DNA from: a virus
Lineage: Duplodnaviria > Caudoviricetes
IMG/VR virus record: IMGVR_UViG_3300048577_000141
Location: 1 to 45,192 of that record
DNA length: 45,192 nt
Strand: one strand, 5' to 3'
The notes under the pieces are model-generated. The model made no database searches and was not told the DNA's origin. It saw only the letters and a list, made by a program, of their open reading frames with translations. The position numbers and the translations under genes are program-made. Of this stretch, positions 1-45,192 are shown in pieces (the first letter of the stretch is position 1; every line of letters starts with the position of its first letter).

Positions 1-127
1 TTCCTTCCTGTCGCGAATAACGAGGACGACGCACCGAGTCGTCGTTAACGGGTGAAATATGACCCGCATTTCAGTCCCGGCCTTGATACGAAAAAAGCTC
101 GGATGCCCTTTGATCTTCTCGATCTCA
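1..127 (+). repeat. Terminal direct repeat, copy 1 (identical to 45066-45192); probable circular assembly overlap
   Basis: Exact 127-bp match; an ORF reads in frame across the junction. Confidence 0.95.
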
Positions 128-252
128 AGGGTCTCCGAGCCATCTCTGAGCCGCTTCAGTGCGGCAAGAACGTCTTTCTGGCGATCTTTCGTAAGCTTTT
201 TAAGCTCGCGCTCCGCAGCGGGCGCGAGAATTACATCGGTGGCGGGCAACAT
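1..252 (-). CDS. RelE/ParE-family toxin, N-terminal part (continues across the junction to 45065-44961; 118 aa in total)
   Basis: Manual translation MLPATDVILAPAAERELKKLTKDRQKDVLAALKRLRDGSETLEIEKIKGHPSFFRIKAGTEMRVIFHPL...; GGGAGGGG RBS; directly downstream of a Phd-like antitoxin; absent from the ORF track. Confidence 0.85.
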   Translation of the reverse strand, partial: MLPATDVILAPAAERELKKLTKDRQKDVLAALKRLRDGSETLEIEKIKGHPSFFRIKAGTEMRVIFHPLTTTRCVVLVIRDRKE

Positions 253-272
253 GTCCCCTCCCTGGTTGGGAG

Positions 273-533
273 CTAGTCAAGATCTAGCTCCTTCTCGATC
301 TCTTCCATGGTTCTCCCTCCCGATTGACGGAACTCATCAAGCGCTTCCTGGGCATGAACACTATCAACCCAAGCTTCCAATTCGGCCAAACGCTCCAGAA
401 CTGCTAGCGGTACAACTGCCACCTTCCGCCCCTGCCGGTCGATGACTACGGGCTTCCCGTAGAGCGCTTCATTGAAGATATCTGCGAATTTGGTGCGAGC
501 CTCCGATGCTGTGTAAGTGGTCAGCATGGTCAT
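273..533 (-). CDS. Phd/YefM-family antitoxin
   Basis: YTASEARTKFADIFNEALYGKPVVIDRQGRKVAVVP Phd-type N-terminus and acidic C-terminus; start reassigned to ATG 533. Confidence 0.88.
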   Translation of the reverse strand: MTMLTTYTASEARTKFADIFNEALYGKPVVIDRQGRKVAVVPLAVLERLAELEAWVDSVHAQEALDEFRQSGGRTMEEIEKELDLD

Positions 534-555
534 AGCTGATCCTGTCTCTGCCTTG

Positions 556-610
556 TTGTACATTTTGTGCATTGCGTACGTCCTATACAAATTGTACGTT
601 TTGGCGTCAA
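556..610 (-). promoter_or_regulatory. Putative TA promoter (TTGACG-17 bp-TATAGG) overlapped by five TGTACA-like hexamers at 9-bp period
   Basis: TGTACA 557, TGTGCA 566, CGTACG 575, TATACA 584, TGTACG 593 on the + strand. Confidence 0.6.
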
Positions 611-669
611 TAGCGAATAGAACGTGAACTTTCCATGAATGTTGCGGCATCACAGCTATGTGATAACGC

Positions 670-705
670 AAAAAAGCCACCGCGCCCGGACGGGAACGCG
701 ACGGC
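670..705 (-). terminator. Putative intrinsic terminator ending the late/lysis operon
   Basis: About 12-bp stem containing G-U pairs, followed by U6 on the minus strand. Confidence 0.5.
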
Positions 706-769
706 CGTTCTGATGGTGGGGATCAACCGGCATCCGGCCGGCACGGAGACGCGCTCCTGCGCGAATATC

Positions 770-1102
770 CTACGTTCCGTCATCCTCCCGCGGCTTGAAC
801 CGCCGCACGATGATCTCGAACACGATATCGCTGATCCACATGGCGCATGTGCCGATCAGGAACGCCGAGGCGAGCAGCACCGGCTGATCCTCCGCCGGCA
901 ACGGCCAGCCCGTGGCCTTGATGTAGTGTATCGCCGGCACGGTCAGATAGGCTGCCGCCAGCGCGCCGCAGATCGGCGAAGCGAACATCTCCCGTATCTT
1001 GAACCGCTTTCGCGACAGCGCCCGCATGATGCCGCCGAAGCCTCCGGCGACGAACACGGTCGAATCGATGCCGATCGACTGGAGGAATTCATGGAGCGTC
1101 AT
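770..1102 (-). CDS. Holin-like membrane protein
   Basis: Several hydrophobic segments, charged C-terminus, in the lysis cassette. Confidence 0.55.
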   Translation of the reverse strand: MTLHEFLQSIGIDSTVFVAGGFGGIMRALSRKRFKIREMFASPICGALAAAYLTVPAIHYIKATGWPLPAEDQPVLLASAFLIGTCAMWISDIVFEIIVRRFKPREDDGT

Positions 1103-1203
1103 GGGGCCGCCCTTTCTGCACTGCTAGATGAAGACGACGAGCGCCACGCCGATCGCGGCGACGGCGACGGCGTAGACGGAGAAGATCAGGCGCCAGTCGT
1201 CGC

Positions 1204-1473
1204 TCACGGCTTCGCCTCGCCGCAGAACGTCGCTCGCGCGGAGTTGATCGCCCTGACTTCCAGCTGCGTCTGTTCGGTGTCCCGGCCGGACCAGGTCACC
1301 GGCCGCCACGCGCGGGCGCAGAGGTCGGCGATGTTGAAATCGTTCGCCTCAGTCGCGGCGGTTCGGGTCGTAAGGATCGACTGGCACCCTGCCAGCAAGC
1401 ACGTCATCGCGAGCAGCAGCAGCGGCGTCGACGCGCGCCTTGTGAGCGCGCCCAAGTTCGGCAAGCACTTCAT
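1204..1473 (-). CDS. Putative o-spanin (Rz1-like lipoprotein); start uncertain
   Basis: Lipobox LLAGC; overlaps the upstream single-TM gene in another frame. Confidence 0.6.
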   Translation of the reverse strand: MKCLPNLGALTRRASTPLLLLAMTCLLAGCQSILTTRTAATEANDFNIADLCARAWRPVTWSGRDTEQTQLEVRAINSARATFCGEAKP

Positions 1474-1564
1474 CTTCGGCGGCCTTTCTGATGCGGCCGT
1501 CCCGCACCGCCTGCACGATGATCGGCAGGATGGTCAGGACGGCCTTGAGAACGAGCATCCACAT
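1349..1564 (-). CDS. Putative i-spanin (Rz-like)
   Basis: N-terminal TM segment plus Ala-rich helical tail, overlapping the lipoprotein gene. Confidence 0.55.
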   Translation of the reverse strand: MWMLVLKAVLTILPIIVQAVRDGRIRKAAEDEVLAELGRAHKARVDAAAAARDDVLAGRVPVDPYDPNRRD

Positions 1565-1568
1565 GGGA

Positions 1569-1817
1569 TCACTGGACGGGCGGCTGCTGCTTGGTGAGAC
1601 CGCCGAAGCCGTCGCGCACGACGTTGACGATCATCTTCAGCACGCCGAGCCCCGTGATGGCGAGGGCCGCCCAGGTCGGATCGAGGAACGCGATCTTCGA
1701 GCATTCCAGATCGCCGTTCGGCAGCGTCGTGCAGCCCATGGCGGTGAGCACGGCTGTCGCGCCCGCGATCAGGATCATCAGGATGTTCGCGATGTTGTGA
1801 AACAGATTGGAGTTCAT
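1569..1817 (-). CDS. Holin-like small two-TM protein
   Basis: Two hydrophobic helices, immediately after the endolysin. Confidence 0.55.
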   Translation of the reverse strand: MNSNLFHNIANILMILIAGATAVLTAMGCTTLPNGDLECSKIAFLDPTWAALAITGLGVLKMIVNVVRDGFGGLTKQQPPVQ

Positions 1818-1866
1818 GGCACGGTTCCTGTGGAGGGAGGATGCCCGGCGACCGGCCGGGCGCGGT

Positions 1867-2520
1867 TCAGGTGGCGAGCGCCGCCCACGTCTGCGCGCCG
1901 ACCCTGCCGTCCACGACGAGCTTTGCCTTGCGCTGGAAGGCCTTCACCGCGGCCTCGGTGCGGTCGCCGAAATGCGCGTCCACGACGAGCTGCGCGCCGG
2001 CCGCGTTGAGCAGCTTCTGAAGCCGCTCGACATCCGCGCCCTTGTTGCCCTTCACCAGCAGCGGATTGACGGACTTGCTGACCGGCTTCGCAGCCTTGGC
2101 CGGCGCGACGCTGAAGGCCGACAGATCCCACGGCGTCGTGTCGTCGCCGGCCTTGCCCGCCACGACCGACAGATGGACATGGTGATTGTGCGGGTTCTTG
2201 CCGGTGTACGGCCGCCATGCCCATGGCTTTGGCCCGGCCGCGCCGGAGGCGATCTGCCCGAACGAGATCACATATTTGATGCGCGGGTCGCGCGAGGCGA
2301 TCAGGGCCTTCGCCAGCCTGTTGCTGTCGATGCCGTGGCCGACGTCGTGCGTCAGGTCCAGCGCCCGCACGACGCCGCCGCCGTCCGGATTGTGGTCGGA
2401 CGTGCGCGCCGAATGCGCTGCATCGCCGATGGTGCCGTCGCTCGCCTTCGAGCGGTTCGGAGACAGCGCGTTGATCTGCGCGCGCAACGTCTCAAGGCTG
2501 CGTGCAAGCCGCCATGCCAT
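1867..2520 (-). CDS. Endolysin: Zn-peptidase-like N-terminal domain plus C-terminal peptidoglycan-binding domain
   Basis: SDH...ALD...HNHHVHLS motif; GADVERLQKLL...FGDRTEAAVKAFQ...DGRVGAQTW PG_binding_1 pattern. Confidence 0.85.
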   Translation of the reverse strand: MAWRLARSLETLRAQINALSPNRSKASDGTIGDAAHSARTSDHNPDGGGVVRALDLTHDVGHGIDSNRLAKALIASRDPRIKYVISFGQIASGAAGPKPWAWRPYTGKNPHNHHVHLSVVAGKAGDDTTPWDLSAFSVAPAKAAKPVSKSVNPLLVKGNKGADVERLQKLLNAAGAQLVVDAHFGDRTEAAVKAFQRKAKLVVDGRVGAQTWAALAT

Positions 2521-2551
2521 GGTCGTTTCCTTTCGGGTTGTGGATTGCCGG

Positions 2552-3217
2552 TCAGGCCGGCGCGATGCCGATCGTCATGCGACCCTGCGTGCTGGCAGAG
2601 GCAAGGGTTGCCGTGGTCGCTCCGGTCGCGCCCGCCGTGACTTTGTAGCCGGCCGCGATGGCGAAGCCGCCGTCGTCATCGTCCGTCGTGTTGTCGTCGA
2701 GGATTTCGGCGAAGTCGGCCAGATTGGCGTTGGCCCACGAACCGACCGTCGTCGCGTTCGAGAACGCCACTATGGCGAGCACGAGGCAACCGTCCACCGT
2801 CGTCGTAGCGGTCGGGCAGGAGACGGAGGTGGAAGAGCCGGAATTGCTGCCGGTGTTGACGTTGATCGTGGTGTTGGCGTTCCGGATCGCGATGATGACC
2901 GCGATGGTGTGCGAGCCGAACAGGCCGACCGTGACCGCGCTTTCGGACCCGGAATGCACCTTCGAAAACACGCCAAGCCGGGTCGAGGTCGCGAACGTGC
3001 CGTTGCCCTGCGGACTGTTCGACAGCTCGGAATATCCGGACGGCGCGGTCTGGCCGCCGTTTTCCGTGCCGACGATGCAGAGCAGCAGATCGCCGGCCTG
3101 CGCGCCTGCCGGCGGGCTGACGCTGACCGCGTTCCCGCTCCCCTTGGCGACGGTGCCGATGGCGGCAATGAAGGGGCCGGATTTCGGCTTCCAGAACGGC
3201 AGGGCCGTGAGCAGCAT
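2552..3217 (-). CDS. Ser/Thr-rich beta-sandwich virion-associated protein (tail accessory)
   Basis: AGGAGG RBS; start overlaps the glycosyltransferase stop; PPAGAQAGDLLL motif common in phage tail accessory proteins. Confidence 0.55.
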   Translation of the reverse strand: MLLTALPFWKPKSGPFIAAIGTVAKGSGNAVSVSPPAGAQAGDLLLCIVGTENGGQTAPSGYSELSNSPQGNGTFATSTRLGVFSKVHSGSESAVTVGLFGSHTIAVIIAIRNANTTINVNTGSNSGSSTSVSCPTATTTVDGCLVLAIVAFSNATTVGSWANANLADFAEILDDNTTDDDDGGFAIAAGYKVTAGATGATTATLASASTQGRMTIGIAPA

Positions 3218-4284
3218 CACGCTGCCTCCTGATACCAGCCCTTGCCGAACAGCGTGGCGAGGCGGTTGAAATAGCGCTCGTACTGCTCGCCGACCGTCGC
3301 CATGGAAAAGCGGCGGTGCGCGTCGTCGCGGATGCGCTCGTGGTTGAGCGCCGGAGCGCAGTCGAGAGCACTGCAGAACTCTGCGAAGGACCGGCAGCGG
3401 AAGCCGTGGACGCCATGCTCCACCGTCTCGGTGAAGGCGCCCCAGTCCGTGCAGATGACCGGCGTGCCGCAGGCCATGGCCTCGATCGTCACCGTACCGA
3501 ACGGCTCGACATAGATCGTCGGGGCGAACAGGCATCGCGCGCCGGCCATCAGCGTCGCGCGCGTCGCCGCGTCGACCTCGCCGACGAAGCGGCCATAGCC
3601 CTTGCCGCTCCTGCCGCCCGGCCCGGCGAGGATCAGGTCGAGGCCCTTTGCCTGGCACACCTCCTGCGCGATCCGGTATCCCTTGCGATCCGTGATCCGG
3701 CCGACATAGAGGGCATAGTCGCCCCGCTCGCGCGGCAGATCGTAGAGCCCGTCCTCGATCTGGTTCGGAATGACGGCGTCGAACCACTGGCCGTCGGCCG
3801 CGCCGGGATTACCGGCCTGCGCACCGTAGACCATGTGCATCCACGCATAGCTCTCGAAGACGCGATGCTTGGCGAAGGTGCCGGCATAGCCGATGCCGAA
3901 CTCGACGGAGACATGGTTCGGGAAGGCGTCCGCGATCGGCTTGTGCGACCAGCCGCCGATCAGGCAGATGAAGTCGCGAAAGCCGAGCCGTTCCTCCATC
4001 GCGTCGATCACGCGGGCATTGAAGCCGTTCCAGTAGGGATGCGACCAGTCGGCCTCGGTGTAGTGCCTGCCGCCGACCATCTTGCGGCGCTTGTTCTCGG
4101 AAATGCAGGGGATCAGCTCGACGCAGGGCGCGTCTGTCCTTTCGCCGGCATAGAGCAACACCTCGTGGCCACGGTCGGACATCATCCGGCAGAAGCGCCT
4201 GACCTTCTGCGTGAACGCGCAGGAAGGAAAGTCGGCCGTCGCTTGCGTGTGCGGCAGCGATACGACGTGGAGACGCATGATCAC
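3217..4284 (-). CDS. GT-B (GT4-like) glycosyltransferase
   Basis: [10 protein letters not shown] and [18 protein letters not shown] motifs. Confidence 0.9.
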
Positions 4285-5468
4285 CCCATTTTCTTGATGA
4301 TTAGCATTGTGCCGTTCGGCCCGACGGAAGCGTGACAGCGGAACTTGTCACCATTGGTCGTGGTGAATGGGTCGCCGTCCGTCTCGGTCCAGTTCGAGAT
4401 GGTAATCGCACCGGCCGAAGCGCCATTTTCTATGTCAAGGATGATCGCCCCAACGACGGCACCAGGATTGAGCGTATGCGCGCCATTATTGACGTAGTGC
4501 TGGATCGGGCGGTCGGCCATGTCAAGCGTCACCGTCCCGGTCGTGATCGTGCCGAGCGACTTCGACGTGACGCTCGCACCGCCCGTAATCGGCCCCTGAT
4601 TTTCGACATTGTCGCGCAACAGGTTCGGACCTGTCGGCCCTGTTGGTCCCGTCGCACCGGCAGGTCCTGTCGGCCCCGTGGGGCCGGTAGCGCCGACCGC
4701 TCCGCCGGATCCCGATGGTCCCGTCGCACCCGCAGGGCCGATGTCGCCCTGCGGGCCGGTCGGACCAGTCGGACCTGTCGGTCCTACCGGGCCGGTTGCG
4801 CCAATTGCACCAACGTCGCCTTCTGGACCCGTTGGGCCGGTAGGTCCAGTCGCGCCAGCGGGACCCGTGCCGCCCGTAGGTCCGGTCGGCCCCGTGGGGC
4901 CGGCAACGCCTGCGATACCACCGGCATCCGTCCATGACGAACCGTTCCACACATAGAGATGGTCGTCGGCCTCGACGAGATAGGTTGCGCCGACCCCCTC
5001 GCCCGGAGGCGAAGGCAGCGCGCCCGTGGTAGCAACGACGGCGTCGATCTGGAGGCCTTCCCCCTGTGGACCCGTGGGGCCGGTAGGGCCGGTCGGACCT
5101 GCGGGACCCGTGACGCCGGTAGCGCCGGGAGCGCCTGTGCCGCCGGTCGGCCCTGTTGGCCCCGTCGGCCCCGTCGGCCCTTCTGGTCCAGTCGCACCGG
5201 CAGGACCTGTCGCTCCCGTCGGCCCTGCCGGCCCCGTCGGCCCTTCCGGTCCAGTCGATCCGGTCGGTCCCGTCGGTCCCGTCGGACCCGGCAAGCCGCC
5301 CGTCTGGCCGAACCAACTCGCCACCGTTACCCAGTCCTCGTTCATCAACGGCACGTTGACGAGGTTGCCGTAATTGGCGAGGCCGTACGGATTGCCGCCG
5401 GAAACCGGGTTCGAATTGTAGAGTAGCAGGCGGTCGAGCGCTTCCTGGACTTCGGCGGGGATCGACAT
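4281..5468 (-). CDS. Collagen-like fibre protein with two GXT-rich blocks
   Basis: Long Gly-X-Y runs dominated by GPT/GAT, interrupted by a [13 protein letters not shown] linker. Confidence 0.85.
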
Positions 5469-6301
5469 CAGATGACTTCCTCAAGTTCGAATGCCGTCGA
5501 GCCGTATCCGAAGACGGCTTGAGACAGCGGGTCCATGGTGTTCGCGGTGGAGAGGAAAGAGCGCTTCTGGATATTCAGTCCGTCGCCCGGATCGGCGATG
5601 ACGAAGACCTCGCCGTCATAGCCGGCGATGCGCTGGAATTCGTAGCCCTTGTCAAAAAGTTCAGCCTCGGGGATGTAGTCGAAGCCGAAGCGGAAGACGC
5701 GCGGATTGGTTCGCCGCCAGAAATGCTTGTTGCCGGCGAGCGTCGTCGACTTCAGGCTCGCATCCTTGAATGACAGGCCGTTGTTGCTGAAGCCGTAGTT
5801 GATGGATGGCTGCCAGAACCGGCTCATGAACAGCCGGCCGAAGCGCAGGAAATTGGCCGGATTTGCCTGATCGTCGATCTCGATCTGCCAGTACATCGAC
5901 GTCACCGGGACGTCGAAGACGTGGATCAGCCACATGCCGCGCTCGGCATCCTCCCACGACGGAATGCCGGTCCAGTAGTTCGGGTCTTCCCACGTCAGCG
6001 TGTTCCATTCGGCCCGCGTCGCGCCGAGCACCCAGCCGGTATCCGTCGTCTCGGAATTGATGCGGTAGCTGTAGCCGGGCGAGATGTTGCCCGGTCCGAG
6101 CGCAATGGACTTCAGCGTCGCCGGGCCGGCCAGCTGGACGTTGATGATCGTGTTGGACGGCTGCACGTCCACCGACTGCGCGACGCGTCTCAGCGCCCGT
6201 TTCTGTAGGTTTGACAGCGGGTTTGTGGGCAACCAGCCGCCGCCGGAGAGCACGCCGGCATCGGCATGGTTGCCGTAGAGCAGGATGATGTTGTCGGACA
6301 T
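5468..6301 (-). CDS. Tail-associated protein
   Basis: Position in tail module, coupled to neighbours, aromatic-rich beta-type sequence. Confidence 0.55.
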
Positions 6302-6304
6302 GCC

Positions 6305-7663
6305 TCAACCGCAGAGATAGATGCAGGCGACGCGCTTCCATTCGGAAGCGGACGAAAAGGTCACGGGCTCGCGCACGCGGGCGACGATGCTGGAGAGCGC
6401 GGCGAGCGTTAGGGGCGTATCCGGATCGAGGCGCATCCCCTTGCCCGGCATGCCCGACACGCAGATGAAATCGCCCGGCTCCAGATTGCCGGCCTCGCCG
6501 CAGACATTGATCTGCCCCTCCCCAAGGGCGTTGATGACCGCGTAGTCATGGCTGGCGGCCAGATGCTTCAGCGGAGGCGGCAGGTTCAGATCCTCGACGG
6601 ACCAGTCGCTGACGCGCCGCGAGACGACGCCGATCGCGTTCAGCTGCCCCGCCCGGCGCGAACGCTCGACCTCCGTCACGGTGTTGTCGATATCGATGCG
6701 CGCCAGCACGCGCCGGTCGATCACGATGTCGCCGATCTCGGTGACGTCATCCTTCGCGATCATGCCGGGGTGAGCGCCGGTGAACGGGCCGATGCCGCCC
6801 CGGTTCATGTAGAGGCAGTATCCGCCGCCCGCCTGGCTGACGCCGAGCACACCCGCGCCGCCCTGATTGCTGGTCGGGCCGATGTCGAACCAGATGCCGT
6901 GCGCGTCGGCGCCGACGCCGTCATGCGTGATCCGGAACGCGCCCTTGTTGCCGTTGCCGCGCGACCAGAGCTGGCCCATGGTGACGAGCGCCGGCCCGGT
7001 TCCGGTGTTCTGGAAGGCGACGGCCGCGTTCACCGATTCGATGATCACGCTGAGCAGCGTCGTCGTCCAGCCGGGGACGAGCGTGAACTCGCCGAGCGAT
7101 GCGACCGTCTGGCCTGCTCCGTTCCTGACGCGGATAAAGTTGTCCAGCGCGGTCATTTCGATGCGCCGGCCGCTGTTTGCCGTGCGGATCGTATTGCCCG
7201 TGATGGTGCTGCTCTCGACGGTGACGGCCTGCAACAAGCCGGCGATGATCGTGCCGAGATTGGCCGACAGGGCCGAAAGCGTCGCGAAGTTCGACGCCGT
7301 CTGCTCCGGCCCGACGCTCCCGGCTGGCGGGACCTGATTGCTCGTGGTGGCGGCGATGCCTGCGGTCGCCGAGACGGGCCAGAAGTCGCCAAGGTTGTCC
7401 GAGGCGTCGCGGGCGCGATACCAGGACCAGCGCGTCACATTGCGGCCAAGGCCGGTCTGGACGAACTGTCCGCCCGGGGTGATCTCGCCGACCTTGCTGG
7501 CGGCGGCGCGGTTGTTCGACGCGGCCGACCAGACCTCGATTCCGATCAGCGCCAGATAGGTGAGGCAGCCGCCGCCGGCAAAATCGGTCGTCGCCTTGTG
7601 GACGATCTGCTGCACGCCGCCGACCGCCGTCGCCGACGTCACCAGAATGTTGGTATCGGCCAT
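6305..7663 (-). CDS. Tail fibre/spike with probable C-terminal autocleaving chaperone domain
   Basis: FTGAH...GDIV...ALGEGQINVCGE...GDFICVSGMPGKGM pattern typical of tail-spike C-terminal chaperones. Confidence 0.65.
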   Translation of the reverse strand: MADTNILVTSATAVGGVQQIVHKATTDFAGGGCLTYLALIGIEVWSAASNNRAAASKVGEITPGGQFVQTGLGRNVTRWSWYRARDASDNLGDFWPVSATAGIAATTSNQVPPAGSVGPEQTASNFATLSALSANLGTIIAGLLQAVTVESSTITGNTIRTANSGRRIEMTALDNFIRVRNGAGQTVASLGEFTLVPGWTTTLLSVIIESVNAAVAFQNTGTGPALVTMGQLWSRGNGNKGAFRITHDGVGADAHGIWFDIGPTSNQGGAGVLGVSQAGGGYCLYMNRGGIGPFTGAHPGMIAKDDVTEIGDIVIDRRVLARIDIDNTVTEVERSRRAGQLNAIGVVSRRVSDWSVEDLNLPPPLKHLAASHDYAVINALGEGQINVCGEAGNLEPGDFICVSGMPGKGMRLDPDTPLTLAALSSIVARVREPVTFSSASEWKRVACIYLCG

Positions 7664-7666
7664 GGA

Positions 7667-9223
7667 TCAGCCCCAGGCCACCACGTTGACGCTCTCGTCG
7701 GCGAGGTTGAGCGTGCGGCCGATCACGACCATCGCCTTGCCATCGCCATAGCCGAGGCGGCCGTTCTCGATGCGGATCGTCGCCGTCGAGCCGATCGCCG
7801 GGGCCTCGTCCACCGGCACGTTGAAGACCGGCACGTCGCGCTCGGCGCTGTAGAGCGCGAAACGCCGCGTCGCTTCGGCCTGCGCGTGCGCCGCGACGTT
7901 CAGCAGGGTCTCGATGGCGAGTTCCGGCGCCAGCGCATGGCGCGCCTTCACGGCCGCGTCCTCGACCTTGATCTCGCGGGTTTCCTTGGCGAGGAAGGTC
8001 CGGAAGTCGGCATCGACGCAGCCGGCGACGCCGGAATCGTCCATCGTCTGGTAAATCCGGCGCCAGGTCAGCGTGAGACGCCAGCACGGCAGGCCCTTGT
8101 CGGTGTCCGGGTTGCGGCTGAAGCCGAGCACGCCGCCGTCCTGTTCGATCTCGTATTCCGTCAGTTCATCCGTTGGTGTGCCGGGAGCCTCCATGCGGTA
8201 GACGGTGAACTGGTTGAGCTGGTTCGGGATCACGGCCGCGCCGACCGACGACAGAATGGCGCTGATCGCCGACAGGCCGGTGCGGTCGTCCATGATCCAG
8301 ATGCCGCAATCGTAGGGCGCTGCCGCGTCGAGCGCGTTGAAGGCGCTGGTCACGACGTCGCCGTTCGCGATCCCCATGCGCGACATGATCGCGCGCGCCA
8401 CTGCGCCGGGGCAGATATTGGCATAGTCGGCCGGGGCCGTGACGTCTGCCGTGACCACGAATTCCGGCTCTCCGCCGAGACGGAAAAGCCCGAGCGCCAT
8501 GCAGGTCGCATATTTGCCCGGCCGGAGGCTCGCGGCCTGCAATGTCGGAAGGTCGGGATAGTTCGCCGCGAAGGTGAGCGGCACGCCCCCGTCATAGACC
8601 TGAATGGCGCTGATCAGCCCGTCATGCACCTGATAGATCAGGTCGAACGGGTTCACGCAGGGAGCCGGGACGTTGTAGCAGCGGCCGAACAGCAGCGGCT
8701 TCGGCGTGTCCTTCAGGTCTTCGTTGCCTTCCGCCGTAGGCCCGCCGGAAAGCGTCGTGCCGGCATAGCGCACCGTCTGCACGGGCCGGTCGAGATCGAG
8801 GCGGCGGTCGTAGATGCGCAGCGCCAGATACGTCCATGCCTGCGAACTGTCGACGCCTTCGACCGTGCCGACGAGAACGACCGTGGCGGACGAATACGGC
8901 GCCCGATCATTGATGAGGCGAAGCAGCCGGAAGGGCCTGCCGTCAAAGGAATGGCCGAGCAGATGGTCGAGCCCGCCGTCGGCGTTCGACAGGCGGATGT
9001 CGCCGTAGGAAATCGACGCCTCCCCCATGGTCCGGCCGGACGAGAAAAGCGCCTGCTCGAACTTGCCGGGATCGTTGATGCGATCCTCGTAATAGGCGTT
9101 CGAAGGCGTGTCCGTCGGCAGCGTGTTGTAGCCGCCGGTCGAATAGCGCAGCGTGACGGGATTGTTGCTCCCGTCGAGCGCGCTGATCTCCAGCAGGTAG
9201 GTCGGAGCGTCAGCCATGCTCAA
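7667..9223 (-). CDS. Tail tip/baseplate hub protein
   Basis: Follows the tape measure gene; PKPLLFGRCYNVPA...VYDGG motif of alphaproteobacterial siphovirus tail proteins. Confidence 0.7.
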   Translation of the reverse strand: MSMADAPTYLLEISALDGSNNPVTLRYSTGGYNTLPTDTPSNAYYEDRINDPGKFEQALFSSGRTMGEASISYGDIRLSNADGGLDHLLGHSFDGRPFRLLRLINDRAPYSSATVVLVGTVEGVDSSQAWTYLALRIYDRRLDLDRPVQTVRYAGTTLSGGPTAEGNEDLKDTPKPLLFGRCYNVPAPCVNPFDLIYQVHDGLISAIQVYDGGVPLTFAANYPDLPTLQAASLRPGKYATCMALGLFRLGGEPEFVVTADVTAPADYANICPGAVARAIMSRMGIANGDVVTSAFNALDAAAPYDCGIWIMDDRTGLSAISAILSSVGAAVIPNQLNQFTVYRMEAPGTPTDELTEYEIEQDGGVLGFSRNPDTDKGLPCWRLTLTWRRIYQTMDDSGVAGCVDADFRTFLAKETREIKVEDAAVKARHALAPELAIETLLNVAAHAQAEATRRFALYSAERDVPVFNVPVDEAPAIGSTATIRIENGRLGYGDGKAMVVIGRTLNLADESVNVVAWG

Positions 9224-12200
9224 GCCGCCTTCTTCTGTCGCGACCGGAACTCGGCGTTCCTGCCCTGCTCACGGAGCGCGGCGGCGGCCTCAAGGGTCGC
9301 CTGCACGTTCTCGCGGCCGGACATCGCCTCGATCTGGATCAGCCTTTGCATCATGTCGGCGAACTGCCGCTGCATGGCCTGGATGGCCTTGACCACGGCC
9401 GAATTGTCGTTGGCGGCATACCAGCCGCCGCGCATCGCCTCGATCTCCGGGCGGTACCGCTGCGCCTGCGCCGCCGGCATGACGAACTCGCCGGGCATCA
9501 GCCTTTTCAGGACGCTGTCCATGCCGGGAACGCCGCCCGTCACCCATCCGCCCGACGCCATACCGGCGCCGGCCGCATGCTTCCTCAGATCGGCCTCGAT
9601 GCCCGCCAGCGTCGTCAATCCGGCATTGAGGTTGCCACTGTAGAAGGCGTAGCCGACAGGGTCCGGCTCGCGCTTGAGGATGGAGCGATAGAGGTTCGCC
9701 ACCGGATCGGTCGACGAGTAGTTCGCGGTCGAGGCGGTCGACGCCTGCTGCTGCGCCACGGCCGCCGCGTTCTGTGCCGCCAGCTGCGCCTTGAGCACCG
9801 CCAGCATCTCCTGAAACACGGTGTTCTTATAGGCGTCGTCTGCCGCCTGCGCGCTCGCTTCCGCCGCCTGCGCGGCCTTCAGGTCGGCGATGGCTGCGCC
9901 CACGCTCTTCACGCCGTCGTCGATGTCGATCAGCTTGCCGACCTGTTTTTCCAGCGCGGAAAGCTGCTTCTCGGCTGCCGAGAGCTGCGACGAGGCCTTG
10001 GCGAGCGCCTGTTCCAGCGTCGCATCAACCTGTTCGAAGATCTGGAAATAGGCTTCCGACGATGCGTAGTAGCTGCGCGCCTCTTCCAGATAGGCCCGGC
10101 TGACCTCTTCCAGCCTGCCCTGCGCCGTCTCGTCGCCGGCGAGCGCCTTGGCGGACACTTCGTTGAACTGCCGCTGCGCCTCCATCAGCCGCTCGTAGGG
10201 CGAGTAGGGAGAAAGCTGCTTGTCGAGTTTCAGGCTGTCCCGGAAATTCCGGATGCCCTCGGTGAACGATTTTAGCCGCGAGATCGTGCTCTCGATTTCC
10301 GACCGCTCTTTCTCGTAAGCCGAGCGCAGCGCGGCCTTGGCGTCCTCCACCTTGGCCTGCGCGTCGGCGAGCGCCTGCGCCGTGTCGCCACCCTCGCCCA
10401 TGCCGATCAAGCCCATCAGCGAGGCGGAAAGCTCCGGCATGGCGGCGGCAAGCTGCCTGATCTGGTCGTCGGTAAGTTTTGCTTCCTTGACGATGTTGCG
10501 CAGCGAGAGCGCCAGTTCCCGGTTCGCGAGATCGGCCGACAGACCGAGCGCCGCCGCGTCGCGAAGCCGATCATTGTACCGCTTCTGCGCATCGAGCAGA
10601 TCGTTGAAGTAGCCGAGATCGGAAAGCTCGTAGAGCGACGCCGAAATGTCGTCAAGGAAGGCCGATCTGAGCTTCGCCAGAGCGGCGTTCAGCTGCTTGT
10701 CCAGCGCCTCCGCAGCGGCGAAGGCCGACATGCCGAGTTCTTCCAGCGCCGTCTGCGCGGCCTTCACCGCGCCCTGCACGGCCTGCACCGCGCTTTCGTA
10801 CTCCGTGAACTCCTGCCGGCCGCCGATGAAGGCGAGGATCATGCGCTTGGCGGCCTCGGTCGCGGCGGCCATGTCGCGGTCGCCCATTTCCCGAAGTTCG
10901 GCCTCCAGCCGCGCCGCCTCTTCGGCCGACACGGATGCGCGGTCGATCTTGTTGATCGTCTCCTCGGTGAAGTAGGCGACGTCGGCGAGCATGGTGCGCA
11001 GCTCCTCGCGGAGATCGCGCATCGCCTTCGAGCCCTGATAGAGCGGGCTGTCTGTGCCGTAGCCGGAGGAGTAGGCCTCAAGCTGGCCCGGCAGGGCGTC
11101 GTAGAAGTCGCGACGCAGACGCAGGAACATCGCGTTCCACGACTGGTGCAGCCGGTCGACCAGATCGAAGTTCTTGGCCTTCCACGCGAGGCTGACCGCC
11201 TTGTCGATCTCGCCGAGATAGTCCGAAAGCTGCTTCTGGAGAACGCCGATACCCCTGCCCTCGCCGACAGCGAGCAGGTTGTTGATCGCGTTCATCTGCT
11301 TTTCGAGTTCGCGTTTCGCCGCCTTCAGCTTGGCCCGCGCGCCCATCAGCCCGCCGATCAGGCCGGCAATGCCGCCGACGACCGCGCCGATTGGTCCGGC
11401 GATCGAGCCGAGCACGGCCGTCATCTGCATGCCGGCGCCGAAACCCTGCACCGCGCCGCCGAGCGCGCCCATCAGCGGACTGGCCGACTGGTACCCCGTC
11501 GAGAAGCCGCCGAGGCCCGCGCTCAGAAGACCGAGCGCAGTCTGCCCGAAGCCGACGCCGCCAGAAGCGCCCTGCTTTCCGGTCGAAACCTCGCGCAGGC
11601 CGGCCCATGCGTCCAAGGTCCCCTTCTGCGTTCCGGCCTGTGCGCCCGATTGCGTTCCCTGCTGCGAGCCGGATTTCACCGCGCCCATCACCTTGCTGAC
11701 ATAGGCGTTGACGCTTTGTCCGTTATAGGGATCGACGATACTTCCCGACTGGGAGAGCGGCCGGCCGGAATTCCAGACCGCCGCGACGTCCTCAAAACGA
11801 CCGTTGTATTTCTGGAGCAGCTTCGTCAGTTGGAAGTAGGCTACCTGATCCTGGACAAGGCGGTCGCCGAGGAATTCCGACGCCGAAACAACGCGCCCGA
11901 GAGCCTGTTGCGACCATTGCGGCAGATTGCTTTCGAGGATCTGATAGGCGCCGAGCGGCTTTCCATACTTCGTCTGCATGCCGACAGCGCCGTAGTTGTT
12001 CCCGCTCTCGATCTTCCTGATCGCGCCGGCGATAACATCGACCTGTCGGTTCAACGGCTCCTGAATGGCCGGCACCACGCCCTGCGCCATGGCCTTGCCC
12101 GTCTGGATCGCGGCGGGCATGCCCGGAATGCCGCCGCGGCCCTGCCGTTCCCATACCGGACCTTCGGTGACCTGCTGGATGACAGGGACGATTGCCTTGC

Positions 12201-14151
12201 CGATCTCCTGTCCGGTAGCACGCGCGGCCGGGATATTCGTCTTCGTCGACGGCGCGTCGAGCGCAAAACCCTTGCCGCTCATCCAGTTCGACAGGCCTTC
12301 GGCAACGTTGTCGAAATTCATCGACGCCAGTCGCGCGCCAAGGCTGACGAGCGATTCCAGCAGATCGCGACCGGTGAACAGGTCCTCAAGGAAGCCGGCG
12401 AAACCGTCCTTCAGGGCTTCGGCCGTCTCCTTGCCCTTGTCCTTCAGCTTGCCGAACTTGTCGGCGGTCTTGTCCGTCTCCTTGCCGAGGTCGCGCACGC
12501 CGAGCGCAGAGGCGAGAAACAGCTCGTCGACGCGGGCTTCGACGGCGGCGCGCTGGAAACCGTCCAGCTTCTCGCCGAACCGGTCGAGAAGGCCGATAAG
12601 CTCCTCAGCCTCGCGACGCGCAGCCTCGCCGGGGAAATACTGCTCCAGCAGGTTGTCGGCGCGGCCCTGGAATGCGTCGAACTGGCGCTTGAGTTCGGCG
12701 GCAGCGTCCTTGGCGTCCTTCGCTTCCTTCTTCAGATCACGTAGGCGATCCTCCATGTTCTTGACCGCCTGCTGCGAAACGTCATCGAAGAACGATCCTG
12801 CGAAATCAGTGTTGAACGCCTCGCCGGCCTTCTTGCCTGCTTCGGTGAAGGCTTTTTCAACATCGCTGGCGGCTTGCCCGAAGCGATCCTTGATCGCATC
12901 GGCCGTCGCGGCGGCCTCGCCCTTCCAAGGGTTGGTAATCTCGCCGAAATCGACATCGGAAAGCGCTTTGATCCCATCCGCGCCAAGCGCCGTCAAAGCT
13001 ATATTCGCCGTCTCGATCAACTTGTTGACGAGGCCGATCGCCTCGTTGATCATCGTCTCGGTGCCGTCGACCACAGCCTGCGCAGTCTGAATGGTCAGAT
13101 CACCCATGATCTGCGGAAGATTGTTCCACACCGTCTTGATGATGTCGTAGGCCGCCTGCCAGCCGATGACGATGGCTTGCGCGCCGGCTCCAACGAGTTG
13201 AGCCTGCGATACGACGGTCGCGACTATGAAATTGAACGCATCGGCCGTGTACTCTTTCACCGCCTCCCATGCCGCCTCGAAGTACGGCGCAATGGCCGTG
13301 ATCGCTGGCTCAAGCTCGTCGTAGATGTAGCCGCCGATGACTTGGAACACTGCCTTGAAGGTGTCGCCGAACGAGACGGCCTGACCTGTCGCATCCTGAA
13401 TGGCCTGCTGGAGGCCGAAGAAGCCGGCAGCAGCAACGCCGGCCAAGGCGGCAAGCGGACCGATCTTTGTTACGATGCCACCGAGAATGGTGCCGAGGTC
13501 TTTGAAGGCCGCGTTGACGCCGCCATTGCCAGCATAAATCTGTGCGATCTGCGGGCCCTGTTGCATGAGCAGCATAGCCGGGTTCTGCCCAAGCGCGGCC
13601 ATCTGGCCCACGTCCATGAGCTGATAGCCAAGGTTCTGCCGGCGGAAGCGCGAGCTGTTGTCGTTTGCCGCCTGTGCAGCCTTGGCGGCTGCGCTGTTGC
13701 GCACCAGGGCGGCAGTATTCAGGTCGATCTGGCCCGTCTCAACGTTTAGATTATGGTTGACCTGGGCAACGACGCCGGCCAACCGGACGTGACCGTTTGC
13801 CGCCAACTCTGCGGCGTTGCCGGCAAACGCGAGCTTCTGCGTCATGCCGGCTATCAGCGCCTCCGCCTGCGCCAGACTGATCTGACCTGTCTCCAACGCC
13901 ATGTTGATGCGGCGCAGGCCCTGTTCGTACTTCACTTGGTTGGCAAAGCCCTGGACATACTGCATCGACAGGCGATGGATGCCGTTTCCGGCCTGACTGA
14001 CCTTGGTGTCGGTCTGCTGAACCGTCTGCCCAAGGCCGGTCACGGCCGCACCGGCGCGCGCACTCGACTGTTCGAGCGAACGCGCGCCGGCCGTGAAGCC
14101 GGCAGCATCCATATCGGCGCTGACGCGCAGAGCGCTGAGTTTGACGGTCAT
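9220..14151 (-). CDS. Tape measure protein with an internal lysozyme/transglycosylase-like domain
   Basis: 1643 aa, Ala/Gly-rich helical; QNLGYQLMDV...QQGPQI lambda-type TMP motif; IRKIESGNNY...GAYQ...AVWNSG segment. Confidence 0.9.
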   Translation of the reverse strand: MTVKLSALRVSADMDAAGFTAGARSLEQSSARAGAAVTGLGQTVQQTDTKVSQAGNGIHRLSMQYVQGFANQVKYEQGLRRINMALETGQISLAQAEALIAGMTQKLAFAGNAAELAANGHVRLAGVVAQVNHNLNVETGQIDLNTAALVRNSAAAKAAQAANDNSSRFRRQNLGYQLMDVGQMAALGQNPAMLLMQQGPQIAQIYAGNGGVNAAFKDLGTILGGIVTKIGPLAALAGVAAAGFFGLQQAIQDATGQAVSFGDTFKAVFQVIGGYIYDELEPAITAIAPYFEAAWEAVKEYTADAFNFIVATVVSQAQLVGAGAQAIVIGWQAAYDIIKTVWNNLPQIMGDLTIQTAQAVVDGTETMINEAIGLVNKLIETANIALTALGADGIKALSDVDFGEITNPWKGEAAATADAIKDRFGQAASDVEKAFTEAGKKAGEAFNTDFAGSFFDDVSQQAVKNMEDRLRDLKKEAKDAKDAAAELKRQFDAFQGRADNLLEQYFPGEAARREAEELIGLLDRFGEKLDGFQRAAVEARVDELFLASALGVRDLGKETDKTADKFGKLKDKGKETAEALKDGFAGFLEDLFTGRDLLESLVSLGARLASMNFDNVAEGLSNWMSGKGFALDAPSTKTNIPAARATGQEIGKAIVPVIQQVTEGPVWERQGRGGIPGMPAAIQTGKAMAQGVVPAIQEPLNRQVDVIAGAIRKIESGNNYGAVGMQTKYGKPLGAYQILESNLPQWSQQALGRVVSASEFLGDRLVQDQVAYFQLTKLLQKYNGRFEDVAAVWNSGRPLSQSGSIVDPYNGQSVNAYVSKVMGAVKSGSQQGTQSGAQAGTQKGTLDAWAGLREVSTGKQGASGGVGFGQTALGLLSAGLGGFSTGYQSASPLMGALGGAVQGFGAGMQMTAVLGSIAGPIGAVVGGIAGLIGGLMGARAKLKAAKRELEKQMNAINNLLAVGEGRGIGVLQKQLSDYLGEIDKAVSLAWKAKNFDLVDRLHQSWNAMFLRLRRDFYDALPGQLEAYSSGYGTDSPLYQGSKAMRDLREELRTMLADVAYFTEETINKIDRASVSAEEAARLEAELREMGDRDMAAATEAAKRMILAFIGGRQEFTEYESAVQAVQGAVKAAQTALEELGMSAFAAAEALDKQLNAALAKLRSAFLDDISASLYELSDLGYFNDLLDAQKRYNDRLRDAAALGLSADLANRELALSLRNIVKEAKLTDDQIRQLAAAMPELSASLMGLIGMGEGGDTAQALADAQAKVEDAKAALRSAYEKERSEIESTISRLKSFTEGIRNFRDSLKLDKQLSPYSPYERLMEAQRQFNEVSAKALAGDETAQGRLEEVSRAYLEEARSYYASSEAYFQIFEQVDATLEQALAKASSQLSAAEKQLSALEKQVGKLIDIDDGVKSVGAAIADLKAAQAAEASAQAADDAYKNTVFQEMLAVLKAQLAAQNAAAVAQQQASTASTANYSSTDPVANLYRSILKREPDPVGYAFYSGNLNAGLTTLAGIEADLRKHAAGAGMASGGWVTGGVPGMDSVLKRLMPGEFVMPAAQAQRYRPEIEAMRGGWYAANDNSAVVKAIQAMQRQFADMMQRLIQIEAMSGRENVQATLEAAAALREQGRNAEFRSRQKKAA

Positions 14152-14199
14152 TGGACTTTCAAGGGAAGGTTGTTATCGTGAGGCGGCGAGGGACGGATC

Positions 14200-14499
14200 A
14201 TGAGACGATCGATTGTTCTTGGGTGTTTTGCACTGGCTGGATGTGTTTCCGCCCAGCCCGGCGCCGAGAAAGTCATCCTGACGAGCAACGCCGGGCTGGT
14301 TGCGGGGTGCAGACTTATAGGTCAGGAGACGGTAAGTGCACCAATCATGCTCGACGTGGCATCGGCTCAGAAGGACGCTACGACAAATCTTCGGAACCTG
14401 GCGATCAAGAAGGGCGGGACGCACGTCATCACGACCGGCCCCAGCGGCTTTTCCTACGGTGTCGGCGTGATGCAGACCGGCGACATCTACCGGTGCTGA
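14200..14499 (+). CDS. Small lipoprotein moron (DUF4156-like), antisense to the tail operon
   Basis: Signal peptide with LAGC lipobox; GCRLIG...NLRNLAIKKGGTHV...YRC pattern. Confidence 0.7.
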   Translation: MRRSIVLGCFALAGCVSAQPGAEKVILTSNAGLVAGCRLIGQETVSAPIMLDVASAQKDATTNLRNLAIKKGGTHVITTGPSGFSYGVGVMQTGDIYRC

Positions 14500-14889
14500 T
14501 CACCGCTTCCGCTTCGCCTCTTCCCGCGCCCGCTCTTCCTTCGCCTTCTCCGTCACCCATGCCAGCCACTCGTCGTCGATGGCGCGGAAGAGGGTGAAGA
14601 ATTCGTCGAAATCCTGCCCGACGATGCCGTAGCGGGCGGCATAGGCGTTGATCGCGGCAAAGGTCACCGGCATTTCGCCGCCCATGGCGAGATAGGGCCG
14701 GTCGTAGCGCAGGGTTTCCCAAGCCTGCCAGAGCGGAGCATGCCAGTCTTCGGGCTCCGCATCCTCTGGCATCTCGGCAAGGTCAGTGTCGGGAATCTCG
14801 CCGGGAAATTCCTCCGCGAGCTTGCTCAGCCAGTCGGCTTGCTTTTGTCCGTCGAGGCGCCAGCGGAGCTGGGCCCGGACTTTTTTCCC
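14500..14889 (-). CDS. Tail assembly chaperone frameshift extension (gpT-like)
   Basis: -1 frame ORF entered at GGGAAAAAAG (14889-14880), reading GKKVRAQLRW... Confidence 0.8.
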   Translation of the reverse strand, partial: GKKVRAQLRWRLDGQKQADWLSKLAEEFPGEIPDTDLAEMPEDAEPEDWHAPLWQAWETLRYDRPYLAMGGEMPVTFAAINAYAARYGIVGQDFDEFFTLFRAIDDEWLAWVTEKAKEERAREEAKRKR

Positions 14890-15272
14890 GCATCCTCCAC
14901 GAACTCCGCGTCGCTCTGGCCGATCAGGGAAGCGCAGTAAAGCACCGCGTTTATGACCTCGCGATAGGCCCAATCCGACATCACCTCTGTCGCTCGTTCG
15001 GATGAGTAGGCTTCGTCGAGGCCGCGCCAGTCATGCAGCACATGCCTCGCAAGGATCTTGCCGAGTTCCGTGGTGCGCACACTCTCCGGAATGTCGGTTC
15101 CCTTGAACGATTTCGCCAGCCGCTTGTTCATGGCGTTCCGCGCCGTGATGAAATCTGGCACCAGCAATGACGACACGTTGAACTCGACGCCTGGCCATTC
15201 GGGATAGGGAATCCAGTCGCCGGTCTTCTCGCGCTCAAGATCGACCTTGAGGGAGGAAAGCTTGATGGTCAT
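14826..15272 (-). CDS. Tail assembly chaperone (gpG-like)
   Basis: Between tail tube and TMP; ends just after the slippery site. Confidence 0.8.
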   Translation of the reverse strand: MTIKLSSLKVDLEREKTGDWIPYPEWPGVEFNVSSLLVPDFITARNAMNKRLAKSFKGTDIPESVRTTELGKILARHVLHDWRGLDEAYSSERATEVMSDWAYREVINAVLYCASLIGQSDAEFVEDAGKKSGPSSAGASTDKSKPTG

Positions 15273-15280
15273 GGAAGAAA

Positions 15281-15360
15281 TCCTTTGTCGGAAGGGGATG
15301 CGGCGACGTCCGACAACGCCGCCGCACTTACGCGCGTAACTCGTTCCGTGTCGGCGGAAC
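15281..15360 (-). promoter_or_regulatory. Candidate structured RNA element (two hairpins; pseudoknot or kissing loop) in the TAC leader
   Basis: 10-bp stem whose loop UUGUCGGA is complementary to UCCGACAA at the SD and to the CCGACA loop of an upstream 6-bp hairpin. Confidence 0.5.
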
Positions 15361-15366
15361 TCTGGA

Positions 15367-16854
15367 TCAGGCCTCGAAATACTCGACCCGGTCGATGACG
15401 CGATGCGCCGCCGTCAGCGTGTCCTTCGACGCCTGGAACGTCAGCGAGATCATCACATCCTGGTTCTTGCCGCCGGCCGATGGTGCGCCGCCGGTGAAGG
15501 TCACGCGCGGCAATGCGTCGATGACGGCCTGGCCGTCCTTCGCCGTGCGCAGGTTGATGCTGCCGGCGTCGCCCGCCAGCAGTTTCGCCAGCAGCGCATT
15601 CGAGCCGAAATAGGTTTCGAGCGTTCCCTCGACCTGGCATTCGCCGACACCGATATCGACCGCGCCGACATTGCCGACCGCCGTAATCGGCCGCAGATTA
15701 TTGTTGTGCGTGATCTGCGCGCTGCGGACGAAGTTCGGAGAGGCGACGGCGGCGCCAGATTCGGAGATGCGTCCGACATTTACGTTGGCCGACATGATGC
15801 GATTGGTGGTCGGCGCGTCCGGCGTGCCGTCGAGGGACGTCGTGCCCTGCGAGCCGGCAAGGCCCTGCAGCGTGAACGAGCCCGTGATGATCTGCTCCGT
15901 GGTATAGCTCAGGTCGCCCTGCCCGACGATCATGCCGCGCTGCACGATATAGGTCGGAACAGTCTGTCCCATGAAGCCGCGCTCGATTGTCAGCGACGAG
16001 CGGGTCACGCCATTCCTGATCTGGTCGCCAAAGAAGACGCGGATGGTCTTCGAAGTGCCACTGTCAGTGGTCCAGCCGGACGGGAGATTGTCGAGAGGCA
16101 ACTTCGTCGCCGTCGGCGTGGCCGAAATGCGCGCCCATGCATTGCCGCGTGCCGTCGCGCCAGCCGTCACCAGGAAAGCGAATGTGGTCCCGTCGGCGGT
16201 GCCACCGATCTTGACCCACTGGCCCGCGCGCAGGCCGAGCGTGGTGAAGTCGAGCGACGTCGAGCCGAGGCCATCGGCAAGCGCCGTGATGTCGCCGGAA
16301 GCGCCCTCGAAGCCGACGACCTTCATGCGGGCGGCGGCGGGCGGAGCGGATTCCGCCACGAAGTTCGCGCCGAGCATGGCAGGAACGGTCGCGCTGCCAG
16401 TCGTCACCTTGAACACACCGTTGTTGGCCGCGTTCGAGAAGCCGGTCTGCCGAACCAGATGCCCGGCCACGAAGGCGTCCCCAGTGGTCACGGTCACGAC
16501 GTCGGTCGTGTCGGCAACGCCGGTGATCACGCTGTCCGCTGTCCCGTCATTGTCGCGCTGCGGCGTGTTCTGCCACGCATTGTACATGAGCGACTGAAGG
16601 AAATCGCTGAAAGGGCTGTTGTCGACCGGATAGCTCAGTTCGAAATTGATGCCGCCCTGGTTCTGCTCGTTGACCTTGATGGGGTCCGAGCTCATGCGGT
16701 CGTCGCGCAGTTCCTCCGAGTTCACGAACTGTGGCGAGTAAGACAGGCTCTCGCCGGTGATGCGTGCCGTGCGCATGCGCGGCGTCGGCGAAGGCGTCAC
16801 GCCAAAAGTCTGCTCGCGGATGGTCGTCAGGCGAAGGCGGTTTGAATCGGTCAT
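15367..16854 (-). CDS. Major tail tube protein
   Basis: RITGESL...SEELRDDRM...GGINFELSY and VEGTLETYF motifs; position before the TAC. Confidence 0.85.
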   Translation of the reverse strand: MTDSNRLRLTTIREQTFGVTPSPTPRMRTARITGESLSYSPQFVNSEELRDDRMSSDPIKVNEQNQGGINFELSYPVDNSPFSDFLQSLMYNAWQNTPQRDNDGTADSVITGVADTTDVVTVTTGDAFVAGHLVRQTGFSNAANNGVFKVTTGSATVPAMLGANFVAESAPPAAARMKVVGFEGASGDITALADGLGSTSLDFTTLGLRAGQWVKIGGTADGTTFAFLVTAGATARGNAWARISATPTATKLPLDNLPSGWTTDSGTSKTIRVFFGDQIRNGVTRSSLTIERGFMGQTVPTYIVQRGMIVGQGDLSYTTEQIITGSFTLQGLAGSQGTTSLDGTPDAPTTNRIMSANVNVGRISESGAAVASPNFVRSAQITHNNNLRPITAVGNVGAVDIGVGECQVEGTLETYFGSNALLAKLLAGDAGSINLRTAKDGQAVIDALPRVTFTGGAPSAGGKNQDVMISLTFQASKDTLTAAHRVIDRVEYFEA

Positions 16855-16929
16855 GTCATGTCTCCATGGCGAAAGGGCCGCCAGGCATGCGCTGGACGGT
16901 CGGGCAGGCGTTGAGGGTGAATGGTGGAG

Positions 16930-17118
16930 TTACTTCCTGGACTTCTTCTGCGGCGCTGCCGGCGTCGGTGCTTCGACCGCCTTCGGCCGATCGATAAACC
17001 CACGACGGGCCAGGTCGTCGAACGTGTGGGGCGTCAGGTCATCGGCTTCGGAAACCGGTTCTCCGGCCACCCAACGGCGACGGAACGTGTTGAACGAACG
17101 TGCGACGATAGCCATCAA
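16930..17118 (-). CDS. Small hypothetical protein
   Basis: Coupled to the upstream gene; basic C-terminus. Confidence 0.55.
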   Translation of the reverse strand: MMAIVARSFNTFRRRWVAGEPVSEADDLTPHTFDDLARRGFIDRPKAVEAPTPAAPQKKSRK

Positions 17119-17525
17119 TCATCCCTTTCCCAGTCGATTGTCACCGTCATGCGGAAGAAGTTGCCGTCTTCGGCGCCGGGCTCGCCTGCCCCGATGGACA
17201 TGCCGCGCGGGCGCACGCCTGCTTCCTCATTGCCGCGGAACAGATCCACGATCTGCTTGGCGTAGGTGCGGGCCTGCGCCGACCCCTTGCCGCGCGGTGC
17301 CAGCACATGCACATAGATCTGGCCGCTCTCGCGAAACAGGTTGCCATCCTGCGGGTCGGCGCCGATCGACGCCTGGTCGTAGAAATCGCCATAGACCTCG
17401 ACCAGCAGGAAATAGGCCGGCGGATTCGGCAGCTTCCAGATCTCATTCTCGAAATAGATCGCCGTCGCGGTCCACTTGGCCCGCAGATAGCTTTCGATCC
17501 CGGCAAAGGCGGCGGCGCTCGACAT
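17115..17525 (-). CDS. Tail terminator/completion protein
   Basis: Size, position and G.IYVHVLAPRGKG motif. Confidence 0.7.
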   Translation of the reverse strand: MSSAAAFAGIESYLRAKWTATAIYFENEIWKLPNPPAYFLLVEVYGDFYDQASIGADPQDGNLFRESGQIYVHVLAPRGKGSAQARTYAKQIVDLFRGNEEAGVRPRGMSIGAGEPGAEDGNFFRMTVTIDWERDD

Positions 17526-17527
17526 GG

Positions 17528-18226
17528 TCAGCGATTCAGGTTGAGCACGACGGATGGATAGGTCAGCGCTTGGCCCGCGGCAGTGTCCTTGCGTGGCGCC
17601 AGGAAGCTGCGGCCTGCGCGAAACGCGCTCGAACGGCTGGAGCGCGACGCAGACCGCAACGGTGATCCGCCTTTCAGGATGTACGGAATGGACGGATGAA
17701 CACCGGTCGCGATGTTGAGAAACCGGGTCTCGGCGATCACGATCTCACCATAGCGGCTGTTGATCATGCGCTTCGTCCCGTCGAAGACGCGGCGGCGCGA
17801 GACGCCGAGGAGTCCAGCCTCCACCTTGCGGATATAAGGCTGGAAATTGGTGACGATGATCTCGGCATCGGCGGGGATGTCGTCGAAATCCGTCAGCATC
17901 CTGCCGCCGCTGATCACGATGAAGGAGGATGCGAACCGCCCGCTTTTGCGAGGGCTGCGCTTTTGCAGTTCGGCCAGCGCGAACAGGATCACCGGCTTCC
18001 ACCAGACGAATTCGTAGAGGATCGGGCCGGGCGCACGGACGGCGGTCTCCGGAGCGCCCTCGATGCGATTGACATAGCGCCGGTAAGACGGGCTTCCCTC
18101 GCCTCGCTGGATGACGCGCTCCAGCTCCTCGCGCGCGAATTTCGCCAGCGCGGTGTTGATCCGGTCGGGCTCGACGTCCGCAATCGCAAGACGCAAGTCC
18201 CGGTCGAACGTCTCGAACTTCGCCAT
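17528..18226 (-). CDS. Neck protein (HK97 gp10-like)
   Basis: SPRKSGRFASSF...NFQPYIRKVEAG motif and position. Confidence 0.65.
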   Translation of the reverse strand: MAKFETFDRDLRLAIADVEPDRINTALAKFAREELERVIQRGEGSPSYRRYVNRIEGAPETAVRAPGPILYEFVWWKPVILFALAELQKRSPRKSGRFASSFIVISGGRMLTDFDDIPADAEIIVTNFQPYIRKVEAGLLGVSRRRVFDGTKRMINSRYGEIVIAETRFLNIATGVHPSIPYILKGGSPLRSASRSSRSSAFRAGRSFLAPRKDTAAGQALTYPSVVLNLNR

Positions 18227-18555
18227 CAGCCACGCACCAGAAGCTCGATCCGGACGAGCGTGTTTGCGACCAGCTTACGCCGTACGAAATAGATGCTGAG
18301 AGTCCGGCCGCCGAACACGGCCCATTCATCCTCGAGAGGTTCTCCATACGCGCCGAGGCCGGTCGGCGAGAGCACGATCATGCTGTCGCCCTGCTTCGAC
18401 GAGCCGACGAACTTTTCCGGCCGCAACGACGTCTGATATCCCTTCACCGTGACCGTCGCGCTTGGCGTCTGGTTGTCCCCGCGTTTCAGGACAAGCGTGG
18501 AGCCATGCAGGGACAGCTGCCGGTCGAGAGACCTGATCGCGGTGGACGGCGTCAT
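18226..18555 (-). CDS. Head-tail joining/closure protein
   Basis: True start MTPSTAIRSL (ATG 18555 overlaps the upstream stop); position. Confidence 0.65.
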   Translation of the reverse strand: MTPSTAIRSLDRQLSLHGSTLVLKRGDNQTPSATVTVKGYQTSLRPEKFVGSSKQGDSMIVLSPTGLGAYGEPLEDEWAVFGGRTLSIYFVRRKLVANTLVRIELLVRG

Positions 18556-19199
18556 ACTGTCCATATCCTCAGCGTCGACAGCAGCCGGTCGCAGGAAGCC
18601 TCGACGACCTTGCCTGCCGTCTCGGACAGGGTGAATTCCTGCCGTCCGATATCCTCGACCTCGTCGGCGCGCAGATATAGGCTTTCCACACCCAGCGACT
18701 TCAGATGCTGCACCGACAGGATGATTGCCTGCCGCGCCTTCTCCGGCACAGGGCCGGTCTGCATGTCGCCGCCCGTGGCGCCGGCTGAGCCGTTGTAGCC
18801 CGCCTTGAAGCGCACCCGCACGGCGTCGTCGTATGAGCCTGTGGCAGGCCAGCTTTCGCCGGGCCTGAGCATCAGCGAGGTCTCGTTCACGCGATACACG
18901 CCTGCATCGAGCGTCTGCTCGACGCCGACAGCATCGAGATACTTGACCGATTCCACCTTGATCAGCGGCGGATAAGGGAGGCGGATTACGCCGCGACAGG
19001 CGATCTCCGAAAAGCAGCCCGCGACGATCTCCAGCGTCTGCGGGCCGAGCGCGCGTCCGAGCCATCCTCCCGGCCCGTCGATATCCTCCGTCACCGCCTG
19101 GATCATGGCGGTGACGGCGGCATCCGACGAAGAATGACTGCCGGCGATCGCCGACGGCGTCACGATCGCGGCGGGTGGCGTGATAACCCGGACGCGCAT
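18552..19199 (-). CDS. Head-tail connector (gp6-like)
   Basis: GWLGRALGPQT...LPYPPLIKVESVKYLD...AVRVRFKAGY...VPEKARQAIIL pattern. Confidence 0.8.
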   Translation of the reverse strand: MRVRVITPPAAIVTPSAIAGSHSSSDAAVTAMIQAVTEDIDGPGGWLGRALGPQTLEIVAGCFSEIACRGVIRLPYPPLIKVESVKYLDAVGVEQTLDAGVYRVNETSLMLRPGESWPATGSYDDAVRVRFKAGYNGSAGATGGDMQTGPVPEKARQAIILSVQHLKSLGVESLYLRADEVEDIGRQEFTLSETAGKVVEASCDRLLSTLRIWTV

Positions 19200-19204
19200 G
19201 ATGG

Positions 19205-19639
19205 TCAGTTCGCTGCTGACGCCAAACCGAGAACCGTGGCACCCTGCACGGACGGTTTCGCGCGGGGCCTGAGAACGGCAATAACGGAGCCGAAGGCGAT
19301 ATTCGCGGTGGCGGACACGCGCACGGCCTGAACATAACGCTTCGCCGGACGGAACACTTCCGAAACGAGGGCCTTGTCGTTGATGTCGTCGTTTGTGGCG
19401 CAGGTGGCGGATACCGAAGTTCCGGTGACTTCCGCCATGCTGGTGTCGCTATCGGCGTCGTTTTGCTCGATTTTCAGGGTTGCCACGCCGGTAGCGACGC
19501 TATCGGTAACGACGGCGACGAACGATACGGACTCGTAGTCGATCATGTCGATGCGTGAGGAATTGCTGTCGGTGTTGTTGGCAGCAGCGACAGGAGCGCC
19601 GACCACGCGGTATTCGAGATTATCGGATAGCTTGTGCAT
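19205..19639 (-). CDS. Hypothetical virion protein (possible head decoration)
   Basis: Follows the capsid gene; RBS before MHKLSDN. Confidence 0.55.
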   Translation of the reverse strand: MHKLSDNLEYRVVGAPVAAANNTDSNSSRIDMIDYESVSFVAVVTDSVATGVATLKIEQNDADSDTSMAEVTGTSVSATCATNDDINDKALVSEVFRPAKRYVQAVRVSATANIAFGSVIAVLRPRAKPSVQGATVLGLASAAN

Positions 19640-19715
19640 CTCCGCAGTTCCTTCTGAGATTGGTTTCTGGCAGGAGGCCGGCATCTTCGGTGCCGGCCAT
19701 GGCGCGTGCGAAAGA

Positions 19716-20999
19716 TCAGTCGCCGAACTTGAGGAACTTCAGCGATTCGAAATTGATCGCCGCGCCGCCGACGCGCTTCGTCGTGTAGAAGCCGACATAG
19801 GGCTTGTTGGTGAGCGCGTCGCGCAACACACGGATGCCGATGCGATCGACGATCTGGTATGTCTCGCGGAAGTCTCCAAAGCCGATCGAGAGGCTGTCAG
19901 CGGCGACCGCAGGCATATCCTCGCCCTCGACAACGTTGAAGCCGAGGATGGTGCCACCGGAGAGCGCGGAGAGGGATGGCTGCCAGGCATAATTGCCCTG
20001 ACCGTCCTTCAGCTTGCGCACGGCGCCGACCGTCGCCCTCGACGCCATGAAGTTCGCGTTCTGGCGATACTGCGCCTTGAGCGAATAGACGAGGTCGATC
20101 AGCTTGTCGGTGCCGTTCGTGGTCGTGCCGAAGCTGCCATCGGTGCCGGTGAGAATGTGCTGGAAAGTGCCCCAGGCCCGGCTCGCATCGGCGGTGGCGG
20201 CCGTCGGATAGGACAGGATGCCGCGCGGCTTCAGAATGCCGTCGCCGGTGAGAAAAGCGGCATTCTCGGTACGGGCGAACTTGTCGGACGTCTTGTCCGC
20301 CAGCCAGCCCTCGATATCGAACATCGAATCGTCGAGCAGCTTCTGCGTGACCTGCGGAAACGCATATAGCTCATGCACCGGGATCTCCCACTTGCCGAGC
20401 TGCGGCGTTGCCGTCGCCGGTCGCGCCTGCGTTTCTCCGACCCAGCCGGCGACGCCCTCACCCAGATCGTTGAAGCCTTCGAGCCGGTCGGTGCCGATCG
20501 TGACAACCGACGCGACCTGCCGCATCGGCGTGGTTTCGTAGACACGCTTCACCATGCGGCCGGAAACGTCGGGGACGACGGTATATCCGCCGTCCGGATC
20601 GGAGCCGACCGACATGGCCTTGCGCTCTTCAGCGGTCAGGCGTTCGCCTTTGCGCATGTAAGCCACGAAGCCGGCCTTGTAGGCGCGATAGCCCTCAAGA
20701 TCGATCTGCTCGCCGCGCTCTGCCGAGAAAGTGGCCGCAGCCTTGCGTTCTTCCTTGTCGGCATCGCCGCCGCCGCCCAACGCGACACGGTTCAGCTTCG
20801 TCTCGATTTCGTCGGCGCGCTTCTTCGCCTCGTCCTGAAGCTTGTCCAGAGCGGCGTTCAGCTTCTCGACCTTTTCGGAGGTCACGGTGTCCGCGCTGCC
20901 GAGCTTCTTGATCTCGGCCTGCATTTCGTCATTGGCCTTTTTGAAGGCGTCAAAGGTAGCGCCCTGCTCTTCGAGCAGTTTCTTCAGTTCCGGGTCCAT
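19716..20999 (-). CDS. Major capsid protein, HK97 family
   Basis: N-terminal coiled-coil delta domain; DGGYTVVP, ENAAFLTGDG..KPRG, LKDGQGNYAWQP, FGDFRETY, TKRVGG motifs. Confidence 0.95.
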   Translation of the reverse strand: MDPELKKLLEEQGATFDAFKKANDEMQAEIKKLGSADTVTSEKVEKLNAALDKLQDEAKKRADEIETKLNRVALGGGGDADKEERKAAATFSAERGEQIDLEGYRAYKAGFVAYMRKGERLTAEERKAMSVGSDPDGGYTVVPDVSGRMVKRVYETTPMRQVASVVTIGTDRLEGFNDLGEGVAGWVGETQARPATATPQLGKWEIPVHELYAFPQVTQKLLDDSMFDIEGWLADKTSDKFARTENAAFLTGDGILKPRGILSYPTAATADASRAWGTFQHILTGTDGSFGTTTNGTDKLIDLVYSLKAQYRQNANFMASRATVGAVRKLKDGQGNYAWQPSLSALSGGTILGFNVVEGEDMPAVAADSLSIGFGDFRETYQIVDRIGIRVLRDALTNKPYVGFYTTKRVGGAAINFESLKFLKFGD

Positions 21000-21010
21000 A
21001 TGGACCTCCT

Positions 21011-21703
21011 CTATTGCGGTGAACGGGAGAGCGTTGCGATGTTGCGGCGGATCAGCGCCGCGATGTCAGCATTGGCCTCATCCCGAGGGTCCGCAGCCTT
21101 GAAGCCGCCGGCCGCGATTGCCTTGGCGGCGGCATGCGAGAAGCCGCCTGCATCCCGCAGGAACTCCTCGAATTCACGTATGGTCCTGATTCCGGCCGAC
21201 TTCACCTGCGCCACGCGGGCGGCGCTGTTGGCCGGCATCTGGACAACCGAAACCTCGAAAAGATCGATCTTCTTCAGCGTCCGGCGCGGCTCGGTCGGTT
21301 TTGTGCCGAGTTCGAATTCCTTGGCCCGGTAACCGATGCTCAGGCCGTCGAGCACGCGCTCGCGCATGGCGGAGTGGATGACCTTGCCCCGCTCCGTATC
21401 GAGCGCGATCAGCTTTCCCTCGACGGCGAGCCCGGTATCGTCCTCCTCCATCGACGTCCACTTGCCGATGGCGAGCCCGTCCATATCCCCCATCCCCCAG
21501 CCGCCATGCTGGACGAGCATGGGCGGCAAGCGCTTTTGCTTTTTCCACTCCTTCAGCGTTTCCCGAAACGCCCCTTTCAGGATGACGTCGCCATAGGCGT
21601 CGACATTGCCAAACACCGCGCCATAGCCGGAAAAGGTGCCGATCGCGGTATCGCCGTCGGCGAACTTCACTTCCAGCGGTGCGAAGAAGAGGTCCTGCTT
21701 CAT
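21011..21703 (-). CDS. HK97-family prohead protease
   Basis: FSGYGAVFGNVD, GLSIGY and LFEVSVV.PAN motifs. Confidence 0.95.
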   Translation of the reverse strand: MKQDLFFAPLEVKFADGDTAIGTFSGYGAVFGNVDAYGDVILKGAFRETLKEWKKQKRLPPMLVQHGGWGMGDMDGLAIGKWTSMEEDDTGLAVEGKLIALDTERGKVIHSAMRERVLDGLSIGYRAKEFELGTKPTEPRRTLKKIDLFEVSVVQMPANSAARVAQVKSAGIRTIREFEEFLRDAGGFSHAAAKAIAAGGFKAADPRDEANADIAALIRRNIATLSRSPQ

Positions 21704-22929
21704 GCTGGTTTCTCCGAAGGATTGGCGGGCTTCGCGATGGGCTGAGGCAGCTTGTCGGCTTCCGGCTCGGCGCTCAGCTCCATCTCTTCAAGGCCCCGGA
21801 CATCGTTCTGCGTCAGCCAGCCCTTCGAGCCGCCGGAACCGAGCCCTTTCGCGTAGTATTCTGCCCGATCCTTCGCAGCGCCGCGCATCAGGGCATTGGG
21901 ATTGAGTTTGGTGTAGAAGCCGGCGCGCCGCTGGTCATCAGTGAGCAGGTTGACGTCGGCGGACTGCTCGGTACGTTGATACCAGGGCATCAGCGTATGA
22001 ACGACGTGTGCGAGAAAGAACTGCTCGGCGCTGGCGAATGTCGGCGTCTGGTCTCCGGCATGGCCGACCATCTGAGGGAATACCCGGAACTCGCGACAGA
22101 TCTCCTCTATCTGGTGTTTGCGCGTTTCGAGGAGCTGCTGATCGACGCTGGAGGCGTTGAGCGTATGGAACTTCGAGGCGCGGTCGACGATCAGCGGCTT
22201 TCCCGACCGGTCGCCGCCGACCTGATGACGGTCGAGCCACTTCGACAGCTGCTCGTATTGATCGGCGCTCAGATTGCCCTCGACAGCCAGAATCCCTGAC
22301 GAGCGCGCTCCGTTCTTCTGGAATTCGGCCTGTCCCTGCTCCAATGTCGACGACAGCCCGATCGCGTTGCGCGCCAGCTTCACGGCATCCAGACCGAGCC
22401 ACGAGTTCCACGACGGACCGCGCAGATGCCAGATCGCATCCGCAGCGAAGAGCTTCTGCTCTCCGGTCAGCGCCGACGTGACACGGTACTCCAGCGACAT
22501 ATCGCGATTCTGCTTGACATCGACCTGCTTCGGCTCGATCGGGATCAGCTCTGTGATCTCCCGATCCGGCCCGACGCGATTGACGAACACATAGGCGTTG
22601 CCGGTCAGGATGACGTGGAACATCAATGTTTCGCGAAACTCGAAGCTGGTCTGCCATGCGTTCGGCCGACGATAGAGAAGGTTGTCGAGTCCCCCGGAAA
22701 CAATCCGCTTCCGGCCATCCTTCTCCTGATAGACATGCCACGGGACCTGTGCGACGCCCTCGGAAATCACGCGGCAGCAGGCCAGCACGGTCGACACTTC
22801 CAGAGCCGCCTGCGTCGTCACGATCACTCCGGACGACGCTTCGCGCCCCGTCCCGAAATTCAGCCGATGCAACTCGCCCAGCGTAGCGCTCTTCTGCTCG
22901 CCTCCGAATAGTCTCGTCCAGAAGCCCAT
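21700..22929 (-). CDS. HK97-family portal protein
   Basis: RPNAWQTSFEF, LTGNAY, ICREFRVFPQMVG and WLTQNDVRGLE motifs. Confidence 0.95.
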   Translation of the reverse strand: MGFWTRLFGGEQKSATLGELHRLNFGTGREASSGVIVTTQAALEVSTVLACCRVISEGVAQVPWHVYQEKDGRKRIVSGGLDNLLYRRPNAWQTSFEFRETLMFHVILTGNAYVFVNRVGPDREITELIPIEPKQVDVKQNRDMSLEYRVTSALTGEQKLFAADAIWHLRGPSWNSWLGLDAVKLARNAIGLSSTLEQGQAEFQKNGARSSGILAVEGNLSADQYEQLSKWLDRHQVGGDRSGKPLIVDRASKFHTLNASSVDQQLLETRKHQIEEICREFRVFPQMVGHAGDQTPTFASAEQFFLAHVVHTLMPWYQRTEQSADVNLLTDDQRRAGFYTKLNPNALMRGAAKDRAEYYAKGLGSGGSKGWLTQNDVRGLEEMELSAEPEADKLPQPIAKPANPSEKPA

Positions 22930-22941
22930 ACGATCCTAGTC

Positions 22942-24627
22942 CTATGCCGCTTCCCAGAAGGACACGCCGCGAGCCGAGGGATTCCAGCTCATCAGGATGG
23001 CGGCGCAGAACGACGCGATCAGCGGGTCGATCTTGGCGCGGCCCGAGACCTGCTTCGTGATCATGGCGCTGTTGCCCTTCATCTCGACCTTGGCGTTGCC
23101 CATGACCCAGTTCATCAGTCCGAGGCCGGAATGCGACACGGTGCCATCGCTTAGTTTCCGTTCGAGTCCCCACAGGGCGGGCGCGAGAGCCGGACCTTGT
23201 GCGAGGCGCCGGAACATCGGCTCCGTTATGCCGCGGGACGCCAGTTCCTCAACGATCGTGCCGATATTGTTCGGATCGAAGCCGACGGCGTTCTTGTCAG
23301 GAAGCAGGCCGGCTCCCAGCACCTGCTGCACGAAATCGGCCATGCGGGCGACGTCGTCAGGCACCTCGCAGAAGGTGAGCGATCCTTCCGCCTCGAAATC
23401 CAGCAGCTTCGCCGCGATGTCCTTCCGGATTTCCAGCACTTTCGGATGCGCGAAGGCATGGTTCCACACCAGCCATTGCCGCGTTCCCATCTCGCGCCCG
23501 ATTACCGCCAGGCCGAGGAGATCGTCGAGCCCGCCGCCGTCGATGCCGACCGTCGCCACCTCCGACCGCTTGATCAGCTCCTCCAGCGACAGTGTACTGT
23601 CTGCCCGATCCGGCCAGTAATCCGCGCCGCGCCAGCTGTCGCTTCCGATGCCTACGCCGATTTCGATGTTGAGATGCTGACTCGTCCAGATCAGTTCGGC
23701 TTCCTTGGTCGCCTTGCCGTTGTTTTCGTAGTCGTCGGCGAGGCGCTGCGGATCGATCGAGCGATTGTTGTTCGGCAGGATAAGAGGCCAGTTGCGCTGG
23801 TCGCGCCAGAACTCCTCGTTGCGCTGCAGCTTCTCGGGAAACTCGTAGAGCACCGGCAACAGGATGGGATTCGAGCCGCCGACGCCGTCGCGGATCTGGC
23901 GCGCCTTCTTCAGTTCCGTGCGCCATATGCCGGCAGGCTGCTCATCCGACTGCGTCGTGATCATCAGCAGTTGGCCGCCCTGCTTCGTGATGCCGCCGCC
24001 GCGAATCTGCTGCATGACGGCGGCGGCTTTCGCCTTCTTGCCGAGTTCGTGCAGTTCGTCGACGATCGTCAGGATCGGAATCTCGCCCGTGACGATCGCG
24101 GTGTCGAAGGTCTTCACATCCAGCTTCGTGCCGGTTTTTCTCCGTGTGATGCACTTGATGTGATCCTGCACCCTGAAGATGGCATCGAGGCGTGGATCGA
24201 GCCGGATCATGCCTTGCGCCTGGTCGAATCCGCGTTCGGAGATGTTCTGGCTCGGGGCCACGATCAGCATCTGCCGGTTCGGCGCCTCTTCAAGGAAGAG
24301 GGCTGTCAGGCCGAGCGCGGCGACATAAGTCGTCTTCGAGTTCTTCTTCGGCACCATGCACAACAGTTCCCAGACGAGCCGCTGTCTGGTGTCCGGATCC
24401 TCGCTTGCGAGGAACGCGCACAGGATTTCCCGGAACCAGTCGCCGCAGGCTTCCGCGAGCGGAGGATTGCCAGGGACGTCCGGCAGCCGCAGCCGGTTGA
24501 AGAACGCGAGCGCCCGGGCGGCCTTTTCCTCGTTGAGCGGAACCTCCGCCATGGGCGTCTGGCCGGCTTGAAGTCGCTCCCACCAGTCCGGGCAGGCGAA
24601 GCGAGGAAGGGCGTCAGTGGGTGACAT
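22942..24627 (-). CDS. terL: Terminase large subunit
   Basis: Walker A-like VPKKNSKTT, Walker B IVDELHE, coupling motif ITT, nuclease acidic residues (GIDGG..DDL, KIDPL). Confidence 0.95.
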   Translation of the reverse strand: MSPTDALPRFACPDWWERLQAGQTPMAEVPLNEEKAARALAFFNRLRLPDVPGNPPLAEACGDWFREILCAFLASEDPDTRQRLVWELLCMVPKKNSKTTYVAALGLTALFLEEAPNRQMLIVAPSQNISERGFDQAQGMIRLDPRLDAIFRVQDHIKCITRRKTGTKLDVKTFDTAIVTGEIPILTIVDELHELGKKAKAAAVMQQIRGGGITKQGGQLLMITTQSDEQPAGIWRTELKKARQIRDGVGGSNPILLPVLYEFPEKLQRNEEFWRDQRNWPLILPNNNRSIDPQRLADDYENNGKATKEAELIWTSQHLNIEIGVGIGSDSWRGADYWPDRADSTLSLEELIKRSEVATVGIDGGGLDDLLGLAVIGREMGTRQWLVWNHAFAHPKVLEIRKDIAAKLLDFEAEGSLTFCEVPDDVARMADFVQQVLGAGLLPDKNAVGFDPNNIGTIVEELASRGITEPMFRRLAQGPALAPALWGLERKLSDGTVSHSGLGLMNWVMGNAKVEMKGNSAMITKQVSGRAKIDPLIASFCAAILMSWNPSARGVSFWEAA

Positions 24628-25099
24628 TCTGCGCTGCTTCGGCTTCCAGCTCGGCCATCAGGTCTGCGTCGGCGGCCATGGCGCGCTGTTCGTCTATCGC
24701 CTTCTTGCCCGGTCGTTCGGCAGGACGGGACGGCTCGCTCGGCTTGGCCGCCATCTGGCGCTCGATCTCCATGCGGTCGTTGCGCTCCAGCATTTTGCTG
24801 AGTTCCTTCAGCGCCCCGACATTGCCGTGGTTCGCGAGGTCCATGACGATCTCGAAGCGGCGCGCTTCGAGCCGGTCGCGCATCTCGTCGCGCTTTTTCA
24901 GCTCGGCTCTAAAATACCGCTTCACGGTCGCCAGCGAGATGCCGACGCCATTCGCTATCCGCGCCGTGCTCCATCCCAGCGCCAGCAACAGCTTGATCTT
25001 GTTGCGATCCCGGTCGGTCGGCTCATACGGAGGGCGGCCCCGCTGCCCGTGCCGTTCACGAACAGGATGGCCGAAGAGGTCGAAATTCTCGGATGCCAT
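24614..25099 (-). CDS. terS: Terminase small subunit (HTH)
   Basis: GRPPYEPT...GWSTARIANGVGISLATVKRYF HTH; directly upstream of terL. Confidence 0.8.
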   Translation of the reverse strand: MASENFDLFGHPVRERHGQRGRPPYEPTDRDRNKIKLLLALGWSTARIANGVGISLATVKRYFRAELKKRDEMRDRLEARRFEIVMDLANHGNVGALKELSKMLERNDRMEIERQMAAKPSEPSRPAERPGKKAIDEQRAMAADADLMAELEAEAAQNVTH

Positions 25100-25181
25100 G
25101 ACAAAAAATCCGCGAATGAGCCCCAACCGGTCCGGGGCCCCATGCCCTCCAGACTTTCGACCCGCCCCCCCCCTTGGCCGG

Positions 25182-25463
25182 TCAGTACCAGACCCCGCGA
25201 CGGTGCCTGCTCTCCTGCTCCTCGCGCTGCTTCTCGCCGTCGTGGCAGGGCTTGCAGAGGGTTTGCAGGTTGCTCTCCAACCAGAAGAGCCGTTCATCGC
25301 CGCGATGCGGCTTCACGTGATCGCATACGAGGTTCGACGTGTTGCCGTCGGCATGGCCGCAGCGCTTGCAGCGGTAGAGATCGCGGAGGAAGACCTCCAG
25401 CCTCAACGCCTGCCAGCGCGCGGTCTTGTACCAGCGCCGCCATGGCATGGTCTCTCTGCTCAT
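25182..25463 (-). CDS. HNH endonuclease (packaging-associated)
   Basis: CKRCG...DHVKPHRG...NLQTLCKPCH motif. Confidence 0.9.
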   Translation of the reverse strand: MSRETMPWRRWYKTARWQALRLEVFLRDLYRCKRCGHADGNTSNLVCDHVKPHRGDERLFWLESNLQTLCKPCHDGEKQREEQESRHRRGVWY

Positions 25464-25479
25464 GATGGCGACATCGGTT

Positions 25480-25556
25480 TGGTTGCGGGGAGCGGATTCG
25501 AACCGCCGACCTCCAGCTTATGAGGCTGACGAGCTACCGGGCTGCTCTACCCCGAC
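25480..25556 (-). tRNA. tRNA-Met(CAT), initiator-like scaffold, atypical or degenerate
   Basis: 77-nt cloverleaf with GAGC/GCTC D-stem, CTCATAA anticodon loop, TTCGAAT T-loop and encoded CCA. Confidence 0.85.
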
Positions 25557-25695
25557 ATATTGAAATTTGAGGAATCTTCCCCATCGCGGACATGCTGACC
25601 ACATAGGGTGGCAGTCTCTGTCCTGGGCCGGACGACGGAACCTACACGCTCACTGCGCAGCCCCGATACGATCCGAATGTTCTGAGGTGATTCCG

Positions 25696-26355
25696 CTATC
25701 GGAGTCTTTGCACCTGGTCAAGCGACAGACTGATCTCCACGCCGCGACCGAAGACAGGCACATCGACGACAAGTCGGCCACGATCGTCATCGGGACGCAC
25801 GACCTCGCCGTGATGCCACGAGAAGGGGCCGTCCTTGATCATCACCCGATCCCCGATCAGGAATAGCGATGGCGCTTTCGATTTGCGATGCGGTCGCACG
25901 CGCGTGACCGCCATGATTTCCGCCATTTCCGGCTCGGCGAGACGCGATGGACGATCGTTAGTGGGCACCAGCCGGTCAACGCCAGCATAGGTCAGGATGC
26001 CTTCCCAGCACACTTCACCCGGAGCAAGCAGCACGAACACGTAACCCGGATACATCACCCGACGGACGATTCGATTGCCCTTTCCATTTGGATTCTTTTC
26101 CACAACTCTTTCGCGCGGACAGAACGCTCTCTGCCTGTCCTTGAGCATGCGCCATGCCACTTCCGTCTCGCTGCCGGGCCGCACCGACACGAGATACCAG
26201 AACGGGCCGCCTCTGATACCATCGGGCCTGCGGTCGCGCGCTTGCGCCCGGAGCCACCCGATCATCGCGATCTCGGACGACGAACGCGCAATATAGCGTT
26301 CGGATACCCAGCGGGGATTGCTATCACTCGGCCGCTTCACATGCACCGCCAGCAT
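25696..26355 (-). CDS. NusG-family transcription antiterminator (late-gene regulator position)
   Basis: WYLVSVRPGSE, MYPGYVFV and KOW motif GDRVMIKDGPF. Confidence 0.9.
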   Translation of the reverse strand: MLAVHVKRPSDSNPRWVSERYIARSSSEIAMIGWLRAQARDRRPDGIRGGPFWYLVSVRPGSETEVAWRMLKDRQRAFCPRERVVEKNPNGKGNRIVRRVMYPGYVFVLLAPGEVCWEGILTYAGVDRLVPTNDRPSRLAEPEMAEIMAVTRVRPHRKSKAPSLFLIGDRVMIKDGPFSWHHGEVVRPDDDRGRLVVDVPVFGRGVEISLSLDQVQRLR

Positions 26356-27496
26356 CCGGTTGACCCTCTTTTGCCGCTGCTATCGCCGCCTCGAATTCAC
26401 CCAACGCCGCCGGCCCGCCTGCCGGGAAGTAGATCACCGGCATGCGGCCGGGATCGGGGAGCCACGGCCAGCCCTGCCGCTCGAACTCGGCCCGCCATTC
26501 CGCCAGCAGCGGCGATCCGACCGGCACGGGCTCCATCAGCGCGCCGAGCGCCACCTCGTCCGGTTTAGGCGCGGTAACGCCGACGCCGCGCGTCTCCGCC
26601 GCCGCGTCCATGGCGTTGACCTTCGGCCAACCGCCACGCCGCCGGTTCTCGCGTTCGGTGCGGACGCGGTCGATCGTCCCTTCCTCGACCGCGCGCACCT
26701 CCCACGCCTTGAGCGGCGTGGCAGCCTTCGGCCCGGTGACCAGATCGGCCATGCGGATCGCGCCCCACACCGGCCCGAAGGCCGGCGCATAGGCCGGCTT
26801 TTCCGGTTCGGGCTGTTTCGGCGGCAGCCGTTCCCAGCGCTTTTCGGCGAGGTAGACGCTGTAGGCGCAGCGCGCCTTCTCCCGTTTTTCGGCGGCGAGA
26901 TAGTCAGCCATGCGGTCGACCGCCGCGTCTCGCTCCTCCGCCGAGAGCGCCACGGCGTGCCGGATCGCCTCGCTCTCCGACTGCACCGCATACCCCGGCC
27001 AGCCGGTGAAGTGCCGCTTCAGCCAGATCGCGACTTCCCGGCGTCTTTCCGTTTCGGATTTCTGATCCTCGCGCTCGCGCCCTCTCTCAGGTTCCTTTAC
27101 TGGTTCCCTTACAGGGTTAGGCGGCAAATTTTGCCGGTTGAAACTGTCGGAATCTGCCGGTTGAACCTGCTCGATTTCGCCGGTTGAGCTACCGGCAAAT
27201 TTTGCCGGTTGAAATCCCGGCTCAAAGCCGAGGATGTAGCGGTTCGAGCCGCGGCGGCCGTTCTCCCGCGCGCTATCCCAGTCGATCAATCCGCGCTCGC
27301 GCAGACGACACAGCTGATCGCGCACCGCCCGCTCGCCGAGATTGGTCTTCGCGCAGATGTAGTCCTGGCTGGGAAAGCAGCCGTTCACCGGGTTGTGGCA
27401 GTCGGCAAGCACCATCAGCACCGCCCATTCGGATGGCTTCATGTCCCGGTGCAATTCGGGCTGGTCGAAAGCCCACTTCGTCGCGGCGTGACTCAT
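26324..27496 (-). CDS. Replication initiator (N-terminal wHTH, lambda O-like layout)
   Basis: VLMVLADCHN...CFPSQDYIC...GERAVRDQLCRL..RGLI motif; internal iterons. Confidence 0.8.
   Translation of the reverse strand: MSHAATKWAFDQPELHRDMKPSEWAVLMVLADCHNPVNGCFPSQDYICAKTNLGERAVRDQLCRLRERGLIDWDSARENGRRGSNRYILGFEPGFQPAKFAGSSTGEIEQVQPADSDSFNRQNLPPNPVREPVKEPERGREREDQKSETERRREVAIWLKRHFTGWPGYAVQSESEAIRHAVALSAEERDAAVDRMADYLAAEKREKARCAYSVYLAEKRWERLPPKQPEPEKPAYAPAFGPVWGAIRMADLVTGPKAATPLKAWEVRAVEEGTIDRVRTERENRRRGGWPKVNAMDAAAETRGVGVTAPKPDEVALGALMEPVPVGSPLLAEWRAEFERQGWPWLPDPGRMPVIYFPAGGPAALGEFEAAIAAAKEGQPDAGGACEAAE
27122..27214. repeat. Iterons / probable replication origin inside the initiator gene
   Basis: GCCGGTTGA at 27133, 27156, 27179 and 27204; two copies embedded in the palindrome CGGCAAATTTTGCCG. 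Confidence 0.75.
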
Positions 27497-27512
27497 GCCA
27501 GCCCCGCTCTCC

Positions 27513-27646
27513 AAGGGTGACACGGTGTCACCCTTGTTTGTGGGTCCATGCCGGCCCATTGCCGGCCCATCACCAATATCGCAGAGCTGAAGCGCACTTT
27601 TGCGCGCACAATGACGGTCTCTAAGGGTGACAACGTGTCACCCTTA
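27513..27646. repeat. Two copies of the palindrome AAGGGTGACA-N3-TGTCACCCTT
   Basis: 27513-27535 and 27623-27645, 110 bp apart. Confidence 0.85.
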
Positions 27647-27698
27647 TTCTCGGCGTCACCCATGTCGGCGCGGAAGCCTATGCCGAGTAGGAACGCGC

Positions 27699-28481
27699 TC
27701 ATGATGACACCAGATAGCGGCTGCGCTTGATGCCGAGTGCAGCGTCACCCCGCCAGTGTGCGGACACCCGCTCCAGCTTTCCCATGCGGATGCGGAGATG
27801 TGCACGACAGAAATGGAGCGCGCGCTGTCCTGTCAGGTGAGCTTCGTTCGACGCCTCTCCACTCGCATCCTTGGGCGGCGAAACGCGGAGAAGGATTTCC
27901 GTCCATGCGTGCAGCGGAAATTTCCCGACCATCGGCCGCGCGCGGACAAGAGCACGCTCCAGACCACGATGCGGCATATGCTGACGGCGGCCGATGACGC
28001 GTGGCGTGTTGATGATCGGGATCGCGCCGAGGCATAGGCCCACCGAAGATAACTCGGTTTTCTCAACCCACTTTTCAATTGCTTTAGTAGGATTGGGAAA
28101 ACCTTCACTTTCGCGCTGTAGCAAAGGCAAAGAGATCGACTCGCTCAACGTAACGATGCGTTGTCCAGGTACCATCAACGCGGCCCATGATTGAGGCGCC
28201 AGCGCGTCGCGACCCGCATCAAGAAGGTAGCCGACACGGGAACCATCGTGGAGACGCCATTCGATCCAGGTCTTCGGCGCCGGCAAAAACGCTAAAGCCT
28301 CATCCATCCCGCCCCCTCGTACAATCGAGGTTAGGCACTGGATGACCAACGGCAGAACATCGGTAATCTCAAAGCAGTGGATGTCATCCATCATGCTCAA
28401 GAGTCCACAACGATCCTCAATCGTCCTTCGATCTTTCGGCAGCGTCAGTTCACGGACAATCTGTTGTGCGAGTGGTGTCAT
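27699..28481 (-). CDS. Hypothetical protein with C-terminal H-x2-R-x-H-x-R motif
   Basis: Start MTPLAQQ overlaps the upstream stop; RALHFCRAHLR...AHWRGD. Confidence 0.65.
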   Translation of the reverse strand: MTPLAQQIVRELTLPKDRRTIEDRCGLLSMMDDIHCFEITDVLPLVIQCLTSIVRGGGMDEALAFLPAPKTWIEWRLHDGSRVGYLLDAGRDALAPQSWAALMVPGQRIVTLSESISLPLLQRESEGFPNPTKAIEKWVEKTELSSVGLCLGAIPIINTPRVIGRRQHMPHRGLERALVRARPMVGKFPLHAWTEILLRVSPPKDASGEASNEAHLTGQRALHFCRAHLRIRMGKLERVSAHWRGDAALGIKRSRYLVSS

Positions 28482-29035
28482 CCCGCCCTCTTCCAGTTCT
28501 CGAATTCCGCCATCAGGCTTTTCCAGCGCGCCGCGGCGGCGTCGCCGTCGTTGAATTCCCGCCGGCTGGTCACGCCGCAGAGCGAGCGCACCTTTTGCGC
28601 CGCGCGCCCTTCGGTGAGCGGCGGCTCCAGCCCGTGCCTGTCGGCGAGGAAGCGCAGGAAGGCCGGCGACGCGCATTGCATTGCGGCCTGCGCGGCATAG
28701 TCCTTGCCGCGCAGGCCGTGCCGGTCCTTCACGTCATGCGGGGAATCCGCCCTGCTGCCGTCCTGCCCCTCCGCCGGCGCGCGCAGGCGCCTCACCGTGT
28801 CGGCGGCCCGGTCGATGAGCGCCAGAAGGAAGCGCACCATGTCCGGCGCGGCGGCGAGGAACCGACGCTCGGCCTCGCTCGCGGCAGGATGGATGCGGCA
28901 GATCGGCACGATCTCGCCCATATCGCCCATCGCCTCGACGAACTCGCCGTCGGCATCGGCGGCGCGCTGCCACTTTCCGGGCGCGATGGCGGCAAGGTCG
29001 GTGCGGATGGCGGCGAGTTGCTGACCGTCCGTCAT
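28478..29035 (-). CDS. Hypothetical protein
   Basis: Coupled ORF in the early operon. Confidence 0.6.
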   Translation of the reverse strand: MTDGQQLAAIRTDLAAIAPGKWQRAADADGEFVEAMGDMGEIVPICRIHPAASEAERRFLAAAPDMVRFLLALIDRAADTVRRLRAPAEGQDGSRADSPHDVKDRHGLRGKDYAAQAAMQCASPAFLRFLADRHGLEPPLTEGRAAQKVRSLCGVTSRREFNDGDAAAARWKSLMAEFENWKRAG

Positions 29036-29532
29036 TCGCCCCTCGCCAGATCGTGCCATGCGACATGCCCCGCAGCGGTCATGCGACAGGCGCGCAGCTT
29101 GCCCCGTCCGGCCGCCACGTCCCGCTCGATCATCCTGAAGCGGACGAGGGCGGCGACCGCGTTGCCGACCGCGCTATGGCCGCGCCCGGTCAGCAGGGAG
29201 AGCTTGTCCAGCGACAGCCGGCACACGCCGTCCGCCTCCGTGTTCTCGCCGACGAGGAAGAGGACCGCCGCCTGGTTGTGCGTCAGCGTCTCGCCACCCG
29301 CCGTGATGCGCCCCTGCCCCGGCCGAGCTTCCCCGCGCATGGCGTCCAGCATGTCGTCGGCGAGACCGTGCGCCTCCACATAGTCGACCAGCGCCACGAT
29401 CATTGCTTCCGTATGTTCGCGGCGCTCCGCCGCCAGCATGCGCAGGCGGCCCGACAGCGTCATCGGGAAGCTGACATGCACGCGCGCCGGGCGATCGGGC
29501 GGCGCGGATGACGGTTTTCGCAGGGCCGACAT
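29032..29532 (-). CDS. Putative DNA-binding protein (RHH-like N-terminus, wHTH-like C-terminus)
   Basis: RVHVSFP...LRMLAAER; LSLDKLSLLTGRGHSAVGNAVAAL. Confidence 0.5.
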   Translation of the reverse strand: MSALRKPSSAPPDRPARVHVSFPMTLSGRLRMLAAERREHTEAMIVALVDYVEAHGLADDMLDAMRGEARPGQGRITAGGETLTHNQAAVLFLVGENTEADGVCRLSLDKLSLLTGRGHSAVGNAVAALVRFRMIERDVAAGRGKLRACRMTAAGHVAWHDLARGE

Positions 29533-29780
29533 CAGTCCGGCTCCACGCCGAGCGCGGAAAGCTGGCTGATGATCTGCCGCTCGCGCTGTTGCAGGCTGCC
29601 GACAATGTCGCGCCTCAGGCCGTCGACATATTTCGCCGACAGGTGGAGCGCGCTGGCGTCACTCCCCTCGCCGACGACGAGGGAGATCGCCGCGCCGGAT
29701 TCGAGCCGCCCGAGCATGCCGCGCGTCGTGGCAAGCTGTTCGAGCAGACGCTGTGCGCTGCCGAGATCGGAGGCTTTCAT
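29532..29780 (-). CDS. Hypothetical protein
   Basis: Coupled ORF. Confidence 0.55.
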   Translation of the reverse strand: MKASDLGSAQRLLEQLATTRGMLGRLESGAAISLVVGEGSDASALHLSAKYVDGLRRDIVGSLQQRERQIISQLSALGVEPD

Positions 29781-30328
29781 GCGAACAGCCTCTCGAACGC
29801 GACGATGAAGGCGTTTTCCGCATCTCGCGGCGACAGGAGCTTCAGCTGGAGGCCGAGCGGTTCAGGAGGGTCGATCCATGCCGCCTCGCAGGCGGAAAGG
29901 TTGCGGCGCTCGTCGCCGATGATGCGGAAATCCGCTTCGGCGACCTCGTCCGGCATGTCGGGCGGTAGGCCGAAGCGCTCGCAGACGGCGGCCATCACCC
30001 GCGTCTCTATCTCGCGATAGTTGGCGAGATCGCCCTTCACCGGTCGCGGTATGTCGACGAGGTAAGCCTCGCTCGCGTCATGCAGCAACGCCCAGCGCTT
30101 GAACGGATCGGCCACATGCTCCGCGAGCAGCACGCTGTGCTCGGCGACCGAGTAGAAGTTCACACAGTGGCCGGCGTAGCGGCACTGGAGCGAGAGCGCG
30201 TGCGCGATATCCTCGACATGGATGTCTTCCGGACGCGGGTCGAGCGGCCAGAAGCGCCGGCCGGTGAAGGTCTGCATCCACTGCCCGGCGCGCGCCGGGA
30301 TGAGCACGGATCGGCTCGGTTCCGTCAT
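29777..30328 (-). CDS. HD-domain phosphohydrolase (YfbR/YfdR-like 5'-deoxynucleotidase family)
   Basis: DIAHALSLQCRYAGH...YSVAEHS...ALLHDASEAYLVDIPRPVK. Confidence 0.9.
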   Translation of the reverse strand: MTEPSRSVLIPARAGQWMQTFTGRRFWPLDPRPEDIHVEDIAHALSLQCRYAGHCVNFYSVAEHSVLLAEHVADPFKRWALLHDASEAYLVDIPRPVKGDLANYREIETRVMAAVCERFGLPPDMPDEVAEADFRIIGDERRNLSACEAAWIDPPEPLGLQLKLLSPRDAENAFIVAFERLFA

Positions 30329-30726
30329 GGCTGGTTCCTTTCGGCCGAAGGCCGCAAGCCCGACCGGGCGTCGCGGCTCATGCCGCGCGCCGCCGGAGCG
30401 GCTGGAGGCGAAGCCTCCGGTGCGCCGCGTGAGGTTGACGATTCTGTTTCACGGGTGACGGGCACTGTAACCAACTGTTTCAGAATGGTTTTCCGCGTCA
30501 CGCGCCGTTTGTGTTTCACCATCAGGAAGGCGAAAGGGTCGAGCCCTGCCATCTGGCAGAGCAGCAGCATGTTTCCGGACGACAGCGGCTTGCCGTTGCG
30601 GGCGCGGCTGATCATGGCCTTGTCGGTGTCCGGCCACTTCTGCACGGCCCGGTCGGCCGTGTAGCCGATGGCCGACAGGCGGGCCTCGAAGGCTTCGGCG
30701 AAGGCGTCGTGGTCGAAGTCAGCCAT
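30325..30726 (-). CDS. HTH-like hypothetical protein
   Basis: DKAMISRARNGKPLS...LLLCQMAGLDP XRE-like segment. Confidence 0.55.
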   Translation of the reverse strand: MADFDHDAFAEAFEARLSAIGYTADRAVQKWPDTDKAMISRARNGKPLSSGNMLLLCQMAGLDPFAFLMVKHKRRVTRKTILKQLVTVPVTRETESSTSRGAPEASPPAAPAARGMSRDARSGLRPSAERNQP

Positions 30727-31099
30727 CGGCGCGCTCCTGTCCGCCATGGGTGAGCAGGATGCCGTAGTCGCCCGGAACATGGCCGAGCGCGCCCCACAGG
30801 CGGGCGCGTGGCGCCGGCGACAGCAGCCGCCCCATCCATGCGAATTCCATCTCGGCATGGGTCACGCGGGCGAGCTTTCGCCACATGGCTTTCTCGCGCT
30901 TCGCCGTGGCCTGAAAGCCGCAGCGGGCCGGATGCTTTCCCTTCTGCGCGCCTTCGGCGTCGCGGTTCCCATGCGCAAAATGCGCCCGCGCGCGCAGGAA
31001 GAACGACAGCATGGCGGGGGAGAAGTCAGGGCGCGTCAGGCAATCGCCCAGAATAAGCCGGCAGTCGCCGATGGTGACCTCTTTGCGGATCGGGCTCAT
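30719..31099 (-). CDS. Hypothetical protein starting with a DNA-methyltransferase-like N-terminal fragment
   Basis: MSPIRKEVTIGDCRLILGDCL followed by unrelated sequence without catalytic motifs. Confidence 0.5.
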   Translation of the reverse strand: MSPIRKEVTIGDCRLILGDCLTRPDFSPAMLSFFLRARAHFAHGNRDAEGAQKGKHPARCGFQATAKREKAMWRKLARVTHAEMEFAWMGRLLSPAPRARLWGALGHVPGDYGILLTHGGQERADG

Positions 31100-32637
31100 G
31101 CGGCCACCGCCAGTCCGGCGCGGCCGAGAAAGCCGCGCCATTCCTTCGTCAGCGCCTTTTTTCCGGCCTCGACGGTGCGCGCGTGCTTGTGCGGCGGCGC
31201 CGCGCTTCTGCCAAGCCAGAAGCACCATGTGCACCGCCCCGTGTCCCCGTCCGGAAACACCGCGCCGAGTTCGATCTCTCCGGATTTTGCGAGCAGACGG
31301 CCGCCTTCATAAGGCTGATGCCATGTGATCGGGAATGAGAAGGTTGCGGCACTCTCTCCGCCCGTCGCGTCCATTCTCTCAGACGTTGCAGATGCCGTCC
31401 GGCCGGCATCGACCCTACTCGCCTCTCCCGCCATGCTGTCGGTCGGAACCTCGCTGTCCGATCCAGTCGCACCGTTGTCCTCGGAGGCTTTCGCTTGGGA
31501 TTCCAGCGGCCCGCAGGGAGCCGTGTTCTCGAATGTTTTCCAGTCGATGCGCAGCAGCAGCGTGTCGCGCTTGCCGCCGGCATCGTAGCTGTCGGTCGCC
31601 TCGTCCAGTTCCCAGACGAACCATGCGCAGTTCATCCGGCTGGAGGCCTCCGGCCCGTCCCATCCATCGCGGTGCATCATCGGCAGACGGCGCGTGAACA
31701 CGATCACGCGGCATGGCGGATGCTCGTCCATGGCGAAGCAGCGGTCGGGATCGTCGAAGCCGGCGAGGAAATTGAGGTTGAGCAGCAGCGCCATTTTTCG
31801 CGGGCGATGCACACGCAGCGCATGCGCGACGAAGGCGTTGAGCGTGCCGCCATAGGGCGGATTGGTAACGATGTCGGGCCGATCCGGCCGCGCCTCGGTC
31901 GCAAGAAAATCCTGCACGTCCTGGCACTCGCCGTGCTTCGTCGCCGTGCCGTAGTCGACAAGATCGGAGAGCGAGACGTCGTAGCCCGCAGCTTCCATCT
32001 CGCGCGAGATCGCGCCCCTGCCGCAGGCCGGTTCCCAGACGTTCGGCGCGAAGCGCATCCATGCCAGAAGCACGCGCATCGCCTCCGGCGGCGTCTCGTA
32101 GAGATTGTGGCCGCGCTCTTCCTTCGTCGCGGTCGCGGTGCCGACGGCGGCGCGCAGATTGGCGCGGCTGGGCTCCAGCCCCGCGGCAAGCCGCGCCGCT
32201 ATGGCGCGCTCGACGATCCCCGGCGCGCGGCGCTCGGCATCGCGCAGCTTGCGGGCTTCGTGAACCTCCTGCCGTGAAAGACCGAGATCGTCCACTTTCG
32301 GCGCAGAAATGCTGTCATCGTCCGCGACAGCTTTTCCACGCTGACCGGGCTTGCGGACCTCGCCCGCCGCCTGCGCAGCGTCGTACTCGTCCGCCAGCCG
32401 CACCTTGGCTCTTGCTTCGATAAGCAGCGCATCGCCTTGGAGCTGCCGCGCTTTGCCGATCAGCCGCTCGCCGGCCTTGAACCGCTCGGCATAGCCGGCG
32501 GCGGCCTTGGCCTGATCGTATGCGCCGGAGGCGAGCAGCCGGGCGGCGATCACGTCGCCCTCGTCCAGCAGCGCCCGCGCGCGCTCGACCGTCTGCGCAA
32601 GTCCGGAAGCGTCGACGATGGCCAGCGCGTCGTTCAA
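31096..32637 (-). CDS. Multidomain amino (N6-adenine-type) DNA methyltransferase
   Basis: YETPPEA, WEPACGRGAI (SAM-binding motif I) and IVTNPPY (catalytic motif IV). Confidence 0.85.
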   Translation of the reverse strand: MNDALAIVDASGLAQTVERARALLDEGDVIAARLLASGAYDQAKAAAGYAERFKAGERLIGKARQLQGDALLIEARAKVRLADEYDAAQAAGEVRKPGQRGKAVADDDSISAPKVDDLGLSRQEVHEARKLRDAERRAPGIVERAIAARLAAGLEPSRANLRAAVGTATATKEERGHNLYETPPEAMRVLLAWMRFAPNVWEPACGRGAISREMEAAGYDVSLSDLVDYGTATKHGECQDVQDFLATEARPDRPDIVTNPPYGGTLNAFVAHALRVHRPRKMALLLNLNFLAGFDDPDRCFAMDEHPPCRVIVFTRRLPMMHRDGWDGPEASSRMNCAWFVWELDEATDSYDAGGKRDTLLLRIDWKTFENTAPCGPLESQAKASEDNGATGSDSEVPTDSMAGEASRVDAGRTASATSERMDATGGESAATFSFPITWHQPYEGGRLLAKSGEIELGAVFPDGDTGRCTWCFWLGRSAAPPHKHARTVEAGKKALTKEWRGFLGRAGLAVAA

Positions 32638-32924
32638 TGCAGGCCCTCCAGTGTCACGGATTCGGCGTTTTCGCGGGCCGTCGGCAGATAGTCGGCGATG
32701 GCTTCCATCAGGTCGGCGCGGCTCGCCTCGGTCGTCATGGACATCAGCACGCCGACAACTCCGGTCAGCCCGCCGCAGAGAACCGCTCCGACCTGCTCGC
32801 GTGCATCAAGCCGCGTGAACATGCCGTTGCCGGCATGGGCCGCAATGACGAGATCGGCGAAAGCCTTGCGCATTTCTTCGCAGGCGACATCGAACGGGTC
32901 GGACGGATCGAATGGCGCATTCAC
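32634..32924 (-). CDS. Hypothetical protein
   Basis: GTG start overlapping the upstream stop, GGAGG RBS. Confidence 0.55.
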   Translation of the reverse strand: MNAPFDPSDPFDVACEEMRKAFADLVIAAHAGNGMFTRLDAREQVGAVLCGGLTGVVGVLMSMTTEASRADLMEAIADYLPTARENAESVTLEGLH

Positions 32925-33256
32925 GATTGCGCCTCCGCCAGCCGGCGGCGGCACGGATCGATCGCCGCGCTCACCTCGTCGATCTCGCGCAGTTCCTCGC
33001 GCGCGGCGGCGATGCGCAGGTCGCGTTCCGCTTCCGCCGCTCGGACCGCCCTGGCGCAGTCCGTCCGCGCCGCTGCGATCTCGGCTTCCCATTGCAGCCG
33101 GCCATCGGTCAGCCGGGCATGCAGCGCGTCGAGGTTCTGTCGCGTGTTGACCCGCGCCCATTTGCCGGAGAGTTTCTTTTCAACAGCCGCATCGGCCGCC
33201 AGATCGAGATCGGCCGGATCGAGGGCGATCCCGGCCGTATCCTGTTCGAGGCTCAT
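32921..33256 (-). CDS. Hypothetical coiled-coil protein
   Basis: MSLEQDTAG start with GGAGG RBS, coupled. Confidence 0.55.
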   Translation of the reverse strand: MSLEQDTAGIALDPADLDLAADAAVEKKLSGKWARVNTRQNLDALHARLTDGRLQWEAEIAAARTDCARAVRAAEAERDLRIAAAREELREIDEVSAAIDPCRRRLAEAQS

Positions 33257-33789
33257 GAATTCCTCCGTTTCGGGCAGATGTCGCGGTGGTTGGTCATCCA
33301 CATTTCGAGCGAGCTGACCGGCTTGCCGATGCGGGCGGCGATGGCCTTCGCCGTCAGTCCCTCCGCCCACAGTTTCCCGATCAGCGCGGCCGGAAAGTCC
33401 GGACGCCCGCCGGACGGCGGGCTTTGTGCGCCAGTCGTCGACGCCGGCGCGGCCGCGGCGGAGGGCGCGCGGCCAGCCGACGCCTGCCTCCATGCGTCGA
33501 GGATGCGTACAACGCGCGGTTCCGGCACGCCGGTCGCCTTGCTGATCGCGGCGGTGCTGCCCTGTCCGGCGAGCGCGAAGACGAGCCGCACCTGATCGTC
33601 CAGTTCGGCGTCGGCCGAAGGCTCGGCCCTCTCCTGCCCGACCCTCGCGGCAAAGCCCGCTTCGAACAGCAGCTTGGCGTAGCCCGTTGTCGAGACGCCC
33701 ATCTCCGTCGCCCGCTTCGCCAGCGCGGCATGCGTCCGCGCCGTGACGCGGATGCCGATCTGCATGTTTTCCTGAAGCTTGAAGGTCAT
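33253..33789 (-). CDS. Putative DNA-binding protein (RHH plus HTH domains)
   Basis: QIGIRVTARTHAALAKRATEMGVS; LWAEGLTAKAIAARIG. Confidence 0.6.
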   Translation of the reverse strand: MTFKLQENMQIGIRVTARTHAALAKRATEMGVSTTGYAKLLFEAGFAARVGQERAEPSADAELDDQVRLVFALAGQGSTAAISKATGVPEPRVVRILDAWRQASAGRAPSAAAAPASTTGAQSPPSGGRPDFPAALIGKLWAEGLTAKAIAARIGKPVSSLEMWMTNHRDICPKRRNS

Positions 33790-34376
33790 GCGATCCTCCG
33801 CTGCCGGAAGATGTCGCCGCGACGCATCGCCTCCGAGACGACGCCATTGAAAGCGCGGGCGGTATGGTGCGGGCAGTATGGAGAACCGGGCGCTATCGCA
33901 TGCCCGCAGAACAGATGCTCCTCGCCCGGGGCGGCGTCGTTCACGGCGAAGCGGCAGTCATGCCGGTCGAGATCGACCAGCGGCAGCCGGCGCGAGCCGG
34001 CGTCATAGGCGGCGAAGTTTACGAAGGGTTTCGGCTCCGGCAGCGAAAACGCCTTCGGCGGCGCCGGCAATGCTTTCGGGTTCGGATCGCGGATCTTCGG
34101 CGCAGCCGCCTTGCGCACCCGCGCCGCGACCACCTTCTGCACCTTGCCGCGTCCGTCCTTCGGCGAGCGCGCGGCGGGGCCGGGGCGCTTCGCCGCGAAC
34201 CCGATCCGCGAAAGGTCCGCATCGCGATGGATCACCCCGATGATGGCGTTCCGCGAGACATAACGAAACTTCTGGCAGAACTCCCGCGCGATGCGGCTGG
34301 CGGAAAGGCCGTCCATCAGCCATCCGCCGATCGCCGCCCGCTCGATCTCCGAATAGGCCGAATTCGGGTGTGCCAT
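33786..34376 (-). CDS. gcrA: GcrA-family regulator
   Basis: GLSASRIA...VSRNAIIGVIHR and LVDLDRHDCRFAV...FCG....SPYCPHH motifs. Confidence 0.88.
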   Translation of the reverse strand: MAHPNSAYSEIERAAIGGWLMDGLSASRIAREFCQKFRYVSRNAIIGVIHRDADLSRIGFAAKRPGPAARSPKDGRGKVQKVVAARVRKAAAPKIRDPNPKALPAPPKAFSLPEPKPFVNFAAYDAGSRRLPLVDLDRHDCRFAVNDAAPGEEHLFCGHAIAPGSPYCPHHTARAFNGVVSEAMRRGDIFRQRRIA

Positions 34377-34377
34377 A

Positions 34378-34863
34378 TCAGCCGGCCCCCACGACCTTGA
34401 GTGGTCCGCCGACCTGGACGGCGACAAGCGAGTCCTTGATGACCGGCATGATCCGCTCGGCGTTCGCCAGCAGGTCGAGCAGCCGGGTTGCTTCCGCAAT
34501 GGTGAGCACGCCGTCGGACTTCGCCCGCGCCACCTCCACGACCAGCCGGCCGACATGCTCGACCAGCTCGGCCGCATGCATGGAGAGCGAGCCGGCGACC
34601 GTCTCTCGCGCGGGAGCGCCGGAGATCTCGCAGCCGAGGAAATCCACCATGGCGAGCGAAACCACCGGCCTGCGCACATAGCCCTCAACGCGCATCGCCT
34701 CCGGCAGCGACATGAGGTCCGGCGCGTCGGCGTCGCCCCATCGGTAGACGACGGATTTTGACTTGTTGGTGATGTCCATCACCTTGCCGACGCCGGCCTC
34801 GGCCACCAGTTCGGCCTGCGCGTTGCGCAGCTTGCGCTCGACGCGCTCCGTGAATTCGATCAT
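34378..34863 (-). CDS. CII-like phage regulatory protein
   Basis: Position after cro; N-terminal HTH; AKSDGVLTIAEA motif. Confidence 0.65.
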   Translation of the reverse strand: MIEFTERVERKLRNAQAELVAEAGVGKVMDITNKSKSVVYRWGDADAPDLMSLPEAMRVEGYVRRPVVSLAMVDFLGCEISGAPARETVAGSLSMHAAELVEHVGRLVVEVARAKSDGVLTIAEATRLLDLLANAERIMPVIKDSLVAVQVGGPLKVVGAG

Positions 34864-34891
34864 CGAGGCCTCCTCTCAAGGCGCAAAAGCA

Positions 34892-34936
34892 TTCCCGCGC
34901 CGGGAAATCCGGCGTCGTTTTCCCGTGGCGGGAAAA
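34892..34936. promoter_or_regulatory. Two TTCCCG-N3-CGGGAA palindromes upstream of the CII-like gene
   Basis: 34892-34906 and 34918-34936. Confidence 0.55.
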
Positions 34937-35125
34937 GGTCTGGCGATTCACTGTGCGGCGGTCACTTTCCTCACGGGGGACCGCATGGAAAACGAAAGAA
35001 ACGGCCGAAGGCCGCAAGCCCTGCCGCGCCGCCGCAGGCGTGCAATCGAAAAGGCAGGCGTCGGGCCTTGTGGCCCGCCCACCCGGAGCGCCAGCGAGCA
35101 GCGCGAGCGATGCGGCGCGCGAGGC

Positions 35126-35521
35126 TCATGTGACACTTGCTCCCTTGAAACGGCTGAGCCCGGCGCGCTGGCGGAACTCCATCGCCAGTTCCGGATCGAG
35201 GTCGAGCGCCGTGGCGAGCACCTGCAGGCCGAGGCCGTCCGCATAGCAGGCGATGGCCCGGCGCAGCGCCTCGCCGACGCCGATCTGTTCGGCCGCCGCG
35301 GCCATGCGCAGCGTCAGCAGCAGATCTGCCGACAGCGTGACGTCGAAGGTGGCCGGCGAATCGGCGGAATGGACGGCCGGCGGCGCGGAGGAGTTGTCGC
35401 CGCCGGCCGTGTCCCGTCCGCAGGGGATCGTTGCGGCAGCAGGGACTTCGGGGAAAAGACGATGCGCCAGCGCGGCGCGTTGCGCGGAATGCTGGAAACG
35501 GGAGGCGGCGCGGACGCTCAT
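35126..35521 (-). CDS. Hypothetical protein with RHH-like C-terminus
   Basis: ATG overlaps the cro stop; FDVTLSADLLLTLRMAAAAEQIGVGEALRRAI. Confidence 0.55.
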   Translation of the reverse strand: MSVRAASRFQHSAQRAALAHRLFPEVPAAATIPCGRDTAGGDNSSAPPAVHSADSPATFDVTLSADLLLTLRMAAAAEQIGVGEALRRAIACYADGLGLQVLATALDLDPELAMEFRQRAGLSRFKGASVT

Positions 35522-35754
35522 GCGGCGGCTCCTGCTGAAGACGATAATCTTCGGTGCGCGAGCCACGCGTATGTCACGCCGGTAATTCCACGGCGTTCCG
35601 CCGCATGGATAACAGCCTGCCAGTGCTCCGGAGCGATCTTTCCGCGGCGACGCATCTGCCGCGCCGCCTCGTAACCGCACCCAACATCAGCAGCGAACTC
35701 GACGATTGTCGGCCACGCGTCAATGAGGTCAGTTATGGAGCATGGTTCTGTCAT
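35518..35754 (-). CDS. cro: Cro-like repressor
   Basis: Small HTH protein (IDAWPTIVEFAADVGCGYEAARQMRRRGKIAPEHW) divergent from cI. Confidence 0.8.
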   Translation of the reverse strand: MTEPCSITDLIDAWPTIVEFAADVGCGYEAARQMRRRGKIAPEHWQAVIHAAERRGITGVTYAWLAHRRLSSSAGAAA

Positions 35755-35763
35755 GGCGACGAT

Positions 35764-35839
35764 TTCGTACAATACGTACGACGTCGGGTCAAGCCAACAT
35801 CGTACACCTTGGACGATGGAAATCGGCCAAAATGTACGA
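35764..35839. promoter_or_regulatory. OR-like region: three 17-bp operators (TCGTAC-N5-GTACGA consensus) and cro promoter TTGACC-17-TACGAA on the minus strand
   Basis: Operators at 35765-35781 (perfect), 35800-35816 and 35823-35839. Confidence 0.85.
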
Positions 35840-36454
35840 ATGAGACAGCAACCGAGAGAGCGGCTTCAATTAGCAAGAGCCAAGGCCGGCTTCAAGAATC
35901 CGGCTGATGCGTCGCGCGCCTTCCGCGACATCAATCAAAACACGCTGACGAGCCATGAAAATGGCAATCGGACCATATCTCGCAAGGCTGCCGAAAAATA
36001 CGCTCGGCATTTCGGCGTCGAAGCCGGTTGGATTCTCTACGGCGACAGGAGCGATTTGGAATTTCCTGGCCTCTATCGTATCCCGGTGCTTTCATGGGTC
36101 AGCGCAAGCAATCTTCGGGAGCAGCCAGGCGTCACAGCCGCCGACATTGAGCGATGGGTGCAGGTGGCCGACCTGCCGGCGGGAGACTGGATAGCGCTTG
36201 GTGTGGACGGCGATTCGATGAATCGGGTCGCTCCGGACGGATCGACCATTATAGTCAATCGCGCAGATGATAGACTATTGGACGGCAGATACTATGTGTT
36301 CCAACAGGGCGGCGGTGCAGCGACTTTCAAGCGCTACAAGCGCAATCCCGAGATGATGCAACCCTTCTCCACAAACCCAGACCACATGTCGATTGCAATT
36401 GCAGATGACCTGTACGTCTTCGGTCGTGTTCGCAGAGTTATCACCGACCTCTAG
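35840..36454 (+). CDS. cI: CI-like repressor (XRE HTH plus S24 autoprotease)
   Basis: HTH NQNTLTSHENGNR; IPVLSWVSA, VDGDSM (Ser) and ATFKRY (Lys); start could alternatively be 35816. Confidence 0.92.
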   Translation: MRQQPRERLQLARAKAGFKNPADASRAFRDINQNTLTSHENGNRTISRKAAEKYARHFGVEAGWILYGDRSDLEFPGLYRIPVLSWVSASNLREQPGVTAADIERWVQVADLPAGDWIALGVDGDSMNRVAPDGSTIIVNRADDRLLDGRYYVFQQGGGAATFKRYKRNPEMMQPFSTNPDHMSIAIADDLYVFGRVRRVITDL

Positions 36455-36514
36455 TAAATATGGACACCCGGTAGAGTTGATTTACACTCCCGAGCGGAAG
36501 CTTGGGAGGGCATC

Positions 36515-36904
36515 ATGGATTATCTCGATCTCGATCTATTAATCGAAGACACGCTTGTCGTGGGCGTACAGCACCACATTGAGAATTGTCGTGACTTCTA
36601 CGAGGCAGCGATGGAGGCGGCCTCGTTTGATCTGCTTGAAGAGCACATCGGCATCCGGCTTCAGCGTGATCCGGGCAACGCCTTCGACAGCTACGCCATC
36701 AAGGTGCTTGGCAAGTGGATTCAGCCAGACGGGCGCAAGAAGTCCGCCTTGCTGGGCTATCTCTCAAAGGGCATGGCGTGGAAAGTTGGTCAGGAGACAG
36801 ATGAGGAAGATCGGCTGTATGGCGAATTCTGCTCGATCGAACCACACCCCGACTATGGGTACGACCTTCGGATTAACGTTTATGTAAAGTACGACTTTCA
36901 ATAG
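36515..36904 (+). CDS. HIRAN-domain protein
   Basis: VVGVQHH...LQRDPGNAFDSYAIKV...LLGYLSK HIRAN pattern; GGGAGG RBS. Confidence 0.75.
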   Translation: MDYLDLDLLIEDTLVVGVQHHIENCRDFYEAAMEAASFDLLEEHIGIRLQRDPGNAFDSYAIKVLGKWIQPDGRKKSALLGYLSKGMAWKVGQETDEEDRLYGEFCSIEPHPDYGYDLRINVYVKYDFQ

Positions 36905-36907
36905 CAA

Positions 36908-36951
36908 TCGTACAAAACGTACTTGACCTGAAATCGTACATCTTGTACGAA
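36908..36951 (+). promoter_or_regulatory. OL/PL-like region: two operators and promoter TTGACC-17-TACGAA
   Basis: Operators 36908-36924 and 36934-36950 (perfect palindrome); -35 and -10 identical to the cro promoter. Confidence 0.85.
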
Positions 36952-36985
36952 AACGCCCATCGCAATCCCGCGATGGAGCTGAACC

Positions 36986-37177
36986 ATGTCACATCCTTTC
37001 CGGAAGCCGGCCACCGTCGAGCGGATGGCCGCCGTCATGCTCGACATCCGCGCCACGGGCCGGGTCGTCGACGAGGATGCCCTCGCCAATGAGGGTTTTA
37101 CCGGGGCCGAGATCGCAGCCTTCGCCCGCCGCGCCCGCGACATCGCCAATGCGCGCGCCGTCCGTCAGGTCGCGTGA
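36986..37177 (+). CDS. Small hypothetical protein, first gene of the PL-like operon
   Basis: GGAG RBS downstream of the promoter. Confidence 0.65.
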   Translation: MSHPFRKPATVERMAAVMLDIRATGRVVDEDALANEGFTGAEIAAFARRARDIANARAVRQVA

Positions 37178-37189
37178 GGCTCGCCGGCG

Positions 37190-37282
37190 ATGCGCGACCT
37201 TATCCACGACACCGCGGCGTTCATCTCCCTGATGGTCTGCCTCGCCGGCAGCGCCCTCCTGCTGATGGCGCTGGCGACATGA
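37190..37282 (+). CDS. 30-aa hydrophobic peptide (MRDLIHDTAAFISLMVCLAGSALLLMALAT)
   Basis: Fills the gap; its stop overlaps the next ATG (ATGA); not in the ORF track. Confidence 0.45.
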   Translation: MRDLIHDTAAFISLMVCLAGSALLLMALAT

Positions 37283-37500
37283 CCAACGACAACCGCCGCC
37301 CCGAAACTCTCGATCCCCGCGAGGCGATCCACGCAAAGCCATGGCCGGATGGATCGAACGCCTTCGACGACGAGCCGGAGCTTCTGCCGCTTGCCGCCCG
37401 GCCGATGTTCAGCCTGATCGAACTCGTGCTGCTCAGCTGCATGGTCGGCATCCTGCTCGTCACGCTCTACATTGGCCTCGTCTGGGCGGTGCGCCCATGA
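37279..37500 (+). CDS. Small single-TM protein
   Basis: MTNDNRR start, C-terminal TM helix, ATGA coupling on both sides. Confidence 0.55.
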   Translation: MTNDNRRPETLDPREAIHAKPWPDGSNAFDDEPELLPLAARPMFSLIELVLLSCMVGILLVTLYIGLVWAVRP

Positions 37501-37724
37501 CCCCCGCCGAAAAGCACAACGAGCTTGCGCACGACTTCGTCATGAAAGTCGTGCGCGAGACGAAGAGCCATTCCGAGCTGATGGTCGTCGTCGAGAGCGC
37601 CGTCCTGTCCGCGATGCTCGTCTCGCGCAGGGTCTACAGCCTTCCTCCGGCCGGCTGCGTCGAGATGATCGAGATGGCCATCCAGCAGGCGACGGCCCGG
37701 TTCTCCGCAATGGAGGCACGGTGA
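37497..37724 (+). CDS. Hypothetical protein
   Basis: MTPAEKHNELAH start, coupled. Confidence 0.6.
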   Translation: MTPAEKHNELAHDFVMKVVRETKSHSELMVVVESAVLSAMLVSRRVYSLPPAGCVEMIEMAIQQATARFSAMEAR

Positions 37725-38533
37725 TGACGGACATCGCGAAAGACAAAAGGCTGGAAGTGGGCCTTGCCTGGGTCGATCCGGGTATCATTTGGGCGATGGA
37801 GCCCTTCGTGGACTACGCGCGCCGCACTTCTCCGCTGCAATTCCTCGACGGAAGCATTTTCATCGAGCCCTGCGCCATGGGCGGAGCCATGATCGCGGCG
37901 ATATCCGGCCATGCAATGGCTGTCGTCCGCGATCCCGAAGGCCAATGCAGCAGGCCGATGGCCGTCGATCTGCCGACCGTGCTGTTCGAAGCATGCGCTC
38001 CGCGTGAGCCGATCCGCATGAGCTATTGCGGCGAAGGCTACGAATGCCCCTTGCCGCCATGGGCGCAGCCCGGCGCGCTCTGGCTCACCAATGCCGGAAG
38101 CTTTCTGTTGCCGAAAATGCGCCATCCCGATTGGGCCGAAGAGAACAACGAGTTCCATCCCGTCCTTTTTGATGCCGCTGCCAGCACCACACATCATCAC
38201 GTCGGACGCGACTACCGCTGCACAATCGACAAGACGTTTCCATGGCGAAGGCCGCTCGCGATAGCGCGCGGTAGTGAGGCACAGGAAGCGGCCTTCGCCA
38301 CTGCGGCGCCCGAACTCATCGGCCTGTTCGCGCGCTTCCATGAACTCTTTCGACGCCGCCTTGAAGACAATCCCCGCGTCTGGATGAGGTTCGCTGCCGG
38401 AGGGCAGATGGTCGTCACATTCGAGCGCCAGCCAGATTTCGTCGGCACGCTCATGCAGATGACACCCGGCGAGCCGGAGCCCATGCCGGCCTGGTTCGAA
38501 ACCTACGACGCCGAAACGACAGGGAGCGCCTGA
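37724..38533 (+). CDS. Hypothetical protein, possibly with a beta-clamp-like segment
   Basis: GGAGG RBS; IFIEP..GGAMIAAISGHAMAV resembles the ATDGH motif region. Confidence 0.55.
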   Translation: MTDIAKDKRLEVGLAWVDPGIIWAMEPFVDYARRTSPLQFLDGSIFIEPCAMGGAMIAAISGHAMAVVRDPEGQCSRPMAVDLPTVLFEACAPREPIRMSYCGEGYECPLPPWAQPGALWLTNAGSFLLPKMRHPDWAEENNEFHPVLFDAAASTTHHHVGRDYRCTIDKTFPWRRPLAIARGSEAQEAAFATAAPELIGLFARFHELFRRRLEDNPRVWMRFAAGGQMVVTFERQPDFVGTLMQMTPGEPEPMPAWFETYDAETTGSA

Positions 38534-38709
38534 TGCTTCCCTACCCCTACGTCTACCGCTGGGACCGGCAGGGCCGTAAAGGCCAGCTCTGCCGCGTCAC
38601 GGCGCGCGGCTCGATGAACTCGATCTGCGTCGAGTTCATCGACGGATATCGCATGATCACCAGCGGCAACGCCATTCGCAAGACGAAGGCGGACACCCAA
38701 CCATCCTGA
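38533..38709 (+). CDS. 58-aa hypothetical protein (MLPYPYVYRWDRQGRKGQLCRVTARGSMNSICVEF...)
   Basis: TGATG coupling; fills the gap before DGR target 1; not in the ORF track. Confidence 0.6.
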   Translation: MLPYPYVYRWDRQGRKGQLCRVTARGSMNSICVEFIDGYRMITSGNAIRKTKADTQPS

Positions 38710-38732
38710 CCCCTCACCCCACGGAGACTCCC

Positions 38733-39668
38733 ATGCTCACCGCAGCAGCCAGACCCGATTCCGCTCCCGTTCTCACAAAAACGAGCCTCGATGCGGCCGC
38801 CTTCACCGTCACCGGTCGATCGTCGCTCGCCTTGCAGGACGATATCACCATTGCCGGCACGCTCTTCGCGGGCGGCACCGTCGTCACCATGCCCGCCGCA
38901 GAGCACAAGCCCGGCTCCGACTTCGGTATCTTCGTCGACGGCAATGCTTTGATCGCCATGCCGGACACGCGCGATACGAACGCAGTTGTTCCCGGCCCGC
39001 TGGAAAGCGGCCTCGTCCAGATCGGCGGCTTCCACTTCGCGCCGGGCGGAAATGCAGCCGCGCGGGCCGGCGGAGACGATGTCCCGGCCATCAACCCGTT
39101 CTCCATCTGGGACCTGTCGTTCCGTCCAGCCTGTCCGGACCCGCGCGGCATGTTCACGATCGTCCTGCCGGACGGCAGCCGCTCGTGGATCGACATCTAC
39201 AAGCTCGGCGTCGACCATCTGAAGGACGGCACCAGCCGCTGCAGCGTCACCATCGCCGACGGCGAGAGCCTGCCCGTCCGCATCGGCGGCAACGGCAAGG
39301 TCGCGCGTCTGGATTTTCCGACGGCGCAGGAGATCCTTGGCCATCACGGCAAGCAGCTGCTCACTTATGACGAGTTCCGCGTCGCGGCCTTCGGCGTGAC
39401 CGAAAAGACCGCGGCCGGGAAAGACCCGAAAGTCACAGGCCTCGACGCGCCGCGCACCAGCCGTTTCGGCATGATGCAGGCGACGGGCAACCTCTGGGAC
39501 TGGGGAACGGACGGCGATCCCGACAACCCACGCGCGTCGATCTTCGGCGGCTACTGGTGGCGCGGCGGCGACGCCGGCTCCCGCTACGCGAACCTCGGCG
39601 ACTGGCCGGGCCACTCGGGCAGGGACATTTCCGCGCGCGGCCGCTGCGATCACCTGCCGCCTGCCTGA
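38733..39668 (+). CDS. DGR target 1: Mtd-like C-type-lectin-fold protein
   Basis: GGFHFAPG, SIWDLSFRPACPDPRGM, WIDIY..GV.H..DGTS and ARGRCDHL match recalled BPP-1 Mtd motifs; C-terminal VR. Confidence 0.92.
   Translation: MLTAAARPDSAPVLTKTSLDAAAFTVTGRSSLALQDDITIAGTLFAGGTVVTMPAAEHKPGSDFGIFVDGNALIAMPDTRDTNAVVPGPLESGLVQIGGFHFAPGGNAAARAGGDDVPAINPFSIWDLSFRPACPDPRGMFTIVLPDGSRSWIDIYKLGVDHLKDGTSRCSVTIADGESLPVRIGGNGKVARLDFPTAQEILGHHGKQLLTYDEFRVAAFGVTEKTAAGKDPKVTGLDAPRTSRFGMMQATGNLWDWGTDGDPDNPRASIFGGYWWRGGDAGSRYANLGDWPGHSGRDISARGRCDHLPPA
39528..39647 (+). repeat. DGR variable region VR1
   Basis: 120-bp copy of TR with 11 mismatches, all at TR adenines. Confidence 0.97.
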
Positions 39669-39669
39669 C

Positions 39670-39687
39670 CCCGCGCGAAAGCGCGGG
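39670..39687 (+). promoter_or_regulatory. DGR target-recognition hairpin 1 (CCCGCGC-GAAA-GCGCGGG)
   Basis: GC stem with GAAA loop immediately after the target 1 stop. Confidence 0.85.
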
Positions 39688-39722
39688 TGCGCCTCCCCTC
39701 AAATCAACCGGAGCACACTCCC

Positions 39723-40622
39723 ATGAACATCGCAGTCAATTCACCGGTCGCCATCGACCGCGCCGATACCACGCTTCCGATCCTCGCCTGCACAGGGCCG
39801 CTTGCGATCGCGATCCGGGCCGGCACCATCGTCACCGCTGCCGATCGCCGCGCCGTCTTCGAGACGGACACGCCGATCGACCTCGACAAGCCGGGCATCG
39901 GCCAGGACTACGGCATTCGTCTCGCCGACAACGGCAGCGTCGAGGCCGTGCCGATCAGCGCCGGTTTCGACCGCGACCAGATCTTCGCCGGCTTCCATAT
40001 CGCGTCATTCGCAAACGCCACCGCGCGCGGAGGCGGGACGCTCGGCAGGACCATCAACCCATATTCCTGCTGGGACATCGGCTTTCGCCCGGCCTGTCCC
40101 GATCCGCGCGGCATGACGCTTGTCGACGGCCGCTTCTGGGCAGATATCTATCTGCTCGGCGTTGACCATGATCGGGACGGCACCAGCCTCTATGCCGCAA
40201 CGATCGCCGACGGCGCGAAGCTTCCTAACCTGCCGGCCGGCGGCAAGGCCAAGAAGCTTGACTATGCCACAGCACAGGCGATCTACGCGCATCACGGCAA
40301 GCATCTGCTCGGCGCGGAAGAGTTCTTTGCCGCCGCATATGGCGTCGAGGAGCGCTGTTCGCGGGACGAGGAGCCGGACGTCACCGGCGAGGCGGCCGGT
40401 GCGCGTTTCGTCAGCAAATGGGGCCTGATCGACGCCACAGGCACCATGTGGCAGTGGGGAACGGACGGCGATCCGGACAATCCGCGCGCGTCGTTCTTCG
40501 GCGGCACCTGGTGGGACGGCGGCAGCGCCGGCTCCCGCTGCGCGGACCTCGGCGGCTGGCCGGTCTACTCGGTCAGGAGCATTTCCGCGCGCGGCCGCTG
40601 CGGCCACATGCGGCCTGAATAG
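39723..40622 (+). CDS. DGR target 2: Mtd-like C-type-lectin-fold protein
   Basis: IRAGTIV, DPRGMTLVDGRFWADIYLLGV and SKWGLIDATGTMWQWG Mtd-like motifs; GGAG RBS before MNIAVN. Confidence 0.92.
   Translation: MNIAVNSPVAIDRADTTLPILACTGPLAIAIRAGTIVTAADRRAVFETDTPIDLDKPGIGQDYGIRLADNGSVEAVPISAGFDRDQIFAGFHIASFANATARGGGTLGRTINPYSCWDIGFRPACPDPRGMTLVDGRFWADIYLLGVDHDRDGTSLYAATIADGAKLPNLPAGGKAKKLDYATAQAIYAHHGKHLLGAEEFFAAAYGVEERCSRDEEPDVTGEAAGARFVSKWGLIDATGTMWQWGTDGDPDNPRASFFGGTWWDGGSAGSRCADLGGWPVYSVRSISARGRCGHMRPE
40482..40601 (+). repeat. DGR variable region VR2
   Basis: 120-bp copy of TR with 15 mismatches, all at TR adenines. Confidence 0.97.
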
Positions 40623-40623
40623 G

Positions 40624-40639
40624 CCGCGCGGAAGCGCGG
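40624..40639 (+). promoter_or_regulatory. DGR target-recognition hairpin 2 (CCGCGC-GGAA-GCGCGG)
   Basis: Same stem sequence and position as hairpin 1. Confidence 0.85.
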
Positions 40640-40650
40640 GCTGACCCGAC

Positions 40651-41016
40651 ATGATCAGGGACGCTCACATGCACGCGCCGGGACTGGCGATCGTTGAGAA
40701 GCACGAGCAGACGATCGCCTATCTCTATCCGGTCATCCAGCGCTTTCCGCGCCGGCACGGCGTGGCGCGCGACGCGTTCCTGAATGTCCTGTTCGATCAG
40801 GTCACCCTGCTCCATCAGGCGGCCAAGTCGGGCCAGCCCTCGAAACTCTATGCGGCGGACGCGAACCTCGCGACGCTGCGCTTCTGGTTGCGCTTCACGG
40901 CGGGTCCAGCCGTCCGGGCCATCACGCCGCGCCAGCACAGGGCCGCGCAGGCCCTTGTGGCCGAAACCGGCGCCATGCTCGGCCAGTGGATCAAGACCGC
41001 GAAGGGCAAGGGATGA
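40651..41016 (+). CDS. avd: DGR accessory variability determinant
   Basis: 121-aa basic helical protein between target and TR; YLYPVIQRFPRRHG...LYAADANLATLRFWLRF...ETGAMLGQWI. Confidence 0.92.
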   Translation: MIRDAHMHAPGLAIVEKHEQTIAYLYPVIQRFPRRHGVARDAFLNVLFDQVTLLHQAAKSGQPSKLYAADANLATLRFWLRFTAGPAVRAITPRQHRAAQALVAETGAMLGQWIKTAKGKG

Positions 41017-41030
41017 ACGGGGTAGAGATG

Positions 41031-41150
41031 CCACGCGCGTCGATCTTCGGCGGCAACTGGTGGAACGGCGACAACGCCGGCTCCCGCTACGCGAACCTCG
41101 ACAACTGGCCGGACAACTCGGACAGGAACATTTCCGCGCGCGGCCGCTGC
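41031..41150 (+). repeat. DGR template repeat TR
   Basis: 23 adenines, seven AAC codons; matches both VRs at every non-A position; ends in the 14-bp GC run CCGCGCGCGGCCGC. Confidence 0.97.
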
Positions 41151-41327
41151 GACGATCCTTTTCCGGCGCGGCCGAGGTCACGGCCCGGCCGGCCCTTCAC
41201 CATGCGGGCAGTCCCGCAGGGGTGGTCGGTCCGTTCATCCCGCTTCGGCGAACACACTTCTGGGTCCGGCAGAGCGGGGAGTAGCGCCGTCAAGCGTCGA
41301 AACCCGCGGCCGGCACGCGAGGCCGCC

Positions 41328-42311
41328 ATGGGCAAGAAACGCCGCAATCTCATCGACAGGATCACCGCCGACGCCAACATGATGGAGGCATGGCGCCTCA
41401 CCCGGCGCGGCCGCCGCCTTTCCGCCTCCGGGCTGGAGTTCAAGGAATACGCCGTCCTCAACCTGCATCGCCTCGCGGCCGCGATGCGCGATGGGAGCTA
41501 TCGCGAGGGTGAGCCGACGCGGTTCCTGATCTGGGACCCGAAGCGCCGCGAGATCGCAGCGCTCCCGTTCCGCGACCGTATCGCACAGCACGCGCTCTGC
41601 GCCGTCATCGGCCCGATCTTCGACGCGACACTGCTGCCCAACACCTTCGCCTGTCGCGCCGGCAAGGGGACGCATGCCGGCGTGAAAGCGGTCCAGTCGG
41701 AGCTGCGCCGCCGGCAGCGGGCGGGAGGCGCAACCTGGGTGCTCAAGACGGACTTCTCGCGCTACTTCGCATCGATCGACCGGGCCGTGCTCTGGCGCAT
41801 GATCGAGGCCAAGATCAGCTGTGCCGCCACGCTTCGCCTGATCGAGGCGATGATCCCGCGATCCGGCATCGGCCTGCCGATCGGCAGTCTCGTGTCGCAG
41901 ATCTTCGCCAACGTCTATGGCGGCATCGTCGACCGTCATCTTCAGCAGGACCTCGGCGAGCGCTTCTGGTATCGCTACATGGACGATCTCGTCGTGCTCG
42001 GCGATTGCCCCGACCATCTGCGACGGGTGAAGGCCTCGATCGAGGATCTGTCGCGGCAGCAACTCGGCCTGCGCTTCTCCAAATGGTCGATCCAGCCGGC
42101 ATCGCGCGGCGTCAACTTCCTCGGCTATCGCATCTGGGCCAGCCACAAGCTGCTGCGCCGCGATTCCGTCAAGCGCGCCCGCCGCAAGATCGCCGCCATG
42201 CGCGCGGCCGGCGACGGCGAACGGCTCGCCCGCTTCCTCGCCGCATGGACCGGTCATGCCAGTTGGGCCGACAGCCATAATCTGCTCAAATCGCTCGGGG
42301 TGGCAGAATGA
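41328..42311 (+). CDS. DGR reverse transcriptase (327 aa)
   Basis: FRDRIAQHA, KTDFSRYFASID, GLPIGSLVSQIFAN, RYMDD and NFLGY motifs; MGKKRRNLID start resembles BPP-1 bRT. Confidence 0.97.
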   Translation: MGKKRRNLIDRITADANMMEAWRLTRRGRRLSASGLEFKEYAVLNLHRLAAAMRDGSYREGEPTRFLIWDPKRREIAALPFRDRIAQHALCAVIGPIFDATLLPNTFACRAGKGTHAGVKAVQSELRRRQRAGGATWVLKTDFSRYFASIDRAVLWRMIEAKISCAATLRLIEAMIPRSGIGLPIGSLVSQIFANVYGGIVDRHLQQDLGERFWYRYMDDLVVLGDCPDHLRRVKASIEDLSRQQLGLRFSKWSIQPASRGVNFLGYRIWASHKLLRRDSVKRARRKIAAMRAAGDGERLARFLAAWTGHASWADSHNLLKSLGVAE

Positions 42312-42616
42312 GCGCCCGGCCGAAACGTGACGACCTCGCCCCGACACTTGATGAACTGCCGATGTTTGCAACGGATCGACAGATCGCCGAAGCCATAGTC
42401 GGCAAGGACGCCGCCGAAAAATGGATGCGGGAGCGGTTGCCGACACTTGCCAGCAAGCCGGGTTTCCCCAAAATAGATGAGTTTCATGGCGGGCGCCCCG
42501 TCAAACTCATCGCCAAGTTCTATGACGATTATCTCGGAACCGCGATCAGGGCGCCATCAGTGGCTCGCGGCGTGGAGGACGTCAGCGCATGGAAACCGTC
42601 AAAGCGCCGGGCCTGA
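42308..42616 (+). CDS. Putative excisionase / recombination directionality factor
   Basis: Small wHTH-like protein overlapping the integrase start. Confidence 0.55.
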   Translation: MSARPKRDDLAPTLDELPMFATDRQIAEAIVGKDAAEKWMRERLPTLASKPGFPKIDEFHGGRPVKLIAKFYDDYLGTAIRAPSVARGVEDVSAWKPSKRRA

Positions 42617-43815
42617 AGTGGCGCAAGCTCGCCAGCGGTCTTTCGCCTGTTTGGGTTGCCGACGAGTCTGCGGTCGCCGCTGGCTACCAGCCAAAAACCA
42701 TGAACCTGAAGCATCTGGCCGGCGATCCCGAGATGCTTGTCGCGCAGTGCAATGCACTCCAGGCCGACATGATTCTCTGGCGGACAGGCTACCGCCGAGA
42801 TCCTCTGAAGTTCGATGGCACCATCCGATCGCTGCTGGACATCTACGAAACCCATGAGCGCAGCCCGTACCGGTCGCTGAAGCCCGGTTCACGAAAGCCC
42901 TACAACCATTACCTTCGCCGGATGCGAGGCCATATAGGCGCGCGGCACATCGACGACGTGACCGGCGTCGACATTCTCAACTGGCACGTCATCTGGTCCG
43001 AGAATGGAAAGCATCTTGCCGCCGCCGCGATGGCGCGCGCGGTTCTCGAAGCCGCCATCAGTTTCGGCGTGATGCTGAGAAAGCAGGGATGCGCGGAGCT
43101 TGCTGTCATTTTCCGCGAAACGCGCAGGAAGCTGCCGGCGCCAAGATCCCGCAAGGCCGTGCTGACGGCTGAACAGGTCATCGCGGCGCGCGCGGCCGCG
43201 CATGCGGACGGTCGCCCTTCTTGTGCTCTCGCCTATGCCCTCGCCTTCGAAACCACGTTACGGCTATGGGACGTGATCGGACAGTGGTATCCGATGGACT
43301 GGCGCGAGGTGTCCGACATCATCAGCGCCGAGCGCAAGCAGAAGTGGCTCGGTGTTCGGTGGGAGGACATCGACGAGAAGATGCGCATCACTTACACGCC
43401 GTCGAAGACCGCTACCCGCACTGGAGCGACGATCTCTTACCCGCTATCGCAGGCGCCGATGGTGATCGAGGAGCTGAAGCACTGGCCTGCCGAGAAGCGA
43501 TCAGGCCCGATAGTCGTTTCAGAGAAGACTGGAAAGCCCTACCGGGAATTGCCATTCCAGAAACGGTGGCAGAAGGATCGAAAGGCGGCCGGCATTCCAG
43601 CGGCCGTATGGGCTCGCGATCTTCGCGCCTCCGGCATCACGGAAGCCCGCGCTTCGGACGTGTCGACCGACGATGCGGCGAAGGTCGCCGGTCACAGTTC
43701 CACCCGCACGACCGGCGATTATGATAGGGCCGTGATCGAGGCCACGAACAGGTTCGCAGCGGCTCGCCTGCGCGAACGTGAACGTAGCGGTAACGGGAGC
43801 GGTAACGGGCGGTAA
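42589..43815 (+). CDS. int: Tyrosine integrase
   Basis: TTLR, RDLRASGITE, GH and Y catalytic residues. Confidence 0.9.
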   Translation: METVKAPGLKWRKLASGLSPVWVADESAVAAGYQPKTMNLKHLAGDPEMLVAQCNALQADMILWRTGYRRDPLKFDGTIRSLLDIYETHERSPYRSLKPGSRKPYNHYLRRMRGHIGARHIDDVTGVDILNWHVIWSENGKHLAAAAMARAVLEAAISFGVMLRKQGCAELAVIFRETRRKLPAPRSRKAVLTAEQVIAARAAAHADGRPSCALAYALAFETTLRLWDVIGQWYPMDWREVSDIISAERKQKWLGVRWEDIDEKMRITYTPSKTATRTGATISYPLSQAPMVIEELKHWPAEKRSGPIVVSEKTGKPYRELPFQKRWQKDRKAAGIPAAVWARDLRASGITEARASDVSTDDAAKVAGHSSTRTTGDYDRAVIEATNRFAAARLRERERSGNGSGNGR

Positions 43816-43915
43816 CGCGCTGCCCTCAAAGCCTTGCGCCACAAGGCGCACAAAATGGAGATGGTTAATGCCCCCTTTCGGCCAAGCTATTGATTTTACT
43901 AAAACACGTTACCGC
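43787..43915. other. Probable attP region with arm-type repeats
   Basis: GCGGTAACG at 43787, 43799 and 43809, inverted copy at 43907-43915, AT-rich interval. Confidence 0.6.
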
Positions 43916-44097
43916 TCTCGGACGCTGACACCCGTCCGTCAGAGCGCTCGCTGACCATCCGGATTTGCGCCGCCTGCGCTCGTCCGGAGCCGGCCGGGGC
44001 AAATCCGCCCGTTGGGGAGTCAGCAATGGACATTCATGAAATCTGGATTCGGCTCCTGACCGCTGGCCTCCGGGAGCTGACGGAAGGAGATTCCGAA

Positions 44098-44688
44098 ATG
44101 GCATATAAGGCCAGCAAGTACATTCCCTATGGCGGCGACGGCGGCCACGGCATGCAGATGTTCGAGGCCAGGAACGCCCTCGACTACATGGCCGGCAAGG
44201 GCAAGCTGATCGACTCGGTCATGCTCTACGCGCACACCAACGTCGAGACGCTGGCGACGCCGCTGCCGGGCTTCCTGAGCGGCTACCAGTATCAGTTCGA
44301 CATCGGCATCGACCTTGATCGGGACGAATCACCCGACTGGTTTATCGACATCCGGATTTTCGACAACGATGGCAGCCTCAAGGGCGCGAAGATGGAGATC
44401 GACAGCAATCCGGGCAGCGGCTACGTCAGACAGTGGCTGACCTTCAACAACAACACGAGCGCGTTCGAGGGCAAGGTCAACGGCCGCTTCGTGTCGGTCG
44501 AGGTCGAAAAAACCGGCGTCAACGAATGGTCGGCCCATATCGATCAGGAAGTCATGCACGACGTCGTCGGCGCTGGCTGGAACGGCGAGGGCAAGTTCGG
44601 CTTCGAGGTCTACAATGACGGGATTTCGAGCTACAATGAGTTCACGCTGATCGACACGCCGAACGACCCGATCGGGCTGGTGGCGTAG
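44098..44688 (+). CDS. Acidic beta-rich hypothetical cargo protein
   Basis: AAGGAG RBS before MAYKASK; standalone gene beyond attP. Confidence 0.7.
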   Translation: MAYKASKYIPYGGDGGHGMQMFEARNALDYMAGKGKLIDSVMLYAHTNVETLATPLPGFLSGYQYQFDIGIDLDRDESPDWFIDIRIFDNDGSLKGAKMEIDSNPGSGYVRQWLTFNNNTSAFEGKVNGRFVSVEVEKTGVNEWSAHIDQEVMHDVVGAGWNGEGKFGFEVYNDGISSYNEFTLIDTPNDPIGLVA

Positions 44689-44690
44689 CC

Positions 44691-44864
44691 ATGGCCGCCC
44701 TGAAGCGATGTCATTGCGGCGCGGCGGCGGAAGTCGAGAATGCTTTCGGTGCCTACCGCGTCAGGTGCACGAAAGGCTGCACCGACGTTTACCCCACGGC
44801 CGACGAGGCTGCGCGCGCATGGAACGGCGAGCGGGGCGACGGAGACAGGCCGGAGCGGCAGTAG
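44691..44864 (+). CDS. Lar-like (restriction alleviation family) zinc-ribbon protein, 57 aa
   Basis: MAALKRCHCG...VRCTKGC...DEAARAWN; not in the ORF track; weak RBS. Confidence 0.55.
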   Translation: MAALKRCHCGAAAEVENAFGAYRVRCTKGCTDVYPTADEAARAWNGERGDGDRPERQ

Positions 44865-44960
44865 CTGACAACCCACACGAAGAGAAGCCCGCCCCATTGC
44901 TGGAGCGGGCTGGAGGGAATGCGACAGGGAGGCGTTAGCCGGGCGGCGGCAATACTTGCG

Positions 44961-45192
44961 TTACCCTACCGCCCCTCCGATCCCAAGCATCTTTAAGGCG
45001 TCGCTCTCCACGCGGTGAAGCGCGGCTTGAAGTTTGCCGTCAAGCCCGCCAATGCCGCGATAGGCTTCCTTCCTGTCGCGAATAACGAGGACGACGCACC
45101 GAGTCGTCGTTAACGGGTGAAATATGACCCGCATTTCAGTCCCGGCCTTGATACGAAAAAAGCTCGGATGCCCTTTGATCTTCTCGATCTCA
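44961..45192 (-). CDS. RelE/ParE-family toxin, C-terminal part (same gene as 1-252)
   Basis: ...VVLVIRDRKEAYRGIGGLDGKLQAALHRVESDALKMLGIGGAVG*; TAA at 44963-44961. Confidence 0.8.
   Translation of the reverse strand, partial: EIEKIKGHPSFFRIKAGTEMRVIFHPLTTTRCVVLVIRDRKEAYRGIGGLDGKLQAALHRVESDALKMLGIGGAVG
45066..45192 (+). repeat. Terminal direct repeat, copy 2
   Basis: Identical to 1-127. Confidence 0.95.

Follow-up and report, generated by a model that had tools for sequence, protein, structure and literature searches.

Phage DGR targets are usually taken for tail adhesins through which host range is switched, and this is how Mtd-like proteins appear in published surveys: in Roux et al. (2021) most viral DGR targets are classed as structural tail proteins, Benler et al. 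(2018) interpret the Mtd-like ones as tail fibres, and the 11 rows of category 'a' (Mtd homologs, CLec1) of Wu et al. (2018) are read as tail-protein diversification. In the DGR of phage BPP-1 (mtd-avd-TR-brt), mtd follows the tail-fibre gene in the late module, with bbp4 downstream, and the protein has an N-terminal domain and a 31-residue beta2-beta3 loop. Attachment to the fibre is presumed to go through the N-terminal prism (PMC10743442); with Tyr322 and Tyr333 the loop takes part in the site of the adjacent protomer, bracing the trimer, and binding goes from micromolar to picomolar through virion avidity (PMC2408619). The phage described here is like BPP-1 in its target-avd-TR-RT order, adenine-specific mismatches, GC-rich VR end, GRNA-loop hairpin, and the beta-sandwich and C-type lectin fold of its targets. 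Unlike BPP-1, it has two targets, which lie in an early operon and have a 13-residue loop, and it has no Mtd_N and no Bbp4-like gene.

The window (the whole stretch of DNA that was analysed, 45,192 nucleotides) is a whole circular temperate phage (45,192 bp, terminal repeat of 127 bp), an HK97-type siphovirus. By Pfam/PHROG matches, the - strand carries every gene for lysis, tail, head and packaging, at 1867-25297, in modules that include a collagen fibre, tape measure, tube, HK97-type capsid, portal and terminase, and the replication/cII arm is on the - strand also; cI and a HIRAN gene lie on the + strand together with the left operon. Both targets are on the + strand, opposite all virion, packaging and lysis genes, as the first-pass annotation had it. 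A Rhizobiales bacterium is the likely host, because the nearest relatives of the targets in protein and genome-stretch searches come from Mesorhizobium, Rhizobium, Shinella, Bradyrhizobium and Nitrobacter; prophages with targets of the same clade are found in Rhizobium sp. BK602, Mesorhizobium sp. SP-1A and Bradyrhizobium sp. YR681. Metagenomes from bioreactors, wastewater and activated sludge contain near-identical DNA, with at least half of the sampled words in 8 runs, and the phage is of a soil/wastewater type. RNA runs offered contigs only, and three of the four are probably DNA. The features of the locus, by position in the window, are these:

4281..5468, - strand: collagen-type tail fibre of the phage itself, without a VR (Pfam/PHROG and scan for TR-like stretches)
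35765..35839, no strand: three palindromic operator-like sites, OR-like, between a cro-like gene and cI (0, 1 and 2 mismatches; inverted repeat I2)
35819..36454, + strand: CI-like repressor, HTH and S24 peptidase (Pfam/PHROG)
36908..36951, + strand: two operator-like sites (2 and 0 mismatches) around a TTGACC -35-like hexamer, OL/PL-like, putative promoter
36986..38709, + strand: small early-type ORFs running into the DGR, mostly with 1-4 nt overlaps (gene calls, gaps)
38733..39668, + strand: target 1 (T1), 311 aa, short-loop Mtd-like, beta-sandwich and C-type lectin fold (Pfam/PHROG, phmmer, Foldseek)
39530..39649, + strand: VR1, 11/11 mismatches to the TR at TR adenines
39670..39687, + strand: GC stem with GAAA loop 3' of VR1, target-recognition hairpin (z -3.0)
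39723..40622, + strand: target 2 (T2), 299 aa from ATG, short-loop Mtd-like (Pfam/PHROG, Mtd-structure match)
40484..40603, + strand: VR2, 16/16 mismatches to the TR at TR adenines
40624..40639, + strand: GC stem with GGAA loop 3' of VR2 (z -3.6)
40651..41016, + strand: avd accessory gene (Pfam bAvd; NCBIfam NF033474 over cut-off)
41033..41152, + strand: template repeat (TR), 120 nt with 24 adenines, between avd and RT
41328..42311, + strand: DGR reverse transcriptase (phrog_1423, E 1e-108; Pfam RVT_1)
42308..42616, + strand: small ORF before the integrase, putatively excisionase-like by position only, with no Pfam/PHROG family match
42589..43815, + strand: tyrosine integrase (Pfam/PHROG)

None of the 96 non-adenine positions of the TR differs in VR1 or VR2, and the TR has 16 variable codons, corresponding to about 10^13.5 possible VR peptides. 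The TR is 100% identical in the relatives L001-L005 (locus labels are those of this analysis; L001-L003 are near-copies of one another), and in comparisons with identical-TR relatives the VR differences fall at TR adenines in 10/10, 13/13 and 9/9 cases for T1 and in 18/18 and 15/15 cases for T2, while dN/dS outside the VR is 0.07-0.14 for T1 and 0.26-0.32 for T2. With a DGR-type RT beside the TR, adenine-only VRs, avd, and after each VR a GRNA-loop hairpin of the form known for phage DGRs (PMC3240598), the features of a BPP-1-type DGR are present; on sequence grounds they establish a DGR of this type that has been mutagenic in the past. When the window was scanned end to end on both strands, no further TR-like stretch appeared, the next best having 18/46 non-A mismatches over half a TR, so that the fibre genes carry no VR, in agreement with the first reading of the tail module.

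The left operon runs cI (+), HIRAN (+), OL/PL, small ORFs, T1, T2, avd, TR, RT, xis-like gene and int, with gaps, in order, of 101, -4, -1, -1, 23, 54, 28, 311 (the TR), -4 and -28 nt; this order places the targets upstream of xis-int, as initially described, with xis called by position only. The small ORFs at 36986..38709 matched no Pfam/PHROG family above cut-off. The palindrome TCGTAC-N5-GTACGA lies at 35765, 35800, 35823, 36908 and 36934, with 0-2 mismatches, flanking cI. These sites favour the earlier proposal of a CI-controlled PL promoter upstream of the targets, but palindromes with at most 3 mismatches total 18 in the window, not clearly higher than the 12.3 ± 3.2 given by chance, and a sigma-70 scan calls no promoter in the OL/PL-like region, so that we infer both the operator function of the palindromes and CI control of the PL-like promoter. 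The terminator scan called no + strand terminator that would separate the left operon from cI, and some expression of this operon in the lysogen may therefore occur.

T1 and T2 share 146 identities over 329 columns and have 36-45% identity to Mtd. Matches to the Mtd crystal structure begin at Mtd residue 57 for T1 (phmmer E 4e-53) and 56 for T2 (E 8e-49), both targets carry Pfam mtd_2nd without Mtd_N, and a search for Mtd_N (PF18454) came up empty in the six frames of the window and in two short-clade records but succeeded in 2/2 long-form controls, which upholds the view that the targets start at the beta-sandwich with the N-terminal domain gone. In Foldseek the AlphaFold model of T1 (pTM 0.82) matches only 1yu0-1yu4 at E<=0.001 (E 5e-22, TM 0.73). 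The VR residues 273-311 have pLDDT <50 in this model, and a folded binding site in the VR is assumed from homology; a predicted T1 homotrimer (residues 10-311, 3 copies) scored 0.08, a value given no weight for or against a trimer. The beta2-beta3 loop before the VR is likewise shorter, as the annotation had it, with 13 aligned residues here against 31 in BPP-1 Mtd. When loop length was taken as the count of aligned residues in 129 + 66 targets (2 were unscorable), two classes appeared, with 12-14 residues in 129 targets, 28-52 in 66 and none intermediate.

The missing N-terminal domain was considered as a diagnostic trait and rejected, since 12/66 long-loop Mtds have N-termini about as short. 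These have 84-110 residues before the GFH motif, compared with mostly 76-102 in the short clade and 141 in BPP-1 Mtd, and 9/12 of them (9 loci) have virion genes as neighbours, such as those for portal, neck or tail fibre. The prism is apparently dispensable for an Mtd that works in a virion module, and an argument for a non-tail role from N-terminal loss alone, as originally made, does not hold; among the sequences compared it is the loop deletion, not the N-terminus, that marks the early clade. The remark that the targets have no obvious signal peptide is consistent with a crude check of their 120 closest listed relatives (hydrophobic window in 8/120, lipobox-like motif in 1/120, Tat motif in 0/120).

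A protein search for relatives gave 1008 matches at the level of protein clusters, long forms included; those listed, 120 in number, had lengths of 262-367 aa with a median of 302, and a short loop in every case, as judged by pattern for 111 and by eye for 9. Plasmids gave no match, and in a collection of isolated phages 14 records matched, all of them long or engineered forms, with 0 short-clade isolates. Short-form loci came from a search with a profile of the short clade, from which the best 80 of 395 viral stretches were taken along with 64 genome stretches, and long-form control loci from a search with a long form, from which the best 80 of 165 were taken; loci were merged at 85% target identity, leaving 154, with genes called by our own script and neighbours labelled via PHROGs. 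In a quick IQ-TREE phylogeny with midpoint root, built from a subsample of 48 short and 38 long rows with loop and VR excluded, short and long forms were parted by one branch (SH-aLRT 96), and terminal branches were longer in the short clade. By tree and loop class, the targets of this phage belong to a single clade of ~300-aa short-loop Mtd-like proteins.

Genomic context differs between the two classes. The nearest labelled upstream gene was early at 65, virion at 0 and unlabelled at 21 of the 86 short-loop loci, and virion at 40, early at 0 and unlabelled at 26 of the 66 long-loop loci; since the labels derive from the neighbourhoods of the same loci, some contigs contribute a pair, and the sets were chosen for their similarity to different queries, these counts of 65/65 and 40/40 may be inflated. 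Downstream, short-loop loci had early genes (59), terminase/portal genes (3) or no label (24), and long-loop loci had virion genes (22) or early genes (4). Short forms neighbour cII, xis-int, and GcrA- and GapR-like genes. A DGR beside int, suggested as a feature to look for in relatives, is not general: about 31 short-loop loci point leftward (int side) and 30 rightward (replication side), with 25 ambiguous. Two or three diverged targets are kept in 41/86 short loci, while RT is lost in 14/86 and avd in 13/86, in part because of contig ends.

Further differences concern partner gene, fusions and composition. A Bbp4-like gene of ~82 aa, which goes with long forms even where there is no DGR, was found at 0/86 short and 46/66 long loci, in six-frame searches at 0 short and 55 long, and in whole records at 0/39 short and 9/10 controls, five of which were in the profile. 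Profile and six-frame searches detected neither a split N-terminal domain nor a Bbp4-like adaptor elsewhere in the genome. Among 120 proteins >577 aa listed as matches to the short-clade profile, 119 had the long loop, and in several of these there were fibre, collagen or collar domains; the remaining 1 was a short-loop protein joined to ParB. N-terminal in-frame extensions of short forms match, where matchable, neighbouring early genes, and the few fusions of short forms are to early-type domains; the seeming ParB fusion (L040/P0121) reads as frameshift read-through, and an XRE helix-turn-helix fusion is not recurrent but a singleton whose VR match is lost (16 A/22 non-A mismatches). At equal GC (64%), D/E/K/R make up 21.0% of short and 13.6% of long target cores (labelled early proteins 25.7%, virion proteins 17.0%) and S/T/N 13.8% and 23.1% (early 12.6%, virion 20.0%); in short relative to long forms, 34 columns gain charge and 10 lose it. 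The carriers of short forms include phages with contractile baseplates (10/39) and others without, phages with a gpA (lambda-type) terminase (15/39) or a different one, and HK97-type siphoviruses. Because the clade has a single origin, context, composition, loop and partner loss are correlated and are not fully independent tests.

Of 116 short targets that have an RT close by, 103 matched a TR, with 1199 adenine and 28 other mismatches; 13/116 failed the first-pass match, two of which matched when a wider stretch was searched. A reverse-strand target at L048 and an upstream target at L053 were tried as DGR targets, and both fail the TR test. Seven remote targets lie in early operons away from the cassette, with TR mismatches at adenines only (A/non-A: L007 15/0, L108 5/0, L100 13/0, L090 13/0, L031 12/0, L077 12/0, L118 13/0); L007 and L108 are in the opposite early operon, L100 is on the opposite strand at 10 kb, and L090, L031 and L077 are at 5-7 kb. 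Since these TR-matched targets sit in early operons on their own, the position belongs to the target gene and not just to the cassette. The seventh, L118, shares one myovirus contig with L126, in which the late module carries baseplate, long Mtd (484 aa), avd, TR, RT and sheath genes, and a 317-aa short form (L118) lies about 25 kb from this tail DGR, between cII/methyltransferases and the replication initiator. Both VRs fit the single TR (A/non-A 11/1 and 13/0), and L118 is the first branch within the short clade (support 93), with intermediate composition. A tail Mtd and early short forms occur together in two phages, L118/L126 and L069/L180; comparison of the L069 TR with the tail Mtd of L171, a related record, gave 54 non-A mismatches and hence no match, so that one TR for tail and early targets was seen once only.

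We consider it probable that the targets are non-virion overall, and give about an even chance to the narrower reading that they are early intracellular binders of host proteins, with counter-defence as the likely use. The non-tail early role put forward in the first-pass annotation stands on context, the lack of a Bbp4 partner and of fibre fusions, cytoplasm-like composition, remote early targets and occurrence across different tail types, and has lost its N-terminal argument; the accompanying option of a hetero-oligomeric adhesin gained no support. In the mechanism that we propose, the first step is established by the sequence comparisons: a cassette of RT, Avd, TR and two VRs with their hairpins, variation among relatives at adenines only, and a target scaffold kept under purifying selection. 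Upon infection or induction the repressor-controlled left operon would be transcribed, such that RT, Avd, TR RNA and targets would precede DNA replication and progeny would inherit the new VRs. This Mtd clade would have lost the trimer-bracing beta2-beta3 loop and its Bbp4-like partner, gained surface charge, and remained cytoplasmic. More speculatively, VRs able to bind a variable factor of the next host might be selected, the most plausible factor being a protein of defence or exclusion, and the cassette would then be a library of counter-defence binders. We hypothesize, tentatively and at somewhat less than an even chance, that a widespread group of temperate phages of alphaproteobacteria turned an Mtd adhesin into a DGR-diversified, antibody-like intracellular counter-defence library for the first minutes of infection, and that L118/L126 preserves the transition. 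Several observations count against intracellular binding: a soluble target would miss the virion avidity gain that Mtd needs, published surveys place such targets among tail proteins, and PADLOC recognised a defence or anti-defence gene in 0/9 operon proteins among the neighbours.

It is unlikely, in our judgement, that the targets are still virion adhesins, made early, attached to tail or head by an unrecognised adaptor, and serving a tropism switch like that of BPP-1. Such a role would agree with the identity to Mtd and the shared fold, with the nine loci at which N-terminally short Mtds lie in virion modules, with a VR residue use (S, N, D, Y, G) similar to that of long forms, and with the listing of YR681 as tail-type in Wu et al. 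(2018). However, a virion gene lies upstream at 0/65 labelled short loci, the window has neither Mtd_N nor a Bbp4-like gene and encodes fibre genes of its own, short-loop forms account for 1/120 of the long proteins listed, short forms occur with unrelated tail types, and both L118/L126 and L069/L180 have a tail Mtd in addition to early short forms.

The ancestry of the targets, a receptor-binding protein, and the single TR of L118/L126, which supplies tail adhesin and short form alike, could also mean that they are soluble receptor binders outside the virion, which are released at lysis and mask receptors on debris or on neighbouring cells, or which block receptor or pilus assembly from within the cell against competing phages; early phage receptor blockers (T5 Llp) and pilus inhibitors are known. 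We regard this as rather improbable, for the VRs vary independently of any tail protein, most carriers are without an Mtd-type adhesin (an extra long form occurs in 1/38 records), the crude check of the 120 closest listed relatives gave no export signal, and composition is shifted towards cytoplasmic proteins. Tuning of lysis-lysogeny or induction through a phage or host regulator (a resident prophage repressor, a protease or a cell-cycle factor) is suggested by the location among cII, xis-int, GcrA- and GapR-like genes and by the XRE fusion, but that fusion is the singleton with the lost VR match, and 10^13 variants would presumably be of no benefit to a self-regulator, which makes the proposal distinctly improbable. 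Least credible, and very improbable, is a passenger cassette in an insertion-tolerant region whose targets have no selected binding function: RT and avd losses (14/86 and 13/86, partly contig ends) and longer terminal branches might be expected of it, but dN/dS is 0.07-0.32 outside the VR, the TR is constant while VRs turn over, two or three diverged targets are retained in 41/86 loci, and remote targets keep their VR matches.

If the preferred reading of early intracellular binders holds, the targets would likely act in the infected cell and not choose the host from the virus particle. In that case the early-operon clade would carry targeted hypermutation into the intracellular conflict between phage and host, and the label 'major tropism determinant' may be mistaken for genes of rhizobial prophages.

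In the literature searched, which covers subscription journals thinly, nothing describes an Mtd clade that is early or outside the virion, although the supplements of Roux et al. (2021) and Benler et al. (2018) may list such loci. The initial description of the system as undescribed accordingly applies to this interpretation but not to the DGR, as Table S1 of Wu et al. (2018) contains a short-clade member. This is Bradyrhizobium sp. YR681 (L093/L038), entered there as an Mtd homolog of architecture B1, tail-type; of the 11 rows it alone has a target of ~300 aa, the table gives it no phage structural homolog closer than 20 kb, and its early-operon position is not discussed in the passages of that paper covered here. 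Mtd-like structural proteins without a DGR, from Synechococcus S-CBS3 and Marinomonas P12026, have the same domain pair and 32-35% identity, but differ in their long loop, their N-terminal extensions, their place among head/tail genes and the lack of an RT. The gut phage DGRs with tentaclin and tgt2 differ in folds and hosts, tgt2 is also without the beta-sandwich, and their authors read them as receptor-binding; like the phage described here, they combine one TR with two C-lectin targets, and tgt2 likewise has no beta-prism (PMC10743442).

One myovirus-type contig, represented by the loci L118 and L126, carries an Mtd in its tail module and, about 25 kb away, an early short form; a single template repeat (TR) seemingly diversifies both:

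L126:9485-12726, tail-module Mtd DGR
L118:10001-10954, remote early short form

Elsewhere, three loci (L032:9680-10888, L062:9572-10840 and L085:10001-12118) carry fused targets: short targets are joined in-frame to upstream early genes, the partners being a MazG-like gene and an unknown 130-aa domain, and there is one target-RT fusion from which avd is absent. In a further short-clade protein (L048:4015-5190, minus strand), an XRE helix-turn-helix replaces the variable-repeat (VR) end, a fusion that was a singleton in the database searched. Locus L005 has only one target ahead of avd, and one contig of sequencing run X17 covers window positions 40231-41095 and resumes at 44158, skipping 41095-44158, and represents a relative without RT and integrase.

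Upstream of the targets, many relatives carry a sliding-clamp gene; in the window, a 269-aa ORF (37724-38533) there points weakly, at the level of features, to clusters of the sliding clamp (DNA polymerase III beta; 17% of members). Four other window genes are as follows:

2552-3217, minus strand, S/T/G-rich 221-aa ORF
3217-4278, minus strand, group-1 glycosyltransferase
36515-36904, plus strand, HIRAN-like gene behind cI
44026-44688, plus strand, 220-aa ORF beyond int

The first two directly follow the collagen fibre, and are candidates for a fibre-tip adhesin and for an enzyme modifying fibre or surface, respectively. The last two, for which PADLOC returned zero matches, occupy sites typical for accessory genes expressed in the lysogen.

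Long-loop, N-terminally short Mtd DGR targets occur in the head or neck regions of four loci (L014, L128, L139 and L140), adjoining portal, terminase or head-tail genes, and are possibly head- or collar-attached adhesins. Next downstream of long-loop Mtd genes, whether or not a DGR is present, lies a conserved gene of about 82 aa (46 of the 66 long-form loci) that resembles bbp4 of BPP-1:

L017:10641-10889, BPP-1 bbp4
L016:9101-9352, Bbp4-like gene

The one member that was scanned against Pfam and NCBIfam has no Pfam, PHROG or NCBIfam family. The Bbp4-like product may help to assemble Mtd on the virion or act as its adaptor there.
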